Virus record (IMG/VR): IMGVR_UViG_3300028025_006190
Location: 12,978-76,977 of that record
From: a virus
Length of the DNA: 64,000 nt
Reading direction: 5' to 3' (one strand)
In this document: positions 1 to 64,000 of the stretch, piece by piece
How the letters are laid out: each line of letters starts with the position of its first letter
Position numbering within the stretch: the stretch's first letter is position 1
The notes under the pieces: model-generated
What the model was told of the DNA's origin: nothing
Seen by the model: only the letters and a program-made list of their open reading frames with translations
Database searches by the model: none
Program-made: the position numbers and the translations under genes

Positions 1-1
1 G

Positions 2-1219
2 CAGCTTGGTGCTTCTTCTGCAGAGTACAAGCAAGAAAAAGAAGAGTACATGGAGATGGAAGCCGCCGAGTACGAGCCTGGTGGCTACGAGTATGGCGAA
101 GATATGGATGCCTACGAGTATGCATTCTCTAACCTAGAGAAGAATGGTGTGTACGAGGCATCAATCATTGCCAGTGCTTCGGACCCCCAGACCCGTGTAG
201 ATGCATTCTTTGCTGTCGCTGAGTTCGCTAAATTCACTGACGATGAGCGTAAAGAATTGGCAAAGAAAGGTTGGGCTATGCCAGATGGTGCATACCCGAT
301 CCGTAACGAGTCTGATCTAAAGAATGCAATCAAAGCTTACGGCCGTGCATCGCTCAAGGAGCAGGTCGCCACTAAGAAGCACATCATCAAGCGTGCGCGG
401 GCTCTTGGCCTTGTTGCCATGCTCCCCGATGTGTGGCACATCAAGAATGCATCCACTTCGGAGTTCAGCATCGACAACATGCGTGAAGCTGCAGCCAAGC
501 GGTCTAAAGACCTTAGTGATCCTGTCTTCCAGCTCCGTGCTCGCGTTGCTTCTGCCAAGTCAGATCTAGAAGATGCCCTAGAAGTGGCTCGAAAGTCTGG
601 AAATCTAGAAGCTGTTCGTCAGGCTGAGAAGGACATCAGGGAGATCAACAAAGATCAAACTGAGATACCAACTACGCCAGGTGTAGTTGAGCGTGATGAA
701 TTTGGTCGTATCAAGTTCACCGCAAAGACTCAGCCGAGAGACGCTCGTGGTCGATTCCGCGACGTTCTTGCACGCCTCAAGTCTAATCTCGGTACCTCTG
801 GTAGCCAGAATGTTGTTGCCAAGATTAAGGCCGCTGAGAACCTAGACAACACCGGAAACTATGCCGGAGCCGTTGAGGCAGTTGCTGACCTCATTAATAC
901 AATTGACCGCCTAGATACTGGTGCTCTAAACAAGGAATCCCTTGAGAACATCACACGTACCACTACCGATCTCGGTAAGGTCATTGCAAATCTTCCCCTC
1001 CCATTCTCTAACCAAGCACAGAAGGTTCGTTACAGTGACCTACCTCCTGCGCTCCAAGACCTGATGAAAAACATGATCACTAAGGTCGAGGAAAAGATTG
1101 GACAGGAAGACGCGGATATTGCAACGCAAGAGCTCCGTGGATTTATGTCAGGGTCTGACGTTTATAGTCAGGGCGAGGTTTCGTCCCAGATGAATAAATT
1201 GCTCAGATTGCTTACATAA
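2..1219 (+). CDS. Head morphogenesis / capsid maturation-associated protein, C-terminal part (5' truncated)
   Basis: Frame is open from position 2. Lies immediately upstream of the major capsid gene. Contains the AMPDGAYPIRNESDLKNAIKAYGRA...HIIKRARALG and QPRDARGRF motifs seen in phage head proteins. Confidence 0.6.
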   Translation, partial: QLGASSAEYKQEKEEYMEMEAAEYEPGGYEYGEDMDAYEYAFSNLEKNGVYEASIIASASDPQTRVDAFFAVAEFAKFTDDERKELAKKGWAMPDGAYPIRNESDLKNAIKAYGRASLKEQVATKKHIIKRARALGLVAMLPDVWHIKNASTSEFSIDNMREAAAKRSKDLSDPVFQLRARVASAKSDLEDALEVARKSGNLEAVRQAEKDIREINKDQTEIPTTPGVVERDEFGRIKFTAKTQPRDARGRFRDVLARLKSNLGTSGSQNVVAKIKAAENLDNTGNYAGAVEAVADLINTIDRLDTGALNKESLENITRTTTDLGKVIANLPLPFSNQAQKVRYSDLPPALQDLMKNMITKVEEKIGQEDADIATQELRGFMSGSDVYSQGEVSSQMNKLLRLLT

Positions 1220-1349
1220 AAATAATGTAATATTAGTTATTGGGTGTAGTGCCTCCACATAAAAGTGTGCGGAAGTCCCTATATCTCAGACTAACCAAAG
1301 ATGTGCGGAAAGGTTCCGTGCATACTTACTGGCCCTAAGGAGAGGTACA

Positions 1350-3296
1350 GTGGACCACATCAAATCACAGCTGGACATGCTAGCTGAGCTCGACGACACA
1401 CAGGTCGAAGATCTTCAGAACAGTATTGTCACTGAGTTTGAGTCGATGGAACAAAGCGACCCCACTCCAGAGTCAGTAGATGCCATGACAACCCTAGCGG
1501 ACATGCTTGAAACAGTCCGTGGCGAGGTGTCACGTCGTGAAGTTGAGGCGCAGGAGCTTGCTGCTCGTGCGTCCGAGGCTGCCGACCGTGTACACAACGC
1601 AGAGGGAACAGAACAGGAGGAGGCTCCTATGGAGGAGACCCCAATGGAGGAAGAGACAGAAGCTCCGATGACCGAAGACATGCCTGAAGAGGACATGATG
1701 GAGGAAGACGAGAAGAAGGTTGTTCCTGCGGAAGCATCGACTGACGTGGAGGAGGCAGCCGAGTTTGCATCGGACTCCGAATCTGCAGAAGTAGAGAGCG
1801 TTGAACCAGTGACCGAAACAACAACTGAGGTTGTTGTTGAAGACGCTGTAGAGCTTTCTACCGAAACAACAGAGGCTGAGGCTGAGGTAGTAGAGGAGAC
1901 AATTGTCGCCGCTATCGAGGCCGAGGTTGACACACCAGCTGAAGCAGAAGCTTCAGTTGTAGAAGAAACAACTATTGAGCCTGAATCGGCTCAGGAAGAG
2001 GCACCCGTGACCGCCGCAGCAGAAGAGGCCTTCGAGGCCCCAGCTGACCGTCGTTTCGTAGCACAGGTTGTCGAGACACCCGTGGCAATCACTGCGGGTG
2101 CTGACATTCCAGGCTACACAGCTGGCAGCACAATTGAATCAATGAGCGACGTTGCAGTTGCGATGGAGAAGCGTCTCCACTCGCTACGCCGCGTCAACGG
2201 TGGAGATGGTGAGCAGCACATTGTTGCTTCTATCGCTACCCAGTACCCTTCGGATCGTATCCTTGGTACTGACCCAGAAGAGAACCGTCAGAAGATTGAG
2301 AACGTTGTTGGAGCAGAGGCGCTTGTCGCTTCGGGTGGTTACGCCACTCCGCTTCAGGTTCGTTACGATGTCTTTGGTCTCGGTACAGCAGCACGTCCCG
2401 TTCGTGACGCGCTTCCTCGTTTCCAGGCAGACCGTGGTGGTATCCGCTACGTAACTCCTCCAGTACTTAGCTCATACGCTAACGCTGTTGGTGTCTGGAC
2501 AAACGCGACCGATACAACACCTGAAGCAAACACCAAGACAAGCCTTACTGTTACGGCAGCCCAGGAGCAGACAGCATACACAGACGCTGTTACTCTGCAG
2601 ATGCAGTTCGGTAACTTGTTTAGCCGTGCGTACCCAGAGCTTCTGGCCCGCCACAACGAGCTTGGTCTAATCCAGCACGCTCGTGAGGCAGAGCAGAACA
2701 TCCTGAGCCGCATCGGTACTGCTTCGACGGCTGTTACAACCACAAGCCTCATCGGCTTTGGTCGTGACTTCCTCGTTCAGATCAAGCGGGCCGCGTCGGC
2801 TTACCGTACGCGTCACCGTATCGACCCAAACACACAGCTTCGTGCGATCATCCCTTCGTGGGTGTACGACGCTATGTCGGCTGACTTGACCCTGGCTATG
2901 CCTGGTGACTCAACAATCAGCGTGGGTGCTTCGGAGATCAACGGCTACCTCGCTTCGTCGAACGTATCGCTCGTTGCTTCGCTCGATGGTACGCAGTTCG
3001 CTTCGCAGTCGGGTTCGGGTGCTGCTCTCCAGGAGTTCCCAGACTCGTTCGTTTGGTACCTCTTCGCTGAGGGTTCGTTCATCTTCCTCGATGGTGGAAC
3101 ACTTGACCTCGGAATCATCCGTGACTCCGGTCTTGTCGGCACCAACGACTACAAGATGTTCGTTGAGACCTTCGAGGGCGTTGCCTTCGTCGGTACCGAG
3201 TCGCTTGCTATTACGTCGACCATCTCGGTCAACGGTGTAGCTGCAGCTCTCCGCGACACAACTGGTGGCGCTACTGCTGCCGCCGTCGAGTACTAA
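1350..3296 (+). CDS. Major capsid (hexamer-type) protein with long acidic N-terminal scaffold-like region
   Basis: RBS AAGGAGAGG before GTG. Glu-rich N-terminus, then ALVASGG...RGGIRY...GGTLDLGIIRDS...NDYKMFVETFEG, resembling cluster-B-like actinophage capsid hexamer proteins. Confidence 0.85.
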   Translation: MDHIKSQLDMLAELDDTQVEDLQNSIVTEFESMEQSDPTPESVDAMTTLADMLETVRGEVSRREVEAQELAARASEAADRVHNAEGTEQEEAPMEETPMEEETEAPMTEDMPEEDMMEEDEKKVVPAEASTDVEEAAEFASDSESAEVESVEPVTETTTEVVVEDAVELSTETTEAEAEVVEETIVAAIEAEVDTPAEAEASVVEETTIEPESAQEEAPVTAAAEEAFEAPADRRFVAQVVETPVAITAGADIPGYTAGSTIESMSDVAVAMEKRLHSLRRVNGGDGEQHIVASIATQYPSDRILGTDPEENRQKIENVVGAEALVASGGYATPLQVRYDVFGLGTAARPVRDALPRFQADRGGIRYVTPPVLSSYANAVGVWTNATDTTPEANTKTSLTVTAAQEQTAYTDAVTLQMQFGNLFSRAYPELLARHNELGLIQHAREAEQNILSRIGTASTAVTTTSLIGFGRDFLVQIKRAASAYRTRHRIDPNTQLRAIIPSWVYDAMSADLTLAMPGDSTISVGASEINGYLASSNVSLVASLDGTQFASQSGSGAALQEFPDSFVWYLFAEGSFIFLDGGTLDLGIIRDSGLVGTNDYKMFVETFEGVAFVGTESLAITSTISVNGVAAALRDTTGGATAAAVEY

Positions 3297-3319
3297 ACCT
3301 CGACAAATCCCTGTGGAAT

Positions 3320-3343
3320 CCTGGGGGGCTTCGGCCCCCCAGG
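3320..3343 (+). terminator. GC-rich stem-loop after the capsid gene
   Basis: CCTGGGGGGC-TTCG-GCCCCCCAGG; U-tract is weak. Confidence 0.6.
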
Positions 3344-3375
3344 TATCCCTCAAATTTTTACCTAAGGAATAACAC

Positions 3376-4251
3376 ATGGCTTTCCCCAAGACTGGCGTTG
3401 TACCAGCTCCAAAGATTGTACCTTCTGCTTTTGGTCTTCTTGTTGTAGCTAAGCCAGAGAACTCGGCTGATGAGGACATGTGGACCCGTGGATTCTCTCA
3501 AGAGTGGGAGACCGAGCTGTCTGCAGGAACAAACTGGGACGATACAGACACCACAGACGACGAAATTTTTTCTGAAGCAACACCAACTCGCCACACATTT
3601 ATCAAGCCATTCTTTATTGAAGCAACTGAAGACATCTCCACGCTGGGGTTTCGTGGTCTAGATCGTATTGGTCGCATCTCGCGTCAGCTTGAGGGGATCA
3701 CTCAAAAGGCTATGGAGCAGGAGCTCTGGAGCGGTGTTATTCGTCGCACAGAGACCCACGAAAACCTGAGCCTCAACGATGCTTCTGCCACGCTCGTAAA
3801 TGGAACGACAGCACTTACCGCAAGGCGTGCACTTGCTACTCTCGAACAGCTCATTGCTGAGACCTCCCCCGCTGGCGAGCAGGGAATCATTCACATGACA
3901 CGTGACATGGCTGCTCTTCTCTCGAGCAGCAGTCAAATGTTGTTCCACAACAAAGAAATTGACCACCTACAGACAATGGGCGGAACCCCCGTCATTATTG
4001 GTAGTGGCTACTCTGGAGCTGGTCCAGTAGGTGTCACAGGTGAGACTGCGAGTCTTACCAACAAATGGATGTACGCCACAGGCACTGTCAAGACCTATCT
4101 TGGCAAGGTCGATGTCGTCAACGACAATCTAGCGCAAGCATATGATGTGTCGGGTAATCAGAATGACATGAAGCTCAAGGCGATCCGCTCCGCTGCGGTT
4201 TACTTTGATTCTTCGATACACCTCGCAGTACGAGTCGACCTAACGACTTAG
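3376..4251 (+). CDS. Probable capsid pentamer / minor capsid protein
   Basis: Sits between capsid hexamer and major tail genes. LQTMGGTPVIIGSGY and WMYATG motifs. Confidence 0.6.
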   Translation: MAFPKTGVVPAPKIVPSAFGLLVVAKPENSADEDMWTRGFSQEWETELSAGTNWDDTDTTDDEIFSEATPTRHTFIKPFFIEATEDISTLGFRGLDRIGRISRQLEGITQKAMEQELWSGVIRRTETHENLSLNDASATLVNGTTALTARRALATLEQLIAETSPAGEQGIIHMTRDMAALLSSSSQMLFHNKEIDHLQTMGGTPVIIGSGYSGAGPVGVTGETASLTNKWMYATGTVKTYLGKVDVVNDNLAQAYDVSGNQNDMKLKAIRSAAVYFDSSIHLAVRVDLTT

Positions 4252-4296
4252 ACTGTATAATAATAATAACCACCAACCCAAAAGGAGAATAGCTTC

Positions 4297-5589
4297 ATGG
4301 CTACTCAAGATTATGCTGCTAGCATCCAGGGTGTATCCATTCGTGTTACTCGCCTGGACGCAAACGGCAACCTACTAAACGGAGCCGGTGATTCATACAC
4401 CACATCCGCATTCATGCGTGTTTCTTTCACGCCTGAATATGAAGAAGGCGACGAAATTACCGAAAAGTCGGCTAACGGCTCGGTCTGCGTTACCTACAAG
4501 TCCCCCGACACTCTCAAGCGTATTACCATGGAGCTCGCTATCTGTGAGCCCGATCCAGAGCTCACAAACCTGATCTCCGGTGGTCTTCTTCTTCGTAAGA
4601 ACCTTGGTACATTCGCATCTCCCGACAACAAGTCAATCGGTTGGGCTGCCCCCGCCGTTGGTGATGACCCCGCCGGTTACGGTGTGGCCATTGAGACATG
4701 GTCGCACGCAGTCAAGGATGGAAAGCGTGCCAGCACACTTCCCTACTTCCACTGGGTATTCCCATACGTCAAGCTTCGTCAGTCGGGTGACCGCGTCATT
4801 GAGAACGGTCTTCTCGCTAACACATTCGAAGGCTATGGACTGGGCAACCTTCTGTTCGGTGATGGCCTCGACGATCGCTGGGAGTTCCCAACGGCTGCCG
4901 GACGCCCCTACTCGTACGCACGTACAAACTGGGCACCGACCGGTCGCAACGGTTTCTACACCTGGCACGGTGAGCTAAGTTCTTCTGTTTCAAACAAGTT
5001 GAGAGAAGATGGCCTGGTTACACTTACCACTGCACAAGCTCACAACTATGCTGCAGGAGAGACTGTAACAGTCACTGGTGGAACCAAGACAGTGACTATC
5101 ACAGGTGCTACTGCAGGGTCCCCAACAACTGGGTCGGTTACATATGCTGCTGCCAACACCAGCACTAACGCTCTTGTAGTCGGAGACACTGTTGTTGTGA
5201 CCGGAGTCACGCCAGCTGGCTACAGTGGAACATTTGTAGTCACTGGTCGGACAAACTCTGACTTCACTGTAGCTAATGCAACAACTGGTGTGGCAACCGC
5301 TACGTCTGCCACTGGTGTGGTTAACACGTTGGTCGGTCTGACTGGAACATTTGAGATTGCTGATGTCCCAACAGACACAACCTTTACATATGTATTGGCT
5401 GGATCCGCCATTAGTACAACAGCAGTTAGCCCGGTTGGTACAGCGGTCGTCGCACCGGACAGCCGTGCTGTTAGTGTCCTGCCAAACCCAGATGACCCAG
5501 GAACATACAACGTTCCCGGTAACATCAACTACAACGCAGATGACGCTATTGACTACGTCATCCTATCGACTGAGAACCCTTCGTCGTAG
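4297..5589 (+). CDS. Major tail (tube) protein with C-terminal beta-barrel extensions
   Basis: RBS AAGGAG. IRVTRLDANG...EYEEGDEITEKSANGSVCV and YFHWVFP motifs. Thr-rich C-terminal domains. Confidence 0.85.
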   Translation: MATQDYAASIQGVSIRVTRLDANGNLLNGAGDSYTTSAFMRVSFTPEYEEGDEITEKSANGSVCVTYKSPDTLKRITMELAICEPDPELTNLISGGLLLRKNLGTFASPDNKSIGWAAPAVGDDPAGYGVAIETWSHAVKDGKRASTLPYFHWVFPYVKLRQSGDRVIENGLLANTFEGYGLGNLLFGDGLDDRWEFPTAAGRPYSYARTNWAPTGRNGFYTWHGELSSSVSNKLREDGLVTLTTAQAHNYAAGETVTVTGGTKTVTITGATAGSPTTGSVTYAAANTSTNALVVGDTVVVTGVTPAGYSGTFVVTGRTNSDFTVANATTGVATATSATGVVNTLVGLTGTFEIADVPTDTTFTYVLAGSAISTTAVSPVGTAVVAPDSRAVSVLPNPDDPGTYNVPGNINYNADDAIDYVILSTENPSS

Positions 5590-5604
5590 TAGATACATAA
5601 GGAG

Positions 5605-5641
5605 GACGGGTGGCGCAACAATAGGTGTGCCACCCGTTCTT
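5605..5641 (+). terminator. Intrinsic terminator-like hairpin
   Basis: GACGGGTGGCGCA...TGTGCCACCCGTT followed by CTT. Confidence 0.6.
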
Positions 5642-5662
5642 ACGTAAGAGAGAGACATACAA

Positions 5663-6718
5663 ATGCCATCATCAGGACTTTGGGTTACCGTAGCTGAGCT
5701 AGGCCCCGAATGGGAAAATTCTGACTACGCTGAACAAGCAGTTCAGTCGGCTTCTTATGTGATGTGGGCGCTCTCAGGACGGAAGTACTCTGGGGTAACT
5801 ACAGTCACTGAGCGATATGTTCGGTTTGCTCCACTCATTAATACTCGACTGATCCAAGAAGCAGCGATCATCAACTCAAGAATTAATAAGGCTCTTCAAA
5901 TTGTTGAGCCATGGGTTTCAGCTGAGACACGAATCCGACTCAGAGGCCAGCCCGTACAAGAAGTTGTAACTGTAAGAAATGTTGGCGGAGAGATTGTAAA
6001 CCCGAGCGCCTACTATTTGGTGGATCACTCAACTGTACAGTTCTCTGAGGGAGCTCTTATTGTCCCCGCAGATATCGAGGTCAGCTACACATACGGCACA
6101 AACCCGCCTCCCCTGGGCAAGATGGCTGCACGCCGTGTGGCCATCGAGTTTGTCAAGCTCTGGGAAGGCGACGAAGACTGTGCTCTTCCTCAGCGAGTAA
6201 CCTCAGTCACTCGACAGGGTGTCACGTACACACTTCTTGATTCTCAAGACTTCCTACAAGAGATGCGTCTTGGTATCTACGAAATTGACCTTTTCCTGAA
6301 GGTAATTAACCCTAATAAAGCTCAGAAGAGATCTAAGGTCTTTTCTCCCGACATTCCTAAGGCTCGTCGTTACACCCCGAAGCCGCCTGTTTTTGCGGCA
6401 AGTGCTCGGGACATGGTGGTAGCTAAATCTGGTGTAACTACAAAAACAATAACCAAGGCTTCCATATCTGCTGAGTTTTTGACTTCCCCTTGGACTCTAG
6501 AGCTCGTAATTAGAAACTGGGGCGAGTCTAAGTCAAAAACAATAGCGGCTGGCGCAACATACGACGCCACAAATATCACCTTGACTGTTTCTTATACTGA
6601 CGCTCAAGGCGTTCTCGGATTCTCAGATCCTGGCTCATATGATCTATATGCGATTAATGGGGCCACTACGTCTCATCTAGCGTCTGGTAACCTTACGATA
6701 GATATGACTAGTTATTAA
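5663..6718 (+). CDS. Head-to-tail adaptor
   Basis: WALSGRKYSG and CALPQRVTSVTRQGVT motifs; synteny. Confidence 0.75.
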   Translation: MPSSGLWVTVAELGPEWENSDYAEQAVQSASYVMWALSGRKYSGVTTVTERYVRFAPLINTRLIQEAAIINSRINKALQIVEPWVSAETRIRLRGQPVQEVVTVRNVGGEIVNPSAYYLVDHSTVQFSEGALIVPADIEVSYTYGTNPPPLGKMAARRVAIEFVKLWEGDEDCALPQRVTSVTRQGVTYTLLDSQDFLQEMRLGIYEIDLFLKVINPNKAQKRSKVFSPDIPKARRYTPKPPVFAASARDMVVAKSGVTTKTITKASISAEFLTSPWTLELVIRNWGESKSKTIAAGATYDATNITLTVSYTDAQGVLGFSDPGSYDLYAINGATTSHLASGNLTIDMTSY

Positions 6719-6726
6719 GGGACACC

Positions 6727-7236
6727 ATGGTAAACAAAAATATTGACGTATATGACATTGATCCAGATGCATTTAGCCTAAGTAACATGATGCAGGGCGT
6801 CCTGGATCGAGTAATTTCTCTCTACGAGTCGTACGGTATGCCGCTGCCTACTAGACGCTATTGGACTATGGGTACCCCCGCGGTGGACTGCGAGCAACTA
6901 GTTGTGAGTTTTGTTCAGATGTACCTCGGTGCTCCGGGGGATGAAGCAGCTACACCACAGAGGTGTCACGTCCCGAGAAGTGCTGTTGTTACTGTTTCTG
7001 TTGTACGACAGATCCCCGTAATAGGGACAAGTGGCCGCACTCCGGCTGGAGAAAAGATTCAAGACTATTCTGTATGGTCTGCCCTAGATGCGTGGATCCT
7101 TATGGCTTCCGTAAATCTTCTAGATCAGTGGGAAGAAGGTGGCTATGGACCAGGTGTTATTGCCACACTTAACTCCGTCGAGCCTCAGGGTGGATATCAA
7201 ACTATCAACCTACAAATCACGATGGCAGTCCCCTAG
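6727..7236 (+). CDS. Tail terminator / head-tail connector-like protein
   Basis: Synteny and size; PQGG motif near the C-terminus. Confidence 0.5.
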   Translation: MVNKNIDVYDIDPDAFSLSNMMQGVLDRVISLYESYGMPLPTRRYWTMGTPAVDCEQLVVSFVQMYLGAPGDEAATPQRCHVPRSAVVTVSVVRQIPVIGTSGRTPAGEKIQDYSVWSALDAWILMASVNLLDQWEEGGYGPGVIATLNSVEPQGGYQTINLQITMAVP

Positions 7237-7244
7237 GAGATCTG

Positions 7245-7646
7245 ATGATAGAAATTGAAAGAACACTATTAGTTCAAAACAAACCAGATCTAGATAATTT
7301 TCTAAATAATCCCCAGGGTGAAGTTGGTCAGTGGCTCAGGAAACGTGGCCACATGATGATGATGGCTGCCAAAGCTCAGGTCCCAACAGGAACTGGAAAA
7401 CTAAGGGCCTCTATTAAAATGATCCACAGCCGAAATGGGTTGGGTCAATATATTGACATAGGGTCAAATCTTAATTACGCCCTGTACGTTCATGAAGGCA
7501 CCCGGCCCCATGAAATTGTCCCCGAGAATAATAAAGTTTTAAGGTTTTCTGGCGGAGGTCGGGTTATCTATACGCACAAAGTAGAGCACCCCGGGACACG
7601 TCCTAATAAATATTTGTCGGACCAACTCTGGATGTTGAAAATCTAG
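7245..7646 (+). CDS. HK97 gp10-like neck protein
   Basis: PTGTGKLRASI...YALYVHEGTRPH...HPGTRPNKYL motifs. Confidence 0.75.
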   Translation: MIEIERTLLVQNKPDLDNFLNNPQGEVGQWLRKRGHMMMMAAKAQVPTGTGKLRASIKMIHSRNGLGQYIDIGSNLNYALYVHEGTRPHEIVPENNKVLRFSGGGRVIYTHKVEHPGTRPNKYLSDQLWMLKI

Positions 7647-7700
7647 TACAATAAATATGAGGAAACTCCTCAATGACATTACTAGAAAGAAACTAAAAAG

Positions 7701-8039
7701 ATGGCTAGATTTAAAGACTTTGGATCTTCTGTTGGTGTAGATCTTGACGCAGAACCAGTAAAGTTTAAGCTTTACGACGAAGAATTCACTTGTGTACCTC
7801 AGGTACAGGGGAAGGTTCTTCTCGAGCTTGTCGCCGAGTCCTCGAGCGAAGACGCTGTTCGTTCTTCTGCTGTTATCGACAAGTTCTTTAAGTATGTCCT
7901 AGAAGCGGAAAGCTACACTCGATTTGACGCACTTGTGCACGATAAGCACAAAATTGTTTCGGTTGAGACCCTAGCGGAGATCACTGGCTGGCTTGTCGAG
8001 GAGTACACGAACCGCCCGGAACAGCAGCCAGAGGCTTAG
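7701..8039 (+). CDS. Tail assembly chaperone (G-type)
   Basis: Small acidic ORF two genes before the tape measure; ends in an NRPE motif. Confidence 0.75.
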   Translation: MARFKDFGSSVGVDLDAEPVKFKLYDEEFTCVPQVQGKVLLELVAESSSEDAVRSSAVIDKFFKYVLEAESYTRFDALVHDKHKIVSVETLAEITGWLVEEYTNRPEQQPEA

Positions 8040-8452
8040 TCACTTGGGCTATTGACCTCTGGCCATACGTAAACGGAAAAGCTCTTGTGCACGGACTAAA
8101 TTTATTACAGATGAATGCATCAAATATGGTAGACGTCCTGCACTACTTTTTCGAAGAAGACATGTTTTATTCCAGTGCCGAACAGGCCGAGGCTCGTGAT
8201 GAGACTCGAAAGAAGATGTACTCCCAGATGTACGGGATGACATATAAATATGCTGGAACAAAGTCAAACCGTTCCGGTTCTACAACATATGGGGGAGAAG
8301 CTTATGACTTCTCTGACGATGTACCGGTGACTGAAGACATTAAGCCGTTCAACCCCAAGAAGAACCCCACAAAATCATTTATTCCGCCTACGCAGATGGA
8401 TCCCGAGTCATCAAGACCATTTGGCATTGATCTAGACGCCCCCCTGAGATAA
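8015..8452 (+). CDS. Tail assembly chaperone extension (T-type), probably reached by a -1 frameshift
   Basis: The -1 frame is open across the upstream stop (…RGLVTWAIDLWPYVNGKALVHG…). No RBS for the GTG at 8087. Confidence 0.65.
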   Translation, partial: PGTAARGLVTWAIDLWPYVNGKALVHGLNLLQMNASNMVDVLHYFFEEDMFYSSAEQAEARDETRKKMYSQMYGMTYKYAGTKSNRSGSTTYGGEAYDFSDDVPVTEDIKPFNPKKNPTKSFIPPTQMDPESSRPFGIDLDAPLR

Positions 8453-8467
8453 GAGAGAAGGTGAGCC

Positions 8468-11400
8468 ATGGCTGTTGTTGGTAGCGCTAATCTTATAGCG
8501 CGAGTACTTACCGACCGAATAGATGAAGATCTACGTCGTGGCTTTTCCGACTCTAATCTCAAGGGGACGCACATCCAGGTCCGTCGTGCCGGAGAACGAA
8601 TAAATAAGTCACTCATGGACACCTTTAGAAATGCTAGAGGTAGAAATCCATTTGAAAAGATCGCTAATGGACTCAGGGAACTAGCCCCGGGGGCAGAAGC
8701 GGCTGCGCTTAAGTTTAGATCTTTGACAAGAGCAAACCTTACCCTAGGAACTGCCCTAAACGTACTACTTGGTGGTCTATTTAGCGTACTCGGCGGGTTA
8801 ACGTCTCTAGCAGGTGCGGCAGGAGGTGCGGCCGCTTCGTTAGGTGTTGTAGCAAATGGGGCATTTGCCTTAGTCGCTGGAATGATAGCAGCCTCGGTGG
8901 CCCTCCGAGGGGTTGGTAGGGCTCTTGGGGCCCTTAATAGGCAGTCTGCAGGGGCAGCTGACAATACTAGACAGGTGCAGCAAGCCGAGCAGGCTCTCGC
9001 ACAGACTATTGAACGTAACCGAGAAACATTAATCAATGCAAATAACGAGGTTCGTAGATCTCAGCTTGCCCTGAATGAAGCAATTAAACAGGGCCAAGAA
9101 GAAATCCAACAACTTGGGTTCGATGCCGAAGAAGCTGCTCTTTCTGAGAGCAGAGCTGCCCTCGAGCTAGACAAGGCTCGAGAGATACTTGCTCGTACCC
9201 AGGACCTTCCGCCAAACTCTCGTGCCCGCAAAGAAGCCGAGCTCGCTTTCCAAGAAGCAGAGCTAAATCTTCGAAGAGCAAAAGACAGATCTTCTGATCT
9301 CAATGAAGAGCAGGATCGTCTCGCTAAGACTGGAGTCTCTGGTACCCAGGTAGTTATTGACGCGACGAACGACTTAGCAGAGGCAGAAGCCAACAAAGCA
9401 AGAGTTGTTAGAGATGGAATTAGGGATCAGATCGCGGCTCTTGATGCACTCACCGCTGCGCAGGAGAGAGCAGCTGGTGGGGGTGGAGCAAACCCACTTG
9501 AAGGACTCAATGAGGCTCAAATAACTTTTGTTCGGTTCTTGCAGTCAATTCAGCCTAGGCTCAAGGAACTTAAAGCCGCCATTTCTGGTGCGTTTCTCGT
9601 TCCTCTGCAAGAGGCAATTACAGTCTTAGTAGACAAAGCACTTCCCACCATTGAAACAGGAATGGTAAGGGTGGCCGGAGCAACCGGAACTGCAGCGAAG
9701 TATTTTGCGAATGCTGTGGCCGATGGTACAAACCTAGCTAACTTAGGAAAAGTTTTCGAGAGCTCGGGAAAAATTATTGAGATCTTCGGTAAAGCTGCCG
9801 GAAGCCTATACGGGGCTCTTCTCTCTGTAATGGTAAATCTAATACCTGCTGCAGAACAATTTGCAAACTTCCTAGACTCTACGTTTGGAAAATTTGACGC
9901 CTACATGAAGGACGTCAAAAATCAGCCAGCTATTACAGACTTTTTTGAGCGGTCCAAAAATGCTCTTGCAGACTTCGGTGAGATTTTCGGCAACATCTTT
10001 GGTGGCTTTGGGAAGATCATTAACGCCAACCTGGGTCCAGGTACTGGCGGTCAACTTCTTCTTGATTGGCTAAAAGAGTCAACTCAAAGGTTCCAGGATA
10101 TGGACTCCACATTTGATGGAGCCGGCGGTATGCGCCAGTTTTTCCGAGATGTTGCTCAAAATACTAAGTCCATTATGCAGTCGATCGGTGCCCTGCTTGG
10201 GGAACTGATCAAACTCGGGGCTAATCCGGCTATCGGCGAGACTTTTGACATTTTAAAGGCCGGGGCACCCTTTATTGGCATAATGGCAAAAGAAGCCGTT
10301 GAATCAGGCCCGGCAATGGCAAACTTGATTGTTGTTTTGTCCGAAATCGGATCACTTCTTGCTGATTCCTCGGTGGCCGATGCTTTCTTCCAACCAATGA
10401 TTTTCCTTGCGGAAAAAGTCAGAGATGTCTTAAAGAACGAGACAGTCCAAGCAATTCTGGATGTGCTAGGGCCCATATTTGGATTTATAGCTGGTGTCGG
10501 CGTTATGGCCCAGTTGGCTGGATTTCTTGCTTTAGTTGTTGTTGGGAAAGTTATTCCCGCGTTTGCCGCCCTAGGCAAGGTGTTTGCTTTCATAGCTGCA
10601 AACCCAATAATTGTTGTTCTTGCTGCTCTTGCTGCTTTAATGGTTTATTTGTATACCACCAACGAAGAGTTTGCTGCGTCACTCAATCAAGTATTTAGCG
10701 AAATCTCTGCAGCATTTAGTGGGGTAATGTCAGAAATTGGTCCGCAAATAGCAGCGGCTTTCTCTGAGCTAGGCCCAATTCTGGCTGATCTTGCCCTCGC
10801 ACTTGGAGAGGTAATACTAACTATTCTCCCGCTTCTGATCCCGCTTATTCAAATAATTGCCCCGCTAATTGGCTCACTAGTCGAGCTGTTCGGTGGGCTA
10901 GTTACTATTTTGGCTGGCGTTCTTCTCGATACGATCAATGCGCTATTGCCGACCCTTGAGCTTCTCGTCAAGTCATTTGGAGACATAGTAGTTGCCATTA
11001 TGCCTCTAGTTAAGGATTTACTTGATGCACTGGTTCCGGCCTTCCTTGAAATCGTTGAGGCTATCCTGCCACTTATCCCAATTCTTCTTGACGCTCTTCT
11101 TCCCGTATTTAATCAATTGGTGGAAGCTATTGTTCCAGTAGTTCTTCAATTGGCTGAGCATCTTATTCCGGTGATCCAACAATTAGCAGAATTTATAGGA
11201 CCAGTAGCTGCGATAGTTGCTGAAGCGATTGGACAGCTAGCTCCAATATTCCTCGGTCTTATTCAACAGATGATGCCACTTGTTGGGGTTATTATTGACA
11301 CACTTATTCCGGCATTTATGGCAATAGTAGATGCTGTTATGCCTGTAGCTTTGAGTATCATAGAAGCGTTGCTTCCGGTAATTATTCAGCTTATGGACGC

Positions 11401-12133
11401 TCTTCTTCCACTAATAACTATGATTATTGAAGCCCTAGTACCTGTATTTTTGATGCTCGCAGAGGCAATTGTTCCACTAATCGAATTGATTCTTCCGCCA
11501 CTAGTTAGCCTAATTGAGATGCTTATGCCAGTTATTCAATTGCTTGCTGATCTTCTAATAGGGCCCCTCTCCTTCGCCATCGGAATTCTATCTGGGCTGT
11601 TCAAACTCCTGACTGGAGACTTTGAGGGTGCCGGTAAGGTATTTGGTGACGTATTCCAGGGGATGCTCGACTTTGGTAAAAAAATTGTTAATGACCTCAT
11701 TGGTATCTTTGAGGGAATGATCAACTTCGTCATTGACGGATTCAATAGAATGATCGACTTTATTAATAGTCTAAAAATTGAAGTACCCGACTGGGTCCCC
11801 CTTATTGGCGGTCAGACCCTGAGCCTAAATATCCCTCGTATTGGGAGGGTGTCAATCCCGCGTCTTGCTGAGGGTGGAGTGGTCCCCGCCCGCGCCGGAG
11901 GCACCCTTGCTCAGGTTGCCGAAGCGGGTCGCCCAGAGCGGATCGAGCCCCTCGATGCAAACGGTATGTCTAAGCGTGACCGATTCATTGTCGATCTGAT
12001 TAAATCTCAACAGGGTGACCAAAAAGGTATTAATATTACAGTAAACCCATCACCGGGTATGGACGAACAAGCACTGGCACAGGCCGTGTCTCGTCAATTG
12101 GCTTTCGAGATGCGTAGAGGTTCGGTTTACTAA
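8468..12133 (+). CDS. Tape measure protein
   Basis: 1221 aa with coiled-coil and long amphipathic Leu/Ile/Pro repeats. C-terminal LAEGGVV...AEAGRPE motif. Confidence 0.92.
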   Translation: MAVVGSANLIARVLTDRIDEDLRRGFSDSNLKGTHIQVRRAGERINKSLMDTFRNARGRNPFEKIANGLRELAPGAEAAALKFRSLTRANLTLGTALNVLLGGLFSVLGGLTSLAGAAGGAAASLGVVANGAFALVAGMIAASVALRGVGRALGALNRQSAGAADNTRQVQQAEQALAQTIERNRETLINANNEVRRSQLALNEAIKQGQEEIQQLGFDAEEAALSESRAALELDKAREILARTQDLPPNSRARKEAELAFQEAELNLRRAKDRSSDLNEEQDRLAKTGVSGTQVVIDATNDLAEAEANKARVVRDGIRDQIAALDALTAAQERAAGGGGANPLEGLNEAQITFVRFLQSIQPRLKELKAAISGAFLVPLQEAITVLVDKALPTIETGMVRVAGATGTAAKYFANAVADGTNLANLGKVFESSGKIIEIFGKAAGSLYGALLSVMVNLIPAAEQFANFLDSTFGKFDAYMKDVKNQPAITDFFERSKNALADFGEIFGNIFGGFGKIINANLGPGTGGQLLLDWLKESTQRFQDMDSTFDGAGGMRQFFRDVAQNTKSIMQSIGALLGELIKLGANPAIGETFDILKAGAPFIGIMAKEAVESGPAMANLIVVLSEIGSLLADSSVADAFFQPMIFLAEKVRDVLKNETVQAILDVLGPIFGFIAGVGVMAQLAGFLALVVVGKVIPAFAALGKVFAFIAANPIIVVLAALAALMVYLYTTNEEFAASLNQVFSEISAAFSGVMSEIGPQIAAAFSELGPILADLALALGEVILTILPLLIPLIQIIAPLIGSLVELFGGLVTILAGVLLDTINALLPTLELLVKSFGDIVVAIMPLVKDLLDALVPAFLEIVEAILPLIPILLDALLPVFNQLVEAIVPVVLQLAEHLIPVIQQLAEFIGPVAAIVAEAIGQLAPIFLGLIQQMMPLVGVIIDTLIPAFMAIVDAVMPVALSIIEALLPVIIQLMDALLPLITMIIEALVPVFLMLAEAIVPLIELILPPLVSLIEMLMPVIQLLADLLIGPLSFAIGILSGLFKLLTGDFEGAGKVFGDVFQGMLDFGKKIVNDLIGIFEGMINFVIDGFNRMIDFINSLKIEVPDWVPLIGGQTLSLNIPRIGRVSIPRLAEGGVVPARAGGTLAQVAEAGRPERIEPLDANGMSKRDRFIVDLIKSQQGDQKGINITVNPSPGMDEQALAQAVSRQLAFEMRRGSVY

Positions 12134-15100
12134 TGGCTAGGCAAAATCTACTTACCAACCCCAACTTCTCCCTTAGTACTGGGTGGAGGGGGCGTGAAGG
12201 TGCCACAATCCTCTTTACTCACTTCCTCGGTCGAACCTGCGTAGAGGTGACAAAGAAAGATACCCCCAAATCTGGCGTCGAGACAATTGACTACATTCCT
12301 ATATTACAAAATCCAGCAAATCTTCCATATGCATATTCTGCCTATATCTATATTCCAACAGGTCAGCCCTCAGGAGAGTTTGTTGTCTCTATTGAGTGGT
12401 ACACGTTTAGCTCTGGCACATACACCTCAATCCTAGAGACACAGTCTGATCCAACAGAACTCAGCTCCGGGATTGGTGAGTGGACCAGACTAACTCAGGT
12501 GACTGCAGCACCTAACAACGCGACCCATGCAAAGTTCCGCATCTACCAAACACAGACGGGGACAAATGAAGCAAAGTTCCTAGCGGACTACGCCCTATTT
12601 GAGCAGTCAAGCTTTGTTGGTGGATTTATTGATAATCTTACCCAGGCACAAGAGACGCAGATTGTTGACCGAGCACTTTCGATATATGAAGACGACTCTC
12701 ACATAACTAAATTGCAGCTCAATGCTGATGTTCAGATTGGGGATTTTGTCTTCAATACGATTGATGAAGATCAGATTATCTGGATTTGCACAGACATTGA
12801 GGGATGGTGGAATACTGCCACACCCGAGACACCCAACATTCCTCGAGGTTTCCAAGACGGATCTTACGACGTATCCGGGAGATACGCTGCAAGAGATCTC
12901 ACTCTAACGGGAGTATTCATTCCACAAGGGCCAGGCGATGTGGGAGTTGGACGACAGAAACTGTTGGCGGCAATTGATCTAGTTCGTCAAGGTGCTTGGC
13001 TGCGGACAAGTGAGGAGCCAACAAGAGCATCTTTTGTTCGCCTCACCGGTAGACCGCAAATTCAGACAGTAAATGCTCGAGGCCGAACAGAGTTCTCGAT
13101 TGCTCTTCGTGCGGGTGACCCAATTAAATACAAGTGGGATGACACCAAAATTGATGGAATTAGTTCTCAAGAAATAGATCTTGCGTCGGAAGCTCCAGAC
13201 GATTTTGGAACTTTGAGCATCATCAATGAAGGCGATGCTACGGTAACGGCAAAGCTAATTTTTACCGGCCCGCTAGGTTCTGGGTCTACTGTAGAGGTCT
13301 ATCACGAAAACAGTGGTACAACTGAGGTGATGACACTCATCGAGCCTCTCCGCAGTAACGGTGCCGTCGCTACAGTGACTGACGTCGAGATCACAAACAA
13401 TGTTGCTCTTGTTACTACAGAAGAAGCTCACGGTCTATCTATTGGTGAGGTTGTGTCTATTGTTTCTACAATAAATGACGATGTTAACGTCAGTTCAGCC
13501 ACAATTTCTTCAGTTACGGACACACTTCCATACACTCTGAGCTACACAATCACACATCCCGTCGATGACTTCCCCAAAGAAACTTCTGGCGGGACCGTTA
13601 ATCTAGTATCAAAAGACGTGATGGTAGTGGACAACTACCACAGAAATGTCACACTAAATGGCGATGAAACAGGCTACAGATCAAAGCTAGATACTTTGAC
13701 TGATTGGATAACACTCGAGCCTGGTCTAAATACTTTTACCTTCACTGACAGTATTGATCCGGATTCTGTAAGACTTAAATACTATGACGGAACTACAAAT
13801 AAAATTACGCTAACAACAACAGATTCTCATTTTCTTACTCAAAATAATGTTATATCTATTGAGTTTCCTACATATGCAGAAATTGCATTTAAAGAAGTTA
13901 CTAGCAATATAGTCACTATTACCACAGCTAACTCACACGGATTTTCTGTCGGAGATCAAATAGAGGTGAGTACAACCCTAAGTACCACCGTCACACAAAA
14001 AGAGATAACTTCTAATACTGCCACCCTTACCGTGGCAGATGGCTCAGCAATTTCTGACAATGATGTTGTCTCTGTGTCGATCCCTGCTACTGCTCAGGTT
14101 ATAGCAAAGAGTCGTTCGGGGGACTTGATAACTCTTACTACCTCAAATGCCGCCACTGGCCACGGATTCTCCAATGGAGACGAGGTGACAGTTGGATTCC
14201 CGCTAAGTGCACTAGCGACAAATAAGCAACTTATTGACAATGTGGCAACTATTACTACGGCCCAGAACCATAACTTTGTGCTGAATGATGAAATAAATGT
14301 AGCATTTCCGGAGACAACCAGTGTCAACCAGAAAACTGTATCTGACACCCAGGTAACCCTCAGGACCGCCACGGATCATGGGTTTTCTGTGGGGGACAGA
14401 ATCACTGTTGCACTCCCCACGGGATCAGCGGTCACACTAAGTGACTCTAGAAAATATGGTGGTGCAGCATATCTAGGTGTGACGTTTATACAGTCCTCGG
14501 GTGTAACTAGAACTCTAACTACAACTGATCCCCACAACTTTGCAGCAGGAGATCAAATTTACGTTGCAAGTATAAATACCGACTACAACGGAACACACAC
14601 CATCATCAATACCCCCACCACCACGACACTTACATATGATGTGACTGGTGGAACTTCTATAACTAATGCGTCACCGATCTCCACTGACGGAATAGGTACC
14701 GTAACAAACACCACTACGAGCTACCGAGTAACACTCAATACCGCAGCAGCACACAACTTTTCAGTTGGAGACTCGATCTTGGTGGGTGTTGGACTCCCGA
14801 CTACAGCCACTATAACCAACAGACTAGCCAGCTCTACTGAGTGCACACTCACATCAGCTGCGCACAAATACAGCGTTGGTGAAGTGATCACTGTGGCCCT
14901 GACGGGTTCTGGTGTAGATAGGTACAACGGAACATTTGCTATCTCTGCTGTGGCCACCGACACGTTTACTTATGTGTTTGCTGGAGCTAGTGAATCATCT
15001 ATCGCGGCCACTGGCTCGGTAACTAACTTGACGATCCAAAATATCTACAATGGAACAAAAGTTATTGATACGGTCCCGACTAATAGTTCTTTCACCTATT

Positions 15101-15249
15101 TGGTTTATGGACAAGACTCGTACACAACGAGTACAAAGGCAGGATCTAGTGCATCTATCTCTAATCTGACGAATACTGCACTTAATGGAACAAATTTAGT
15201 TCTTACGGCAGCTTCCGGTACGACTCTTCAATACACAAGGACGGTTTAG
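12133..15249 (+). CDS. Distal tail (Dit-like) protein with N-terminal CBM-like domain and nested beta-barrel repeats
   Basis: Follows the tape measure with a TAATG overlap. IEGWW...RDLTLTG...RAGDPIKY...NEGD...WITLEPGLN Dit-like motifs, then repeated TTxxxHxFxxGDxIxV units. Confidence 0.75.
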   Translation: MARQNLLTNPNFSLSTGWRGREGATILFTHFLGRTCVEVTKKDTPKSGVETIDYIPILQNPANLPYAYSAYIYIPTGQPSGEFVVSIEWYTFSSGTYTSILETQSDPTELSSGIGEWTRLTQVTAAPNNATHAKFRIYQTQTGTNEAKFLADYALFEQSSFVGGFIDNLTQAQETQIVDRALSIYEDDSHITKLQLNADVQIGDFVFNTIDEDQIIWICTDIEGWWNTATPETPNIPRGFQDGSYDVSGRYAARDLTLTGVFIPQGPGDVGVGRQKLLAAIDLVRQGAWLRTSEEPTRASFVRLTGRPQIQTVNARGRTEFSIALRAGDPIKYKWDDTKIDGISSQEIDLASEAPDDFGTLSIINEGDATVTAKLIFTGPLGSGSTVEVYHENSGTTEVMTLIEPLRSNGAVATVTDVEITNNVALVTTEEAHGLSIGEVVSIVSTINDDVNVSSATISSVTDTLPYTLSYTITHPVDDFPKETSGGTVNLVSKDVMVVDNYHRNVTLNGDETGYRSKLDTLTDWITLEPGLNTFTFTDSIDPDSVRLKYYDGTTNKITLTTTDSHFLTQNNVISIEFPTYAEIAFKEVTSNIVTITTANSHGFSVGDQIEVSTTLSTTVTQKEITSNTATLTVADGSAISDNDVVSVSIPATAQVIAKSRSGDLITLTTSNAATGHGFSNGDEVTVGFPLSALATNKQLIDNVATITTAQNHNFVLNDEINVAFPETTSVNQKTVSDTQVTLRTATDHGFSVGDRITVALPTGSAVTLSDSRKYGGAAYLGVTFIQSSGVTRTLTTTDPHNFAAGDQIYVASINTDYNGTHTIINTPTTTTLTYDVTGGTSITNASPISTDGIGTVTNTTTSYRVTLNTAAAHNFSVGDSILVGVGLPTTATITNRLASSTECTLTSAAHKYSVGEVITVALTGSGVDRYNGTFAISAVATDTFTYVFAGASESSIAATGSVTNLTIQNIYNGTKVIDTVPTNSSFTYLVYGQDSYTTSTKAGSSASISNLTNTALNGTNLVLTAASGTTLQYTRTV

Positions 15250-15252
15250 TAA

Positions 15253-18234
15253 ATGCCTAGTTTTGTTTTTGGTGCTGGCGGCACAAGTAACAATGGTGCT
15301 AGCTATACGGGTGATGTCTGGGTTCGCTCATTTGCTGGATATGCATCTGGGTTCAACAACAACATCTCTGGTGCTGGTGTGGTTGTCTATGACAGCATTA
15401 CTATTAACGGCACCTACAGTAATGCCTACCCCACGTACTCGGATGGCTATGCGTATTTGAACAGGGCCGGCGGCGGCTTTATGTACTTTAGCCGTTTTCA
15501 GGGTAACGGCGGGGTGGTTACAGACAATACAGGGTATTCGTGGACCAATGGTGGGCTCCAAGGCACCGTCACATGGTCGACAGTCCCCGCTGTAATTAGC
15601 GCCCCAACCGCTACAGCAAGCACTACGGCTCAAGGTACTGTTGCTCTTTCGTGGACCGCTCCCAACAACGGTGGCGCTACAATCACGAACTACAGAATTT
15701 TCTTCGAGACAAGTGCTAATGGTTCTACTGGCTGGTCTGGTAAAACAGAGGTAACAAAATCAACAAGTACGTCCACAAGCCATACGGTCACCGGTCTAAC
15801 AGTCGGAACTTACTATCGATTTTATGTAAATGCCGTAAACTCGCGCGGCACAGCAAACTACTCGACAGTTTCTGCTGTCCGCCAAGCCCCCGGTAACCCG
15901 GGAGCACCGACTGCTCTTACGGCCACAAAAAGTACTGCCGCTGTTGGGTCAGTGGTTCTCGGCTGGACCGCCCCGTCAGTGGTATCGAGCGGTATCACTG
16001 GCTATAACGTCTACGCCAGACTTTCTACTGGATCTAGAACAAGGATAGCTACTCTCACAGGGCCAACAACCTCTTTTACTGCAACAGGCCTAGTGCAGCG
16101 TGGCAGCTATACATTCGATGTGGCCGCTCGAAGCGCATTCTCAGACACCAATGCAACTGAGAGTACGGCATCGGCCACGGCCACCGCCCAGGCATCTGGT
16201 GTTTCGTCCCCGCCACTGAACTTGGTTGTTACTACTGGTGGTCTGGAAAATCAGCTTGTACTCAACTGGAGTGCCCCCACTGATACGGCAAGTGACCTCC
16301 AAGGATATTATGTGTACCGATCTACGGGGACCTTGGCTGCAACAATCTCTGGTTCAACAACAACAGCTACTATCACTGGGCTGATTCCCGGGCAAAGCTA
16401 TGGTTGGGATGTTCGTGCAAGAACGACGCTTTCGGAGACACTTTCTACATTTGGTGAAGCATCGACAATCATATATGGTGTCCCCCTAGGAGAGCCAGAC
16501 GCACCCACAATGACGTCCCTAACGGTACTGTCAACTGTTGCCGGAGCAGCCAGACTTGTTTGGATCCCAAGCCCAGCGGCTGTTTACGCCAAAATCTACC
16601 GCACCTACCCGGATGGCAGCGCCTCGGACTCACTAGTTGCATCAGTCAAAGGGACAAGCTACGTCTTCTACGGCCTAAACCCCAATACTACGTACTACTA
16701 CAAGATGTCGTCTGTCAGCTCTACTAGTGAGGGACCGAAAACCTCGTCCTCTTTGTCTGTCACTCCGCTATCTACATCAGTACAAACCATTACCACCGCC
16801 TCGACTGTCACTAATACATCAAACTCGGCAGTTTTTAATGGGACATATTTTGTTTCAAGTATTTTGGATGCTCAGCGATTTTCATATCTTCGAACAGCTT
16901 CAAATTTGTCCTCTACAGCAATTCCCGAATCATTTGGTGTACTGAGCAACCGAACAGGTGATGATCTTAGTGGAACATTTACAATATCTACGGGATCTCC
17001 AACAAGTAATCAATTTACTTACACAAGCACACCTTCCTGGGGCACTCAGAACATCCCTACAACCCCCGTGAGTGTGTCGGTCACTAATAACACCAGTGCG
17101 AGATTTAATGGTGTATATACCGCACAGTCTGACGCAAGCACAATTACGTACTCGGTAGCCGCGGGGTCTAATGTCTCGAGCAGGGCTGCTTCCGGGTCTG
17201 TAGTAAATCAAAGTAACAGCACATATAACGGTGTATTTACCATTACGGAGGCAACAGAGACCACCTTTACATACCCAGCGGCTGCAAGCGGCTCCGATCA
17301 AGAAACTACCGCATCGGCGGGGGCGGTGGATAATCTCACCAACAGGACCATCTACAATACTGACGAGACTCTTGTTACAAGTGTCCCAGCGTACAACAGG
17401 CTGGTATATGACGCAAAACCTTCATTTGTAAACAGATCATATGATTTTGCGACTAGCACTGCGGACTCCGATCCTGGAGATGGGAAGATTAGATTTAACA
17501 ACGCCACTCTTGGGTCCGTGTCTTCGATCTATATCAGCAACAAGGACACCAGCCTTGCTAGCCAAGTAGCTTGGTATCAAATGTGGAATGATGGGCTATC
17601 TGTCACCAATAAGGGTAAGTTGATTGTCGCGAACTCTTCTGGGCTGTGGAGCTTTACCGTATCCGGAACAGTAGTTTCAGCTAATGGCTACTACAGAATC
17701 CCGGTGTCCTCTCCGGTGGGAACTTCTGTCCCCGCTGCTGGGGCCGTAGCCGTGGCTTTTGTTCCATTTGGATTCACGGATGCCCCCTACAAGTTCAGTA
17801 CCAGCACAACTGTTGGCGACCCAGGTAGCGGGTACATCAGATATAACCAATCTTCTATACAAAGTGTTACTCAGTTGATCATCGACAGATATTCCAGTGA
17901 AACTAGCCCGGTTGATAGATTGAACTGGATCAATAGTTGGTATAATCCGCTGTTCTCATCAACACAAACAGGGCGAATCTTTATTAGAAGTCGCAATACT
18001 ATGGCGGAGTTCGCCCTGACTGGGGATGCTGTTTATAACTCCGGAGGATCCTACTTTACTGCCCCCGTCACTTGGAAAGCAGGAGATGCGGGAATTTTGG
18101 CAGCTGATTTCCCTGTATTGATTACTTTTGTTCAAAGTAAAAATGCGGAGCTATATCAGCCGTACGGGGACGTACGAAAAGCTAATAGTATTGCAAACCT
18201 GGAGATACAATACCGCTCCGGTTGGCTTGGCTAG
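15253..18234 (+). CDS. Minor tail protein with four FN3-like domains, orphan barrel half-domains and a Dit-like C-terminus
   Basis: LSWTAP...ITNYRI...GLT.GT.Y.F.V.A.N FN3 repeats. Ends LEIQYRSGWLG. Confidence 0.75.
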   Translation: MPSFVFGAGGTSNNGASYTGDVWVRSFAGYASGFNNNISGAGVVVYDSITINGTYSNAYPTYSDGYAYLNRAGGGFMYFSRFQGNGGVVTDNTGYSWTNGGLQGTVTWSTVPAVISAPTATASTTAQGTVALSWTAPNNGGATITNYRIFFETSANGSTGWSGKTEVTKSTSTSTSHTVTGLTVGTYYRFYVNAVNSRGTANYSTVSAVRQAPGNPGAPTALTATKSTAAVGSVVLGWTAPSVVSSGITGYNVYARLSTGSRTRIATLTGPTTSFTATGLVQRGSYTFDVAARSAFSDTNATESTASATATAQASGVSSPPLNLVVTTGGLENQLVLNWSAPTDTASDLQGYYVYRSTGTLAATISGSTTTATITGLIPGQSYGWDVRARTTLSETLSTFGEASTIIYGVPLGEPDAPTMTSLTVLSTVAGAARLVWIPSPAAVYAKIYRTYPDGSASDSLVASVKGTSYVFYGLNPNTTYYYKMSSVSSTSEGPKTSSSLSVTPLSTSVQTITTASTVTNTSNSAVFNGTYFVSSILDAQRFSYLRTASNLSSTAIPESFGVLSNRTGDDLSGTFTISTGSPTSNQFTYTSTPSWGTQNIPTTPVSVSVTNNTSARFNGVYTAQSDASTITYSVAAGSNVSSRAASGSVVNQSNSTYNGVFTITEATETTFTYPAAASGSDQETTASAGAVDNLTNRTIYNTDETLVTSVPAYNRLVYDAKPSFVNRSYDFATSTADSDPGDGKIRFNNATLGSVSSIYISNKDTSLASQVAWYQMWNDGLSVTNKGKLIVANSSGLWSFTVSGTVVSANGYYRIPVSSPVGTSVPAAGAVAVAFVPFGFTDAPYKFSTSTTVGDPGSGYIRYNQSSIQSVTQLIIDRYSSETSPVDRLNWINSWYNPLFSSTQTGRIFIRSRNTMAEFALTGDAVYNSGGSYFTAPVTWKAGDAGILAADFPVLITFVQSKNAELYQPYGDVRKANSIANLEIQYRSGWLG

Positions 18235-18266
18235 TGTAGAATAGAAATATCCACTAGGAAAGACTT

Positions 18267-28026
<9,760 letters not shown>

Positions 28027-28035
28027 GATATAGAT

Positions 28036-28797
28036 ATGGCACTCGACTTTCCCTCCAGCCCCACCAACGGGCAAGTATTTGGCGACTACACGTATGACTC
28101 CACCGCTGGAGGATGGCGTAGCAGTAAGCTGGAGGCCACAGGAGTACCCGCTGGAGGAACTGCCAACCAGCTGCTGTCTAAAGTAAACAGCACAGACTAC
28201 AACACTCAGTGGATCACAGCTGTCCCCATTGCTAACGGCGGGACTGGCGTAGAGACTGGTGCTGGGATTACTCCGATCATCCCAACTAGCGCTACAACAG
28301 GCTCTGTTGGAGCAACAGGTACAGTAACGTTTTCTGCCCAGACAAGCATCAGCGTAAACGGGTGTTTTACATCTGCCTACACCCGTTACCGTGTTTTTGT
28401 AGATTTCACAACTACCAACATGACTGGTACAAATACGACGTGGGTCTTACGGTCTAGTGGGTCGAATAATACAACTTCAAACTATAGTTACAACGGTTAC
28501 AGGTTCATTGACTGGGCGGCTGCCCAGTTAAACGCAGCCGCTGCGGCTAGCTGGCTATTCATCGACTCAAATTCTCAAACAGGGACATCCTATTTGCAGG
28601 GGTACACCGATATTATGTACCCGCAACAGACAAGCCGAACATATATGAACCACGTGGCTAATATGTACGGTGCAGGTGGCTTCGACGGGTCCAACTATTT
28701 GGCGGGAATGTTTAACGGAACTACGTCCTTTGATGGCTTCTCTATTATTTTTTCCGCTTCCTCAACAGGAACTATCAAGATTTATGGGTATAACTAA
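28036..28797 (+). CDS. Accessory fibre / minor tail protein
   Basis: N-terminal ALDFPSSPTNGQ, then GGTANQLLSK and PIANGGTG fibre motifs. C-terminal GTIKIYGYN. Confidence 0.65.
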   Translation: MALDFPSSPTNGQVFGDYTYDSTAGGWRSSKLEATGVPAGGTANQLLSKVNSTDYNTQWITAVPIANGGTGVETGAGITPIIPTSATTGSVGATGTVTFSAQTSISVNGCFTSAYTRYRVFVDFTTTNMTGTNTTWVLRSSGSNNTTSNYSYNGYRFIDWAAAQLNAAAAASWLFIDSNSQTGTSYLQGYTDIMYPQQTSRTYMNHVANMYGAGGFDGSNYLAGMFNGTTSFDGFSIIFSASSTGTIKIYGYN

Positions 28798-28994
28798 TGG
28801 ATGAACTTACAGACGAAGAAATTGCGGCAATGCCTTCGGTTACCGAAGAAGACCTACAAGCTATACAAGCGTCTCAAGCAGAGTTAGACGCACAGCTTGA
28901 AGTTCAACGAGCAATTAAAGAATCTGCTTTGGCTAAACTTGCCTTGTTGGGATTGACTGAAGAAGAAGCCCGCGCTGTAATCGGTATCATCTAA
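28797..28994 (+). CDS. Small fibre-associated chaperone-like protein
   Basis: SALAKLALLGLTEEE motif typical after fibre genes; TAATG coupling. Confidence 0.55.
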   Translation: MDELTDEEIAAMPSVTEEDLQAIQASQAELDAQLEVQRAIKESALAKLALLGLTEEEARAVIGII

Positions 28995-29007
28995 ATTAAG
29001 AGACAAT

Positions 29008-29487
29008 ATGACACAAACATATGAAGTAAAAGATGGGGCAAGAACGCTCCAATTTGATGGTGTCCTTTTGGGCTCATCAACATCTAGAAAACGTGGATCT
29101 ATTCGATGGATTGAGTTTGAGATCTATAAAACAGAGAGTGGTTCATACATCCTGTCAAGGATTGGTGTATCTCTCGTTTATCACTCTGGGGCCTGTAATT
29201 TAGTCGATAAATATAAACTTCGTGAAGTTGACTCTGAAGATTTAGTCGATGGATCTATGCCTTGCGAGTTGTGTCAGCCCACATTCGAAGCACCTTTTCT
29301 TTTCCCGGAAAAACTGCGCTACTGGGCCCAGGTATCAGACGATCCGCAAGCTGTCTTAGATGCTCTCTATAAATACGATGAAAAGGGTGCCAGGTATTTG
29401 ACCTGGGTTGCTAGTAGAGTGCTGGAAGAGGCTGCTGACAATGATCCAGAAATAGATTCCATCTATAGAGTTGAATATATTCCGTGA
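29008..29487 (+). CDS. Hypothetical protein
   Basis: Clean ORF with a possible H/C..CxxC metal site. Confidence 0.6.
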   Translation: MTQTYEVKDGARTLQFDGVLLGSSTSRKRGSIRWIEFEIYKTESGSYILSRIGVSLVYHSGACNLVDKYKLREVDSEDLVDGSMPCELCQPTFEAPFLFPEKLRYWAQVSDDPQAVLDALYKYDEKGARYLTWVASRVLEEAADNDPEIDSIYRVEYIP

Positions 29488-29738
29488 GTGACGAAGAAAA
29501 TAGTGAAGCCCCCGCTCGAGCCGAGTATCCAAGCCCACTACGTTCTCTGATCACAGAGCTCCACGAGGTATATCAAGAGCTCCGTATCGTGGGGTTTTCT
29601 CGTCAGACTGCAGATAGCATTGTTGCCAACATTCTTTTTGATGCTATGCTTAGTCGTCCCCTAGACGAGAATGACGATGACTATGACGACGATGATGAAG
29701 ATAATGACAAAGAAGACAATAATGACATTGGAGTTTAA
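29484..29738 (+). CDS. Hypothetical acidic protein
   Basis: GTGA coupling; Asp-rich tail. Confidence 0.55.
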   Translation: MSDEENSEAPARAEYPSPLRSLITELHEVYQELRIVGFSRQTADSIVANILFDAMLSRPLDENDDDYDDDDEDNDKEDNNDIGV

Positions 29739-29740
29739 TA

Positions 29741-31561
29741 ATGACTAATGGACTAGACGGAGTTAGTGTCCACTTTGTAGATAGCTCTGAAAAAGCCGCA
29801 CAATTTATGACCTGGCTCAGCGAGCGTCGCCCCATGAGTGCTGTGGGTGTGGACATTGAGACAGGAGAATATCCGGGCACCGACAAGAAGGGTGCCCTTT
29901 CTCCTTGGCACGGTGATATCCGTCTTGTCCAGATCGGTGACGGTATGGATGGGTGGTCAATTCCCTGGGATGAGTGGAAGGGGGTCTTCTATGAGGCTAT
30001 GGAACGTTTTGATGGCCCGATCGTCTGCCACAACATTGCTTTTGAGGCTCGTTGGTTCGCTGTAAAGTCTCACTGGGAGCTTCCGTGGCACCGAGCACAT
30101 GACACCATGCTTATGGCAAAGATTATCGATCCTCTTGGTTCTGGTGCACTTAAAGAATTGGCTCGTCGACACGTAGACACTGACGCCATTGCACTCCAAG
30201 ACACCTTGGATCTGCAATTTCGAGACAACGGCTGGACTTGGGGCACTGTCCCAGTCAATTTTCAGCCTTACTGGTCATATGGTGCTCTCGATACCGTCTT
30301 GACTATGCGTCTTTTCGAGCAGTTTTATAGAATGTGTGGCCCCGGGGCTGCCTACAGCATGCCATACGAGATTGAAATGCAGACTCGTAAAATTGCCACT
30401 CGCATGGAGATCAACGGGGCTCGCGTAGACCTTCAATACTCACAAAAAAAGCTTGATGAACTCACTCAATACACCGAGACAGTGAAGAAGTGGGCAAAAG
30501 ATACATACAACACCTCGATTACGAGCAATCTCCAGCTTGCTAAGACATTTGAGGATCTTGGTGGCATCATTAATGAGCGTACGAGAACTGGTGCCCCCTC
30601 TATGACTAAAGAGCAGCTTGAGATTCTCTATATCAATGGGAATAACGAAGTAAAAATCTTGGCCGATGCTGCTTTGAAGCAACGTAAGGCTGACAAACTT
30701 GCTAGTTCATACTTCAGCAACTTCCTCAAGGACAACATTGATGGATTAGTTCATCCATCTATTGGCACGCTGACAGCAAGAACGGGTCGTATGTCAATTA
30801 CCGAGCCGGCCCTACAAACTCTACCTTCCGGGGACTCTACGGTCCGTCGAGCGTTTATCCCACGTAATGAAGACAACGTAATCATCTCCTCTGACCTCGA
30901 TCAAGTCGAGTTCCGACTCACTGCTGCTTTTTCTCAGGATGAGAAACTTATCCAGCTATTTCACGACGCAGATGCGACCGGCGGTGATGTGTTTACGTCT
31001 ATCATGCAACAGGTCTATCAGGACAACACACTTCAAAAGTCTGATCCTCGACGCAAACTTATCAAAGGTGTCGTCTACGGAAAGCTCTACGGTGCTGGTG
31101 TAGACAAAATGGCTCTCACGGCTGGTGTTCAGACCCATGTGATGAAAGATGTTGTGGATGCATTTGACAGCAACTACCCCGGAGTAAAGGGACTACAACG
31201 CGGTATTGAAGATGCAGGTATGCGTCGTCTTCGAGAGGAGGGACTGGGGTACGTCCAGACTCGAACGGGTCGTCGTCTCCCCTGTGACTCGGATCGTGTC
31301 TACTCATTGACTAACTACCTTATTCAGGCAACGGCTGCCGAGGTATTCAAACAAAACCTCATTAAGCTTGATCAGGCTGACCTGACGGAATATTTGATTG
31401 TTCCTGTGCACGATGAGATCGTTCTTGAAGCCCCACGTGATGAGGCTCAGGAAGTTATGAGAGTTGTACAACAATGTATGACTACAACCGAGGGATGGAC
31501 TGTGCCACTGACTGCTGGTGTGGATGGCCCGTTTGATAACTGGGGGGCAAAGTATGACTAA
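29741..31561 (+). CDS. polA: Family A DNA polymerase with 3'-5' exonuclease
   Basis: DIET, HNIAFE and YGALD exonuclease motifs. RTGRMS, DLDQVEFR (motif A), RKLIKGVVYGKLYG (motif B), VHDEI (motif C). Confidence 0.95.
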   Translation: MTNGLDGVSVHFVDSSEKAAQFMTWLSERRPMSAVGVDIETGEYPGTDKKGALSPWHGDIRLVQIGDGMDGWSIPWDEWKGVFYEAMERFDGPIVCHNIAFEARWFAVKSHWELPWHRAHDTMLMAKIIDPLGSGALKELARRHVDTDAIALQDTLDLQFRDNGWTWGTVPVNFQPYWSYGALDTVLTMRLFEQFYRMCGPGAAYSMPYEIEMQTRKIATRMEINGARVDLQYSQKKLDELTQYTETVKKWAKDTYNTSITSNLQLAKTFEDLGGIINERTRTGAPSMTKEQLEILYINGNNEVKILADAALKQRKADKLASSYFSNFLKDNIDGLVHPSIGTLTARTGRMSITEPALQTLPSGDSTVRRAFIPRNEDNVIISSDLDQVEFRLTAAFSQDEKLIQLFHDADATGGDVFTSIMQQVYQDNTLQKSDPRRKLIKGVVYGKLYGAGVDKMALTAGVQTHVMKDVVDAFDSNYPGVKGLQRGIEDAGMRRLREEGLGYVQTRTGRRLPCDSDRVYSLTNYLIQATAAEVFKQNLIKLDQADLTEYLIVPVHDEIVLEAPRDEAQEVMRVVQQCMTTTEGWTVPLTAGVDGPFDNWGAKYD

Positions 31562-32024
31562 GCATGTAATTGTTGCAGTAGATCCTGGTAAGGCTACTGG
31601 AGTGGCTGTATTTGAATTTGTCAAGGGTGAAGAGCCAGTGATGATTGAAACAGCAGAAGTTCAGTTTGAGACTTTCGCCCCCTGGGTGCGTAAGTGGCTT
31701 AATCACTACGTAATGGAGGACGTGTCTCTACATATCGTTTGTGAGAGGTTTACCATTAATGCTCAGACGGTGAAAAATTCCCAGGCTCCATTCTCTCTTG
31801 AAGAGATTGGTGTGCTCAAGCAGACCATGCTTGATTGTGGGTTGGAAGTGGGAGATCTAAAATTTCAATCTCCAGCTGACGCAAAAGCAATGTTTGACAA
31901 CACTAAGCTCAAGAAACTGGAATACTGGAGCAGAGGCGGAGAAGGCCACGCACTAGATGCTATTAGGCATGGACTGCTGTATATGGTAAAGTTAGGCTGG
32001 AATCCGCTGCCAAAACTTCGGTAG
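31554..32024 (+). CDS. RuvC-like Holliday junction resolvase
   Basis: AVDPGKATG, VCERF and HALDAIRH motifs. Confidence 0.75.
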   Translation: MTKHVIVAVDPGKATGVAVFEFVKGEEPVMIETAEVQFETFAPWVRKWLNHYVMEDVSLHIVCERFTINAQTVKNSQAPFSLEEIGVLKQTMLDCGLEVGDLKFQSPADAKAMFDNTKLKKLEYWSRGGEGHALDAIRHGLLYMVKLGWNPLPKLR

Positions 32025-32050
32025 ATTCTAAAAACAAACTAAGGACAAAA

Positions 32051-33877
32051 ATGACAATCATTGCAGAACTCAATGAGTCCGGCGATCAGATTATTATTGA
32101 CGCCGAGTGGCGTTATAAAGAGCTGTGTAAGAGCATCCCCGGTGCTACCTGGTCTGCCAAAGACAGTCAGTGGCGTATGCCCGTGTCTTGGTCTGGCTGC
32201 TTGGCTCTTCGGTCTACTTTTAAGACTCAGCTAGAGATTGGTCCAGCACTGTCTGCTTGGGCTATGTCTGAAAAAACTACACGGGTGGATCCGTCAAACG
32301 CTCTACGAGAACTTACCGAGATCGAGGGCGGATATGAAGACCTCTTCCCCCATCAGCGTGCTGGTGTTGAGTTCTTGGCAACTGCGCGTCGTGCTCTTCT
32401 CGCTGACGAGCCTGGGCTAGGTAAGACTGCTCAAGCTATCCGAGCTCTCGCCCATCTAAGCGAGCAGGGTGAGGATGTCTTCCCGGCTCTTATTGTTTGC
32501 CCCAACACTCTGAAGAAGAACTGGGAACGTGAGTTCGCTCAGTGGTGGCCAGGTATTCGTGTTCAGGTTATTGGCGGGACTGCCACAGTTCGACGTAAGC
32601 AGTTCGACACCCTCATTGACCCCGAAGACGGAGATCCGAGGCCTCATGTTTTAGTCATCAACTGGGAATCTCTCCGCAGCCACTCGCGACTTGCCCCCTA
32701 TGGGTCTGTTGCCTTAGCACGCTGCCCTGAATGTGGTGGCCACAATGACAGCGTCAGCCCTGCTCGGTGTGAGGTACATGAGCGGGAACTCAACAAGATA
32801 GATTTCAAGTCGGTCATTGCTGACGAGATTCACCGATCTAAAGATCCCAAGGCTAAGCAAACTCGTGCTCTGTGGTCGGCCACGGGAGATGCAGACATTC
32901 GTTTTGCACTCACTGGTACTCCTATTGCCAACAATGTTCTTGACATCTGGACTATCCTCCACTGGCTCTCTCCCGAAGAGTGGCCGTCGAAGACTCGTTG
33001 GATTGACCGCATGGTAGACACGATGCTTAATGCATTCGGAGGTCTCATGGTTATGGGAGTCAAGTCTCACATGAATGATGAGTTCTACGCCTCTATCAAC
33101 CCTCGTATGCGTCGTATGCTCAAGCAGGTGGTGCTTCCGTGGCTTCCTGAGGTGATGGTAGATCGCCGTGACGTTGAGATGTCTGCCAAGCAGAAAAAGG
33201 CATACAACGACATGCGAGACCTCATGATAGCTGAGTTGGAGAATGGAGAGGTTGTCACGGCACCGAGTGTTTTGACTCAGACTCTTCGATTGCTTCAGTT
33301 TGCAAGTTCTTACGCAACTATTGAGATTGATGAAAATACCGGAGAGCCTAAGACTCTATTGTCGGAGCCTTCTTGTAAGATCGATGCTCTAATGAATGAT
33401 ATTCAAGGTGGAGATTTTGGCGATGACTCAGTTGCAGTATCCGCCGTGTCACGTCAGTTAATTGAACTACTCAGTGCTCGGCTCACTAAAGCCGGAATTC
33501 CTCATGGATTGATTACTGGAAAGCAGAGTGCTGATGAGCGTCAAGATGCTGTCGATGACTTCCAATCTGGCCGTACAAAGTGGATTCTATTTACAGCCCA
33601 GGCTGGTGGTGTCGGTATTACGCTGACTGCTGCTCGCCGTCTCATTCGCCTTCAGCGTCCTTGGTCACTCGTGGACGACAAGCAGGTCAATGACCGCGTC
33701 CACCGCATTGGTTCCGAAATACATGACTCGATCATCATCACAGATTATGTGACTGAGGGAACTATCGAGGAGCGTGTACGTCAAGTACTCGAAAGCAAGG
33801 CAGATAACTTTGAACAAATAGTTAAGGACAAGGACCAACTTCTTGCCCTTCTTAAGCAGGAAAAGGAGAAAAAGTAG
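32051..33877 (+). CDS. SNF2-family DNA helicase
   Basis: LADEPGLGKT, DEIH, LTGTP, GGVGITLT and DRVHRIG motifs. CPEC..C..H zinc insertion. Confidence 0.9.
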   Translation: MTIIAELNESGDQIIIDAEWRYKELCKSIPGATWSAKDSQWRMPVSWSGCLALRSTFKTQLEIGPALSAWAMSEKTTRVDPSNALRELTEIEGGYEDLFPHQRAGVEFLATARRALLADEPGLGKTAQAIRALAHLSEQGEDVFPALIVCPNTLKKNWEREFAQWWPGIRVQVIGGTATVRRKQFDTLIDPEDGDPRPHVLVINWESLRSHSRLAPYGSVALARCPECGGHNDSVSPARCEVHERELNKIDFKSVIADEIHRSKDPKAKQTRALWSATGDADIRFALTGTPIANNVLDIWTILHWLSPEEWPSKTRWIDRMVDTMLNAFGGLMVMGVKSHMNDEFYASINPRMRRMLKQVVLPWLPEVMVDRRDVEMSAKQKKAYNDMRDLMIAELENGEVVTAPSVLTQTLRLLQFASSYATIEIDENTGEPKTLLSEPSCKIDALMNDIQGGDFGDDSVAVSAVSRQLIELLSARLTKAGIPHGLITGKQSADERQDAVDDFQSGRTKWILFTAQAGGVGITLTAARRLIRLQRPWSLVDDKQVNDRVHRIGSEIHDSIIITDYVTEGTIEERVRQVLESKADNFEQIVKDKDQLLALLKQEKEKK

Positions 33878-33996
33878 TGGCTGCAAAAAAGACAACTACC
33901 ACAAATGCGGATCGCAAGGGTGGTAAAGCGTGGAAGAAGCACCCAAAGGTGTTTGATAAGACCAAACGCCGACTTGTCCCCGATGTACCTAAATAA
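33877..33996 (+). CDS. 39-aa basic micro-protein (not in ORF track)
   Basis: AAGGAG RBS and TAGTG overlap. MAAKKTTTTNADRKGGKAWKKHPKVFDKTKRRLVPDVPK fills the gap between two genes. Confidence 0.65.
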   Translation: MAAKKTTTTNADRKGGKAWKKHPKVFDKTKRRLVPDVPK

Positions 33997-34006
33997 GGAA
34001 TGACAA

Positions 34007-34957
34007 ATGACACTTCACAATAATACTGACGAGGTTTATACCCTCTCCAACTCCGAGATTCAGACGTTCAAGGACTGTCGCCGTAAGTGGTGGCTGACGT
34101 ACTACCGTCGTCTCAAGCCAAAGCAGCAGAAGTTTACCGGGCCTTTGGCTCTTGGTTCTCGTGTTCATGAGGCCCTCGATCAGTACTACACAACCGGTAC
34201 TCCTCTCCTGGACGCCCACGCTAACTTGGTGGAGCTTGATCGAATCAAGCTTGCTGACGATATGCGTGATCCTAGTGAGATCGACGGAGAGGCTGACCTC
34301 GGGCGGATTATGCTCGAAGGCTATCTTCAGTGGGTCGAAGAGGAGGGAATCGATGCTGAGCTCGAGATGATCTCTACTGAAGAGATTCTCTCTATGCCTA
34401 TGTTTGATGGGTCAATCGAGCTTCAGGGAAAGATCGACATGCGAGTCCGTCGCAAGATTGACGGTGTCCGTATGTTCCGTGACTTCAAGACTGTTGGTGG
34501 TTCGTTCTCGGACTTCTCGTCAACGGCCCACATGAACGAGCAGATCCTTACCTACATGCTGCTTGAGAATGCCAAGAACGAAGGAACCGATGAGCGTTCT
34601 GAGGGCGGAATCTTTACCTTGCTCAAGAAGGTAAAGCGCACGGCTAACGCCAAGCCTCCCTTCTTCGAGCAGTTCGAAGTTCGCCACAACCTGTTCTCGC
34701 TACGATCGTTCTGGCAGCGTCTCCACGGAACTGTGTCGGACTTGATGCGAGTGAAGAAGTCACTTGATGACGGCGTATCTCACCTGGCCGTTGCGTACCC
34801 ACGGCCTAGTCGTGACTGCACATGGAAGTGCCCGTTCTTTTCTGTATGCCCATTGATCGACGATGGTAGTGCTGCGGAACAGGCAATTCAAGAGATGTTT
34901 GTGGAATCCAACCCATATGAGTATTATGGGATAGAAGAGAAGAAAGGTACTGAATAG
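34007..34957 (+). CDS. Cas4/RecB-like PD-(D/E)XK exonuclease
   Basis: CRRKWW, GSRVH and GKID...DFKT motifs. C-terminal CTWKCPFFSVC, a probable Fe-S site. Confidence 0.85.
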   Translation: MTLHNNTDEVYTLSNSEIQTFKDCRRKWWLTYYRRLKPKQQKFTGPLALGSRVHEALDQYYTTGTPLLDAHANLVELDRIKLADDMRDPSEIDGEADLGRIMLEGYLQWVEEEGIDAELEMISTEEILSMPMFDGSIELQGKIDMRVRRKIDGVRMFRDFKTVGGSFSDFSSTAHMNEQILTYMLLENAKNEGTDERSEGGIFTLLKKVKRTANAKPPFFEQFEVRHNLFSLRSFWQRLHGTVSDLMRVKKSLDDGVSHLAVAYPRPSRDCTWKCPFFSVCPLIDDGSAAEQAIQEMFVESNPYEYYGIEEKKGTE

Positions 34958-35724
34958 TGTCAGAAGTTCAGCGTTCGCTGACGATGCTTGTCTACGGTGA
35001 GTCTAAGGTGGGTAAGTCCACCTTCGCCGTAACAGCACCGTATCCACGTCTGATGCTTGATGTTGAGGGTGGGCACCGCTTCCTCCCTATTAATGTCAAG
35101 TATTGGGACCCGCTTCGGGAGGAACCCCCTCTTGCAGACGGAACTTGGGATACCTGTGTAGTTGTCGTTCACGACTACGACACGGTCCTCAAGGCTTACC
35201 AATGGCTCCAAGCCGGTAAGCACCAGTTCAAGTCTTTGATCATTGACTCCATCTCGGAGTTGCAGGTCAAGTGCATGGACAATATCGCAGGTGTCGAAGC
35301 CATGAAGATGCAGCAGTGGGGCGAATTGCTTCGCCACATGGGTGCACTTCTTCGTGATCTTCGTGACCTCACAATGCACCCGACAGCACCACTGGAAGCA
35401 GTTGTGTTGACGGCCATGGCTACTCCGGATCGGGATGGTCGATACCACCCCTATCTCCAGGGTCAGCTAAAGGTTCAGGCTCCCTACTTTTATGACATCC
35501 TTGGTGCCATCTCAGTAGAGACTGTTCCTAACCCAGATCCAATGCAACCGCCATACAAGGTTCGCCGTATGTATGTCGAGCGCACGGATAAGTACGAAGC
35601 TGGTGAACGCGTCCAGGGGCGTCTTGGTCAGATTGTTGAGCAAGAGAACTTGGGCATTGAGCGTATGCTAGACTTGGTCTTCGGATCAAAACCCAATCCA
35701 CTACAAAACGAAGGAATGAACTAG
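34957..35724 (+). CDS. AAA-family ATPase (Sak4-like recombinase)
   Basis: GESKVGKS Walker A, LDVEGG and IIDSISE motifs. Sits between the exonuclease and SSB. Confidence 0.8.
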   Translation: MSEVQRSLTMLVYGESKVGKSTFAVTAPYPRLMLDVEGGHRFLPINVKYWDPLREEPPLADGTWDTCVVVVHDYDTVLKAYQWLQAGKHQFKSLIIDSISELQVKCMDNIAGVEAMKMQQWGELLRHMGALLRDLRDLTMHPTAPLEAVVLTAMATPDRDGRYHPYLQGQLKVQAPYFYDILGAISVETVPNPDPMQPPYKVRRMYVERTDKYEAGERVQGRLGQIVEQENLGIERMLDLVFGSKPNPLQNEGMN

Positions 35725-36288
35725 ATGAGTACGCTTAACTGGGGCGAACTTATGCGGGAAGCTAAGGCTTCTGGAGGCGTAAGTAGCTACGAGCCACTTC
35801 CAGATGGTGACTATGAGTTGAAGGTGCTTGAGTCTGTTATTAAGACGACCAGCACCGGCAAGCTCATGTTCAGCACCAAGAATGAAATTCAGGGCGGTGC
35901 GCATGCTCGCCGTCTTGTTTGGGATAACTTGGTTGTCTCAAACGACAACTCAAGCGCAATGGGTATCTTCTTTGGCAAGATGGGTTCTCTTGGTCTTGGA
36001 CAGCCGTTCTTCGATCAGGAGCCATCGACTGAGCAGATCGCTGCTGCGATGGTTGGTCGTACGTTCCGAGGTACTTTGGGCACCAAGGAGTACCAAGGTA
36101 AGAAGAGCAACGAGATTCGTCGGTACATGCCGGCTGGTCTCGCGGTAGGCTCCCCTACACCCGCGGTTGCTTCGGCTCCTGCACCCGCACCTGCACCCGC
36201 ACCTGCACCCGCACCTGCGTCTGCTGTAGAGCAGCCAATGGCATTTGCAAGCGCTCCTGCAGCCGTACCTCCGGCTCCTCCGTTCTAA
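35725..36288 (+). CDS. Single-stranded DNA-binding protein (DUF669-like)
   Basis: YEPLPDGDY...WDNLV...NEI motifs. Pro/Ala tail ending PPF. 12-bp CCTGCACCCGCA x3 at 36178-36213. Confidence 0.75.
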   Translation: MSTLNWGELMREAKASGGVSSYEPLPDGDYELKVLESVIKTTSTGKLMFSTKNEIQGGAHARRLVWDNLVVSNDNSSAMGIFFGKMGSLGLGQPFFDQEPSTEQIAAAMVGRTFRGTLGTKEYQGKKSNEIRRYMPAGLAVGSPTPAVASAPAPAPAPAPAPAPASAVEQPMAFASAPAAVPPAPPF

Positions 36289-36302
36289 ACAATAATCTCG
36301 AC

Positions 36303-36338
36303 GGGGGCTAGGATAATACCTAGCCCCCAATTTTATTT
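36303..36338 (+). terminator. Intrinsic terminator
   Basis: GGGGGCTAGG/CCTAGCCCCC stem followed by AATTTTATTT. Confidence 0.75.
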
Positions 36339-36349
36339 AGGTAGGAAAA

Positions 36350-36799
36350 ATGGCAGAACACATTGGCAGAAATGTCGACAAAACATGGGTTATCTCTCAG
36401 CTTGATGAAGCCGGAATAAAGGATCCCCTAGTTAGGAGTGAGGTTGGTAGGATCTTAGACGCCTGGGAGAGTATTGGAACTACGGTAGATCCAGGTGTTG
36501 CAGAGAAGGCACTTTCCCTCGTTTCTCGTCTTGCTCTGGGTCACACGTTGGTGGAGCCTGAAGCAGACGAAGAAGAAGTATGGGTTGACGTTATTCCCGG
36601 ACAAATTAAAGTTGCAGATACCGTTCGCATCAAGGCCCAAGCTTTTTCTGGTAAAACAGGTCAGATCCACAATGGTCGAGTAGGAAAAATTGTTGCAATT
36701 AGATATGGAGATATCATCTTCAAATCTACTGACAACAAGAACCCGGTCCTCGATGGGACTCACTATTCTCCGTATAATTTAGAGAAAAGAGTCAAGTAA
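36350..36799 (+). CDS. Hypothetical protein with SH3/KOW-like C-terminus
   Basis: ORF with RBS AGGA. Confidence 0.6.
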   Translation: MAEHIGRNVDKTWVISQLDEAGIKDPLVRSEVGRILDAWESIGTTVDPGVAEKALSLVSRLALGHTLVEPEADEEEVWVDVIPGQIKVADTVRIKAQAFSGKTGQIHNGRVGKIVAIRYGDIIFKSTDNKNPVLDGTHYSPYNLEKRVK

Positions 36800-36814
36800 T
36801 ACAACTTCTCACAT

Positions 36815-36857
36815 AATTAGGTCATCTTTAAAAAAACTAAAGATGACCTAATTTTTT
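36815..36857. terminator. Perfect 16-bp inverted repeat (terminator or operator)
   Basis: AATTAGGTCATCTTTA-N7-TAAAGATGACCTAATT followed by a T-run. Confidence 0.65.
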
Positions 36858-36881
36858 GTTATTTTTCTATATACTAAATGT

Positions 36882-37232
36882 ATGGATATTAGTAGAAAAG
36901 GTGAAAGCCTCTGGTCCGAGTGGACTGGAGTGGGTGGATCTGCAAAGTTAACATATGCGTGTGTTTTGTATTACACAGTGGGGCATATAGATCTTGAGAA
37001 CGAGGTAGTTCGAAGGGCTCTAGCCTCTGCCATTCAAAGAGATGGCGTAGCTGACGGCCTAGGCCAGGCATATAGAGCCATTAATGACTGGACAATGCTG
37101 CAGGGATGGGCCGGAGAAGTTGACGGATCCTATGAATTATTTGCATGCGATCAGTCTGGAGAGACTGAGTACGGGGAAGCAGTAGACGAAGTTCAGCCCA
37201 TCACATGGGTGGAGGTATCAACGCTTGCTTAG
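36882..37232 (+). CDS. Hypothetical protein (leaderless)
   Basis: TATACT-N6-ATG. Confidence 0.6.
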   Translation: MDISRKGESLWSEWTGVGGSAKLTYACVLYYTVGHIDLENEVVRRALASAIQRDGVADGLGQAYRAINDWTMLQGWAGEVDGSYELFACDQSGETEYGEAVDEVQPITWVEVSTLA

Positions 37233-37707
37233 TGACGACAATAATTCATTAGATTGGCAGAGAGACGGGACCTGCGCTAGCCCAGATTTTATTGAATATA
37301 GAGACTACTTTTTCTCTGAGGTTCCCGAAGAAATAGAGGATGCCAAAGAGGTCTGCACCCACTGCCCTGTTCGCAGCCAGTGTCTCGCTTGGGCCCTCAA
37401 CAATAAAGAAATCTGGGGAGTGTGGGGTGGCAAAGATGAAAATGAAATTAGAGAGGCACTATCTATCTCTGAAGAGGGTCAGGAAGTTAGAAGAACTAAA
37501 GAAGGCATAGCTCCGACATGTCTCAACTGTGAGGCAAAGACCGAAGATCTACGGACTAAAGAAGTAGACATCCCTGGTGGTGGGCGATGGACAACAAAGA
37601 AGGTTGTCACATGCAGCAGCTGTGGCTTCTACTGGACAAGTAGAACTAGTGCAAATGCTATTGAGGCTTACATGGCCCTACAGGCCAAAATTAAAGAGCT
37701 GGAATAA
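37225..37707 (+). CDS. whiB: WhiB-family transcription factor with C-terminal zinc ribbon
   Basis: C...AKEVCTHCPVRSQCL.WAL...GVWGG, plus CLNC...CSSC. Confidence 0.88.
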   Translation: MLSDDNNSLDWQRDGTCASPDFIEYRDYFFSEVPEEIEDAKEVCTHCPVRSQCLAWALNNKEIWGVWGGKDENEIREALSISEEGQEVRRTKEGIAPTCLNCEAKTEDLRTKEVDIPGGGRWTTKKVVTCSSCGFYWTSRTSANAIEAYMALQAKIKELE

Positions 37708-38893
37708 CGCCAATAAATTCTCGTGGATCATAAGAGCCACCTATAACCAATGTGAGAACTCCCGGCCTTGACTGATCTCCAGCCCGGTCACGGAACCAAT
37801 CTGAGCCGGGGTCAACTGTAGGAGCCTGTACCCAGAAACGATGTCCCACGTCGAGACTCTTGAAGTGGTGGTAGTGTCCGGAGATCCAAACATCACAACC
37901 TCCAAGAGCAGTCTGACCGAGCATCTGACCTGATAGGTATTTCTTCACATCGGTGGTGAATTGGTGCCCGTGGAAAAGACCTAGCATTGTGCCATTAATG
38001 TCTACAGCAAGAGTCTGGTGGCCGGCCGCGGGGTAACGAAACTCCACGTGGGCAAGATCAGAATTTTCCCGGCAAGCATCTTCTACTGCCGAGGCAATCT
38101 CTACGTTCCACCCATCTGCGGGATCTGCAGCCACCTGACGAGTTACTTCATCGTGATTACCATTCACCACAGGCACAACAATACGCTCAGCGAGTGGAGC
38201 AAAAGTTTTAATTTGCTGAAGCAAAAGACGACGGCCTACGCGGACCTGTTCCGTCTGTCCGAGGTCTGAAGCTGCCTGGCCCTGGAGTCGTCCGTTCTGT
38301 GAAACGTTTCCTTCGACGTGGTCTCCAACTTCTGGAATTACAATGGTTCCCAGAGAGAGCCCGTATCGTCGAAGTCCTTCAAGCCGGAGAACAGACCCTT
38401 CTGTGCCCCTGAGGATCCGCTCAACAGTTTGCGCAGTTCCTCCAGATCCGGCTCTCTTTCCAAGCTGCTTATCAGCTCCGACATGGAGATAGGCTCCATC
38501 TCCTCCGACATTTTTTATTCCCTTCCCTGGCTTCCACTTTTTAATTTCATCTACAAGCTGCTCGAGATCGAAATCACGCCCGTTGGGGTTGTGAGTTGCT
38601 GGAGAGATATTGATACGCGATGACTCAAGCCAATCCCCGTTGAATGTTTGCCACTTACCGTGGCGTGCTGAGGTAACTACCCACTCAGCGGGGTCTAGGC
38701 CGTGCTCGACGAGAATTTCTTCTGCCCCCGGGGTATTTCCAAGTGGCCGAGGAGATGAGATGGCAAATCCACCGTCAGACCCAATCTCGGATCGAGGACG
38801 CCAATTCTCTGGAGTATTAGACATTCGAGTATCTGACCCGGAGGTACCTGGACTGGCCAGTTCTTCCAGTTTCTTTTTGATGTCGTCACTCAT
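37691..38893 (-). CDS. Calcineurin-like metallophosphoesterase
   Basis: ADKQLG, GDHVEG, GNHD, FHGH and GHYHH motifs. Confidence 0.85.
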   Translation of the reverse strand: MSDDIKKKLEELASPGTSGSDTRMSNTPENWRPRSEIGSDGGFAISSPRPLGNTPGAEEILVEHGLDPAEWVVTSARHGKWQTFNGDWLESSRINISPATHNPNGRDFDLEQLVDEIKKWKPGKGIKNVGGDGAYLHVGADKQLGKRAGSGGTAQTVERILRGTEGSVLRLEGLRRYGLSLGTIVIPEVGDHVEGNVSQNGRLQGQAASDLGQTEQVRVGRRLLLQQIKTFAPLAERIVVPVVNGNHDEVTRQVAADPADGWNVEIASAVEDACRENSDLAHVEFRYPAAGHQTLAVDINGTMLGLFHGHQFTTDVKKYLSGQMLGQTALGGCDVWISGHYHHFKSLDVGHRFWVQAPTVDPGSDWFRDRAGDQSRPGVLTLVIGGSYDPREFIGVIPAL

Positions 38894-39161
38894 TAGTTTC
38901 GTCTTCCCATGCGCAGGTACAGTGTCTGTTGTAGTGCAGACCTATCGCCGTGGAGCCGATGTTGTGATCTTCGGAGGACAAGACTCGAGATAGCGACGCG
39001 TAGCTAAGTTTTCTCGGGTGTCGCTGAGGTAGATTAATGCACTCAGCAATATATGTTTTTGTCTCTTCGTCTAGCTTGTCTAGGATCAGCTGGTATTTGC
39101 ATCGATCCGACTTTTTCCGAGCCGAGACACTCTGCAGCTTTTCTAGTAGTGGTGATGTCAT
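38886..39161 (-). CDS. Hypothetical protein, possibly Zn/HTH
   Basis: GGAG RBS; C...H...C.C motif; coupled to the phosphoesterase gene. Confidence 0.55.
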   Translation of the reverse strand: MTSPLLEKLQSVSARKKSDRCKYQLILDKLDEETKTYIAECINLPQRHPRKLSYASLSRVLSSEDHNIGSTAIGLHYNRHCTCAWEDETNE

Positions 39162-39226
39162 TTCTTCTCCAATCGGCAAGGATGTGCCTCTGAACATACT
39201 AACGTATGTTTGGAGAGAAGTCTCTA

Positions 39227-39658
39227 CTAAGGGATGAGACTATTAATGACTACTGCGGAGATAATACTGACTAAGAGAGATAGGCCGGCACCAACCATAG
39301 AGAGAGTAATAGCAAGTGTTCTCGACCTCTTGTGCTTGTCTAGCTCCAGCTTCGCTGCTTCAATCTCATTAATCCTGGTGTGGAGATCTGCGTGCTCTTC
39401 GGTGTTATCTTGCTTGTGGTCTCTAATGTTATTGAGAAGCTCTTGACGAAGATTACTTTGACTCTTAGATGACTCGAGTTCCCACTTTTTTAGGTCACTC
39501 TCGAGACGCCCCATGCGCTCATTGTACGTGTCAAATTTAGCGTTAACAAACTCTTTTGTGGCCATAGTTTCTTTTACTTCACGTAAACTAGACATGATGG
39601 TTTCGAACATAATTCGAAGTTCCCCGGGCGTGGGGTCGCGATCAACGGGGAAAGTCAT
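39227..39658 (-). CDS. Coiled-coil protein with C-terminal transmembrane helix
   Basis: Hydrophobic C-terminus TLAITLSMVGAGLSLLVSIISAVVI. Confidence 0.6.
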   Translation of the reverse strand: MTFPVDRDPTPGELRIMFETIMSSLREVKETMATKEFVNAKFDTYNERMGRLESDLKKWELESSKSQSNLRQELLNNIRDHKQDNTEEHADLHTRINEIEAAKLELDKHKRSRTLAITLSMVGAGLSLLVSIISAVVINSLIP

Positions 39659-39794
39659 GAACTCGGTCCTATGAGAATGTGGAAAACAGCTAATACAATA
39701 ATAACTTATTTTGGGCTTGCTCACTTGGGGCTGCAGCGTGCTACGATGGTCGAACCAGATTTTTACCCACTCCTACTCACCAACAGGACACTAC

Positions 39795-42458
39795 GTGAAT
39801 GACGAAAATAAGCTTCTAAAAGGAGCATCATGGTACGCCTCTCAGGGGTGGAAACTTCTGAAATGCTACGGAATTAGCTCCGATGGGTCGTGTACATGCC
39901 ACGGGACTCACACCGACCCCAAAGACATTGGAAAGCATGCAGCACTTAAAGAGTGGCAAAATCTTGCAACTGATGATCAAGTAACTATTGAAAATTGGTG
40001 GCGGGCGCAACCAGAAAATAACGTAGCTGTCAACTGCAGTCTGTCGGGATTTTTTGTTATCGACATTGATCCGCGAAATGGCGGTTTTGAGTCATTCGAA
40101 ATTATGATGCAGCGCGTCAACGGAGAGATACCCGAGACAGTCGAAGCAATCACTGGCGCATACTCCGATAAAAAGAAAAAAATTGCCCGTGGTCGTCACC
40201 TCTTCTTTAGGTGCCCTCCGGGGGTTGCCCTCAAGGGAAGATTCACAAAAGAAGACAACCTGCCGGGAATTGACATTAAACATGTGGGGTATGTCCTACT
40301 TGCTCCATCTAGACACCAGTCGGGCGTTGAGTACGAGTGGAAGCCTGGCCACGCTCCGTGGGAAATGGAGATGGCCGAAATCACAGAAGAGATGTTGGAG
40401 TTTCTGAGAGATCGAAGAAGAAGCGGTCGAACATCGTCTGACGGAATTGCCGGCTCGTATAGCACGGAACTTGGTGAAACGGACTGGTCCGCATTTGACG
40501 GTCTGTCTTATAAAGGACAGAAGTTCAACATCCAAGAAATTCTTGAAGAAGGTATTGAAGAAGGTAGCCGTGCAGTAACGGTATACGCTCTTGCCTGCGC
40601 TCTTGCAAATAAGTATGGGACTGACTCGATGTCTCAGACTTTTATCGAGACGATGATGATTCGCTTCAATCACGAGAAGATCAATCCTCCCATGGAACTG
40701 GAGGGATCAAACAGTCTCTTGATGCATGTTCGCCGTGCTATTCAGTTTGTTGACGAAAATCCCAAGCATCTGAGAGGGAATCCCGAGCTTGCTGAGTGGC
40801 AAAAACGAACCGCAGAAAATATGGGAAAGGAGTCGTTTCGATCTCCCGGATCTTCAACATCATCGGTAGATACTGCTGATCGTGATGATGACATTGAAAT
40901 TACATCTGAACCGGGGACCATCGGTAATGCTGTCGAATACGGAGTAAAAGCCGGATCATCCATCATGGATGCATCATCTTTTCGAAACATGGACATTCCC
41001 CTTGACCCGGATGCCATATCTTCGGACGACGGTGGAAATAAAAAGCAGCGATCGCTCACAGATGTCGGTAACGGACGTCGTCTTGTAGATAGTTTTGTAG
41101 CCGGCATTCGATACACGCCGGTGCTGGGGTGGCATGTGTGGGACGGCACACATTGGCGTCGTGATCCAGAAAATCTCCAAATCCGAGAATTGTCGAAAAA
41201 GCTCTCGTCCATGATTGCTAGCGAGACTATTGAATATGAAGACATCGACAAGAAGAACGAGATTATCTCTTTCTCAAAACAAGCAAAGTCTGCTGCAAGA
41301 ATGAAATCAGCAATTGATAATGCCACGTCCGATACTCGTATTCAGGTACCTGTCTCTCAGTGGGACAGTAATGTAGAGCTTTTTGGTGTTGCCAACGGAG
41401 TTGTGAATCTCCGTACTGGTGAGCTGATGCGGGGTGTACCAGAGCTCCACATCACTCGACACTCCCCCGTGGCGTACACCCCAGGATTGACCCACCCTCG
41501 GTGGCAGGAGTTCTTGGACTTTGCTACATATGGCGACAAAGAATATCAAGCGTACTTGCAGCGTGCTGTTGGATACAGCATGACTGGTCTTAATGATCTT
41601 GACATTATGTTTTTGATTCACGGCCGTCCAGGGTCGGGTAAGAACACATTTATTGAGTCATTCTGCAAGGCTCTTGGAATGTCTGAATACGCCTATCCGA
41701 TGGAGTCCACGGTACTTGCTCAAGACGATGGTCGCAGCACCAACACAGACTCGTATCACTACGCTGAACTTCGTGGTAAGCGTGTTGTGTGGGTTGACGA
41801 ATTGCCTGAGACTGAGCGACTCAAGGAGAACGCGATTAAGCGTCTTACTGGTTCGGCAACGATCTCGGCTCGCTCCCCTGGAGAAAAGCCAATTAACTTT
41901 GAGTCACAGGCCAAGTTGTGGATTACTACAAACCACCGTCCGATTATTACTGACGATGCCATGTGGCGACGTATGCGTGCTCTCCCATGGGACCGCATCC
42001 CCGAGAAGTCTGACCCCACACTCAAGGCATTTTTGTCAGACCCAGAGATAGGTCTCCGGGTGCTGCTGTCTTGGGCTGTCCAGGGTGCAGTAGATTTTTT
42101 TGCATCCAAAGAGCTTGATCCACTGGCTCCCGAGACATGCACTGTTGTGCTCAACGCAACAAACTCATACCGAAGCGATGAAGACCGTATGGCAATGTTT
42201 ATCCGTGAAGAGCTTGTTGAGGCTCCTGGAAAAATTACAAGTGTTAAAAAAGCGCGTACAATCTATTCTTGGTGGTCTGAAGAACGCGGTGAAAGGCCGA
42301 TGACTCAGATTTCCTTTACTCGTAAGCTACGAGACCGAGGAGTCCACATCGAAGGTGTTGGATCTGACGCTCAAATTTATGGGTATGAAATTAAAACTAA
42401 GACACCGTCATCTCTTAGTGGAGACGACTGGTCCTCGCTTAGTCAGATGGCTAGATAG
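39795..42458 (+). CDS. Bifunctional primase-polymerase fused to D5-like SF3 helicase
   Basis: C.C...GKH, VIDIDPRNGG and GRHLFF motifs; LTDVGNGRR, GRPGSGKNT and TNHRP motifs. Confidence 0.9.
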   Translation: MNDENKLLKGASWYASQGWKLLKCYGISSDGSCTCHGTHTDPKDIGKHAALKEWQNLATDDQVTIENWWRAQPENNVAVNCSLSGFFVIDIDPRNGGFESFEIMMQRVNGEIPETVEAITGAYSDKKKKIARGRHLFFRCPPGVALKGRFTKEDNLPGIDIKHVGYVLLAPSRHQSGVEYEWKPGHAPWEMEMAEITEEMLEFLRDRRRSGRTSSDGIAGSYSTELGETDWSAFDGLSYKGQKFNIQEILEEGIEEGSRAVTVYALACALANKYGTDSMSQTFIETMMIRFNHEKINPPMELEGSNSLLMHVRRAIQFVDENPKHLRGNPELAEWQKRTAENMGKESFRSPGSSTSSVDTADRDDDIEITSEPGTIGNAVEYGVKAGSSIMDASSFRNMDIPLDPDAISSDDGGNKKQRSLTDVGNGRRLVDSFVAGIRYTPVLGWHVWDGTHWRRDPENLQIRELSKKLSSMIASETIEYEDIDKKNEIISFSKQAKSAARMKSAIDNATSDTRIQVPVSQWDSNVELFGVANGVVNLRTGELMRGVPELHITRHSPVAYTPGLTHPRWQEFLDFATYGDKEYQAYLQRAVGYSMTGLNDLDIMFLIHGRPGSGKNTFIESFCKALGMSEYAYPMESTVLAQDDGRSTNTDSYHYAELRGKRVVWVDELPETERLKENAIKRLTGSATISARSPGEKPINFESQAKLWITTNHRPIITDDAMWRRMRALPWDRIPEKSDPTLKAFLSDPEIGLRVLLSWAVQGAVDFFASKELDPLAPETCTVVLNATNSYRSDEDRMAMFIREELVEAPGKITSVKKARTIYSWWSEERGERPMTQISFTRKLRDRGVHIEGVGSDAQIYGYEIKTKTPSSLSGDDWSSLSQMAR

Positions 42459-42467
42459 GAAAATAAA

Positions 42468-42680
42468 GTGAGTGCGATTTTTGATAGTGAAGATCTACCA
42501 GAGATTGTCGTTGAAGAAAAATCAGGCAACTTTACCTACGTAAAAGTAGGCAGCTGGTCTTTCTGTGTAGAAGATGATCTTGATAGAACACCAGAACAAC
42601 TAATGGAGGATGCACGAGCATTTACTGCTTATGCGGTCTACCACGAAAAACTTAGGGCTGTCCAGGAACAAGATCAGTGA
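42468..42680 (+). CDS. Hypothetical protein
   Basis: ORF with AGGA RBS. Confidence 0.55.
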   Translation: MSAIFDSEDLPEIVVEEKSGNFTYVKVGSWSFCVEDDLDRTPEQLMEDARAFTAYAVYHEKLRAVQEQDQ

Positions 42681-43729
42681 AGATCGCGGTATACACAATT
42701 GCTCTCAACGAGGAAAACCATGTGGAGCGATGGTATGAATCTTCTAAAGAGGCCGACTACCATCTAATTTTAGATACCGGATCTACAGACAGCACCGTTG
42801 AGATTGCCGAGCGTCTTGGCATAGCGATCCACAAGGCGCATATCAATCCATGGAGATTTGATGTTGCCCGAAATACTGCTATGGCATTGCTGCCAGCAGA
42901 TATTGATTTTTGTATCTCTATGGACGCTGATGAGATCTTGATGCCGGGATGGAGAGAAGAGCTCGAGAAGATCGAAGGATCGAATATAACTACACCTCGA
43001 CACACATTTACCTTCTCATTTAATCCTGACGGCACTCCGGCCTTTCAATTTGGTGGGAACCGTATCCACGCTCGTAACGGTTTTGTGTGGAAACACCCTA
43101 TACACGAACTTCTGGTACCGACCGGGATCGAGGATGTTCAGGGGTGGGTAAATCTAGAAATGCAACACCACCCGGACCGGACTAAGTCTCGTGATCAGTA
43201 CTTATCTCTCCTGGAGAGGGCGGTAAAAGACGAACCTACTGATGCGCGTATGTCTTTCTACTACGGTAGAGAGCTTTACTACCGGAGTCGATTTAAAGAA
43301 GCAGCCAAGCAACTCAGCGATTTTCTTGCTCTTCCCGGGGCTACTTGGGCTGGCGATCGTTCTGACGCTTATATTCTTATTTCTAGGTGCGTAGATGATC
43401 TAGTAGAGGCCAGGCAGTGGGCTTCGCTGGCAATTCAAGAGGCCCCGGAGCGAAGAGAGGGGTATGTCAGAATGGCCACCCTTTGTTATCACTCCGAAAG
43501 CTTTGAACAAGGTTTAATGTATGCCGAACAGGCACTTACCATTACCGAGCGTCCTCTGCAATATATGTGTGAAGACTGGGCCTGGGGGTGGGAAATTTTA
43601 GATGTGGCCGGTATTTGTGCGTGGGTGCTTGGTGATGTCGAGAGGGCTCGTAAATATGGGCTTGAAGCTTTAAATTTGAATCCTGAACATGAGAGACTAA
43701 AAAAGAACGTTGAGTACTATCTCGGGTAG
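42677..43729 (+). CDS. GT2 glycosyltransferase with TPR repeats
   Basis: IALNEE, LDTGSTD, RFDVARN, DADE and HE motifs. Helical TPR-like C-terminus. Confidence 0.85.
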   Translation: MKIAVYTIALNEENHVERWYESSKEADYHLILDTGSTDSTVEIAERLGIAIHKAHINPWRFDVARNTAMALLPADIDFCISMDADEILMPGWREELEKIEGSNITTPRHTFTFSFNPDGTPAFQFGGNRIHARNGFVWKHPIHELLVPTGIEDVQGWVNLEMQHHPDRTKSRDQYLSLLERAVKDEPTDARMSFYYGRELYYRSRFKEAAKQLSDFLALPGATWAGDRSDAYILISRCVDDLVEARQWASLAIQEAPERREGYVRMATLCYHSESFEQGLMYAEQALTITERPLQYMCEDWAWGWEILDVAGICAWVLGDVERARKYGLEALNLNPEHERLKKNVEYYLG

Positions 43730-43764
43730 AATAGAACATATAGTTTTCTAATCCTGGAGCTTCC

Positions 43765-44484
43765 ATGCCCGTTATCAACTTGAGCACACTGAAAGATATT
43801 CTCGGTGGTACAACTCCGGTCAATGCCACCGTATCTGCTTACGTATATCGAGGTACCCAAAGGGCCGTTCGTTATTCTGGCGAAGATGTAATTTTCCCTG
43901 CTCCAGTAACAATAGACATTATTAATGGGACTCCACAGCCTGATCTTCAGCTTGCTGCCATCCCAGCCGATTGTTACTGGAAAATTATTATTTGGTCAGA
44001 CAGCAGATCCCCTCTTCGTAGAGATGTGATTCTTCCGGCTGGGGCGGGTCCATTTGATTTCGATGAACTAGTAGATGTCGACTCGACGACAAATTTGCCT
44101 GATGCCGGTACTGCACTTGCAGACGCCTACCTTGCTGAAATTGAGGCTGCTGCCGATAGAGCAGAGGCTGCAACAATACGAGAGACTGTTTATGCATTGA
44201 CGTATGCAGCAACTCTTGCCCCGAATGCGATTAACGGTCCAATCCAGACCACAACATTGACTGGCAATGTCACCATCAATGGATTTACTTCTCCTCTTAG
44301 TGGACAGACAATCAAACTTGTGCTCACTCAAGATGGGACGGGTGGTCGTCTTTTAACCTCTACTATGAAGTTTGCTGGTGGTGTAAAGACACTGTCTACG
44401 GCTGGTGGCGCTACTGACATTCTTACAATTTCTTACATTGGCACTACTTACTATGCGACCCTCGATAAAGGCTACGCTTCGTAG
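43765..44484 (+). CDS. Displaced virion fibre/decoration-like protein
   Basis: C-terminal TLTGNVTI...QDGTGGR...TLST..ATDIL fibre-tip-like module. Own upstream GTAGAAT promoter motif. Confidence 0.5.
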   Translation: MPVINLSTLKDILGGTTPVNATVSAYVYRGTQRAVRYSGEDVIFPAPVTIDIINGTPQPDLQLAAIPADCYWKIIIWSDSRSPLRRDVILPAGAGPFDFDELVDVDSTTNLPDAGTALADAYLAEIEAAADRAEAATIRETVYALTYAATLAPNAINGPIQTTTLTGNVTINGFTSPLSGQTIKLVLTQDGTGGRLLTSTMKFAGGVKTLSTAGGATDILTISYIGTTYYATLDKGYAS

Positions 44485-44584
44485 ATTTTACAGTTACTCC
44501 AGACAGGTGTGTTTTTACTGGTGATACACTGGTATTACACAAGATAAAACATACCTAACTAACACAATAAATAGATTGGAAAAT

Positions 44585-45742
44585 ATGAGCTACATTAATA
44601 CCCTTTCCGGGTATCGCATGAGCGATGACTGGGCCGACCATATTGCCCGTGGATCGCGGGGCGGTATTGACTATGCCACTGGAATGAATACCCCAATTCC
44701 TGCCCCGATTGCTGGTCGCCTGGAGAACCGCCCCGATAACGGTAATGGGTTTGGAAACTACATTCGCTTCCACCACGGCAACGGGTTCATTGACGAGTAT
44801 TTGCACCTCAACAGTTTTGTTGCCGAAGGAAACTACGCTCAGGGGCAGGTTATTGGGTACACGGGAAATACCGGAAATAGCACCGGACCCCACGTACACT
44901 GGCACCTTATTGATCCAAGTGGTCGTCGGGTAAACCCTCTTGACTATGTTCAGGGTGGTTCAGGTGGAAGCACGACTTCCTCTGGAATCGGTGCGAGTAT
45001 GGCAGCTGCTCAGCAGATACTTGCAAATGTTGGACTCTATAGCGGTGTTGTTGATGGTATTTTTGGTCCTAAGTCTTGGAGAGCCACTCAGACGTGGTTG
45101 GCCAAGTATGGACTATATGACGGAGCAATTGATGGAATTCCTGGACCGAAGACCTACCGAGGGGTGCAGCTATACGGTCAAAAGAATGGTAACTACGGCC
45201 CTCCCGGGGTAGTTGATGGAGTTCTTGGTCCCCTGTCGTGGGCTGGATTTGTTCAGTCTTTGAAAGAAGATACGGCGGCACCTGCCCCAACCCCACCACC
45301 AGCGCCAGTAAAGCCAGAGCCTGTAAAGCCTGAGCCTGTTGTGCCTCCTGTAGTGCCAACTCCACCAGTCCCGGAAAAACCAGAGGTTGTTGTCCCAGAA
45401 AAACCTGAAAAGCCCGCAAAACCCACTCGCCCTACACGACCATCTAAGCCCACTAAACCTGTAAAGGATCCAGTAATGCCAGAAGTAAAGCCACTCCCTG
45501 ATGCCGCAAATACTGCCGCTCACGACGCTCTTGGGATCTTGATCCCGAAGGCAAAAAACCGCAAGATTGCATATGCCGTCTACGGTCTGATCTCTCTAGT
45601 TGTAAGCAACGCTGCAGTTGGTGTTGTTGCTTCTGGAACGGAAGCTCCCCTGTGGCTTATCATAGGTCTTGCCGTTGTCGGTAACCTGGGTGCCCCGTTC
45701 GCAACACTCGCTATCGCGAATGCCGGCAACAGCCAGAAGTAA
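44585..45742 (+). CDS. Endolysin (M23 peptidase + PG-binding repeats + Pro-rich linker) fused to a holin-like two-TM domain
   Basis: GIDY, YLHL and GNSTGPHVH motifs; three DG(I/V)xGPxS/T repeats; C-terminal RKIAYAVYGL...WLIIGLAVV. Confidence 0.85.
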   Translation: MSYINTLSGYRMSDDWADHIARGSRGGIDYATGMNTPIPAPIAGRLENRPDNGNGFGNYIRFHHGNGFIDEYLHLNSFVAEGNYAQGQVIGYTGNTGNSTGPHVHWHLIDPSGRRVNPLDYVQGGSGGSTTSSGIGASMAAAQQILANVGLYSGVVDGIFGPKSWRATQTWLAKYGLYDGAIDGIPGPKTYRGVQLYGQKNGNYGPPGVVDGVLGPLSWAGFVQSLKEDTAAPAPTPPPAPVKPEPVKPEPVVPPVVPTPPVPEKPEVVVPEKPEKPAKPTRPTRPSKPTKPVKDPVMPEVKPLPDAANTAAHDALGILIPKAKNRKIAYAVYGLISLVVSNAAVGVVASGTEAPLWLIIGLAVVGNLGAPFATLAIANAGNSQK

Positions 45743-45750
45743 GCTAAAAT

Positions 45751-45799
45751 AAAAAAGCAGACCCGACCACATTCGTGACCATCGGGTCTGCTTCTTTTT
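45751..45799. terminator. Intrinsic terminator, possibly bidirectional
   Basis: AAGCAGACCCGA/TCGGGTCTGCTT stem flanked by A- and T-runs. Confidence 0.75.
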
Positions 45800-45870
45800 G
45801 TCGCTCAAGTGTTACGGTAGCACGACGGTCTCCAAAACCGTGAGACTAGGTTCAATTCCTAGGAGCGGCG
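45800..45870 (+). tRNA. tRNA-Trp(CCA)
   Basis: Acceptor GTCGCTC/GAGCGGC; anticodon arm ACGGT-CTCCAAA-ACCGT; T-arm CTAGG-TTCAATT-CCTAG. Confidence 0.88.
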
Positions 45871-45915
45871 CAATTTGACTACATTGTTTCTAAATTTGTG
45901 CTAAAGTATTTATAA

Positions 45916-46085
45916 CGCAAGATCGACGGATCAAGCGGAGTGATGGCTGAATGTGTCTTTCCAGTAAGGACCTAAAGCACACCTCGGGTTAGCGCCCTGC
46001 CTTAGCGGGTAAAAGAGGTGGTCGGGTGCGGTACATACTGTATTGCTGGGACCCCGTGGTGGTAAAACGCAATCCACCCACTCAA
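45916..46085 (+). ncRNA. Candidate structured ncRNA of about 170 nt
   Basis: Extended -10 upstream, terminator downstream, multiple nested helices and no credible ORF. Confidence 0.55.
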
Positions 46086-46087
46086 CT

Positions 46088-46123
46088 AAAAACCCCCGGG
46101 ATCTTTTCCTCCGGGGGTTTTTT
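46088..46123 (+). terminator. Intrinsic terminator
   Basis: AAAAACCCCCGG/CCGGGGGTTTTTT. Confidence 0.8.
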
Positions 46124-46145
46124 ATGTGTGTTACTGTTTACAGAA

Positions 46146-46219
46146 CGGGATGTAGCTCAGCTTGGTAGAGCGCTGCGTTTGGGACGCAGAAGTCGCAGGT
46201 TCAAATCCTGTCGTCCCGA
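46146..46219 (+). tRNA. tRNA-Pro(TGG)
   Basis: Canonical cloverleaf; anticodon arm CTGCG-TTTGGGA-CGCAG. Confidence 0.95.
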
Positions 46220-46220
46220 C

Positions 46221-46296
46221 GGCGGTGTAGCCCAATGGCAGAGGCACACGGTTTAGGTCCGTGCCAGTGTGAGTTCGAATCTCATCACCGCTACCA
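46221..46296 (+). tRNA. tRNA-Leu(TAG) with short variable loop and encoded CCA
   Basis: CACGG-TTTAGGT-CCGTG anticodon arm; GTTCGAATC T-loop; ends ACCA. Confidence 0.9.
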
Positions 46297-46320
46297 AAAG
46301 TCTTATGTTAGACTTCTGCC

Positions 46321-46485
46321 ATGCAGGAGAACGCTATTAAGATCCTTATTCGAGATGAGATGGTTGAGGCCGGGATTGTCGTTGCAGAGGGGACAATGCT
46401 CACCTATCTATATGAGGGTCGAGAATATCTAGTCATGATGAGCGTCGTAGACATTACGGATTGGGACAATCAAGATGACGAATGA
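46321..46485 (+). CDS. 54-aa hypothetical protein (leaderless, not in ORF track)
   Basis: TGT-TAGACT-N6-ATG. MQENAIKILIRDEMVEAGIV...DNQDDE; overlaps the next gene. Confidence 0.55.
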   Translation: MQENAIKILIRDEMVEAGIVVAEGTMLTYLYEGREYLVMMSVVDITDWDNQDDE

Positions 46486-46693
46486 TCCGGTACGCCAACC
46501 ATCTCATTACTTTCACCCAAGTGGTATTGAAGTTATTGAGATCACAAAACACGAGTCTTTCCTCCGGGGGAACATCATCAAATACATTCTCCGTGCCCCA
46601 TTTAAGGGCAGAGAGTTAGAAGATTTACGTAAAGCTCAGATGTATCTTGAGTGGGAAATTGCCAGAGTTGAAAAGGAAATAGAAGACAAGTGA
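46475..46693 (+). CDS. DUF3310-like protein (T7 gp1.7-type putative nucleotide kinase)
   Basis: DPV..PSHY...IEVI...GNIIKYILRA..KG..EDLRKA..YL motif. Confidence 0.8.
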   Translation: MTNDPVRQPSHYFHPSGIEVIEITKHESFLRGNIIKYILRAPFKGRELEDLRKAQMYLEWEIARVEKEIEDK

Positions 46694-47388
46694 TTTTTAC
46701 CAGTGAACTAGAAGTAGAGCTTGTTCAATACTCCGGAAGCGATAAAATAATTGCAGATGCTGCTCGAGTATCTACTGGCGCTGTGGCCGATGCATACACT
46801 GAAGAAGAGAATGCCAAACTACTTGGGTATCTTGTAAAGAATCGCCACGGCTCACCCTTTGAGCACAACTCGATGACCTTCAAGATCTCTGCTCCTATAT
46901 TTGTATTCCGTGAGTTCCAACGTCACCGTATTGGCTGGTCCTATAACGAGGTCTCTGCGCGATACAAAGAGATGGATCCGGTTTTCTATGCGTACCCACC
47001 AACGAGGCCTCTAGTCCAGGAAGGATCCTCTGCCCATCCGAAGCTTGTTGACGGGCACCCGTCTATGACTACGATGGTAAATCACGAAATGATGACTGCA
47101 TACTCTCACTCCTGGGGGATCTACAAAGCTCTTCTGCGTGAGGGTGCTGCTAACGAAGTTGCTCGATCTGTGCTCCCTGTTGGTCTCTACAGTCAGATGT
47201 ATGCGACATGCAATGCTCGAAGCTTGATGGCATTCCTGTCATTACGAGTTGATGCTGAGAACGCCCAGTTTGAGACCAAGCCCCAGTGGGAGATCGAACA
47301 GGTCGCTCGCAAGATGGAAGAGTACTTTTCTCTAATGTTCCCGGACACACACTACTTTTTTAACAAGAATGGTAGAATTGCTCCATAG
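46690..47388 (+). CDS. thyX: Flavin-dependent thymidylate synthase
   Basis: HGSPFEH, RHRIGWSYNEVSARY, EVARSVLP and QWEI motifs. Confidence 0.95.
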   Translation: MIFTSELEVELVQYSGSDKIIADAARVSTGAVADAYTEEENAKLLGYLVKNRHGSPFEHNSMTFKISAPIFVFREFQRHRIGWSYNEVSARYKEMDPVFYAYPPTRPLVQEGSSAHPKLVDGHPSMTTMVNHEMMTAYSHSWGIYKALLREGAANEVARSVLPVGLYSQMYATCNARSLMAFLSLRVDAENAQFETKPQWEIEQVARKMEEYFSLMFPDTHYFFNKNGRIAP

Positions 47389-47453
47389 GTAAAATTAGCT
47401 AAGTTACCTGCCGACAGTCGGCCGCCCCCAGGGTAAGCGATATCCCTGGTCCA

Positions 47454-47526
47454 GCCTCCTTAGCTCAGTTGGTAGAGCGCGATACTTGTAATATCGATGT
47501 CATCGGTTCGATTCCGGTAGGGGGCC
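47454..47526 (+). tRNA. tRNA-Thr(TGT)
   Basis: CGATA-CTTGTAA-TATCG anticodon arm; GGTTCGATTCC T-arm. Confidence 0.92.
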
Positions 47527-47530
47527 CAGA

Positions 47531-47602
47531 CCCCTCGTAGCTCAGCGGAAGAGCGTATGGTTTCTACCCATCCGGCCGGGAGTTCGAATCTCTCCGAGGG
47601 GA
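47531..47602 (+). tRNA. tRNA-Arg(TCT)
   Basis: CCCCTCG/CGAGGGG acceptor; ATGG-TTTCTAC-CCAT anticodon arm. Confidence 0.88.
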
Positions 47603-47605
47603 CAC

Positions 47606-47679
47606 CGGGAGTTAGCTCAGCCGGTTAGAGCAGCGGACTCATAATCCGTCGGTCGCGGGTTCAAGTCCCGCACTCCTGA
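47606..47679 (+). tRNA. tRNA-Met(CAT), probably elongator (Ile2 not excluded)
   Basis: GCGGA-CTCATAA-TCCGT anticodon arm; GGTTCAAGTCC T-arm. Confidence 0.9.
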
Positions 47680-47681
47680 CA

Positions 47682-47723
47682 ACACAAAACCCCCTGGCCG
47701 ATATATGCCGGGGGGTTTGGTGT
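47682..47723. terminator. Hairpin closing the tRNA cluster
   Basis: ACACAAAACCCCCTGGC/GCCGGGGGGTTTGGTGT. Confidence 0.55.
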
Positions 47724-47726
47724 CAG

Positions 47727-48008
47727 ATTCTGGATCACCGCCTATGTAGTTGCCAGTTAACCTTTCGTTGGGTGAGTTTGAACATTGGAATCATTCAGCT
47801 CCTAACTGGCCTCGCGGCCATCTCATACAAGATACTTCTATTTTAGAAGCTATTAAACTGTTCTAGATCTTCTACTGTGACGATGAGATCCCGGTGATTT
47901 AGAATAGAAGTAGCCAAGGCGCAGCTCCCCTGCTGCCCGGCATTGTGAATTTCGCTACCTCACAAAAGCTAAGCCCCCTCTTGAAAATATATTGGAGGGG
48001 GTTTAGTG
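47727..48008. ncRNA. Candidate multibranch structured RNA of about 280 nt
   Basis: 14-bp closing stem, internal nested stems, further hairpins and no ORF. Confidence 0.45.
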
Positions 48009-48029
48009 TTACTAAATCTATATGAGAAG

Positions 48030-48059
48030 TTGGCAGTATATAATAACAATTTTTATAAT
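48030..48059 (+). promoter_or_regulatory. Sigma70/SigA-like promoter upstream of the RNR-tail peptide
   Basis: TTGGCA-N18-TATAAT. Confidence 0.6.
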
Positions 48060-48163
48060 AGCTCGCAAGATTTTACGAGGTGCTACACTAGATAAAACCC
48101 AATAAATATCAGCAAAATGGCCAAGTTTCCTTGGTCAATTTTCATCTCACCTGGAGGTCATAT

Positions 48164-48247
48164 ATGAACGAAAAAATAACAACCCTTGGCGAATACCAGG
48201 TCCCAATCGACCCGATGGATGAGTTCCAGTGCGAGGGGTGCCAATAG
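48164..48247 (+). CDS. 27-aa peptide resembling the RNR-alpha C-terminal redox tail (CxxCQ-stop); not in ORF track
   Basis: GGAGG RBS 6 nt before ATG. MNEKITTLGEYQVPIDPMDEFQCEGCQ. Confidence 0.75.
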   Translation: MNEKITTLGEYQVPIDPMDEFQCEGCQ

Positions 48248-48334
48248 GCACGACCCCGAAACGGGTCCGGCCCGGTGCTCCTCGATCGTTGCTAGAGTCG
48301 AGCGCCGGGCCAACTAATCTTATAAAATGACTAT

Positions 48335-49285
48335 ATGACAGGCGTAACTCCGGAGACCTTAGTTCTTACTTCTGAAGGTTATCGGGAGATTTTATCACTA
48401 ACTGGTTCTCCATTTTTAGTGTGGAATGGCGGGGAATACACTCCAGCAGTTGCGCAAAAACTAGCTGAACAACAAAAAGTTATTCGGATAGAGCTTGTTT
48501 CTGGTACTGAAATTGAGTGTGCAGCAGACTTTGAATTTCGGATCCAACGTGACTACTACGTCACTGCAGTGCATAACCAGGAAGCGAGATACCTGGCTCC
48601 CGGTGATCGACTCATCAAGGGTTGGTATCCAGTAGTTCCGGGTGGGGCTGAAGAGTTTCCCTACTCATATACACACGGCTACTACTCCGGAGCTGAGAAG
48701 TTTCGACTGGGAGACAAAGTTCTTGCAAGATCTGCAGTCTACGGAGTTAGGCGGCAGTCTCTACAACTTCTACAACTAAATACAGAACTAGATCAAAAAA
48801 GAAGTCTTAAGTTTTTAGACAGTATGCCTGAAGACTATGAAATCCCCCTCGATTTTAGATACTCACTCGAGACAAAGCTGGAGTGGCTAGCTGGACTTTT
48901 TGATTCTGGTCTTATCAAAAGAAAAGTGGGAATCAGGCCGATCTGGGATATTTACTCAGAAAATTATGACTTCCTAAAAAGACTGAAACTATTCAGTCAT
49001 ACGCTTGGCGGAGACGCTCGAGTAATAAAAAATAGTGATCTTGGAAGAGCTCACTACACTTTTCGTTTGGCCAATACGTGGGTGCAGAACCTAAGAAAAA
49101 TGAATATCCCCGTAGTTAACCACTCGTTCCCCGAGATCAACTACACCAGAAGAAGCATTGATTATCCGAAGATAGCTCAAGTAATTGATGACTACAGATA
49201 CTCAGACATATACAACATCACACAAGAAAACAAAGACACGGTTGTCCTCAACGGCATCCTTGTTCCAAACAACTCAGAAAGGTAA
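48335..49285 (+). CDS. Free-standing degenerate intein (HINT + LAGLIDADG-like), leaderless
   Basis: GVTPETLVLTSEG (block A lacking Cys), LAPGDRL, WLAGLFDS and IYNI...VLNGILVPN (blocks F/G). TAAAAT-N6-ATG. Confidence 0.75.
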   Translation: MTGVTPETLVLTSEGYREILSLTGSPFLVWNGGEYTPAVAQKLAEQQKVIRIELVSGTEIECAADFEFRIQRDYYVTAVHNQEARYLAPGDRLIKGWYPVVPGGAEEFPYSYTHGYYSGAEKFRLGDKVLARSAVYGVRRQSLQLLQLNTELDQKRSLKFLDSMPEDYEIPLDFRYSLETKLEWLAGLFDSGLIKRKVGIRPIWDIYSENYDFLKRLKLFSHTLGGDARVIKNSDLGRAHYTFRLANTWVQNLRKMNIPVVNHSFPEINYTRRSIDYPKIAQVIDDYRYSDIYNITQENKDTVVLNGILVPNNSER

Positions 49286-49289
49286 CACC

Positions 49290-50279
49290 ATGGGAATCCT
49301 CGGAAAAGGAATCCAGGAGGGCCTCCTCCTCAAGCCAGTCAAATACCAGTGGGCAATGGATCTGTACGACCAGGCCGTAGCGAACACGTGGTTCCCTAAC
49401 GAAATTCAGCTCGGAGAAGATATTGCCGACTTCAAGAAGATGTCTGAGGAAGAGCAGCACGCCATCACATTCTTGATGTCGTTCTTTAACCCCTCGGAGC
49501 TGATTGTAAACAAGGCTCTTGCCTTTGGCGTGTACCCATATCTGAACGCACCCGAGTGCCACCTGTACCTCGCGAAGCAGATGTGGGAAGAAGCAAACCA
49601 CTGCATGTCGTTCGAGTACGTTCTCGAAACCTTCCCCGTTGATCGCGCAGAAATCTACAACCAACACGTCTCGGTTCCCAGCATCAAAGCCAAGGAAGAC
49701 TTTGAGGTCAAGTTCATCACGCGCATGACCGAAGAGACTCTTGACATTGAGACCGTAGAAGGCAAGCAGGACTTCGTCCGTAACCTTGTCGCTTACTCGG
49801 TCATCATGGAGGGCATCTGGTTCTACTCGGGCTTCATGGTGGCGCTCAGCTTCCGCCAGCGCAACCTGCTGCGTAACTTTGGTTCGCTCGTTGACTGGAT
49901 TGTTCGTGACGAGAGTCTGCACCTCAAGTTTGGTGTCAACCTTGTTGTGACCATCCTGGACGAGAACCCCGACATCGTGACTGAAGAATTTGCTGCTGAG
50001 ATCAAGCAAATGATTTTGGACGCTGTCGACATGGAGACGGCGTACAACAAGGATCAGTTCCCCAATGGAATCCTCGGTCTAAATGCTGACTACGCTACGC
50101 AGTACACCAAGTACCTTGCAGACCGTCGTCTTGAGGAGCTCGGCTTTGGCCCGCACTACAACGTGACAAACCCCGCAAAGTGGATGGCAGCAGCCAACGA
50201 TACTTTGCAGTTGGTCAACTTCTTTGAATCAACAAACACTTCTTACGAAGTTAACGCTACATCATCTAGCAAGCACTAG
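49290..50279 (+). CDS. nrdB: Ribonucleotide reductase beta subunit, class Ic-like
   Basis: WFPNEI, SELIV, EEANHCMSF, EGIWFYSGF, RDESLH and NFFE motifs. Confidence 0.92.
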   Translation: MGILGKGIQEGLLLKPVKYQWAMDLYDQAVANTWFPNEIQLGEDIADFKKMSEEEQHAITFLMSFFNPSELIVNKALAFGVYPYLNAPECHLYLAKQMWEEANHCMSFEYVLETFPVDRAEIYNQHVSVPSIKAKEDFEVKFITRMTEETLDIETVEGKQDFVRNLVAYSVIMEGIWFYSGFMVALSFRQRNLLRNFGSLVDWIVRDESLHLKFGVNLVVTILDENPDIVTEEFAAEIKQMILDAVDMETAYNKDQFPNGILGLNADYATQYTKYLADRRLEELGFGPHYNVTNPAKWMAAANDTLQLVNFFESTNTSYEVNATSSSKH

Positions 50280-50287
50280 GAGCAGTT

Positions 50288-50329
50288 ATGTGTTGCTGCA
50301 CAGAATGCAAGTGCGGTCTTAAAGACTAG
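50288..50329 (+). CDS. Putative 13-aa Cys-rich peptide MCCCTECKCGLKD
   Basis: AGGAG RBS overlapping the nrdB stop; lies before the terminator. Confidence 0.4.
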   Translation: MCCCTECKCGLKD

Positions 50330-50334
50330 TCCGC

Positions 50335-50374
50335 AAAAAGAAAACCCCCTCTTAGGAGGGGGCTCTCTTTTTTT
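50335..50374. terminator. Bidirectional terminator
   Basis: CCCCCTC-TTAG-GAGGGGG with flanking A- and T-tracts, between convergent genes. Confidence 0.75.
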
Positions 50375-50385
50375 ACAAAGCTCTG

Positions 50386-50973
50386 TTAGCGAGTTTCGTA
50401 TCTACAAAGAATTCTGTGGAGCTCTTCTTTAACTTCTACTGGTCGATAGGGGAATCCAATAATTTCCCAAATCATGTCACCTTTGTGAAAAGAGATGTCC
50501 ATGACATAAATTTCCCAGCCGTGCTCAGAATAGATGGGGATGGAGATGTGATCCCCCCGATGCGAATTATCAGTAATTCCGGGGTTTCCATTGTCGTAGG
50601 ACCTATAGTGTTGGATTAGCGGGAAGACGGGATGCCATCCATAAATTTCTGTCTGCCCGATAATAGTGTCTTCATAGTACTCGTCTGTAATTTCAGACTC
50701 TGACACATTCCATTTTTTGCTCCAAGGCTCCCTCACGTTTGGGTTTTCTTTTTCGTAGGTAAGAGTATCTACCTTGTGTCTAATGCTGCTGGACATTAAA
50801 AAGAAAAGCCAGGAAATATCTTTGTCATCGAAACTAGACGAGTCTTTACCTATGGCATTTACTTTTTCTGGCTTGCCCATCATCTTGAAAAGTTCTGTCA
50901 TTCTCTCAAGATCTGACTCAACTTCTTCTTTGATAATGTTTTTCATCATTACTGATGTTTCTAAAATAGACAT
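50386..50973 (-). CDS. Hypothetical protein
   Basis: ORF with AGGA before the ATG at 50973. Confidence 0.55.
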   Translation of the reverse strand: MSILETSVMMKNIIKEEVESDLERMTELFKMMGKPEKVNAIGKDSSSFDDKDISWLFFLMSSSIRHKVDTLTYEKENPNVREPWSKKWNVSESEITDEYYEDTIIGQTEIYGWHPVFPLIQHYRSYDNGNPGITDNSHRGDHISIPIYSEHGWEIYVMDISFHKGDMIWEIIGFPYRPVEVKEELHRILCRYETR

Positions 50974-51061
50974 AGCTATCCTGCTTTCTGTTGTAGGAAG
51001 GGCCGTGCTCGGGCCCACTACGAGAATAGCAGATATTTAACTAGGATCGAGACGGTAAATA

Positions 51062-52126
51062 CTACTCGATTGGTCCGCCGACAGCCCAGGCGTTGCAGGT
51101 GCGAGATGCTGCGCACTTAAAGTCCAGAGCTTCGCAGTATCCGAGCTCAGCTTGATCGATTGCGGAGTCGGCATCTCCGCCGGAAGATCCGCCCTGCTCG
51201 ATTCCTGTAGCGATGCAATCTAACATCTCGGGGGTGCGGACAAAGAATACGCAAGTAGCGCAGGTCGTAGTTCTAGCCTCTTCTACAGTGGTCTTCCACT
51301 TATCTGCCTTGTCCTGCCAGAACTCATCGTTGGGTTCTTTGGGATTTAGCGGGCCGTAACCTACGTTGTCGATGGCGTTCTGACGGTTTTTGAGGTTTAG
51401 TTGGATGTCCTGTGTGGCGGGTGGGCACTCTTCCTCGTTGAGGGTGGCAAACATAGAAGCCAGCAACGGGGAGATGTTGGCTGCCTCTGAACTACGAGGG
51501 TGGGCTTTGGGGAGTAGATCGTTGTCTGATACGTACTTTGCGTTGGTGGGCTTACCAGACTTTACAAGCTTGAGGAACGCATTTACTCGAGCCATGGCCC
51601 ACGAGTTACGGTTTTGGTCTGGGCGGTGGGAGGTGGAGAATGCACCAGCACCACGACGGTAGACAGCCTTGAGCATCCGAAGGTTGACCTTACGACCATT
51701 TTTAGCTTTGGCGTTGTGGTCTTCTACCTTCTTCTCTAGAGCCGAGATAATTGATTCTGTGAACCTAACGCTGGCACCTGTGTCGGCTGATCCAGCCTTG
51801 TTCTTGTCAGATCCTTTTATTTGATCTTTCTTTGGGGCCGGCTTAGATCCAGCGGTGGCAGTTACCGCACCATCTGGTAGGACGGCAAAGCGACACAGGC
51901 CGCCATCTTCTACTTCAGAATCAATAATTGAGCAACCATTAGGTGAGTTGAAGAAGACGCAGTTGCCACACTTGACACCAATCTTGGCGTTCTCTACGTT
52001 CTCGGCGGCAGGTGTGTAGCCCGCCCAGACGCCTGTGTTGTCGTCGTTAAACTTCCCATATTTTTGGGTAATCTCAATAAGTGCTTGAGCGAGGTCATTT
52101 TCCTCGGGAACTAAAAAACCAGTCAT
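51062..52126 (-). CDS. Three-domain Cys-rich protein (leaderless), possibly head-associated
   Basis: CGNCVFF..C...LC; KAVYRRGAGAF..SHRP...WAMARVNAF; CPPATQD...YGPLNP...CATC...YC...FKC...TC. Confidence 0.7.
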   Translation of the reverse strand: MTGFLVPEENDLAQALIEITQKYGKFNDDNTGVWAGYTPAAENVENAKIGVKCGNCVFFNSPNGCSIIDSEVEDGGLCRFAVLPDGAVTATAGSKPAPKKDQIKGSDKNKAGSADTGASVRFTESIISALEKKVEDHNAKAKNGRKVNLRMLKAVYRRGAGAFSTSHRPDQNRNSWAMARVNAFLKLVKSGKPTNAKYVSDNDLLPKAHPRSSEAANISPLLASMFATLNEEECPPATQDIQLNLKNRQNAIDNVGYGPLNPKEPNDEFWQDKADKWKTTVEEARTTTCATCVFFVRTPEMLDCIATGIEQGGSSGGDADSAIDQAELGYCEALDFKCAASRTCNAWAVGGPIE

Positions 52127-52206
52127 AAATCTATTGTATAGTAGATATGTTTTTACTAAATGTTAGTTATGCCGTAAAATAGATCAAACCTAGAAGAAGG
52201 AAACAA

Positions 52207-52527
52207 ATGAGTAAAGTTCAAGATCTAACTGAGGAAACATTTAAATCAGATGTCCTAGAAGGCTCTGGGCCGGCTCTCGTGGAGTTTTGGGGGTCCTGGT
52301 GCAGTTCATGTAAGGCTATGTTTCCAGTCCTAGACGAACTCTCGGAGGCGCAGGATAAGCTGAAAATCACCAAACTAAGTGTGGAAGATGCGCCAGAAGT
52401 GGCTAGGAGCTATGGGGTTACAAGCATCCCCGCGATGTTGGTTTTCGAAAATGGAGTAGTAGTTCAGACAATTGTTGGTGCAAAAACATATGAGAAGTTG
52501 TCTGAAGAACTAAAAGATTTTATTTAA
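52207..52527 (+). CDS. trxA: Thioredoxin with WCSSC active site
   Basis: LVEFWGSWCSSCK and SIPAM motifs; 106 aa. Confidence 0.88.
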   Translation: MSKVQDLTEETFKSDVLEGSGPALVEFWGSWCSSCKAMFPVLDELSEAQDKLKITKLSVEDAPEVARSYGVTSIPAMLVFENGVVVQTIVGAKTYEKLSEELKDFI

Positions 52528-52536
52528 ACTCTAGAT

Positions 52537-52574
52537 AAATAAATAACCCCGTCAAAAGACGGGGTTATTTGTTT
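52537..52574. terminator. Bidirectional terminator
   Basis: AAATAACCCCGTC/GACGGGGTTATTT between convergent genes. Confidence 0.75.
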
Positions 52575-52576
52575 GA

Positions 52577-52798
52577 TCAATCTTCTTGATCACCGTACGG
52601 TTCTTTTGTAGGAGAAAGACGGTGGCGCTCATCAATGATTCTAGATGCTCTGTCTGCAGCGATTGGTGCGTGCTCTGTCCAGTGATGAGCGCAGAATAGT
52701 AACTCTCCCGTATCAAACATAACTTGTACGTATGCCTGAGCCGAGCACTGATCACATCTATCAGTTAATTTTAGAATCTCAGTGTTCAATTCAGTCAT
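52577..52798 (-). CDS. Small actinobacterial-type zinc-binding protein (leaderless)
   Basis: DRCDQCSAQAY...LLFCAHH. Confidence 0.7.
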   Translation of the reverse strand: MTELNTEILKLTDRCDQCSAQAYVQVMFDTGELLFCAHHWTEHAPIAADRASRIIDERHRLSPTKEPYGDQED

Positions 52799-52828
52799 AC
52801 ATCTATTGTATCCAAGTAAACTAATAGT

Positions 52829-53614
52829 GTGAATATATCAACTATCAGATCTGAAGTTAGAAAAGTCACTGAGCAGCTTATTCCAGAAAATGCAAACTCA
52901 TATGATGCTACGCATAAATTACGTTATGCCCGAACGCTAGAAGTTATCCTTGAATCATATGAGAGTGGGCCCATTCTTGAGCTAGGCACTAGTTCGGTGA
53001 TTCCTGTGGCTCTCGAGCTTTTAGGGATTGATGCAGACATATCAGTTACAAACTTCGATCTGTCTCAGACAATAACCGGATCTTTTACCTGCGAAGTGGC
53101 TGGACTTTCCCGAGAAGCTAAGAGATACAGTGTTAACCTGGAGAGTACGCCTCTTCCAGCGAAAGATCAAACATACGGTCTTGTCCTGTGTTGTGAAGTT
53201 ATTGAGCATATGGACGTAGATCCGATGTTCATGCTTTCTGAGATAAACCGTGTCCTACCGGTGGGAGGCAAGATGATTATCTCTACTCCAAACATCACTA
53301 GTTCGCGGGGACTATGGAAAATGTTGCGGGGCATTGAGCCTTACTTTTTCATGCAGTACCACAAGGACCGCAGCCCGTATAGACACAACTACGAACACAG
53401 TGTGGACACTCTTAGTGCCCTATTGTCTGGGGCTGGGTTTGAATATGAGATCTGGACAGAAAACACATTTGAGCCTGGGATATCAGAAGATATTGGTCGT
53501 CTTAAAGCTGCTGGATATAAAATTCGAGAAGACAGACTTGGAGACAACATCTTTGCTGTGGCAACAAAAGTTTCTGGCGTTGTAGATCGACACCCCGGGC
53601 TCGTCTATGTATGA
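52829..53614 (+). CDS. Class I SAM-dependent methyltransferase (leaderless)
   Basis: ILELG, CCEVIEHM and RVLPVGGKMIISTPN motifs. Confidence 0.8.
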   Translation: MNISTIRSEVRKVTEQLIPENANSYDATHKLRYARTLEVILESYESGPILELGTSSVIPVALELLGIDADISVTNFDLSQTITGSFTCEVAGLSREAKRYSVNLESTPLPAKDQTYGLVLCCEVIEHMDVDPMFMLSEINRVLPVGGKMIISTPNITSSRGLWKMLRGIEPYFFMQYHKDRSPYRHNYEHSVDTLSALLSGAGFEYEIWTENTFEPGISEDIGRLKAAGYKIREDRLGDNIFAVATKVSGVVDRHPGLVYV

Positions 53615-54545
53615 GGGTGAATTCCCTACGATTGGGAAGTGGGGTGGGGAAGCGTGGCAGATCCGTCGCTTAGCAGATAGAAACGTTAAAACATGGTCAG
53701 CTTCTAATCCTTCTATTGCTCGAGGCGGTGATGGTCGACTGTTGACAACTATCAGGTCTAGTAACTATGTCATTGCCCCCGCTTCTGGTCAGCTCTACGT
53801 AACTGAAGGTGGGCCGATCAAAACTCGAGTGTGGATGTCGTGGGTTTCAGATGACCTGACTATCTCTGAGCCTAAGCAAGTGGCCATTAGGGATTGGGAA
53901 GAGTTTAGATTTGTTCGAGGAGTTGAAGACGCTAAGCCATTCTGGGTAGATGGTCAGTGGTTCTTCACGGGTGTCGTGTTGGAGCGGGAGCAGAACATTG
54001 CACGACAGGGCTTGTTTGTCTTTGACCCCGACAAGTTGAGGGCCGAGATGGTCGCGCTGTACCCGGGTAAGCGTAAGCTAAAGCCTGAGAAGAACTGGAT
54101 GTACATTCCGGGGACCAAGCCTTTTGACTTTGTTTACGGGCCGGATTGTGTCCTATCTGGGGGCAAGTTTAGAGACATTAAAAAAAGTAGAAAAGTTCCG
54201 GATGATCTTAGGGGAACATCTCATATTGTTGAGACCAGCATCGGGCTGATCGGAATGGGTCACCAGCTGTACACAAAAAGAGTGCGCAGCTATAACGCGA
54301 TGACATTTGGCTATCAAGATGGGCTGCTTAAGGACTACACACACAGATTTGTTTTGTACAAGCCCAACGGTGAGATTGAAGCCACGACTCCTGAGTTCCG
54401 ATTCTACGGTCCAGGGATTGAGTTTGCTTCTGGACTAATTGAGCACGGCGGAAAATTAGTCGTGTCTTTTGGAGTAGAAGACATCACCAGTCACCTGGCA
54501 ACTATTGATGTTAAGAAGATCGAGAAGAAGCTTCGACCGGTATAA
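53607..54545 (+). CDS. Beta-propeller glycoside hydrolase/phosphorylase-like protein
   Basis: NPSI, GVEDAK, EKNWM, LRG and IEFASGL...SFGVED motifs. Confidence 0.6.
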   Translation: MYEGEFPTIGKWGGEAWQIRRLADRNVKTWSASNPSIARGGDGRLLTTIRSSNYVIAPASGQLYVTEGGPIKTRVWMSWVSDDLTISEPKQVAIRDWEEFRFVRGVEDAKPFWVDGQWFFTGVVLEREQNIARQGLFVFDPDKLRAEMVALYPGKRKLKPEKNWMYIPGTKPFDFVYGPDCVLSGGKFRDIKKSRKVPDDLRGTSHIVETSIGLIGMGHQLYTKRVRSYNAMTFGYQDGLLKDYTHRFVLYKPNGEIEATTPEFRFYGPGIEFASGLIEHGGKLVVSFGVEDITSHLATIDVKKIEKKLRPV

Positions 54546-54581
54546 GTTGCTTATTTCCTAACCAGTCAATAGACTCTAGCC

Positions 54582-54860
54582 ATGACAAACTACATGGAAA
54601 TGCCAGATTTTTTTAATAAAGAAAAGGGCGCTACACCGTGCTCCGAGGCTGATCCAGATGGTTTTTTTCCAGAACAAGGTGAGCAACACCTAGGAAGACT
54701 TGCAAAAAAGATATGTAAAACATGCCCGTATCAACCTGAGTGCCTAGACTGGGCACTTAAGAATGACGAAGAGATTGGTATCTGGGGCGGCTCCTCGGAA
54801 CAAGAAAGAAGACAGATTCGAACTGGGAAGCTGAAAAAAGAAGATCTATCGTTTTCCTAG
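54582..54860 (+). CDS. whiB: WhiB-family transcription factor (leaderless)
   Basis: CSEADPDGFFP...AKKICKTCPYQPECL.WAL...GIWGG. Promoter TTGCTT-N17-TAGACT-N6-ATG. Confidence 0.92.
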   Translation: MTNYMEMPDFFNKEKGATPCSEADPDGFFPEQGEQHLGRLAKKICKTCPYQPECLDWALKNDEEIGIWGGSSEQERRQIRTGKLKKEDLSFS

Positions 54861-55153
54861 AAGTCTGGGTCGTCGTTAGTGTCTTCCAATAGTTCGATAG
54901 GTTGAACTACACCAGACATCAGAATCGCCCTGGCCAAGTTGATCTCGTTCCTATAACCAGTAGTTGTGTCTCCCTGTGTTGGATCTAGTTGGATCGCACG
55001 TAGAGCTACCCGAAGAAGCGTCAGTGTGGCGGGAATTGAGTCCTTAAGCATCTTGTCTCCGACCGAGAGGGTCTCGTGATTCTGGAGTAGATAGCTAGAC
55101 TGCATCTTTCTCAGCTTCTCAATAGAGCTTTGGATTGTCTGTTCGTTATTCAT
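54857..55153 (-). CDS. Hypothetical protein
   Basis: GGAGG RBS. Confidence 0.5.
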   Translation of the reverse strand: MNNEQTIQSSIEKLRKMQSSYLLQNHETLSVGDKMLKDSIPATLTLLRVALRAIQLDPTQGDTTTGYRNEINLARAILMSGVVQPIELLEDTNDDPDF

Positions 55154-55195
55154 TACAACCTCCACAATAAATATATCTTAGGTTTGTAGAAAAAG

Positions 55196-55495
55196 TCAAT
55201 CGATCCCGCAGCAACCATCACATATATGAACAGTCTCGTTGCTGAGGTTTACTGAGTAGTAGTAAAGAGCTGCATCGTAGTCTGGGTGTGTGAGGCCGTG
55301 CTCACAGGACCTAGTTAGAATCCCGCGGACATCGCAAAACTCTAGGGGAGCGTCTTTTAGGGGGTGATCAGAAGTTTTATTGTGGATTGCACAGAAATTT
55401 CTACACACCAAAATGTCGTGGACCCCGGAGAGATGTAGATTTGGGTCTTCTGTATCAGTCCAATATCCGGTGTTTTTATTTTGTCTAAGCTGCAT
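55196..55495 (-). CDS. Cys/His-rich hypothetical protein
   Basis: H...C...CAIH...R.CEHG..HPD...H.CDGCC. Confidence 0.6.
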   Translation of the reverse strand: MQLRQNKNTGYWTDTEDPNLHLSGVHDILVCRNFCAIHNKTSDHPLKDAPLEFCDVRGILTRSCEHGLTHPDYDAALYYYSVNLSNETVHICDGCCGID

Positions 55496-55695
55496 CAATC
55501 TACGATGATCTTTTTAGAGAGCTGCAGAGCACGGGCGTACTTCTCCGATGCCTCGACTCCGAGCTTAAACTTTGGATCTTGCTTTGCTTGGAGCTCGTAG
55601 GCCTTGTCAAGAATCTCTATGTACTCTTCGTACTCGGTTATGGTCTTCCGGAGGCGGTCCGCGGCCATCTTAATTCGTTCTTGTGGGTTAAGCAT
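55495..55695 (-). CDS. Hypothetical protein
   Basis: Translationally coupled ORF. Confidence 0.5.
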   Translation of the reverse strand: MLNPQERIKMAADRLRKTITEYEEYIEILDKAYELQAKQDPKFKLGVEASEKYARALQLSKKIIVD

Positions 55696-56533
55696 TATTA
55701 CCTTCATTCTCGTCTGCAAACCAACTAGATGTGCAGTTGCAATCTACACCTTCGTCAGTCATGTCGATTTCCTCTGGCTTCTCTGTATTGAGCTGTCTAA
55801 AGTCTTTAAGGCTTAGAGGTGTTGTAGTTCCACCAACACGACTACGCAGGATAGTGACATTGGATCCAAGGAAGTCTTGCATCTTCTCTTCTTGCTTCTC
55901 CCACTCTGCGTATCGATCTGGCATCTGTTCAAGAAGAAGTTTAAATTGCTTGTGCCCGGATCTTACGCAGCCACCGCCGCAGTTATTGTGGGGAAATCCA
56001 AGGGCATAGAGCCGGGGAGGGGTGATGCCTTCAAGCTCTGCAAGACGAATCATCTCTTCCTTTTTGAGAAATGGTGCGCCCATTAGCGGAGCTTCTACCT
56101 TCCAGGGGGCATAGCCGGCCGTTACTGCCTTCATGCGGTGGGACTCACTCCAGTCAATGCCAACGTAGATAATAGTGTTGTTTACGTCGCAGTTTTCGTG
56201 GATCCACTTCTTTGCTGGTTTCTGCTTTAGTTCGTGAGAGCAGGGCGCAATGCGTGAGTTGCCGAGAAACTTTTTGTCTCTAAAAACTTCCCATATGTTT
56301 CTACCATCAATAACCGTAACGAGCTCTGCTCCGAGTTTTTCGGAAGACTCTTTGACAAAACGATATGTGTCTTCATCTTCTCCGATGTGGGGATTCTCTG
56401 GATTGTCTCCTCGAACATCCGAGAAAAGAAGAACTACATTCTCTGGACCGTACCGATCACACACCCGCTTGGCAGCATACCAAGATCCAATACCGCCACT
56501 AAACATCACGACATGTAGGGTGTCTGAAGACAT
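55688..56533 (-). CDS. PAPS-reductase-like / adenine nucleotide alpha-hydrolase (PP-loop) protein
   Basis: FSGGIGS, CSHELKQ, YVGID..E..R and HNNCGGGCVR motifs; C-terminal CNC. Confidence 0.8.
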   Translation of the reverse strand: MSSDTLHVVMFSGGIGSWYAAKRVCDRYGPENVVLLFSDVRGDNPENPHIGEDEDTYRFVKESSEKLGAELVTVIDGRNIWEVFRDKKFLGNSRIAPCSHELKQKPAKKWIHENCDVNNTIIYVGIDWSESHRMKAVTAGYAPWKVEAPLMGAPFLKKEEMIRLAELEGITPPRLYALGFPHNNCGGGCVRSGHKQFKLLLEQMPDRYAEWEKQEEKMQDFLGSNVTILRSRVGGTTTPLSLKDFRQLNTEKPEEIDMTDEGVDCNCTSSWFADENEGNNA

Positions 56534-56607
56534 TATTATCCTTTGTTCTTAATACAGAACAATATATCAAATAAAGATGATCTCGAAGCGGTACTGAGAG
56601 GAGCGGG

Positions 56608-56991
56608 TTATTCCTTTTCTTCCCTGATCATTGAAACTATGTTTCTGATGGAGGGAATATCAAGCTCTGGCGCACCTGATAAATGATCTTCTAGTAACGC
56701 AATGATCCGCTCGCGCTCTCGGAGAACAACAAGCTCTAGCGCAGCAACACCAAGCTCGATCTCGGGACTAATGGTATTTGTCCTGGGCTCGGCTTCATCT
56801 TCTTTTTCTACTTCGTAGCTGCGGGGCAGGCTGCTAACAAATGAATAAACATTATCTGAGTATGTTGCGGTCCACACAGCAAGATCTTCGATGTGACCAT
56901 TCATGTTGTTGGGGAAAGAAGTATTGAGAGATTCCAATAGGCCCTTAGCGTAGGCATCTACCCACTCTTTTGCTGTCATAAATGTTCTCAC
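56608..56991 (-). CDS. ERxRI-family small protein
   Basis: RERERIIALLEDH...IVSMIREEKE. Confidence 0.6.
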   Translation of the reverse strand: MRTFMTAKEWVDAYAKGLLESLNTSFPNNMNGHIEDLAVWTATYSDNVYSFVSSLPRSYEVEKEDEAEPRTNTISPEIELGVAALELVVLRERERIIALLEDHLSGAPELDIPSIRNIVSMIREEKE

Positions 56992-57182
56992 TTGGTCTCC
57001 GTCTCTATAAGTTCAATGGTCTCGAGCAGCCCACGACACCCCTCGTGCTTTGGAGCACCGTTCATCCAATTTTGTTTGTACTCAGTCCACTGCTCTTCAC
57101 AGCCTGGACAAACATGATCCTGGAGTAGAGCAAAAATACGCTCACGCTCCGCTAGCTGGCCTTGTTGGAATTCGTCAGTCAT
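56988..57182 (-). CDS. ERxRI-family small protein
   Basis: GQLAERERIFALLQDHVC...TIELIETETK. Confidence 0.6.
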   Translation of the reverse strand: MTDEFQQGQLAERERIFALLQDHVCPGCEEQWTEYKQNWMNGAPKHEGCRGLLETIELIETETK

Positions 57183-57382
57183 TTGTTCTTCTCCTTGATG
57201 AGTTCAATAAGTTGTGGACCGTATATGTCTACCATGTCGCAGTCAGGGACGCAAGTGCATAGTTGGCTCTCAATTATTTTTAGGATGCGAAGACGCTCTT
57301 GGTGCACCCCAATATCGACACCTACCTTGTAGGCTTTGTCCTCGATGCGGGCTACCTCTTCTGGAGTGAATAAAGATCTCAT
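57179..57382 (-). CDS. ERxRI-family small protein
   Basis: GVHQERLRILKIIE...LIELIKEKNK. Confidence 0.6.
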   Translation of the reverse strand: MRSLFTPEEVARIEDKAYKVGVDIGVHQERLRILKIIESQLCTCVPDCDMVDIYGPQLIELIKEKNK

Positions 57383-57648
57383 TTGGTCTCTCCATCGATA
57401 AGAGGATTGTCGAAGTGTTCGTATTCGCCTGTCTCCTTGGCAAACCATTGCAAATCGTCGAGGGCCCTATTCTGCATTTGCTCTTCGACCTGCTGCTCAA
57501 TTAGGGGAATAAGTTCTCCTGCGAGTCCCCAAGTGCCAGCGCCATGCTGGTTGTTGAGGTATATCCACAACCTCTTACCAGCATCCGTCTGGATGTTATA
57601 TGGGATGCGCTCACCGTCCGGTCCGACGACCCCCTGTGTCTCACTCAT
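57379..57648 (-). CDS. Small protein within the array
   Basis: Ends PLIDGETK; coupled to its neighbours. Confidence 0.55.
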   Translation of the reverse strand: MSETQGVVGPDGERIPYNIQTDAGKRLWIYLNNQHGAGTWGLAGELIPLIEQQVEEQMQNRALDDLQWFAKETGEYEHFDNPLIDGETK

Positions 57649-57823
57649 CTGTCTCTCCTTTAATAATCTTGATGTTATAGCAAGTTATGCAGTCATAGCT
57701 GTGTTGACCGCCCCACATTTCGTGAGCGAGAGGTAGCGCAATAATACGTGCACGCTCTGCTTGTTCCCCCTCTTCGCACCCCCAAGCGTAAGCCTTATGT
57801 TCTGGTGAGTTAAGTTCAAACAT
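57641..57823 (-). CDS. ERxRI-family small protein
   Basis: GEQAERARIIAL...IKIIKGETDE. Confidence 0.6.
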   Translation of the reverse strand: MFELNSPEHKAYAWGCEEGEQAERARIIALPLAHEMWGGQHSYDCITCYNIKIIKGETDE

Positions 57824-58022
57824 TGCCTTCCTCTCCTCTGATAATGGCAACGATATCTTCAATGGTGAACGAATCGCATAAGCACTGCTCGTTGTCTATC
57901 CAATCGTGGCCATCGAGAGTCGGGCATAGCCTGGACTCGAAGAGCAAAATTATGCGATCTTGCTCGGCCTTTGCGCCAGTGCGAATGTCTTTCTGGCGGA
58001 GGGGAGATTTTTCTTTGCTCAC
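57816..58022 (-). CDS. ERxRI-family small protein
   Basis: GAKAEQDRIILLFE...IVAIIRGEE. Confidence 0.6.
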   Translation of the reverse strand: MSKEKSPLRQKDIRTGAKAEQDRIILLFESRLCPTLDGHDWIDNEQCLCDSFTIEDIVAIIRGEEGNV

Positions 58023-58255
58023 TTGTTTTCTCCCTGAATATCGTAATACTCCGATATGGCCGGACTATCGTGATCTTGAGATATTTGGTCTGCTTTGATT
58101 ATCTCAATGGCCTCGTTGAAGCTCCCACACCAGCACTCAATTACTTCTACATCAGTAAACTTGCATTGATGCTGCTTCAGCAGTTCAACTATGCGCATAC
58201 GTTCGCGCTGAACACCTACCTCGATCCAGTAGGCATTGGTAAGACTTCTAGGCAC
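58019..58255 (-). CDS. ERxRI-family small protein
   Basis: GVQRERMRIVELLK...AIEIIK...IQGENK. Confidence 0.6.
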   Translation of the reverse strand: MPRSLTNAYWIEVGVQRERMRIVELLKQHQCKFTDVEVIECWCGSFNEAIEIIKADQISQDHDSPAISEYYDIQGENK

Positions 58256-58491
58256 TAATCATCCCCCTCGATAAGCGCGATAGCTTTGGTTATTGCATCA
58301 GCCTGATCGCCCTCGTTGGCGGATAAGTGTTCGGTTCGCAGGTCTTCGAGAAGTGCAACGATGCGGTCACGCTCGAGGAGGGCAACGTGATTGGCCTCGA
58401 TAAGAACATCTTCTATTGCCCCGCTATCCTTGTCTTTTTCAGCAGACGCCAGAATGTAGTCGCCGTCATCGTCAATATATGCGTAGCTCAT
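58255..58491 (-). CDS. ERxRI-family small protein
   Basis: LLERDRIVALLEDL...AIALIEGDD. Confidence 0.6.
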   Translation of the reverse strand: MSYAYIDDDGDYILASAEKDKDSGAIEDVLIEANHVALLERDRIVALLEDLRTEHLSANEGDQADAITKAIALIEGDD

Positions 58492-58504
58492 TTGTTTTCT
58501 CCTT

Positions 58505-59197
58505 TTATTTCCATTTCGATTCGTAGATCAGTCGGTCATTTTCAGTGTCTTCTGCGAAGTTGGGTGGTGGATTGAGCTTAATAGTCTTGCTCTCGTTTCC
58601 CCAGCAATTAGTTCTAGACGTGATTGCAACTCCACGCCCCTGAGAGAGGGTCCACGCGAGGACATCATCATCTCCGTAGTACCACTTCATTCTGGTGTCG
58701 AACTCAAACTTCGGAACAAGATCTTTGTGGAGGGCCATATAAAAACCTGCAAGACCGCCAGTTCCGTCATATTGAGCACCGCAGGTTGTTGTAACATGCT
58801 CGAGCCCGAGAGGTATCACTCGGCCGTCGTAGTTGGGGCAGATAAGCCCGACACCCCCGAGACCAGGGCTGTTGTCGAGAACATTGCAAAGAATGGTCGC
58901 TGTGTCAGGATCGCTCTCTACGTCGTCATTTATGAACAAAGCGTGGCAGCCAAGTTCCTCTGCCTTATTAAGCCCGATGTTCCACATGTCGTGGATCCCG
59001 GCAGTTATATGTCCATAGTCAAGAGTCACTTTATTGGACTTACCCATATACATAGGTTGTAACTCGGAGAATGCTGTCGGACCGTGGGCAACAACAACAA
59101 TCTTCTCTACTGCTGGATCTTTAATGAGTGTCGTGACAATGGTGTGTAGCCCCGAGAAGTTCGTCTTCGTTGGAATTACCGCTACTGCTTTGGTCAT
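58505..59197 (-). CDS. GT2-like glycosyltransferase
   Basis: VAVIPT, WNIGL, FINDDV and FD....WYYGDDD motifs. Confidence 0.75.
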   Translation of the reverse strand: MTKAVAVIPTKTNFSGLHTIVTTLIKDPAVEKIVVVAHGPTAFSELQPMYMGKSNKVTLDYGHITAGIHDMWNIGLNKAEELGCHALFINDDVESDPDTATILCNVLDNSPGLGGVGLICPNYDGRVIPLGLEHVTTTCGAQYDGTGGLAGFYMALHKDLVPKFEFDTRMKWYYGDDDVLAWTLSQGRGVAITSRTNCWGNESKTIKLNPPPNFAEDTENDRLIYESKWK

Positions 59198-59346
59198 TAC
59201 TGTCTCCATTCGCAGACAATCGCGTTGATGATGCTGAGAGCCTCAACGTGATTAATAAATCCGCCCTGGTGGTCCGCAAGTATTGATTCTATTGCGTCCA
59301 TCGGGGCTGTCTGGGTGTTGAGTCCAGTCATGTCAATTACTGGCAT
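59197..59346 (-). CDS. 49-aa hypothetical protein (not in ORF track)
   Basis: GAGG RBS; TAATG coupling to the GT gene. Confidence 0.45.
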   Translation of the reverse strand: MPVIDMTGLNTQTAPMDAIESILADHQGGFINHVEALSIINAIVCEWRQ

Positions 59347-59477
59347 AGTTGCACTTCCTCTACATAGAGGGTGCCTGTGCCGTTGCAGGTGTTACATGTA
59401 ACGGTGTAGTTCTCTCGATACTCGGTAATGCTTCGCAAGAACCCGAGGCCCTTGCATGCTTGGCAGGAAATCATCAT
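59337..59477 (-). CDS. 46-aa DnaJ-type zinc-finger micro-protein (not in ORF track)
   Basis: CQACKGLG...CNTCNGTG, two CxxCxGxG motifs. Confidence 0.65.
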   Translation of the reverse strand: MMISCQACKGLGFLRSITEYRENYTVTCNTCNGTGTLYVEEVQLCQ

Positions 59478-59497
59478 TTTGTCATTTTCCTTTGTCG

Positions 59498-59698
59498 TTA
59501 GAGGTCTTCTAAATTGACTTGAATTGCAGACTCTACTGTTGAGAGTCGATCTTGGAGAACAGCTCTAAGAGCTAGATCTTCAAGGATGGGTATCAAGCTT
59601 CTTGCAGCTTGACGATCCTGTTCTGTGGGGGTGGGGGTGGTGGTGTCGGAATATGCTTCCGCTAAAGTGCTAGCAATCTCTTCAATGAGATCGTCCAT
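59498..59698 (-). CDS. Hypothetical protein
   Basis: ORF in a coupled run. Confidence 0.5.
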   Translation of the reverse strand: MDDLIEEIASTLAEAYSDTTTPTPTEQDRQAARSLIPILEDLALRAVLQDRLSTVESAIQVNLEDL

Positions 59699-59701
59699 TG
59701 T

Positions 59702-59923
59702 TTAGTCCTCGTCCCGATATTCGGGCTCGTCAAACTCTGGAGAATCACCAATCCACTCGTACTGCTTTAGACAGCTTGTGCAGGTCCACTCTCCAGCAGC
59801 ACTTACGATCGAGTAGCTAACAAGCATCTTGTGTTCTTGCTCCTCCTCGAAGAGGGAGCAGGATTCGTTATTGCACTCCACAAATTGGTGGGTGGTCGCT
59901 TCTCCTATTTCTTGGTAAGGCAT
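59702..59923 (-). CDS. Zinc-ribbon hypothetical protein
   Basis: CNNESC...WTCTSC. Confidence 0.55.
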   Translation of the reverse strand: MPYQEIGEATTHQFVECNNESCSLFEEEQEHKMLVSYSIVSAAGEWTCTSCLKQYEWIGDSPEFDEPEYRDED

Positions 59924-60405
59924 TAAATGACCTCCTTGTTTAGCATGCGCATTTTGTTGAGTCCGTAGTACAGCGGGTACGCAGACTTGAGGCCCATCTC
60001 TTTAGCGAGGCGATTAAGGCTGAGGCCCTTGTTGTAGAGGTTGAAGATGGCACTGTGGTAGACCGCGGTGCCGTGAGTCTTCGAGTCTTTGAGGTACGCG
60101 ATTGCTTCTGCGTACTGCTCCTTGGTTGCAACAGACTTCTTGTGTCGTTCGAGGGGCGGGATGCCGGCAGTCATAACACGACGGCGTAGAGATGGGTAGG
60201 CAACCTCGAGTGCCTCGGCCATCTTCAGAAGAGAGCCACCCTTTGCGGAATACTCTGCGAGAAGTCTGGTGTACTCCCTAGAAGCATCGTGAGCTGCGGA
60301 ATCAGTGGACCGAGACCCGTATGCCCTGGTTGCCAAATACTTGTGCTTGGCAATAGACGGATAGTAGTCCGAAAGCAATTGAAGCTTTTCTTGTTTATTT
60401 GTCAT
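59923..60405 (-). CDS. Tandem HTH-like DNA-binding protein
   Basis: Two similar repeats: KGGSLLKMAEALEVAYPSL and KGLSLNRLAKEMGLKSAYPL. Confidence 0.6.
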   Translation of the reverse strand: MTNKQEKLQLLSDYYPSIAKHKYLATRAYGSRSTDSAAHDASREYTRLLAEYSAKGGSLLKMAEALEVAYPSLRRRVMTAGIPPLERHKKSVATKEQYAEAIAYLKDSKTHGTAVYHSAIFNLYNKGLSLNRLAKEMGLKSAYPLYYGLNKMRMLNKEVI

Positions 60406-60512
60406 GTCACTTCCCTTGTTGGTTGTTGGTTGGTAGTGCTATTGCTTTGATTATAGGCACGGTATGTTTTGTAATGCAAGCTCAAATAAGAAAAAACCGA
60501 TACAATGGGTAC

Positions 60513-61142
60513 ATGGTACGAGATCCTTCATTTCTTCCTAACCCTCCTGCAAAGCCAGAGGGTAGATTGGCAAACATTGTGAATAGTGAATTTGATCCGC
60601 ACGACGGACCAGAACTAAAAACTGAAATAACCATATATGACGTAGAAGAAGAGACACCTCTCTCTGAGGACACCAAGCCGGGTGATGCTGGTGGTGGGGT
60701 AGAAACAAAGGGTGCAAGACGTTTCCACGCTGACACTCCTTTTGTCTTGTCGCTTCTTCTCGTTCTTATTGCCAGCATGGCTGCAGCTTCGTTCTACATC
60801 TCCTTCTCGGGACTGTACTCGGCAGCTGCATGGGCCGTTGGCGATAACCCCCCTCTCCAGTTCGCCGTACCGATTATGTTGGACATCTCCATCATTGCCT
60901 TTACTTTGGCTCTGTTCATTGAACGAGAACGTGGTGAAAAAGTTTTGGGTACTTGGCTAGCAATCGGTGCGTTTACGCTAGTTTCTATCACTGCAAACGT
61001 GTTTCACACCTTTGTTGTATCGACTGCGGTAGATCAGTATCAACTAATCATTGGTGCTGTCATTTCTGGTGGTGCGCCTCTGCTCCTTGCATTCGGTGTA
61101 GACAAGATTGCCATTAAGGTATTCAAGCGAACCAGTAACTAA
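60513..61142 (+). CDS. Four-TM membrane protein, DUF2637/SpdA-like (leaderless)
   Basis: SF.ISFSGL...AVPIMLD...SITANVFH...APLL motif. TACAAT-N6-ATG. Confidence 0.65.
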   Translation: MVRDPSFLPNPPAKPEGRLANIVNSEFDPHDGPELKTEITIYDVEEETPLSEDTKPGDAGGGVETKGARRFHADTPFVLSLLLVLIASMAAASFYISFSGLYSAAAWAVGDNPPLQFAVPIMLDISIIAFTLALFIERERGEKVLGTWLAIGAFTLVSITANVFHTFVVSTAVDQYQLIIGAVISGGAPLLLAFGVDKIAIKVFKRTSN

Positions 61143-61157
61143 ACGGAAAAGGTACGT

Positions 61158-61823
61158 ATGCCTAACGGACAAACCGTCTCTGGTCTACACGAATTCATGA
61201 GAAGTCCTCTCTATGCGACCGTGGAACTAAAAAATACTGGAGATGGGTTCGTCTCTGAGTGGTGGATTTCCCGTAACGAACCTGGAAGTTACGAACTACA
61301 AGTCCTCGGCTATCTTCGGCTCCCTGTTTTTGGGGAGACCGAAGAGGCCGCGACTCGTAGGATCGGGTTTATTTACGGAAACATCTTTGAACTACTCGAG
61401 GCGGTAATCGGAGGGGTGGCCGACACCGGGGCGGGTGGAGACGTTGTTAGTGCGAGAAGGCACTGTAAAGCGCATTTGCAGTGGTGGTCGGACGTAATTA
61501 CGCCAGGAAGTCGTACCGAACATACTGCTTCGCTGTATTCTCTGGCTGTGGAGTTCGGCGTAAACAACCCTGCTGCCCTAATTGCGGAGGTCCAGGTGCT
61601 ACCTTCTGTGAGAACGGTGCACGATCGAATCGCGTATGCGCGACGGATCGGAATTTTAGACTCGCATGGAAAGGGCCGAATCAAGGTTTCTGTGGAATCG
61701 GAATCGGAATCGGAATCGGAGTCGGAAGAAGTGGGACTCTTCCACTATCCCGCCGAGCTAAGCTCTCCGGAGAGAAGTAAAGAGATTATGGATCGTATCC
61801 TGAGGCACTCTGGAGGTATGTGA
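61158..61823 (+). CDS. Hypothetical protein with C-terminal HTH-like region
   Basis: PAALIAE....SVRTVHDRIAYARRIGIL. GGAATC x4 repeat at 61694-61717. Confidence 0.55.
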   Translation: MPNGQTVSGLHEFMRSPLYATVELKNTGDGFVSEWWISRNEPGSYELQVLGYLRLPVFGETEEAATRRIGFIYGNIFELLEAVIGGVADTGAGGDVVSARRHCKAHLQWWSDVITPGSRTEHTASLYSLAVEFGVNNPAALIAEVQVLPSVRTVHDRIAYARRIGILDSHGKGRIKVSVESESESESESEEVGLFHYPAELSSPERSKEIMDRILRHSGGM

Positions 61824-61936
61824 TGTCAAGAAGTTGGGGATGTCTTTTTGTTGGACACCAATGGATTGATGACAAGGACATCGGTGGATATCGGTGCAAT
61901 GTGTGTGGGGCGCACACAGAAAAGCGTGTGTATTAG
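61823..61936 (+). CDS. 37-aa zinc micro-protein (DUF1660-like pattern; not in ORF track)
   Basis: CLFVGHQW...CNVCG. GGAGG RBS and TGATG overlap. Confidence 0.55.
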   Translation: MSRSWGCLFVGHQWIDDKDIGGYRCNVCGAHTEKRVY

Positions 61937-62146
61937 GTGAGCGAAGATCTTTACTGGGTGCGAAACTACGTATCGAGAAACCCGTATACCGGCGCTCCGG
62001 CAGTAGATTTGGCTGCTTTGGCGGGAAGTAGGGAGCTTCGGGGGCTGCTTGCGGGGATCTGGGAGGCTGGATATAACAGCGGATTTACGGACGGTGTAGA
62101 CGATTCTTCGGTCGATTCGCAGTCAATTAACCCTTACAGAGATTGA
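61937..62146 (+). CDS. Hypothetical protein
   Basis: WEAGY..G...NPY motif common in small actinophage proteins. Confidence 0.5.
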   Translation: MSEDLYWVRNYVSRNPYTGAPAVDLAALAGSRELRGLLAGIWEAGYNSGFTDGVDDSSVDSQSINPYRD

Positions 62147-62194
62147 TCTGGGGTAAAATAGTAAGACTTGTTTATTTTTACTTGACGGGATAGC

Positions 62195-62383
62195 ATGAGC
62201 TCTTATGACCTTGTGGTCCTTGCAATAGAAAAGATAGACTGGGTAAGAGAGGTCTCCGGATCTCTTCCAGACGCGCTTGATGACGTGTACGACCTCCTAC
62301 AGGAGTCACTTCATGAGGATGCGTGTGATAGCTGGCCCGCATATGAATTCGCCGAACGGATTCTGAATGCGAGTTGGCCGTAA
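62195..62383 (+). CDS. Hypothetical protein
   Basis: ORF only. Confidence 0.4.
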   Translation: MSSYDLVVLAIEKIDWVREVSGSLPDALDDVYDLLQESLHEDACDSWPAYEFAERILNASWP

Positions 62384-62455
62384 TAATTCGCTATAGTGGC
62401 GAACTGTGTAGCTATGACAAGCGGAGGAAATTCCACCGCAGAAAGGAATGACACA

Positions 62456-63733
62456 GTGAAAAACAAAAAGAAAACCAACAAGGAGCAGTTAGACCAACTT
62501 CGTAAGAAGTGGAACATGAACTGCCAAACCGCGATCAGAGACAAGGTCGCATATGTCCTCCGTAGAAGCCGTACAGACTACCTGAAGGTGTTTGGGTCAG
62601 AGCGAGGACTGAATCGCTATCAAGCCGAAGTCCTTGAGGATGTCTCCGGAGTCGGAACGCACCGAGAGGTGGCCATCTACGAGCGTAATCGCGTTGCAAA
62701 CATTGTGCGTGGTGCGTTTGTCAACGTAGAGCCAGACACCATTACCGGGCTTATTGGCGCTGACATCGTTGCAGAGCTGCTTGGTGAGTTCCAAGCGAGC
62801 ATCATCTCTGTGTCTCCGGACATGATTGTGACGCGCAGCGATGAGAAGATCGAGAACATGAACTTCACGAATGGGGCTGTTCCGGCTCCCGTGTCGGCAA
62901 TGTCTCACGTGTCGGCTGGTGCAAGCATGGGGGCTGCTATTACCTATGGCTATGACCCCACCTCCCCGACTAACATCTATACGCGAGACATGCTGAAGGC
63001 TGCCGGCCATATTGCTAACGATCGGCCTCTTACATTGGATGCGTTCAATGAGAAGTTTCGGGCCGGACTAAAAAAAGTACAGAGCCTCGACTTTAAAAAA
63101 GTTGGGGCAACCTTAGGAGCACTTTCGGCAGTAACTTTGATCTCGTTGGGTACGTCAGTTTCGGCGTATGCAGCGGTGGGCAGTTATGAGATGTACTACA
63201 TCAATCACCTGTCTGACACCACCTGGGAAGACAAAAAGAATGGTTCGCAGTCTCTAAAGGTATCTGCGGATGCACCAGCTCCTTCGGCTGGTCGCTCGCG
63301 GGGCATCTATCAGCCGGACATGATCTGGCCGACAGTTGGCGGATCTAGTGTGATCATCTCCTCTGGATTTGGATACCGTCCTGCACCATGTGCGATTTGC
63401 TCCACGGATCACCGTGGATTGGATATGAACCCCGGGTACGGAACCGAGATCTACTCTGCAACTTCCGGCACTGTTGTGTCCGTTGGTTGGAACGGGTCTC
63501 TTGGTTGGGAAGTCTCGGTTGCGGACGAAGGTAACCGTGTCTATGTCTACGGACATATGATCGCCAACTCTTCTCCTGCGGATATCGTCGTTGGTGCAAA
63601 GGTGAAGCAGGGTCAAGTCATTGGATTCGTTGGTAGCACCGGAACGTCAACCGGAGCGCACCTTCACTTCGAAATCATCGAAGACGGCGTGCAGATCGAT
63701 CCTTACCCGGAGTTACAGCGTTGGGCGCACTAG
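62456..63733 (+). CDS. Membrane-anchored M23 metallopeptidase with large N-terminal domain
   Basis: AAAGGA RBS. Central TM segment. ISSGFGYR...HRGLD...YGHM...GTSTGAHLHFE motifs. Confidence 0.85.
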   Translation: MKNKKKTNKEQLDQLRKKWNMNCQTAIRDKVAYVLRRSRTDYLKVFGSERGLNRYQAEVLEDVSGVGTHREVAIYERNRVANIVRGAFVNVEPDTITGLIGADIVAELLGEFQASIISVSPDMIVTRSDEKIENMNFTNGAVPAPVSAMSHVSAGASMGAAITYGYDPTSPTNIYTRDMLKAAGHIANDRPLTLDAFNEKFRAGLKKVQSLDFKKVGATLGALSAVTLISLGTSVSAYAAVGSYEMYYINHLSDTTWEDKKNGSQSLKVSADAPAPSAGRSRGIYQPDMIWPTVGGSSVIISSGFGYRPAPCAICSTDHRGLDMNPGYGTEIYSATSGTVVSVGWNGSLGWEVSVADEGNRVYVYGHMIANSSPADIVVGAKVKQGQVIGFVGSTGTSTGAHLHFEIIEDGVQIDPYPELQRWAH

Positions 63734-63764
63734 ATTGTTAGTTGGTGTGCTGTAGACTTTTCGC

Positions 63765-64000
63765 ATGAATTTATTTGCGAAGTGGAGACAGCGCCGACTG
63801 CAGAAGAGGTCAGCAGATCTCGTCATTGAAATGCTTATTCAGTATTTGGAAAGTGGCGGAGATCTGGATGACCTCTTCGTGCTTTCTGTGGTGGAACCTG
63901 TGGAGTGGGACATGAAGGGGCAGTTCTGGTTTGTGGGTCTAAAAGATGAGCTGGACCGGGAAATAATAAAGGTAGACAAGAAGGTGTCGCTGTCTTCGGG
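63765..64000 (+). CDS. Hypothetical protein (leaderless, 3' truncated)
   Basis: TAGACT-N6-ATG; frame open to the window end. Confidence 0.5.
   Translation, partial: MNLFAKWRQRRLQKRSADLVIEMLIQYLESGGDLDDLFVLSVVEPVEWDMKGQFWFVGLKDELDREIIKVDKKVSLSS

Follow-up and report, generated by a model that had tools for sequence, protein, structure and literature searches.

A siphophage distal tail protein divided between two adjoining genes whose products are predicted to fold together

We suggest that two adjoining genes of a large siphophage encode one evolved distal tail protein (Dit), which was divided by gene fission and whose two chains very probably co-fold. The Dit, the ring protein of the tail tip, is interrupted partway along a rod of nested small barrels, and five half-barrels together with the usual last strand of the protein are found in the adjoining gene. 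The window, that is, the whole stretch analysed here, comprises 64,000 nucleotides of IMG/VR record IMGVR_UViG_3300028025_006190. The genes follow each other in the order tape measure (TMP), gene 1, gene 2 and Tal, with gene 2 intervening between the Dit and the Tal (Table 1). Genes 1 and 2 are in one frame with only TAG TAA (6 nt) between them, and an AAGGA within the end of gene 1 precedes the gene 2 ATG by 12-16 nt.

Table 1. Features of the divided Dit locus, in nucleotide positions of the window
Feature	Position	Strand	Size and basis
Tape measure (TMP) gene	8468-12133		phrog_6090, E 1e-59
Gene 1, larger portion of the divided evolved Dit	12133-15249	+	1038 aa, directly after the TMP gene; ORF list, PF22768, phrog_5577, Foldseek
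CBM-like N-terminal domain	12133-12627	+	gene 1 aa 1-165; Foldseek of AF2 model
Single barrel at the earlier insertion site of the Dit C-domain	13360-13572	+	gene 1 aa 410-480; N-half HMM at aa 425, AF2
Penultimate Dit C-domain segment, including WITLEPGLN	13678-13761	+	gene 1 aa 516-543; tail profile positions 2-29, 33.5 bits
Unpaired N-halves N1-N5	13804-14352	+	gene 1 aa 558-740; HMM, 20-34 bits
Distal tip: N-half of unit 6, entire unit 7, unit 8 around unit 9, terminal C-half of unit 6 (aa 1016-1038)	14353-15246	+	gene 1; HMM, AF2
Tandem stops TAG TAA	15247-15252	+	sequence
Gene 2, smaller part of the split Dit	15253-18234	+	993 aa; ORF list; partner of a gene 1 without YRSGW end
N-terminal domain (aa 1-112) and four FN3 domains (aa 113-500), displayed arm	15253-16752	+	gene 2; Pfam fn3
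Orphan C-halves C1-C5, each followed by a returning GxVxNxTN connector	16831-17418	+	gene 2 aa 527-722; HMM, 15-23 bits
Two repeated DPGxG domains between C5 and the terminal strand	17440-18147	+	gene 2 aa 730-965; sequence identity, alignment
Terminal Dit strand, ending in YRSGWLG	18175-18231	+	gene 2 aa 975-993; tail profile positions 27-45, 19.7 bits
Tal/hub-like gene	18267-22796		phrog_1885

Gene 1 possesses a ring-forming N-terminal domain, a peripheral domain recognized by PF22768 (SPP1_Dit; aa 489-550 align with profile positions 36-93 of 97 and score 33.4 bits, cutoff 25) and a place directly after the TMP gene, as expected of a Dit. PF05709 (Sipho_tail) scores weakly on it (13.7 bits, cutoff 24.2). 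The ring-forming domain was accepted despite this because the minor tail protein family phrog_5577 matches aa 198-387 (E 6.5e-13), because aa 165-553 are 41% identical to the ordinary Dit of Actinomycetia phage DSL-LC01 (OQ999401, 385 aa, with the Tal gene next), and because Foldseek relates the AF2 model of gene 1 to the SPP1 Dit 2x8k (E 4e-6). The SPP1 Dit, gp19.1, is the structural paradigm of these proteins, which form hexameric rings. As in evolved Dits, extra domains are carried in loops of the peripheral domain: the barrel at aa 410-480 and a large insertion after aa 543. The barrel (N-half 20 bits, C-half under the threshold) is modelled by AF2 with a pLDDT of ~90, and many single-chain relatives have tandem barrels at the same earlier site. 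The N-terminal domain resembles structures of CBM22, CBM16 and CBM4 (Foldseek TM 0.6-0.74 relative to the target), and PF02018 is precomputed on many homologues of gene 1. It is located outside the insertion, which consists of FCCH-like barrels, FN3 domains and fibre-tip-like domains. However, gene 1 is not a complete single-polypeptide Dit, since its terminus is a barrel C-half and the end of the Dit is recognized only at the end of gene 2.

The halves of the FCCH-like barrel were counted with N-half and C-half profile HMMs made from curated halves, on which true units score 15-36 bits and noise stays below 1 bit. Beyond the Dit core, gene 1 has nine N-halves and only four C-halves, which leaves five N-halves unpaired. 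Six N-halves stand in a row at aa 558, 594, 630, 666, 705 and 741 (nt 13804-14418); the other three are at aa 793, 866 and 903 and the C-halves at aa 817, 930, 971 and 1016, so that the tip reads N, NC, N, NC, C, C. N-halves are absent from gene 2, where the C-half HMM scores five times, at aa 527, 571, 617, 657 and 700 (nt 16831, 16963, 17101, 17221 and 17350). The preliminary description, made from the letters of the window, had already reported six N-halves in a row with five of them unpaired, and had placed the C-halves within a few bases of these positions. Its statement that gene 1 closes only one of the six also holds in the sense intended: three of the four C-halves close the inner units 7, 8 and 9, and one closes the outer unit 6. 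Each of N1-N5 is built from strand 1, an HGFxxGDxIxV segment and an outgoing connector with a conserved lysine; the lysines K549, K587, K623, K659, K698 and K734 are invariant or nearly so. The five C-half blocks of gene 2 are conserved across 14 aligned homologues. The Pfam family of the barrel, PF16190 (E1_FCCH), reaches 17.3 bits on gene 1, below its cutoff of 29.5, and 41.5 bits on the relative P0123; it is precomputed on many homologues.

The end of the Dit is also divided. A tail profile was made from 33 ordinary Dits, with the final 45 residues of each; its positions 2-29 match the final Dit-core segment within gene 1, and the 19 residues at the very end of gene 2 correspond to its positions 27-45. 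The gene 2 protein closes with LEIQYRSGWLG, which the preliminary description had taken for the terminal Dit strand, and its final seven residues recur unchanged at the end of the DSL-LC01 Dit. In that protein WITLAPGLN is followed by 19 residues, FYRSGWLG and the stop, so the same WITLxPGLN strand and terminal YRSGWLG, which are 19 residues apart in one chain there, are separated here by ~1,450 residues and a gene boundary. RSGW is invariant in the gene 2 alignment (A2; R484, S485, G486, W487, where a gene 2 residue is the A2 number plus 504). Of the 18 two-gene loci examined, 16 show the same division of the profile, among them those of the cultured Microbacterium phages Cece, Pumpernickel and Zooman. 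The exceptions are L006, which is cut by the contig end, and L038, with a gene 2 of 2102 aa, where no such strand was found in any frame. Homology in these 16 loci thus shows that the C-terminal Dit strand is encoded at the end of gene 2. By homology, this strand would dock into the Dit domain; in the fold model described below, where only contacts with the scored partner are counted, the 39-residue terminal piece touches that partner only at V974 and A977.

The PF22768 model extends across gene 1 aa 545-550 (SVRLKY), at profile positions where an ordinary Dit has its last strand, and SVRLKY could occupy that position itself. We read it as the first outgoing connector because Lys549 is invariant, like the lysine after each N-half, and because the unsplit P0123 family has both an SVRLKY-type segment and a terminal YYRSGWIA.

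Structure prediction is consistent with completion of the barrels between the chains. Gene 1 and the C-half segment of gene 2 were folded with ESMFold2 from shallow alignments of our own, in a three-chain format unlike that of the calibration. The ipSAE was 0.71, compared with 0.00 for the best of three controls; the ipSAE mark, which 58 of 80 solved complexes and 2 of 110 mismatched pairs attain, is only a rough guide for three chains with our own alignments. The runs concur in at least 95% of the contacts (~900 in number), and the partner has a pLDDT of at least 83. The best-defined contacts occur in reverse order, N5-C1, N4-C2, N3-C3 and N2-C4, with N1 and C5 within the interface, as expected from the antiparallel zipping for which the preliminary description had proposed a multimer prediction. 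The pairs of lowest predicted error are gene 1 705-707, 719 and 723 with gene 2 529-545, 666-668 with 588-590, 630-648 with 619-651, and 596-611 with 661-693.

Could the two arrays of half-barrels be self-sufficient, with gene 2 an ordinary baseplate accessory protein that adjoins the Dit? Adjacent tail genes often bind each other without sharing domains, and N1-N5 still reach a pLDDT of 61-80 with some hairpins when AF2 models gene 1 alone. We hold this to be very unlikely. In the same model the second strand of the lone N-halves, the HGFxxGD segments, is coil and the region is partly unfolded, whereas the complete barrels mostly have a pLDDT of 85-94; the gene 2 segment drops to a pLDDT of 36 once gene 1 is replaced, in line with the difference in ipSAE. 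Complete barrels always have an N-half directly followed by a C-half, both in units 7 and 9 and in the tandem NC arrays of single-chain Dits, and halves pairing within a chain were not seen in the predicted folds. Moreover, the excess of N-halves equals the number of orphan C-halves although the inner units vary, and it is gene 2 that carries the terminal motif of the Dit. The two outcomes named in the preliminary description as fatal to its reading, independent folding and pairing within a chain, are therefore not those that the models give. A partner other than the nearest Dit subunit is conceivable: the terminal strand of gene 2, and perhaps the outermost barrel, would complete the Dit domain of the adjacent subunit and lock the ring by a domain swap. 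Dits do form hexameric rings, as that of SPP1, and the ~235 residues (aa 730-965) from C5 to the terminal strand are enough here to reach a neighbour. Yet this link is only ~35-45 residues long in the Microbacterium phages and many metagenomic orthologues, which favours the nearest Dit, and in the model the base of the gene 2 segment is touched by its own gene 1 partner, at Dit residues 410-414, 488-490 and 547-553, so we regard the neighbour-closing ring as improbable.

It is scarcely credible, on the other hand, that the two genes give one polypeptide by stop-codon readthrough or recoding, or that the stop reflects a sequencing error or marks a pseudogene. The shared frame and the gap of 6 nt would suit readthrough, and 11 of 18 related junctions are in frame. 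However, here two different stops stand in tandem, the relatives also use frames 1 and 2, one junction is a 1-base overlap of the ATGA type, and the gaps reach 24 nt with further stops. Every junction has its own ATG (one GTG) and an upstream SD-like AAGG or GGAGG. The break is kept in ~35 clusters (50% identity), and the six cultured phages among them were sequenced independently. The two ORFs do share a frame in this phage, as the preliminary description had noted, but the arrangement does not need it: every frame occurs among the 18 junctions, and their gaps run from -1 to 24 nt.

Comparison of two-gene loci argues for a co-folding pair as well. The inner units vary: Pumpernickel and Zooman have 7N/2C, Cece and L008 8N/3C, and the phage described here 9N/4C. 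In every case N-halves outnumber C-halves by five in gene 1 and five C-halves are present in gene 2, as counted with HMMs for six pairs and by eye also for L001, L005, L008, L010 and L011; "always five" is partly a reading by eye, as the automated HMM counts, also with a rebuilt HMM, drop below five C-halves in divergent lineages. Apart from L006 and L038, wherever gene 1 lacks the YRSGW end, the next gene begins -1 to 24 nt further on and itself terminates in YRSGW. In Dits that themselves end in YRSGW the halves are balanced and the next gene is the Tal. The word-index homologue search yielded no more than 7 matches to gene 2 aa 505-993, and the gene 2 alignment was built from the loci instead.

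The preliminary description had proposed to look for unsplit homologues, and these were found in part. Unsplit Dits whose last loop likewise bears an insertion, of 60-1300 aa, are known from L082, the P0123 family and a dozen cluster representatives. Among the top 150 cluster representatives, none was a fused orthologue that combines the same five-deep nest with the FN3 arm; the long matches there (1500-2760 aa) only have longer N-terminal parts. The ancestor of the two-gene Dit was presumably a single chain. The AF2 model of P0123 (13 sequences), which was meant to show the return of the last strand, has a mean pLDDT of 62.6, with the Dit C-domain and the terminus below 50, and a sequence search of solved structures with an ordinary Dit gave no relevant match.

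We suggest the following path of the two chains. The chain of gene 1 would form the CBM-like domain, the ring domain of the Dit and the peripheral domain without its last strand. It would then leave through the last loop of the Dit and run outward, contributing the N-halves of five barrels, to a tip of complete barrels. The chain of gene 2 would begin at this tip with its N-terminal domain and four FN3 domains and return by adding the C-halves of the five barrels in reverse order, followed in this lineage by two fibre-tip-like domains. It would finish with the strand that ordinary Dits place directly after the PGxN strand. Because the barrels would be completed in reverse order and the Dit by the last strand, the two chains would be obligate co-folding partners. 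Presumably there is one rod of five two-chain barrels per Dit subunit, so there would be six per tail tip; the hexameric context is taken from other Dits, and the rods probably serve host adhesion.

Known evolved Dits have, as here, a Dit core encoded after the TMP gene and insertions in loops of the peripheral (galectin-like) domain that project as adhesion arms. They also have modules of carbohydrate-binding type, which the CBM-like N-terminal domain of gene 1 resembles. However, they are single polypeptides with the CBM in an internal loop, whereas here the insertion is a five-deep nest of barrels in the last loop, the chain is cut at the tip, and the five barrels and the Dit domain would each require two gene products. 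Closest are the metagenomic single-chain Dits with last-loop insertions (P0123 family, the L082 gene, P0216, P0219, P0231 and others), which share the loop, the lysine connector, the barrels, some of them nested, and the YRSGW end. Unlike the Dit described here, they are unsplit and their nests are shallower, e.g. N1[2][3]C1 followed by N4[5][6][7]C4, with no FN3 arm seen in them. The Tal of the same phage has the same barrel and lysine connectors, with five N-halves (aa 558-717), a tip and five C-halves (aa 861, 980, 1106, 1145 and 1188); in contrast to the split Dit, its entire 5N/5C nest is in one chain, and the host protein is a different, presumably trimeric one. Incomplete beta folds finished by strands of another chain are familiar from donor-strand complementation in chaperone-usher pili and from engineered split proteins. 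In the pili one strand is swapped between like subunits, whereas here six domains would be completed between two different co-transcribed products, and there is no homology. In the literature on split Dits, FCCH domains in phage tails and the related Microbacterium phages we found no description of the two-gene arrangement.

The Dit is the hub for the adhesion devices of siphophages, and a Dit fold and five further domains made from two products would be an unusual natural case of gene fission within domains. It bears on the folding of deeply nested domain insertions, on the annotation of phage tail genes (gene 2 is annotated merely as "minor tail protein" in cultured Microbacterium phages) and on the possible exchange of adhesion modules. 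We tentatively raise the possibility, which we consider somewhat doubtful, that the fission is adaptive rather than neutral: the chains would zip after translation, sparing the N-halves the wait for C-halves ~1,400 residues downstream, and gene 2 would be an exchangeable cassette. If so, the five half-barrels and the last Dit strand would be a universal plug into the ring for the FN3 arm and the fibre-tip domains, and host range could shift by exchange of gene 2 alone. The conserved half-barrel zipper could also appeal to protein engineers, being a natural pair of split proteins that spans several domains, and the cultured relatives Cece, Pumpernickel and Zooman make the two-gene Dit directly testable.

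As for the other domains of gene 2, the FN3 domains that the preliminary description had placed upstream of the C-halves are confirmed by PF00041 (fn3), which matches four stretches within aa 118-500 with 119.2 bits, over its gathering score. The ESM Atlas search with aa 1-112 gave no usable fold match (TM <0.35). The DPGxG domains are absent from the orthologues of Microbacterium phages, and other lineages have an alignment gap at this place; in the phage described here they are 31% identical to the tail fibre of Pelagibacter phage HTVC010P.

The arrangement of the split distal tail protein (Dit) was followed with profile HMMs made from curated copies of the two halves of its FCCH-like barrel, which separate true copies (15-36 bits) from all other sequence (below 1 bit). 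In gene 1, the larger part of the Dit, N-halves beyond the Dit core start at aa 558, 594, 630, 666, 705, 741, 793, 866 and 903 and C-halves at aa 817, 930, 971 and 1016. They follow one another as N N N N N N (NC) N (NC) C C, so that five N-halves (N1-N5) remain without a partner in gene 1. The smaller part, gene 2, lacks N-halves and carries C-halves at aa 527, 571, 617, 657 and 700 (C1-C5), downstream of four FN3 domains that Pfam scores at 119 bits. The preliminary description had set five unpaired N-halves against exactly five orphan C-halves; these counts uphold it, and its half-barrel positions are right to within a few bases.

Genes of the tail region and predicted pairing of half-barrels between gene 1 and gene 2
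Feature	Window (nt)	Strand	Gene 1 (aa)	Gene 2 (aa)	Remarks
Tape measure gene	8468-12133	+			phrog_6090, E 1e-59
Gene 1	12133-15249	+			1038 aa
Gene 2	15253-18234	+			993 aa
Tal-like gene	18267-22796	+			after gene 2
Collagen-like fibre gene	22789-28026	+			1745 aa; collagen triple-helix repeats (163 bits), tail-collar domains, weak CBM_5_12 match
N5 with C1			705-707, 719, 723	529-545	lowest-error pairs, fold model
N4 with C2			666-668	588-590	lowest-error pairs, fold model
N3 with C3			630-648	619-651	lowest-error pairs, fold model
N2 with C4			596-611	661-693	lowest-error pairs, fold model

Gene 1 aa 165-553 shares 41% identity with the ordinary, single-chain Dit of phage DSL-LC01 (385 aa), which ends with WITLAPGLN, 19 further residues, FYRSGWLG and the stop. 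WITLEPGLN is found at aa 525 of gene 1, which is devoid of YRSGW, and YRSGWLG forms the C-terminus of gene 2. The tails of 33 distinct ordinary Dits in related loci were combined into a 45-position profile, which is divided in the same way: its positions 2-29 fall on gene 1 aa 516-543 (33.5 bits) and its positions 27-45 on gene 2 aa 975-993 (19.7 bits). The split recurs in 16 of 18 two-gene loci, the exceptions being L006, where the contig end cuts it, and L038. Both comparisons bear out the earlier proposal that gene 2 ends with the terminal strand of the Dit. Judging from sequence, this strand probably docks in the Dit domain of the same subunit. The Pfam model PF22768 does cover gene 1 aa 545-550 with the part of the model that corresponds to the last strand. 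We read these residues instead as a putative first outgoing connector, because Lys549 is invariant, like the Lys after every N-half, and because single-chain relatives carry this connector as well as a terminal YYRSGWIA.

Among 85 Dit genes from related loci, N- and C-halves are equal in number in every Dit ending with YRSGW, with Tal (the tail hub protein) as the next gene, and every Dit without this end has an excess of N-halves. The gene after each of the latter ends with [YF]RSGWxG at a spacing of -1 to 24 nt, again with the exceptions of L006 and L038. The inner tip varies from 7N/2C (Pumpernickel, Zooman, L010, L011) through 8N/3C (Cece, L007, L008) to 9N/4C in the window's phage; despite this, the N-half excess and the number of gene 2 C-halves are five each time. 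In divergent lineages the automated count is too low, and five blocks are visible by eye and in a 14-sequence alignment. An exhaustive search of cluster representatives gives about 35 clusters of split-type Dit at 50% identity. The L038 gene 2 (11063-17371) encodes 2102 aa, with five C-halves, then CBM-like repeats and an end lacking the YRSGW strand, which is encoded nowhere in this 19 kb locus. In L010 (10827-14099), and also in L017, a glycine-rich stretch of about 200 residues (aa 480-690) lies amid the FN3-bearing part of gene 2, upstream of the C-halves.

Three segments were co-folded, with controls run alongside: gene 1 aa 370-1038, gene 2 aa 955-993 and, as the scored partner, gene 2 aa 505-730. 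The three-chain fold scored 0.71 vs 0.00 for the best of 3 controls; the score mark is reached by 58/80 solved complexes and 2/110 mismatched pairs, counts that apply only approximately to a three-chain job with our own alignments. Contacts are at least 95% the same from run to run, with about 900 residue contacts in the predicted interface and a scored-partner pLDDT of at least 83, which drops to 36 once an unrelated protein substitutes for gene 1. The model supports binding of the gene 2 segment to gene 1. Its lowest-error contacts join the halves in reverse order, as had been anticipated (see table; model chain 2 numbering + 504 gives gene 2 residues), and N1 (aa 556-598) and C5 (aa 700-721) are both inside the interface. 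In the AF2 model of gene 1 alone, complete barrels reach pLDDT 85-94 and N1-N5 61-80, the HGFxxGDxIxV segments of the latter being coil (e.g. aa 563-583 and 599-619). Neither independent folding of the two products nor pairing of halves within one chain, which would argue against the two-chain arrangement, was seen in the fold tests. The 39-residue terminal piece contacts the scored partner at V974 and A977 (the fold lists the scored partner's contacts only), and Dit residues 410-414, 488-490 and 547-553 contact the base of the scored partner. We consider it very likely that the products of gene 1 and gene 2 co-fold.

In the window the two genes share one frame, with TAG TAA as the sole separation. 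The related loci speak clearly against readthrough as the explanation of the two-gene arrangement: their junctions represent all three frames, each with its own ATG (GTG at one) and an SD-like motif immediately upstream of the start. Hence, these are two coupled genes. In-frame junctions account for 11 of the 18 (including window 15220-15255), many of them consisting of stop, 3 nt and ATG; the excess, in loci that are mutually related, is consistent with a linker that acquired an in-frame stop plus start and has since drifted. Among single-chain proteins, the Dit C-domain has an insertion hot spot in its last loop. Both halves of the tail profile occur in one chain, 60-1300 residues apart, in fourteen cluster representatives, the 13-member P0123 family of unsplit Dits and the L082 gene, often with barrels between them, some nested. 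Of the unsplit homologues that the preliminary description proposed to look for, single chains with last-loop insertions were found; a fused orthologue with the exact five-deep nest and FN3 arm was not, among the top 150 cluster representatives; we therefore reasonably infer, rather than observe, a single-chain ancestor of the split Dit. The Tal of the same phage has the same nest within one chain: five N-halves (aa 558, 597, 638, 676, 717) with Lys connectors, a complete barrel carrying a helical insert (aa 790-850) as the tip, and five C-halves (aa 861, 980, 1106, 1145, 1188) with complete barrels interleaved.

We suggest that the gene 1 chain would exit the Dit ring via the last loop and run outward as five half-barrels, finishing in the barrel tip. 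Gene 2, with its coupled start, would open at this tip with an uncharacterised domain and the FN3 arm, zip back along gene 1 with the completion of the five barrels, and then give the Dit its last strand. If this Dit is hexameric, as the Dit of SPP1 is, six such arms per virion would be expected. After its last C-half and before the terminal strand, gene 2 holds two repeated domains (window 17440-18147) marked by a DPGxGxIRxN motif. They share 31% identity with the tail fibre of Pelagibacter phage HTVC010P, and orthologues in the Microbacterium phages lack them; they probably represent a lineage-specific receptor-binding insertion, which would be placed near the ring. Gene 1 starts with a CBM22/CBM16/CBM4-like beta-sandwich (window 12133-12627) before the Dit ring domain; several CBM-like modules stretch gene 1 of some relatives to 1500-2760 aa. 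From this domain and the FN3 arm we only infer a function in cell-surface glycan adhesion.

Evolved Dits, with extra domains in peripheral-domain loops, are well described (PMC7291167, PMC10688798), and tail tubes with FCCH domains are equally well documented (PMC13576161). In the literature searched, neither a two-gene Dit nor nested barrels built from two chains were found described, and we regard the two-gene Dit as a variant of the evolved Dit.

The IMG/VR virus record that contains the window comprises 76,977 bases (CheckV completeness 45%). The closest cultured relatives are the 186-195 kb Microbacterium siphophages Cece, Pumpernickel, Zooman, Big4 and A3Wally, where both genes are labelled only ‘minor tail protein’. 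At the collagen-like fibre gene G+C is raised to 0.565-0.567 over 24-28 kb, compared with about 0.47 nearby. In an upstream 430-aa ORF (window 4297-5589), a single N-half of the same barrel as in gene 1 and gene 2 (aa 241, 23 bits) is about 100 residues away from a single C-half (aa 347, 11 bits), as if here too an insertion had interrupted a domain.

Follow-up and report, generated by a model that had tools for sequence, protein, structure and literature searches.

The plus-strand RNA encoded at 45916-46088 of the window, by which the whole 64,000-nucleotide stretch of viral DNA analysed here is meant, is, as judged from its sequence, a divergent member of the manA family (RF01745); it is compact, with about 170 nt, and helix P6 is missing. 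The locus is likely a free-standing gene for a stable small manA RNA that, by homology with its solved relatives, would be able to self-assemble. This reading is built on the observed fold, homology, genomic layout and loop complementarities. The manA motif goes back to Weinberg et al. 2010 (PMC2864571; Rfam RF01745) and, in the sixteen years since then, has been listed as a cis-regulatory element of cyanophages and a candidate riboswitch. Instead, manA RNA appears to have a gene of its own, which runs from promoter to terminator or is cut from tRNA arrays, a habit common to the cage-forming RNAs ROOL and GOLLD. The family as such is already known; what is added here is a compact sub-threshold form with twin loops, the promoter-to-terminator layout, a series of covarying L3-P8 contacts, and carriers among cultured actinophages.

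When 45920-46088 is compared with the Rfam manA model under E-value reporting, a match spanning model positions 1-192 is obtained with 48.6 bits and an E-value of 2.3e-11, and the same match is recovered when the whole virus record is searched. An earlier, sequence-only reading had described the RNA as an unclassified non-coding RNA. This description does not survive a full-length match to a known family, although the score lies 6.6 bits below the gathering score of 55.2 bits, which is a curation cut-off and not a biological definition. In effect, at curated thresholds Rfam lists only six tRNAs in the window, with manA not among them, and a standard annotation run would overlook the RNA because it scores below the cut-off. 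In the alignment, the window RNA lacks the model hairpin at positions 100-116 (P6) and has one extra A following the closing stem. The homology is also reciprocal. A covariance model built solely from the window's clade (R1; three sequences and a hand-set structure of 53 pairs) finds canonical cyanophage manA copies with 44-61 bits and E-values of 1e-10 to 1e-15, including copies that are above the Rfam manA cut-off. A tRNA or tmRNA identity was tried separately and rejected, as ARAGORN reports nothing at 45916-46088 and no tRNA, tmRNA or clan model matches at E up to 10.

Table 1. The manA RNA and its neighbouring features in the window; the extended -10 is a putative element.
Feature	Position	Strand	Remarks
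tRNA-Trp	45800-45871	+	44 nt upstream of the RNA
Promoter-like extended -10	45897-45907	+	TGTG-N-TAnnnT type; ends about 8 nt before the RNA
P1, 5' hairpin	45916-45937 (inner 45921-45932)	+	GACG tetraloop at 45925-28; from the Rfam alignment
P2, closing stem	45938-45942 / 46079-46083	+	98.2% paired; 5/5 pairs covary
Junction after 5' strand of P2	45943-54	+	conserved manA core
P3	45946-45978	+	3-bp outer stem and hairpin 45955-71; loop L3 at 45961-65
P4, stem	45980-85 / 46015-20	+	encloses P5 and P7
P5	45986-97	+	UAGC cap at 45990-93
P7	45998-46011	+	UAGC cap at 46003-06
P8, long hairpin	46024-46055	+	outer stem 46024-27 / 46052-55; inner stem 46028-35 / 46039-46; 3' bulge 46047-51
P9	46058-62 / 46074-78	+	5 bp; 11-nt loop 46063-73; abuts 3' strand of P2 (46079-83)
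Intrinsic terminator	46088-46123	+	GC-rich stem of about 13 pairs and T run; -24.8 kcal/mol for the downstream 70 nt
tRNA-Pro and tRNA-Leu	46146-46296	+	downstream of the terminator

The helix numbers in Table 1 were deduced by matching the contacts named in the preprint on solved manA RNAs (bioRxiv 10.64898/2026.07.01.735769) to the Rfam consensus, where the GNRA hairpin corresponds to L6 and where L5 and L7, and likewise L8 and L9, are complementary. All helices that had been listed from the sequence alone are found at their places, and the minimum free energy (MFE) fold and the Rfam manA alignment agree on them; the MFE fold of 45920-46125 (z = -2.2) gives these helices together with the terminator hairpin. 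Two helices had been overlooked, namely the hairpin within P3 and the outer stem of P8. The RNA shares with manA the order of the helices, the GACG loop of P1, the closing stem and its junction, P3, P4 with its inner hairpins, the long P8, and P9, which has 5 bp and a loop of 11 nt. The junction is of the manA UGRCUGAAU type with one A inserted. P9 is 100% paired in the alignment of relatives and the ends of its loop (UA...AAU) are invariant, while the inner part of P8 varies from clade to clade. P4, P5, and P7 are present in the window RNA and covary among the relatives, but the GNRA hairpin P6 is absent. This hairpin does not seem to be obligatory, because relatives of similar length (about 170 nt) with scores of 58-69 bits, above the Rfam cut-off, also lack it.

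Relatives were obtained by scanning viral contigs with a pattern drawn from two conserved manA elements and scoring the matches with the Rfam model. This first scan yielded 30 copies that are full-length, measure about 170 nt, and share the architecture; 21 of them are above the Rfam cut-off. A second pattern, based on the twin loops discussed below, gave 46 further viral stretches, nearly all of them genuine, and 80 metagenome stretches, of which 38 were genuine. A search with R1 gave 80 copies, 56 of them distinct, with canonical cyanophage manA included. In the model-based alignment of these 56 distinct relatives, 94.2% of the cells are paired, compared with 63.2% after shuffling and 38-48% with slid partners; these percentages are generous because the alignment was fitted to our own structure, a bias that the slid and shuffled controls share only partly. 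None of 500 shuffles reaches the observed pairing, and both sides change at 50 of the 53 pairs, as in all seven pairs of P1. An independent alignment of 29 sequences with MAFFT and RNAalifold recovered P1, P3, P5, P7, and P9, and 20 of the 25 pairs that it predicted show two-sided changes. It missed P2, P4, and P8, which were out of register, and the R1 alignment was used instead. The description of the RNA as a genuine structured non-coding RNA is upheld by helices that are present in the window and covary in 56 distinct relatives.

The sequence-only reading also placed the RNA in a transcription unit of its own. This is supported by a -10-like element before the RNA and a terminator after it, a layout that is repeated in free-standing relatives. 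The extended -10 is a consensus match with equivalents in free-standing relatives, but it is not listed by a sigma-70 scan. A TTGACT occurs at 45875-80, but it is 21 nt away from the extended -10. Nor does the -10 string behave as a recurrent phage promoter, with 11 matches within the window at up to 3 mismatches when 16.6 are expected. The strong terminator, in turn, is fully borne out and appears in the MFE fold; a simple scanner passed it over because its loop is longer than 8 nt. A -10-like element also lies 8-12 nt before P1 in the relatives L067, L098, L148, L160, L164, and L165. In L067, L098, L160, L164, and L165, the RNA is followed by a GC-rich hairpin and a T run; in L148, the hairpin lacks the T run, and a tRNA lies 33 nt past the RNA. 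Given these sequence elements, transcription of the window RNA is probably driven by its own extended -10 and stopped by the terminator, with the ends of the RNA predicted in the same way. L160, L164, and L165, with their members, form a twin-loop sub-clade that is far from tRNAs and has a clean promoter-RNA-terminator unit; P1 carries GACA in L160.

The RNA is part of a tRNA region located between a gene for an M23/PG-binding lysin and the genes for DUF3310, ThyX, and RNR. Three further tRNAs are found at 47454-47680, and six tRNAs are present in the window according to ARAGORN and Rfam. Proximity to tRNAs is common among the relatives. A same-strand tRNA lies at 20 nt or less from an end in 31 of the 56 distinct copies, and in 15 copies both ends are flanked in this way; when the distance is widened to 1.5 kb, the number rises to 47. 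In metagenome contigs, 25 of 33 copies are adjacent to a tRNA (0-20 nt), 10 of them at both ends. No copy of manA that was examined needs a downstream ORF. Consequently, as the copies are flanked by tRNAs or free-standing and independent of any ORF, the cis-regulatory label is contradicted and a self-released stable RNA is favoured; in contrast to the 5' UTR location attributed to manA, the window RNA appears to be a free-standing gene. Some minor observations concern the same region. A strong terminator hairpin follows the lysin gene at 45742-45800 and ends about 5 nt before tRNA-Trp; as no obvious promoter is left, transcription of this tRNA may come from read-through or from a promoter embedded in the terminator region. 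The gene-free and hairpin-rich stretch at 47727-48008, between the tRNAs and the RNR locus, gives no Rfam match at gathering and no R1 match. An exact 29-nt string of the window's clade, sought as a trace of expression, is absent from the metagenome contigs, and the general twin-loop pattern occurs in the metagenome only in contigs of at least 1 kb, none of them transcript-like. Finally, a twin-loop copy in an uncultured phage contig is preceded on the same strand by a tmRNA gene (L130:2764-3165), called by ARAGORN at a distance of about 1.1 kb.

The window belongs to a 77-kb IMG/VR record that is estimated to be 45% complete. For its primase/helicase, the identity is 47-48% to the counterpart in Microbacterium phages of about 190 kb and 52% to that of a lake Actinomycetia phage, in the latter case over the C-terminal 62% of the protein. 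Because of this resemblance, the host is probably an actinobacterium, and the carrier would differ from the cyanophages or Photobacterium in which manA is otherwise found. A BLAST search with the window RNA gave 13 records from Corynebacterium vitaeruminis phages of the C3PO group, where the matching stretch is unannotated. The C3PO copy reaches 47.2 bits with Rfam and 78.5 bits with R1, and only 0-3 nt separate it from its neighbours, tRNA-Trp and tRNA-Ser(GCU); tRNA-Trp, which directly precedes it, is also the upstream neighbour of the RNA in the window. In this copy (L185:2420-2610; NC_042085 43011-43197), L3, L5, and L7 all carry the loop string, and a single exact 8-nt complement of it is present in P8, where it pairs with the third copy, the one in L3. 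Microbacterium phage Pumpernickel has a 232-nt twin-loop version between tRNA-Asp and tRNA-Glu, and Rhodococcus phage Francesca has a manA-type copy between tRNA-Met and tRNA-Lys. The Pumpernickel RNA (L193:1501-1732; NC_073468 83910-84141) carries an insert of about 60 nt after P3 and occupies an unannotated gap of 240 nt in an array of at least 12 tRNAs. Pumpernickel is one of the nearest large Microbacterium phages; no match at E 0.01 or better was found in Zooman, Cece, or the Actinomycetia phage DSL-LC01, and for the L039-type clade the cultured phages gave no match. The family therefore extends to actinophages that infect Corynebacterium, Microbacterium, and Rhodococcus; these phages are cultured and tractable, with deletion and expression tests being routine, and their copies are unannotated.

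There are two types of loops when the copies are read. In the cyanophage type, the two inner hairpins carry UGGU and AACC, which are complementary, while in the other type both carry UAGC. The observation of identical loops on two hairpins proved correct for the window RNA, where P5 and P7 have the same UAGC core. The twin type, with UAGC in L5 as well as in L7, is represented by 41 distinct copies that come from more than 10 clades and in which the stems of these loops covary. Some of the twin-UAGC copies score 58-65 bits and are above the Rfam cut-off, so this subtype lies partly within the Rfam boundary; at least one loop string of the twin type is present in the part of the 2010 manA alignment that was consulted. 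A further arrangement is seen in the clade of L072 and L142 (IMGVR_UViG_3300017911_002034), where P5 has the AACC type and P7 the UGGU type, which is the reverse of the canonical order, and where P1 is without the GACG loop. This swap argues for the pairing of L5 and L7.

Members of the family solved by cryo-EM are reported to build cages of RNA only, namely decamers composed of pentamers and a 60-mer, in which the kissing loops are L5-L7', L8-L9', and L3-L8' (bioRxiv 10.64898/2026.07.01.735769), evidence that was obtained in vitro, for other members than the window RNA, in a single preprint of 2026. The L5-L7' kissing loop is described for both solved pentamers and the intermolecular L3-L8' one for one solved form (bioRxiv 10.64898/2026.07.01.735769). 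In the window RNA, the mutual Watson-Crick complementarity of L5 and L7 is limited to the self-complementary GC step. Thus, as the complementarity of the interface common to both solved pentamers is absent, the assembly of twin-loop RNAs may differ or fail. By reading, an L8-L9 complementarity of the A0F1 type is not conserved in the window's clade either. In contrast to L5-L7, a contact between L3 and the 3' side of P8 is retained. L3 (45961-64) is complementary to P8 (46046-49), with six pairs if one G-U is allowed, which corresponds to the L3-L8' contact of the one solved form. At least 4 contiguous Watson-Crick pairs are found in 35 of 36 non-redundant copies, with at least 12 different letter pairs, and the mean number of such pairs is 5.2 within a copy versus 3.4 between copies. 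From this pattern, the L3-P8 contact is evidently kept by covariation, and the sequences are compatible with its being intra- or intermolecular alike.

The loop of P1 is also conserved, being GACG in 54 of the 56 distinct relatives. GACG and UAGC each hold a self-complementary dinucleotide step, CG in the former and, analogously, GC in the latter, so a homotypic loop-loop contact is conceivable for either, albeit as speculation. In retroviruses, dimerisation between RNAs involves GACG tetraloops of the dimer linkage regions (PMC516450), an analogy with P1 that concerns one small motif only. When the 56 aligned copies were read for an internal partner of the UAGC loops, no conserved complement was seen in L1, L9, or the junctions. 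A tentative proposal is that the twin UAGC loops mark a distinct manA subfamily in which the L5-L7' contact is replaced either by a homotypic contact of two GC pairs or by docking sites for an outside partner. If the homotypic contact were true, the geometry or the stoichiometry of the RNA assembly would be changed. If the loops were docking sites, for instance for a tRNA anticodon loop, the assembly would be a multivalent trap or carrier in the tRNA economy of the phage. In any case, a widespread subtype in which the best-documented assembly loops are swapped for two identical and invariant ones would be a natural experiment on how assembly is specified.

Other explanations of the locus have to be weighed against a free-standing gene. 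Rfam assigns manA the type 'Cis-reg', and the motif was rated as a riboswitch candidate by Weinberg 2010 (PMC2864571). Accordingly, the window RNA could be a cis-acting leader with a ligand-sensing fold, the terminator at 46088-46123 being the platform that controls read-through into tRNA-Pro and tRNA-Leu; it comes directly after the fold, and tRNA genes do lie downstream. Nevertheless, there is no ORF for such a leader to serve, as the terminator and then tRNAs come next, and, by reading, the terminator and the conserved fold do not overlap in a manner that would allow alternative pairing. Moreover, in 15 of the 56 relatives there is no room for an expression platform, because tRNAs are 0-13 nt away on both sides, while L160, L164, and L165 have the terminator but no same-strand tRNA within 1.5 kb. 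A leader is for these reasons very improbable. As for a chance fold or a functionless degenerate remnant, the modest single-sequence z-score (-2.2) would agree with it, but the strong covariation in the relatives, the conservation in distant phages (three cultured groups included) and the significant match to a curated family reduce its probability to a negligible level.

The proposal that the RNA mimics a tRNA or an anticodon loop, or acts as a decoy, was made together with the remark that its start resembles the 5' end of class II tRNAs. Stated in terms of the loops, two U-turn-like loops would offer UAG/AGC to a tRNA-directed nuclease, to a tRNA-binding factor, or to an anticodon loop. That the UAGC of the two loops does not vary in more than 10 clades, on stems that covary, suits an outside partner better than a kissing contact, which would drift, and RNAs of the manA family do reside in tRNA arrays. 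For instance, tRNA-Ser(GCU) comes immediately after the RNA in C3PO and Darwin, and its anticodon loop is, by reading, complementary to the loop of the RNA over 6 positions with one G-U. This complementarity may be a coincidence, however, and tRNA-Ser does not adjoin most of the twin-loop copies. In addition, neither ARAGORN, which finds the six tRNAs elsewhere in the window, nor the Rfam tRNA model recognises the RNA, which leaves both the mimicry and the class II likeness without support. The loops are of 4-6 nt and not of 7, and the homologous loops of canonical manA pair between subunits (bioRxiv 10.64898/2026.07.01.735769). Thus, a mimic or decoy is improbable.

The preferred reading, a free-standing gene for a manA RNA, suggests how the RNA might work. 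The window copy would be a transcript of its own unit, while most relatives, which are a few bases from tRNA genes, would be released by tRNA-processing enzymes. The conserved core of P2, P3, P4, P8, and P9 would fold as in the solved manA RNAs, and copies would then join via loop contacts into closed oligomers. Of these contacts, the one between L3 and the 3' side of P8 would be retained, and L5-L7 would be replaced by the two identical UAGC loops. By this homology, the window RNA probably self-assembles. The manA preprint makes no mention of tRNA and is silent on biology (bioRxiv 10.64898/2026.07.01.735769). Candidate roles during infection would be the enclosure or the sequestration of a partner, as proposed for ROOL and GOLLD. 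Both are encoded by phages, frequently next to tRNA islands, and in vitro they assemble into closed cages made of RNA only (PMC12286853). They are similar to the window RNA in genomic context and presumed mode of action, but they are 3-5 times larger and unrelated to it in sequence and fold. In effect, the Rfam models of ROOL and GOLLD have no match in the window at gathering, nor, with E up to 10, in 45700-46400. In the tRNA cluster of phage T4, the stable RNAs C and D (species 1 and 2) are released with the tRNAs; by description alone, they are like the window RNA in being small stable RNAs within a phage tRNA cluster.

Follow-up and report, generated by a model that had tools for sequence, protein, structure and literature searches.

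Ribonucleotide reductase (RNR) is among the best-studied enzymes, and the C-terminal tail of its alpha subunit has been taken to be a tethered arm; whether re-reduction by this arm limits RNR turnover is a long-standing kinetic question. In Pseudomonas aeruginosa the RNR is split into NrdJa and NrdJb, and in split enzymes the C-terminal portion with the cysteines may be made on its own, whilst in the Aeromonas phage Aeh1 nrdA is split by the endonuclease gene mobE. The yeast HO endonuclease is a free-standing derivative of the VMA1 intein PI-SceI. Phage T4 carries mobE as a free-standing endonuclease gene between nrdA and nrdB (PMC2790892), and most chordopoxviruses encode R2 only, this R2 assembling with the R1 of the host into functional complexes (PMC2900304). 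A search of the literature on separate alpha tails, nrdB-only phages and free-standing phage inteins found no description of the arrangement reported here.

The locus considered here, from a viral window of 64,000 nucleotides (the whole stretch of DNA that was analysed), can be compared with each of these systems. It is like the poxvirus R2-only strategy in having a host-like radical subunit with a host-compatible alpha-binding C-terminus and no large subunit, but it belongs to a bacteriophage, its beta is of class Ic, it also brings a redox tail and a thioredoxin, and the complex with host alpha is here predicted from the genes. As in the split RNRs, the catalytic subunit is delivered as separate polypeptides, but what is detached here is a stretch of only some 25 residues that includes no folded domain. 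Its reading frame in hosts overlaps the stop of nrdA, it has been kept throughout a bacterial family, and phages carry it in the absence of the alpha body. The class Ic RNR of Chlamydia trachomatis (1SYY) is matched by NrdB over its whole length, with the Phe radical site and the Glu ligand, but the alpha associated with the present system has no C-terminal Cys pair, its tail is a micropeptide and the phage has no alpha. The putative endonuclease gene of the locus recalls HO in its intein fold, putative LAGLIDADG core, own start and stop and lost splicing residues, and recalls T4 mobE in being free-standing within a phage nrd cluster; it differs from HO in coming from the RNR catalytic-site intein family and in having no HO-type zinc-finger extension.

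The nrd transcription unit

An earlier note on this DNA had described a deconstructed RNR locus, consisting of a tail peptide, an orphan intein, a beta subunit and a Cys peptide with no alpha subunit anywhere in the 64 kb, and had placed trxA, thyX and a DUF3310-like gene nearby. All four elements lie where they had been placed, the three neighbours are present, and the absence of nrdA extends to the whole 76,977-bp source record, in which PF02867 has no match. The four genes make up one transcription unit on the plus strand, from 48030 to about 50375, since they are bracketed by a sigma-70-like promoter at 48030-48059 (TTGGCA-18 nt-TATAAT, 11 of 12 consensus matches) and an intrinsic terminator at 50345-50375 (a 7-bp stem with six GC pairs, then a T-run). 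The promoter is a consensus match only, the region holding three promoter-like sites against 2.9 expected. Two GC-rich hairpins without a T-run (48252-48311, plus strand; -37.7 kcal/mol, z = -4.2) separate the tail gene from the intein-like gene, and a comparable stem is found 3' of the tail gene in five related loci (L030, L008, L029, L007 and L015). An Rfam search of 45700-50500 gave no match inside the nrd unit, and a search of the window for an NrdR box gave a single match with three mismatches, far from the locus and at chance level.

The thioredoxin gene trxA (52207-52527, plus strand; PF00085, 85 bits) belongs to a separate transcription unit 1.9 kb downstream. In L002, L007, L015, L020, L027 and L034, too, nrdB has a trx gene at most a few kb away, and the thioredoxin of the window is likely to be the electron donor to the tail peptide.

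NrdB and the missing alpha subunit

The nrdB gene (49290-50279, plus strand) encodes a protein of the R2 family (PF00268, 255.7 bits; NF007186, 382.9 bits) whose best solved relative is the C. trachomatis R2c 1SYY (261.8 bits, whole length). In the alignment with 1SYY, Phe falls on Phe at the radical site after ExxH and Glu is the first metal ligand; the metal ligands and the C-terminal Tyr are retained. By these residues the phage NrdB can be assigned to class Ic, the Chlamydia type with Phe at the radical site, and is predicted to be of the Mn/Fe type. It is 80-85% identical to NrdB of Microbacteriaceae, its C-terminal, alpha-binding end closely matches that of the host protein, and from these two features it would be expected to pair with host alpha. 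The hosts are likely to be Microbacteriaceae of fresh water, with Rhodoluna and Aurantimicrobium as examples. In relatives and hosts alike, the cognate alpha is an ordinary class I protein (NF005101, 1471 bits).

Queries for a class II-like reductase and for class III (PF13597) had no match in the record either. Because the record is a linear fragment (CheckV completeness 45%), that the phage genome as a whole has no alpha is deduced from relatives. Three of these, G001 (116.7 kb), G002 (120.5 kb) and G004 (94.5 kb), have direct terminal repeats and carry nrdB and exactly one tail gene each, with no alpha of any class, so that beta without alpha is observed in complete, terminally redundant genomes. 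G000 is largely collinear with G002, in which the order tail - endonuclease gene - nrdB is that of the window.

The alpha tail as a separate gene

The first gene of the unit (48164-48247, plus strand), with GGAGG 6 nt upstream, encodes a peptide of 27 aa ending in C-x-x-C-Q, on which Pfam and NCBIfam profiles matched no family. A Cys pair occurs at the C-terminus of 128 of the 150 best NrdA homologues, class I alphas such as P0063, P0076, P0099 and P0101 have no such terminal pair, and the closest full-length proteins (P0030, P0031 and P0149) end in the motif of the peptide; the terminal C-x-x-C-Q and an acidic D-P-M segment are common to the peptide, to these three and to the fused tails of L056, L074 and L115. 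The peptide can thus be regarded as a homologue of the CxxC-Q tail at the C-terminus of full-length NrdA, and equally of the tail ORFs of hosts described below. It is conserved in 16 phage loci, always as a separate ORF, and in the window it has its own ribosome-binding site and no covalent link to an alpha. Across these 16 loci different codons are used for the invariant residues D, P, C, C and Q, a pattern of synonymous variation that points to selection on the amino acid sequence.

In host-type loci, mostly from Microbacteriaceae, nrdA lacks the C-terminal cysteines and the tail is an ORF of its own in 72 of 78 cases, with its own ATG and either in another frame or past the nrdA stop, the gene order being nrdA-tail-nrdB. 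The host tail ORF, usually of 21-37 aa, often overlaps the nrdA stop as TGATG or TAATG, with a Shine-Dalgarno sequence within the last alpha codons. An in-frame fused tail was found in five host-type loci, four of them from Propionibacteriales. A programmed frameshift joining nrdA and tail was considered and rejected: the tail frame is open over only 0-4 nt ahead of the nrdA stop in several loci, which rules out a frameshift fusion, and the idea is also contradicted where the tail ATG lies 8-43 nt downstream of the nrdA stop with its own Shine-Dalgarno sequence. In five host genomes the tailless alpha is the sole PF02867 gene and no NrdD, and hence no second RNR, was found; being their only RNR, the tail-split enzyme is essential in these hosts. 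Judged from gene layout, a separately encoded alpha tail in Microbacteriaceae-type nrd operons is a new feature, and the detached tail was not invented by phages, being already a separate ORF in the host operon.

Phage alphas that accompany a separate tail (those of L022, L031 and L029) have C-termini without any Cys. When the L022 alpha was modelled with its own tail peptide the complex prediction scored 0.54, against 0.00 for the best control, with at least 63% of contacts agreeing in these runs and a partner pLDDT of at least 62. Of 80 solved complexes 58 pass at this mark, as do 2 of 110 mismatched pairs, but passes at 0.60 or below comprised only 7 of the 80 solved complexes and both passing mismatches, so that a pass at 0.54 will be false more often than true, save where the pairing was probable beforehand; the model thus lends weak support to a pairing of tail and alpha.

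A proposed passage from intein to free-standing gene

Between the tail gene and nrdB lies an ORF of 316 aa (48335-49285, plus strand) that has its own ATG, an in-frame stop four codons upstream and its own stop 4 nt before the nrdB ATG, with extein sequence absent on both sides. The AlphaFold2 model of its product (pLDDT 88) has endonuclease-bearing inteins as its best Foldseek matches (7qsu, E 1.4e-12; 1ef0, 1vde and 1dq3), including PI-SceI and PI-PfuI, and shows a LAGLIDADG domain inserted into a Hint splicing fold. Pfam gave no match for this protein alone, and the sole NCBIfam match, to intein_Nterm, reached 16.6 bits and so fell short of the cut-off; in the family as a whole PF14528 is matched in 18 and PF14890 in 9 of 32 members. 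The residues needed for splicing have decayed, there being Gly in the Cys1 column and the TxxH of block B having been lost with replacement of its His, whereas the true intein of L029 keeps Cys1, TxxH and the +1 Cys; the product is accordingly predicted to be unable to splice. E121 and D190, in contrast, do not vary among 32 sequences, which include that of the true intein of L029, and in the model each stands at the end of one of the two helices in the centre (111-119 and 178-192). The LAGLIDADG motifs of the window protein deviate from the consensus, in spacing too.

Stand-alone homologues number 29, of which 27 span 310-333 aa, with identities down to 38%; the two shorter ones are probably partial. 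Such ORFs also adjoin intact, inteinless nrdA genes. In the RNR catalytic-site intein family from which they derive, true inteins occupy the SNLC|TEI and NPC|GE sites. We infer that the 316-aa gene encodes a free-standing homing endonuclease of the HO kind, for which nuclease activity is predicted.

Gene order among relatives, read from the sequences, passes through every intermediate state from true intein to free gene to tail - nrdB. In L029 the order is tail - nrdA with a true intein - nrdB; in L022 and L031 a free intein-like gene follows the tail and precedes an inteinless nrdA and nrdB; the window and the 120-kb G002 have tail - intein-like gene - nrdB; and further relatives have tail - nrdB with neither intein-like gene nor alpha. 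The ancestral order proposed in the earlier note, peptide-nrdA(+intein)-nrdB, is therefore that of L029. Its suggestion that the phage supplies the radical-generating and re-reducing parts to a host alpha draws support from the three alpha-less complete genomes and from the identity and C-terminus of NrdB. The other option that it offered, loss of nrdA with its intein left behind, agrees with the orders in L029, L022 and L031, but the gene is not simply a leftover, as it belongs to a family conserved in length. A beta tree does not separate loss of alpha from gain, as the architectures are interspersed on it. In phages with alpha the tail stands upstream of nrdA, unlike in hosts, where it stands downstream, and the phage cassette is thus no simple copy of the host operon.

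Proposed mechanism and its implications

The interpretation that we favour, and consider reasonably probable from the gene content, is that the phage supplies beta, a trans-acting tail and thioredoxin to the alpha core of its host, as a class Ic RNR 'booster kit'. In the likely hosts the enzyme is encoded as three separate parts, namely an alpha core devoid of cysteines at its C-terminus, a CxxC tail micropeptide and beta; of these the phage has tail and beta, with thioredoxin nearby, but would lack alpha. After infection the phage beta would pair with the host alpha core, and the phage tail, held reduced by thioredoxin, would re-reduce the active-site disulfide of alpha in trans; dNTP output might thereby be raised without the cost of an 800-aa gene. 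Since tail and beta are produced by the host in any case, the benefit of extra phage copies is assumed. The intein-turned endonuclease would probably mobilise the cassette between co-infecting phages. A broader proposition, whose chances seem about even, is that in Microbacteriaceae and their phages the tail has been freed as a diffusible mini-redoxin of about 25 residues running from thioredoxin to the active site, that phages drive host alpha with no more than a set of tail, beta, thioredoxin and a Cys-rich micropeptide, and that an endonuclease escaped from an intein moves the cassette between phages.

If this is true, a separate arm peptide of about 25 residues makes the re-reduction step directly titratable in vitro, and in a large family of actinobacteria class I RNR gains a third polypeptide. 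The R2-only strategy of poxviruses would have its equivalent in a bacteriophage, and the intein-like gene would offer a bacterial-virus parallel to yeast HO, graded from true intein to free gene in close loci.

Alternative explanations

An own alpha might sit in the unseen part of the genome, the locus then being a rearranged but complete phage RNR. The incompleteness of the linear record, the nrdA genes of L029, L022 and L031 and the class II-like reductase that G003 has at a distance of 5 kb from its nrdB are all compatible with this, but relatives with nrdA always have the tail or endonuclease gene on one side of it and nrdB on the other, the gap at this place in the window is 4 nt, and the collinear, terminally redundant G002 shares the gene order and has alpha nowhere; we give the idea a small chance. 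That the locus is a decaying, non-functional remnant of a once complete operon might be argued from the missing alpha and the selfish element inside it, and yet every ORF is intact, promoter, ribosome-binding sites and terminator are in place, NrdB has kept its metal ligands and C-terminal Tyr, the codons of the tail peptide vary synonymously while its amino acids stay constant, and the alpha-less module persists across phages with NrdB 77-97% identical, so that this is scarcely credible.

The tail peptide might act instead on beta, helping perhaps to assemble or maintain its cofactor, or as a regulatory leader, its likeness to the alpha tail being a matter of ancestry only. It does remain with nrdB once alpha is lost, and in L012, L013, L016, L018 and L021 a TAATG overlap couples it translationally to nrdB. 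Against this, its conserved residues are those of the alpha tail (the C-x-x-C-Q terminus and the acidic segment), the host tail ORF is coupled to the nrdA stop and not to nrdB, and the only alpha of the hosts has no other C-terminal Cys pair; in addition, the tail gene lies 6-7 kb from nrdB in L005, L006, L010 and G004, which argues against a leader. The chance of such a role is slim. More weight attaches to the possibility that the intein-like gene does not encode an active homing endonuclease, its product being a relic with a dead nuclease or a DNA-binding protein that has been domesticated, in that its motifs are off the LAGLIDADG consensus, the window protein alone has no Pfam match and no ribosome-binding site is obvious. 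This too is unlikely, as the stand-alone homologues hold their length over wide divergence, conservation is strongest in the endonuclease core, with E121 and D190 invariant while splicing residues decayed, and the patchy distribution of the gene on the NrdB tree fits a mobile element; an active endonuclease thus remains the preferred reading.

The Cys-rich micro-ORF

Micro-ORFs of about 25 and 13 aa are usually missed or misnamed by gene callers. The last gene of the unit (50288-50329, plus strand), with AGGAG 6 nt upstream, encodes 13 aa of which five are Cys. No micro-ORF of this Cys-rich kind was found after nrdB in 80 host loci. Cys-rich micro-ORFs directly 3' of nrdB occur also in L014 (19 aa, six Cys) and L019 (15 aa, four Cys), in the latter with a TAATG overlap with the nrdB stop, and the three seen compare with about 0.01 expected by chance; they form a recurrent, phage-only accessory, possibly with a role in metal or thiol handling.

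Layout of the nrd unit

The nrd genes form a compact plus-strand unit located between three tRNA genes (47454-47680) and a convergent gene. A promoter-like site (TTGGCA-18-TATAAT, 48030-48059) is followed by the tail ORF of 27 codons (48164-48247, GGAGG 6 nt upstream), two GC-rich hairpins without a T-run (48252-48311; -37.7 kcal/mol, z = -4.2), an intein-like ORF of 316 codons (48335-49285), nrdB (49290-50279), whose RBS lies inside the final codons of the intein-like ORF, a Cys-rich ORF of 13 codons with five Cys (50288-50329, AGGAG 6 nt upstream) and an intrinsic terminator (50345-50375). Thioredoxin is encoded downstream on the same strand (52207-52527), with DUF3310 and thyX upstream; the earlier note's layout of tail peptide, intein-like ORF, nrdB and Cys peptide with trxA, thyX and DUF3310 nearby was thus accurate, and each element has been located. 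The window NrdB is assigned to class Ic: among solved structures Chlamydia trachomatis R2c (1SYY, 261.8 bits) comes closest, with whose Phe at the radical-Tyr position it aligns a Phe, it has Glu in the first ligand motif, and it retains the C-terminal Tyr as well as the short end that binds alpha.

ORFs comparable to the Cys-rich micro-ORF occur directly behind nrdB in two related loci, L014 (19 aa, 6 Cys, AGGAG RBS) and L019 (15 aa, 4 Cys, overlapping the nrdB stop by TAATG), and in none of 80 host loci. Such ORFs have a background rate of 0.0104 per kb and strand in the phage loci, which predicts about 0.01 for the short windows behind nrdB, where 3 were observed; we take the micro-ORF to be real and phage-specific.

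The phage thioredoxin has the active-site motif W-C-S-S-C in place of the usual W-C-G-P-C. The minus strand encodes a 354-aa protein (51062-52126) that matches DUF5824 at 34 bits, contains two Cys-rich segments of the form C-x-x-C-V-F-F and is kept beside nrdB and trx in loci L002, L019 and L034. DUF3310 and thyX are flanked by two tRNA clusters (45800-46296 and 47454-47680) with six genes in all (Trp, Pro, Leu, Thr, Arg, Met), and between tRNA-Trp and tRNA-Pro lies a match to the manA RNA motif RF01745 (45920-46088, plus strand; 48.6 bits, slightly below the gathering score of 55.2; E 1.6e-10).

Absence of the alpha subunit

The window represents bases 12978-76977 of a linear 76,977-bp IMG/VR record (CheckV 45%). 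The earlier claim that nrdA is absent from the 64 kb extends to this whole record, fragment though it is, in which neither PF02867 nor PF13597 nor a class II-like reductase from a relative, used as query, found any match. Because the record is a fragment, alpha was sought in relatives, namely 33 viral loci encoding NrdB at 66-98% identity. Direct terminal repeats are present in three of the source contigs, G001 (116.7 kb), G002 (120.5 kb) and G004 (94.5 kb, CheckV 100%), and in these three no alpha of any class (I, II or III) was found. The window's record (G000) is largely collinear with G002, with tblastx matches over 62% of G000 that cross the arbitrary ends of G002, and G002 shares the order tail, intein-like ORF, nrdB. 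Within this phage group, then, complete genomes without alpha do exist.

Between these two otherwise collinear genomes the nrd cassette (61327-63247 in G000, 61866-63789 in G002) differs in orientation, being reversed relative to its neighbours in one as compared with the other, which is compatible with a mobile cassette. In another contig, G003, a 687-aa class II-like reductase (L036:490-2553) whose active-site motif is NPCAEQ and which has a C-terminal Cys pair of its own lies 5 kb from an alpha-less class Ic tail-nrdB pair, so that a single phage combines a second RNR system with an incomplete one.

The detached tail

Sixteen phage loci keep the 27-aa peptide, in which D, P, C, C and Q are invariant although their codons vary (e.g. 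all four codons for Pro, and codons of both families for Ser), so selection is acting at the protein level. When the inteinless alpha from phage locus L022 served as query in a full HMMER search, 128 of the best 150 representatives had a Cys pair at the end, and the closest full-length alphas, P0030 (58% identity), P0031 and P0149, have a terminal C-P-x-D-P...C-[DE]-S-C-Q motif in common with the peptide. The phage alphas of L022, L031 and L029 end after a K-K-G-F-G-F-type linker without any Cys. Judged by sequence, then, the peptide is the tail of alpha in detached form.

Scanning the prokaryotes with one genome for each species yielded 80 loci with NrdB 80-85% identical to that of the phages, nearly all from Microbacteriaceae (Rhodoluna-like MWH-Ta3, Aurantimicrobium, Pontimonas, Microcella, Clavibacter, Leifsonia and others). 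The host order is nrdA, tail, nrdB, and in 72 of 78 host loci the tail is out of the nrdA frame or behind its stop. The host tail has its own ATG, typically overlapping the nrdA stop (TGATG or TAATG) or 8-43 nt downstream, preceded by a GGAGG-like sequence within the final alpha codons. A frameshift fusion of nrdA and tail was considered and is excluded, as many genomes leave the tail frame open over just 0-4 nt ahead of the nrdA stop. In-frame fusion is found in 5 loci, four from Propionibacteriales (Aeromicrobium, Nocardioides, a Propionibacteriales MAG) and one from an uncultured bacterium. In five host genomes the tail-less alpha is the sole PF02867 gene and NrdD was not found, so the single, essential RNR of these hosts has a tail-less alpha. 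The earlier identification of the peptide therefore stands, but the split is not peculiar to the phage, and is a trait of the host clade. A few host tail micro-ORFs are in the databases, that of Clavibacter under the UniRef name "Ribonucleotide reductase, alpha 2 subunit" and the NCBI name "subunit beta"; a literature search found no paper on a separately encoded alpha tail. Six full-length NrdAs of unrelated clusters (P0063, P0076, P0099, P0101, P0116, P0159) also end without the Cys pair, and detached tails may occur outside Microbacteriaceae.

Gene order in phages and the intein-like gene

Alpha-bearing phages have the tail upstream of nrdA, unlike their hosts. The order that the earlier note predicted as ancestral, peptide, nrdA with intein, nrdB, exists in L029, where a true intein sits at the catalytic Cys (SNL|C...Q|CTEI). 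L022 and L031 have tail, free intein-like ORF, inteinless nrdA and nrdB; the window, L030/L032 and L008 (= G002) have tail, intein-like ORF and nrdB; and L007, L012-L016, L018 and L021 have tail and nrdB, often with a TAATG overlap. In L019 the order is nrdB, Cys-rich ORF, tail, and in L005, L006, L010 and G004 the tail is 5-7 kb away from nrdB; G000 to G004 each have exactly one tail gene. These architectures are interspersed on the NrdB tree, which points to repeated gain or loss of alpha and of the endonuclease gene.

The earlier note's alternative, that nrdA was lost or moved and left its intein behind, bears on the intein-like ORF. This ORF is intein-like: the best matches of its AlphaFold2 model (pLDDT 88) are endonuclease-bearing inteins, TliVMA (7qsu, E 1.4e-12) followed by PI-SceI and PI-PfuI, and PF14528 and PF14890 are found in 18 and 9 of 32 family members. 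It is not, however, a mere leftover of nrdA, belonging instead to a conserved free-standing family with 29 stand-alone homologues (38-91% identity; 310-333 aa in 27 of them). The free forms begin a few residues ahead of intein block A and many end exactly at the intein's final Asn or Gln; Cys1 is absent from all of them and the block B His from many, including the window's, whereas the L029 intein retains Cys1, TxxH and the +1 Cys. Most conserved is the endonuclease core, in which E121 and D190 never vary and lie where helices 111-119 and 178-192 end, the usual position of catalytic acids in the LAGLIDADG family; this conservation lends no support to a nuclease-dead protein. Among more distant relatives (22-29% identity), true inteins interrupt the RNR genes of other viruses at SNLC|TEI and NPC|GE. 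The ORF is read as an HO-like free-standing homing endonuclease, its activity being predicted.

Proposed pairing with host alpha

Comparative genomics supports the other reading in the earlier note, that the phage supplies beta and the re-reducing parts and uses host alpha, corrected on two points: the split tail is a trait of the host clade, and the intein-like genes are a free-standing family. The Microbacteriaceae NrdB identity, together with final residues closely alike in phage and host beta, points out the host group and lends plausibility to a pairing with its alpha. Phage beta would pair with the host alpha core, phage thioredoxin would reduce the phage tail peptide, and the reduced peptide would re-reduce the alpha active-site disulfide in trans. 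The enzyme would then be a class Ic RNR in three polypeptides, two of them, as far as the incomplete record shows, carried by the phage. Poxviruses with R2 only have been shown experimentally to use host R1 (PMC2900304), a precedent for the proposed use of host alpha by phage beta.

Complex prediction for the L022 alpha and its own tail gave a score of 0.54 against 0.00 for the best control, a weak hint of binding by the free tail that falls in the range (up to 0.60) where most passes are wrong if the guess was not a likely one beforehand. The runs agree in at least 63% of contacts with partner pLDDT of at least 62; of 80 solved complexes 58 attained the mark, as did 2 of 110 mismatched pairs.

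Four contigs from bacteria-labelled MAGs with the order nrdA-tail-nrdB (L039, L043, L064, L086) nest among phage sequences on the NrdB tree, and may either represent the donor lineage or be phage sequence that ended up in MAG bins.

Follow-up and report, generated by a model that had tools for sequence, protein, structure and literature searches.

The locus

The DNA analysed here, which we call the window, is a stretch of 64,000 nucleotides from a 76,977 bp IMG/VR viral contig that is estimated to be about 45% complete. Within it we found a very short ORF with its expression signals, followed by an intein-derived ORF, by the gene of the small subunit of class I ribonucleotide reductase (RNR) and, further downstream, by a thioredoxin gene. 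The features are the following:

48030..48059, plus strand: putative sigma-70-like promoter, found by consensus match, with TTGGCA (48030-48035), an 18-nt spacer and TATAAT (48054-48059)
48118..48137, plus strand: small terminator-like hairpin and then the T-run ATTTTCATCT, in the 5' leader between promoter and Shine-Dalgarno sequence (terminator scan; 8-pair stem, 4 G-C)
48153..48157, plus strand: Shine-Dalgarno sequence GGAGG, read directly, with the ATG 6 nt downstream
48164..48247, plus strand: micro-ORF, ATG at 48164 and TAG ending at 48247, translation MNEKITTLGEYQVPIDPMDEFQCEGCQ; proposed 27-aa detached redox-tail peptide of RNR alpha
48252..48311, plus strand: G+C-rich double hairpin, without U-tract, directly 3' of the micro-ORF stop (folding)
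48335..49285, plus strand: free-standing intein-derived ORF of 316 aa, Hint and LAGLIDADG-like, by similarity to the nrdA intein of the viral contig L060
49290..50279, plus strand: nrdB, class I RNR small (radical-generating) subunit (PF00268, E 7e-76)
52207..52527, plus strand: thioredoxin (PF00085, E 4e-24), with active-site motif WCSSC in the translation, about 2 kb downstream of nrdB

The 27-aa peptide reads as acidic, with six acidic residues and one basic residue; it ends in QCEGCQ and its Cys pair falls within the last ~10 residues. From the conservation of the family and the homology to fused NrdA tails, both described below, its key residues are Y11, V13, P14, D16-P17-M18-D19 and C23-x-x-C26-Q27-stop. 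The sequence-only reading of this DNA had pointed to a free-standing ORF with a GGAGG ribosome-binding site and a TTGGCA-N18-TATAAT promoter, located about 1 kb upstream of nrdB. Direct reading of the sequence and a promoter scan bear this out, and the nrdB start at 49290 is 1043 nt past the peptide stop. The candidate promoter matches 11 of the 12 consensus positions and is the top one of three promoter-like sites in 47650-48400, where shuffles average 1.0.

Regarding the hairpins, the one in the leader could act as an attenuator or mark where the upstream tRNA transcript ends. The double hairpin behind the stop has an MFE of -42 kcal/mol (z -4.85), and none of 200 shuffles equalled its folding; according to this folding model it is a probable terminator, attenuator or RNA stabiliser. 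Hairpins are also found 3' of the homologous micro-ORFs in the phages CMP1, CN1A and phiPsal1, in the viral contig L075 and in Leifsonia. The box scan gave no NrdR-like box at 12/16 or better upstream of the window micro-ORF, and a half-site seen by eye near 48086, ACACTAGAT, was discounted as such a box.

No RNR alpha gene was found in the 77-kb record. The window NrdB is 91% identical to the NrdB of L075 and 81% identical to that of Leifsonia poae, whose partner NrdA is tail-less. Canonical thioredoxins have the active-site motif WCGPC; by its sequence and position the phage thioredoxin at 52207-52527 may be a candidate, perhaps dedicated, reductant of the tail peptide. Two clusters of three tRNA genes, at 45800-46296 (Trp, Pro, Leu) and 47454-47680 (Thr, Arg, Met), lie on either side of thyX (46690-47388), and this tRNA/thyX block sits just upstream of the peptide promoter. 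There is also a 92-aa ORF at 54582-54860 (plus strand) that looks WhiB-like by eye (C..C...C pattern, GIWGG), consistent with an actinobacterial host. Thus ThyX, six tRNA genes, thioredoxin and the WhiB-like gene nearby give this DNA the appearance of a phage of Actinobacteria. The host family is likely Microbacteriaceae, which we deduce only from the similarity of NrdB and the distribution of the micro-protein family. A blastn search of the 2.9-kb region against phage records gave matches confined to the tRNA genes.

A family of unannotated micro-proteins

The peptide belongs to a family with the motif (Y/F)xVPxDPMDxxxCxxCQ-stop. We searched with a degenerate DNA pattern encoding DPMDxxxCxxCQ-stop, for which ~0.2 chance matches are estimated in the viral collection. 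Matches came from at least 119 viral contigs and, in bacterial genomes, from at least 120 loci, almost all of the latter in Microbacteriaceae and a few in Saccharibacteria, and the reversed pattern, taken as a control, had 0 matches in 41 Microbacteriaceae genomes. Among the matches listed, nearly all are short ORFs, with a median of 25 aa in viruses and 27 aa in genomes.

Furthermore, tblastn against phage genomes revealed unannotated homologues in three cultured phages: the Clavibacter phages CMP1 (MGDGEYTVPQDPMDEFQCDSCQ) and CN1A (MNNDNEYTVPIDPMDELICEGCQ) and the Pontimonas phage phiPsal1. These copies lie, with their downstream hairpins, in gaps after a holin gene (CMP1 and phiPsal1) or another late gene. 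Neither the window peptide nor its host, longer or extended forms have a match in Pfam, NCBIfam or PHROGs.

Homology to the C-terminal tail of NrdA

The Cys pair in the tail of class I alpha subunits is C754/C759 in E. coli NrdA, and it takes the form CxxC in eukaryotic R1 and in most NrdA/NrdE proteins. Through this C-terminal tail, electrons pass from thioredoxin or glutaredoxin to the disulfide of the active site (Burnim et al., bioRxiv 10.1101/2022.04.23.489257). The sequence-only reading had noticed that the peptide resembles this tail. Three sequence comparisons support the view that the resemblance is true homology, with the same motif terminating both fused Saccharibacteria NrdAs and the nearest NrdA representatives:

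i) Fused tails in Saccharibacteria. At three low-G+C Saccharibacteria loci (L135/L248, L205/L246 and L213) DPMDxxxCxxCQ-stop is the C-terminus of a class I NrdA. These fused proteins are full-length, with ATP-cone, all-alpha (lgN) and barrel domains.

ii) Endings of NrdA in general. We surveyed the best 150 NrdA representatives from 1.8 billion proteins, 116 of which had a readable C-terminus. At least two tail Cys were present in 109 of these 116, mostly as CE(A/S)CQ-stop, and no ending is commoner than CExCQ-stop in the representatives examined.

iii) Closest relatives of the Leifsonia enzyme. These NrdAs end in CP(I/T)DPxxxxxCxSCQ. The closest representative, P0001 (59% identity), ends in CPIDPAERAQCDSCQ and another close relative in CPTDPAERALCESCQ, in the same register as the VPIDPMDEFQCEGCQ of the window peptide.

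The (G)(Y/F)xVP segment is conserved in the free forms and is missing from the fused Saccharibacteria tails. A mimic of the NrdB C-terminal tail, which would bind the beta-tail groove of alpha, was also considered as a reading of the peptide. It was dropped because the fused NrdA tails bear the same motif.

Tail-less NrdAs and peptide genes in the hosts

In order to read the following counts it must be taken into account that they come from 41 related Microbacteriaceae genomes, which are not phylogenetically independent, and therefore the co-occurrences overstate the number of independent events. Fourteen of the genomes are of the NrdA type. Their alpha subunits (14/14) are free of Cys over the last 40 aa and terminate with an Ala/Pro linker and RRGFG(F)GG, and the micro-ORF pattern was found in 13 of the 14, directly after the nrdA stop in 11. 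The lone tail-less genome in which the pattern was not found, G020, is a 0.9 Mb assembly. The looser pattern DPxDxxxCxxCx-stop had no match either in G020 or in two genomes in which no alpha was detected; all three may be incomplete. A further 25 genomes are of the NrdE type (class Ib); none of them has the micro-ORF pattern, and their NrdE tails end in CVSC(M/A)L in the 16 cases inspected (16/16). The earlier expectation that the cognate NrdA would lack its C-terminal Cys was thus confirmed, both for the host-type NrdAs and for the NrdA of phage contig L060, and the micro-ORF co-occurs with those alpha subunits.

Saccharibacteria appear to be a second lineage with a detached tail: genome G004 encodes a free 71-aa form (L138) as well as an NrdA that stops early, without tail Cys (L249).

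In Leifsonia poae (L243) the peptide gene starts within the sequence TAATG that also contains the nrdA stop, and nrdB begins 52 nt after the peptide gene. A TAATG overlap in different frames is the usual arrangement for termination-reinitiation, and from its sequence we regard the host peptide as translationally coupled to nrdA. A fusion of the L. poae peptide to NrdA by frameshifting or readthrough is considered unlikely; the TAATG overlap joins different frames and nothing specific points to frameshifting.

An NrdR-box-like palindrome, for example ACACTACATGTAGTGG, lies ~100 nt upstream of 48 of the 120 genomic copies vs 1 of the 119 viral copies among the matches listed. The stand-alone micro-ORF of L. 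poae and its nrdA have the same layout, that is, a 16-bp box, a 17-bp spacer and a second 16-bp box ending in TATATAGTGG. We presume these boxes to be NrdR operators by their likeness to the published NrdR consensus, and on that reading the stand-alone host copy has putative operators in common with nrdAB and would be co-regulated with it.

Hosts usually hold 2-4 copies of the micro-ORF (G001, G016, G024, G027, G028, G030, G035, G037, G040, G043). One type is coupled behind nrdA and reads EEYYVPVDPMD(D/E)LQCESCQ; the other stands alone with NrdR-like boxes, reads VGGYAVPVDPMDLLQCDSCQ and in L. poae lies beside hadAB-like and murB genes. Further host copies without boxes are probably prophage-borne. 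Leifsonia-like loci were also met under two other names: L133/L245 (NZ_CP194644.1, titled Streptomyces sp. L7) and L194/L247 (a MAG titled Acidobacteria bacterium). Their NrdAs are 85-90% identical to that of L. poae, with a Microbacteriaceae-type micro-ORF and NrdR-like boxes, so the names of these records look wrong or the bins contaminated.

Regarding the ends of the proteins themselves, the tail-less NrdAs finish in (R/K)(R/K)GFG(F)GG, often doubled around an Ala/Pro-rich linker (L243, L244, L245, L247, L254-L270; in L060 at 13240-13317), and the fused Saccharibacteria NrdAs have one KKGFAA-like copy ahead of the linker. Judging by sequence, the motif of the tail-less NrdAs might be a docking element.

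The host data bear directly on an alternative explanation, namely that the micro-ORF encodes an unrelated small CxxC peptide (metal-binding, lysis-associated or a RiPP precursor) whose likeness to RNR is convergent, or which is an add-on that became fused to some NrdAs. Such an origin would suit the copies that follow holins (CMP1, phiPsal1) or terL and the failure to match any functional Pfam, NCBIfam or PHROG family. However, the peptide ends like the canonical NrdA tail and with the same spacing, and the micro-ORF is present where NrdA has no Cys whereas it is absent where NrdE keeps them. Its translational coupling to nrdA, the NrdR-like boxes common to it and nrdAB and the finding of no maturase genes beside the micro-ORF also speak against this explanation, which we consider improbable. 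On the reading as a detached tail, some Microbacteriaceae, some Saccharibacteria and their phages appear to have a class I NrdA without the Cys pair, the pair being carried on a separate peptide of 20-35 aa.

The peptide gene in phages

Two viral contigs place the peptide gene next to RNR genes. In L060 (95 kb) the genes for the peptide, NrdA and NrdB follow in a row; this NrdA contains an intein and ends in PRKGFGFKSAN-stop, with no tail Cys. In L075/G049 (117 kb, with direct terminal repeats), the closest relative of the window that we found, the peptide gene is followed after 72 nt by nrdB, and no RNR alpha was found anywhere in the record. A 9-codon ORF of L075 (L075:3815-3844, MPPKRKGKC) ends in a TAATG that overlaps the micro-ORF start; it may be a chance ORF or an upstream ORF for coupling.

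The complete genomes of CMP1, CN1A and phiPsal1 gave neither RNR alpha nor beta. Among the matches listed, the gene upstream of the micro-ORF in 113 viral loci is the large terminase (terL) in ~30 and a holin in 13, and RNR genes adjoin 2 of the 119 viral copies. Genomic linkage to RNR in phages is therefore weak, many copies following terL or holin genes. The sequence-only reading had suggested looking for such micro-ORFs near nrdA/nrdB; the search did find a conserved family that in 11 of the 14 NrdA-type host genomes lies directly behind nrdA, but among the viral matches listed the neighbourhood of RNR genes is confined to the two copies just mentioned. The presence of the peptide in many phage positions, usually without a phage RNR, fits a product that acts on the host enzyme.

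The same distribution could also be read in the opposite sense, with the phage peptide as a decoy or inhibitor that mimics the host tail and blocks NrdA or soaks up thioredoxin, thus shutting down or re-routing host dNTP synthesis. Most phage copies have no link to a phage RNR, as a decoy would allow, and peptides derived from the tail and from the beta tail are classical RNR inhibitors (general knowledge). Nevertheless, the phage peptides keep both Cys and every conserved position of the host peptide, and the hosts themselves hold at least two copies. Furthermore, the window and L075 pair the peptide with an intact host-like nrdB, and the window also with thioredoxin, which argues for supply and not for blockade. 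We consider a decoy unlikely, and a peptide that serves as a working tail fits these data better. Specific to the window is that the phage copy has a promoter of its own and stands first in a peptide-nrdB unit, which lacks alpha and has received an intein-derived gene.

Conservation of the viral peptides

The 100 distinct viral peptides are strongly conserved at positions left free by the search pattern, as follows, with positions counted from the C-terminus:

-17, Tyr or Phe in 81/100
-15, Val in 77/100
-14, Pro in 100/100
-7, Leu in 86/100
-4, Asp or Glu in 99/100
-3, Ser in 88/100

At the DNA level, Pro -14 is kept in all 110 distinct viral sequences with use of all four of its codons (in 39, 26, 25 and 20 sequences), and Ser -3 is encoded by both TCN and AGY codons. 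The entropy at third codon positions of the viral copies is 2-3 times that of positions 1 and 2. Residues are kept while synonymous codons vary, which indicates, from sequence comparison, that the micro-ORF is translated and under purifying selection.

This coding signature also bears on the possibility that the micro-ORF is an upstream ORF or leader peptide acting in cis, with no role beyond the tuning of nrdB expression through its translation and the hairpin that comes after it. The strong hairpin right after the ORF, the small terminator-like hairpin before it and nrdB downstream are what one would expect of a leader, but it is the amino-acid sequence that is conserved, with free synonymous change, and not the RNA alone, and many copies are in contexts with no RNR gene downstream; this makes a leader very improbable. 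Just as little speaks for a decaying or unexpressed remnant in the window phage: a mobile intein-derived gene has been inserted alongside, yet the start codon, Shine-Dalgarno sequence, promoter and all invariant residues are intact, and a 97%-identical DNA contig from another study has no listed difference within the micro-ORF, though the flanks vary.

Proposed function

We propose that the ORF is probably a phage copy of the detached RNR alpha tail. The phage would supply the tail-less NrdA of its host with additional peptide, along with beta subunit and reductant. The partner alpha is presumed to be the host's, since the 77-kb record, itself only about 45% complete, yielded no alpha. The peptide would be produced from its own promoter and its conserved (Y/F)xVPxDPMD segment would dock on the tail-less NrdA. 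There its CxxC dithiol would reduce the active-site disulfide left in NrdA after each turnover, and the oxidised peptide would be re-reduced by a thioredoxin-type protein, possibly the phage thioredoxin at 52207-52527. In this way the peptide, the phage NrdB and thioredoxin may together raise the RNR capacity of the host, and with it the dNTP supply, during infection.

A complex prediction with residues 95-822 of Leifsonia NrdA and the window peptide gave a score of 0.38, the best of three controls being 0.01, which is a weak pass. Its contacts agree at least 46% between runs and the partner pLDDT is at least 58. The mark for a pass is reached by 58 of 80 solved complexes and by 2 of 110 mismatched pairs; at scores of 0.60 or less it is reached by only 7 of the 80 solved complexes and by both passing mismatches, and the calibration contained no protein shorter than 30 residues and used other alignments.

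The sequence-only reading had offered two options, a three-part RNR or a peptide that boosts or competes with the host alpha. The three-part enzyme describes the system of the hosts and of phage L060. For the window phage a boost to the host alpha fits best, with no alpha in the record and L075 carrying peptide and nrdB alone. More tentatively, and with somewhat less than even chances, the tail peptide might be a truly diffusible, multi-turnover electron carrier that limits dNTP synthesis, by means of which phages would boost or take over the tail-less RNR of the host. If true, this would explain the peptide in many phages that have no RNR of their own. On this tentative reading a gene of 27 codons would act alone or together with nrdB and a phage thioredoxin (WCSSC), and it would be, to our knowledge, the smallest auxiliary metabolic gene.

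Comparison with known systems

In the literature searched we found no description of a detached class I RNR tail, and the nearest precedent is in class II. The known systems with which the peptide can be compared are the following:

i) The covalent tail of class I alpha. Like the window peptide it is an acidic, flexible stretch ending in C-x-x-C-Q-stop, and the same job is presumed. However, the covalent tail is part of alpha, whereas the window peptide is a separate gene with its own ATG, Shine-Dalgarno sequence and candidate promoter, and the free peptide, unlike the covalent tail, is also carried by phages without alpha.

ii) The split class II enzyme NrdJa/NrdJb of Pseudomonas aeruginosa. 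Here catalysis is in the large piece and the redox C-terminal Cys are carried by a second polypeptide, required for thiol-disulfide exchange (Crona et al. 2015, PMC4520616), which makes it the nearest described architecture. NrdJb has predicted IscU-like and zinc-finger domains, and class II sequences without C-terminal Cys may use small-molecule reductants (Burnim et al., bioRxiv 10.1101/2022.04.23.489257). Nevertheless, NrdJb is a folded class II protein in a tight 1:1 complex with NrdJa, whereas the free tail peptides belong to class I, have 22-35 aa and no domain, and are multi-copy and spread by phages. We saw no sequence relation between NrdJb and the window peptide, which has 27 aa, two Cys and no domain match, and the genes associated with the peptide are class I nrdA/nrdB.

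iii) Facklamia ignava, in which a glutaredoxin domain is fused to NrdB (PMC6187632). As with the detached tail the reducing system of RNR is repackaged, but in the opposite way: the external reductant is fused to beta and the alpha tail is still covalent.

iv) Thioredoxin-fold reductants. Thioredoxin, glutaredoxin and NrdH are folded proteins of 75-110 aa with a CxxC at a helix N-terminus, and they reduce the tail. They are small diffusible CxxC carriers that serve RNR, as the free tail peptide would be. The window peptide, however, appears to be the tail itself and not such a redoxin: it has no Pfam match at E 0.01, and a thioredoxin fold is excluded because 27 aa are too short for it.

Textbooks describe the C-terminal Cys tail as part of the catalytic cycle of class I RNR, and it has always been treated as belonging to the large subunit. 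A separate tail peptide would make class I RNR a three-component system of alpha, beta and tail peptide, in which the third component is coupled to nrdA in translation, exists as a second copy under NrdR-like control and has been taken up by many phages. It would also explain genomes whose RNR seems to have no route for re-reduction. This gene family has been systematically missed by annotation pipelines, and it would add an extremely small metabolic gene to many actinobacterial phages, even to those without RNR. Moreover, free peptides can be synthesised, mutated, trapped as mixed disulfides and imaged, which offers a handle on the poorly resolved reach of the tail and its hand-over with thioredoxin, and the cultured phages that carry the peptide (Clavibacter CMP1 and CN1A, Pontimonas phiPsal1) are tractable models.

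The intein-derived ORF

The 316-aa ORF that separates nrdB from the peptide gene does not belong to the redox system. It matches, over its full length and with 36% identity (E 4e-59), the intein inside the nrdA of L060, and it carries the LAGLIDADG-like motif LEWLAGLFDSGL. It has a Gly at the position of the first Cys of the intein, a new ATG, the end PNN-SER-stop and no exteins. A sequence search of the PDB with this ORF gave no significant match. From these sequence features it may be an intein that escaped from its host gene and is now a stand-alone homing-endonuclease gene.

The ORF starts after the hairpin and CCAACTAA, a stretch common to the window and L075. The relative L075 does not have the intein-derived ORF, which is solid evidence for relatives without it, and the layout of the window corresponds to the peptide-nrdB layout of L075 plus an insertion of 1 kb. 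A joint that skips 48223-49328 was also considered as proof of relatives without the ORF and was set aside as too weak; it occurs in one DNA contig in each of two runs, with a short side of only 22-23 letters.

As for the L060 intein itself (L060:11290-12246), it interrupts the catalytic NLC|TEI. Inteins usually end in His-Asn before the +1 residue, and this one ends in Gly-Gln before a +1 Cys.
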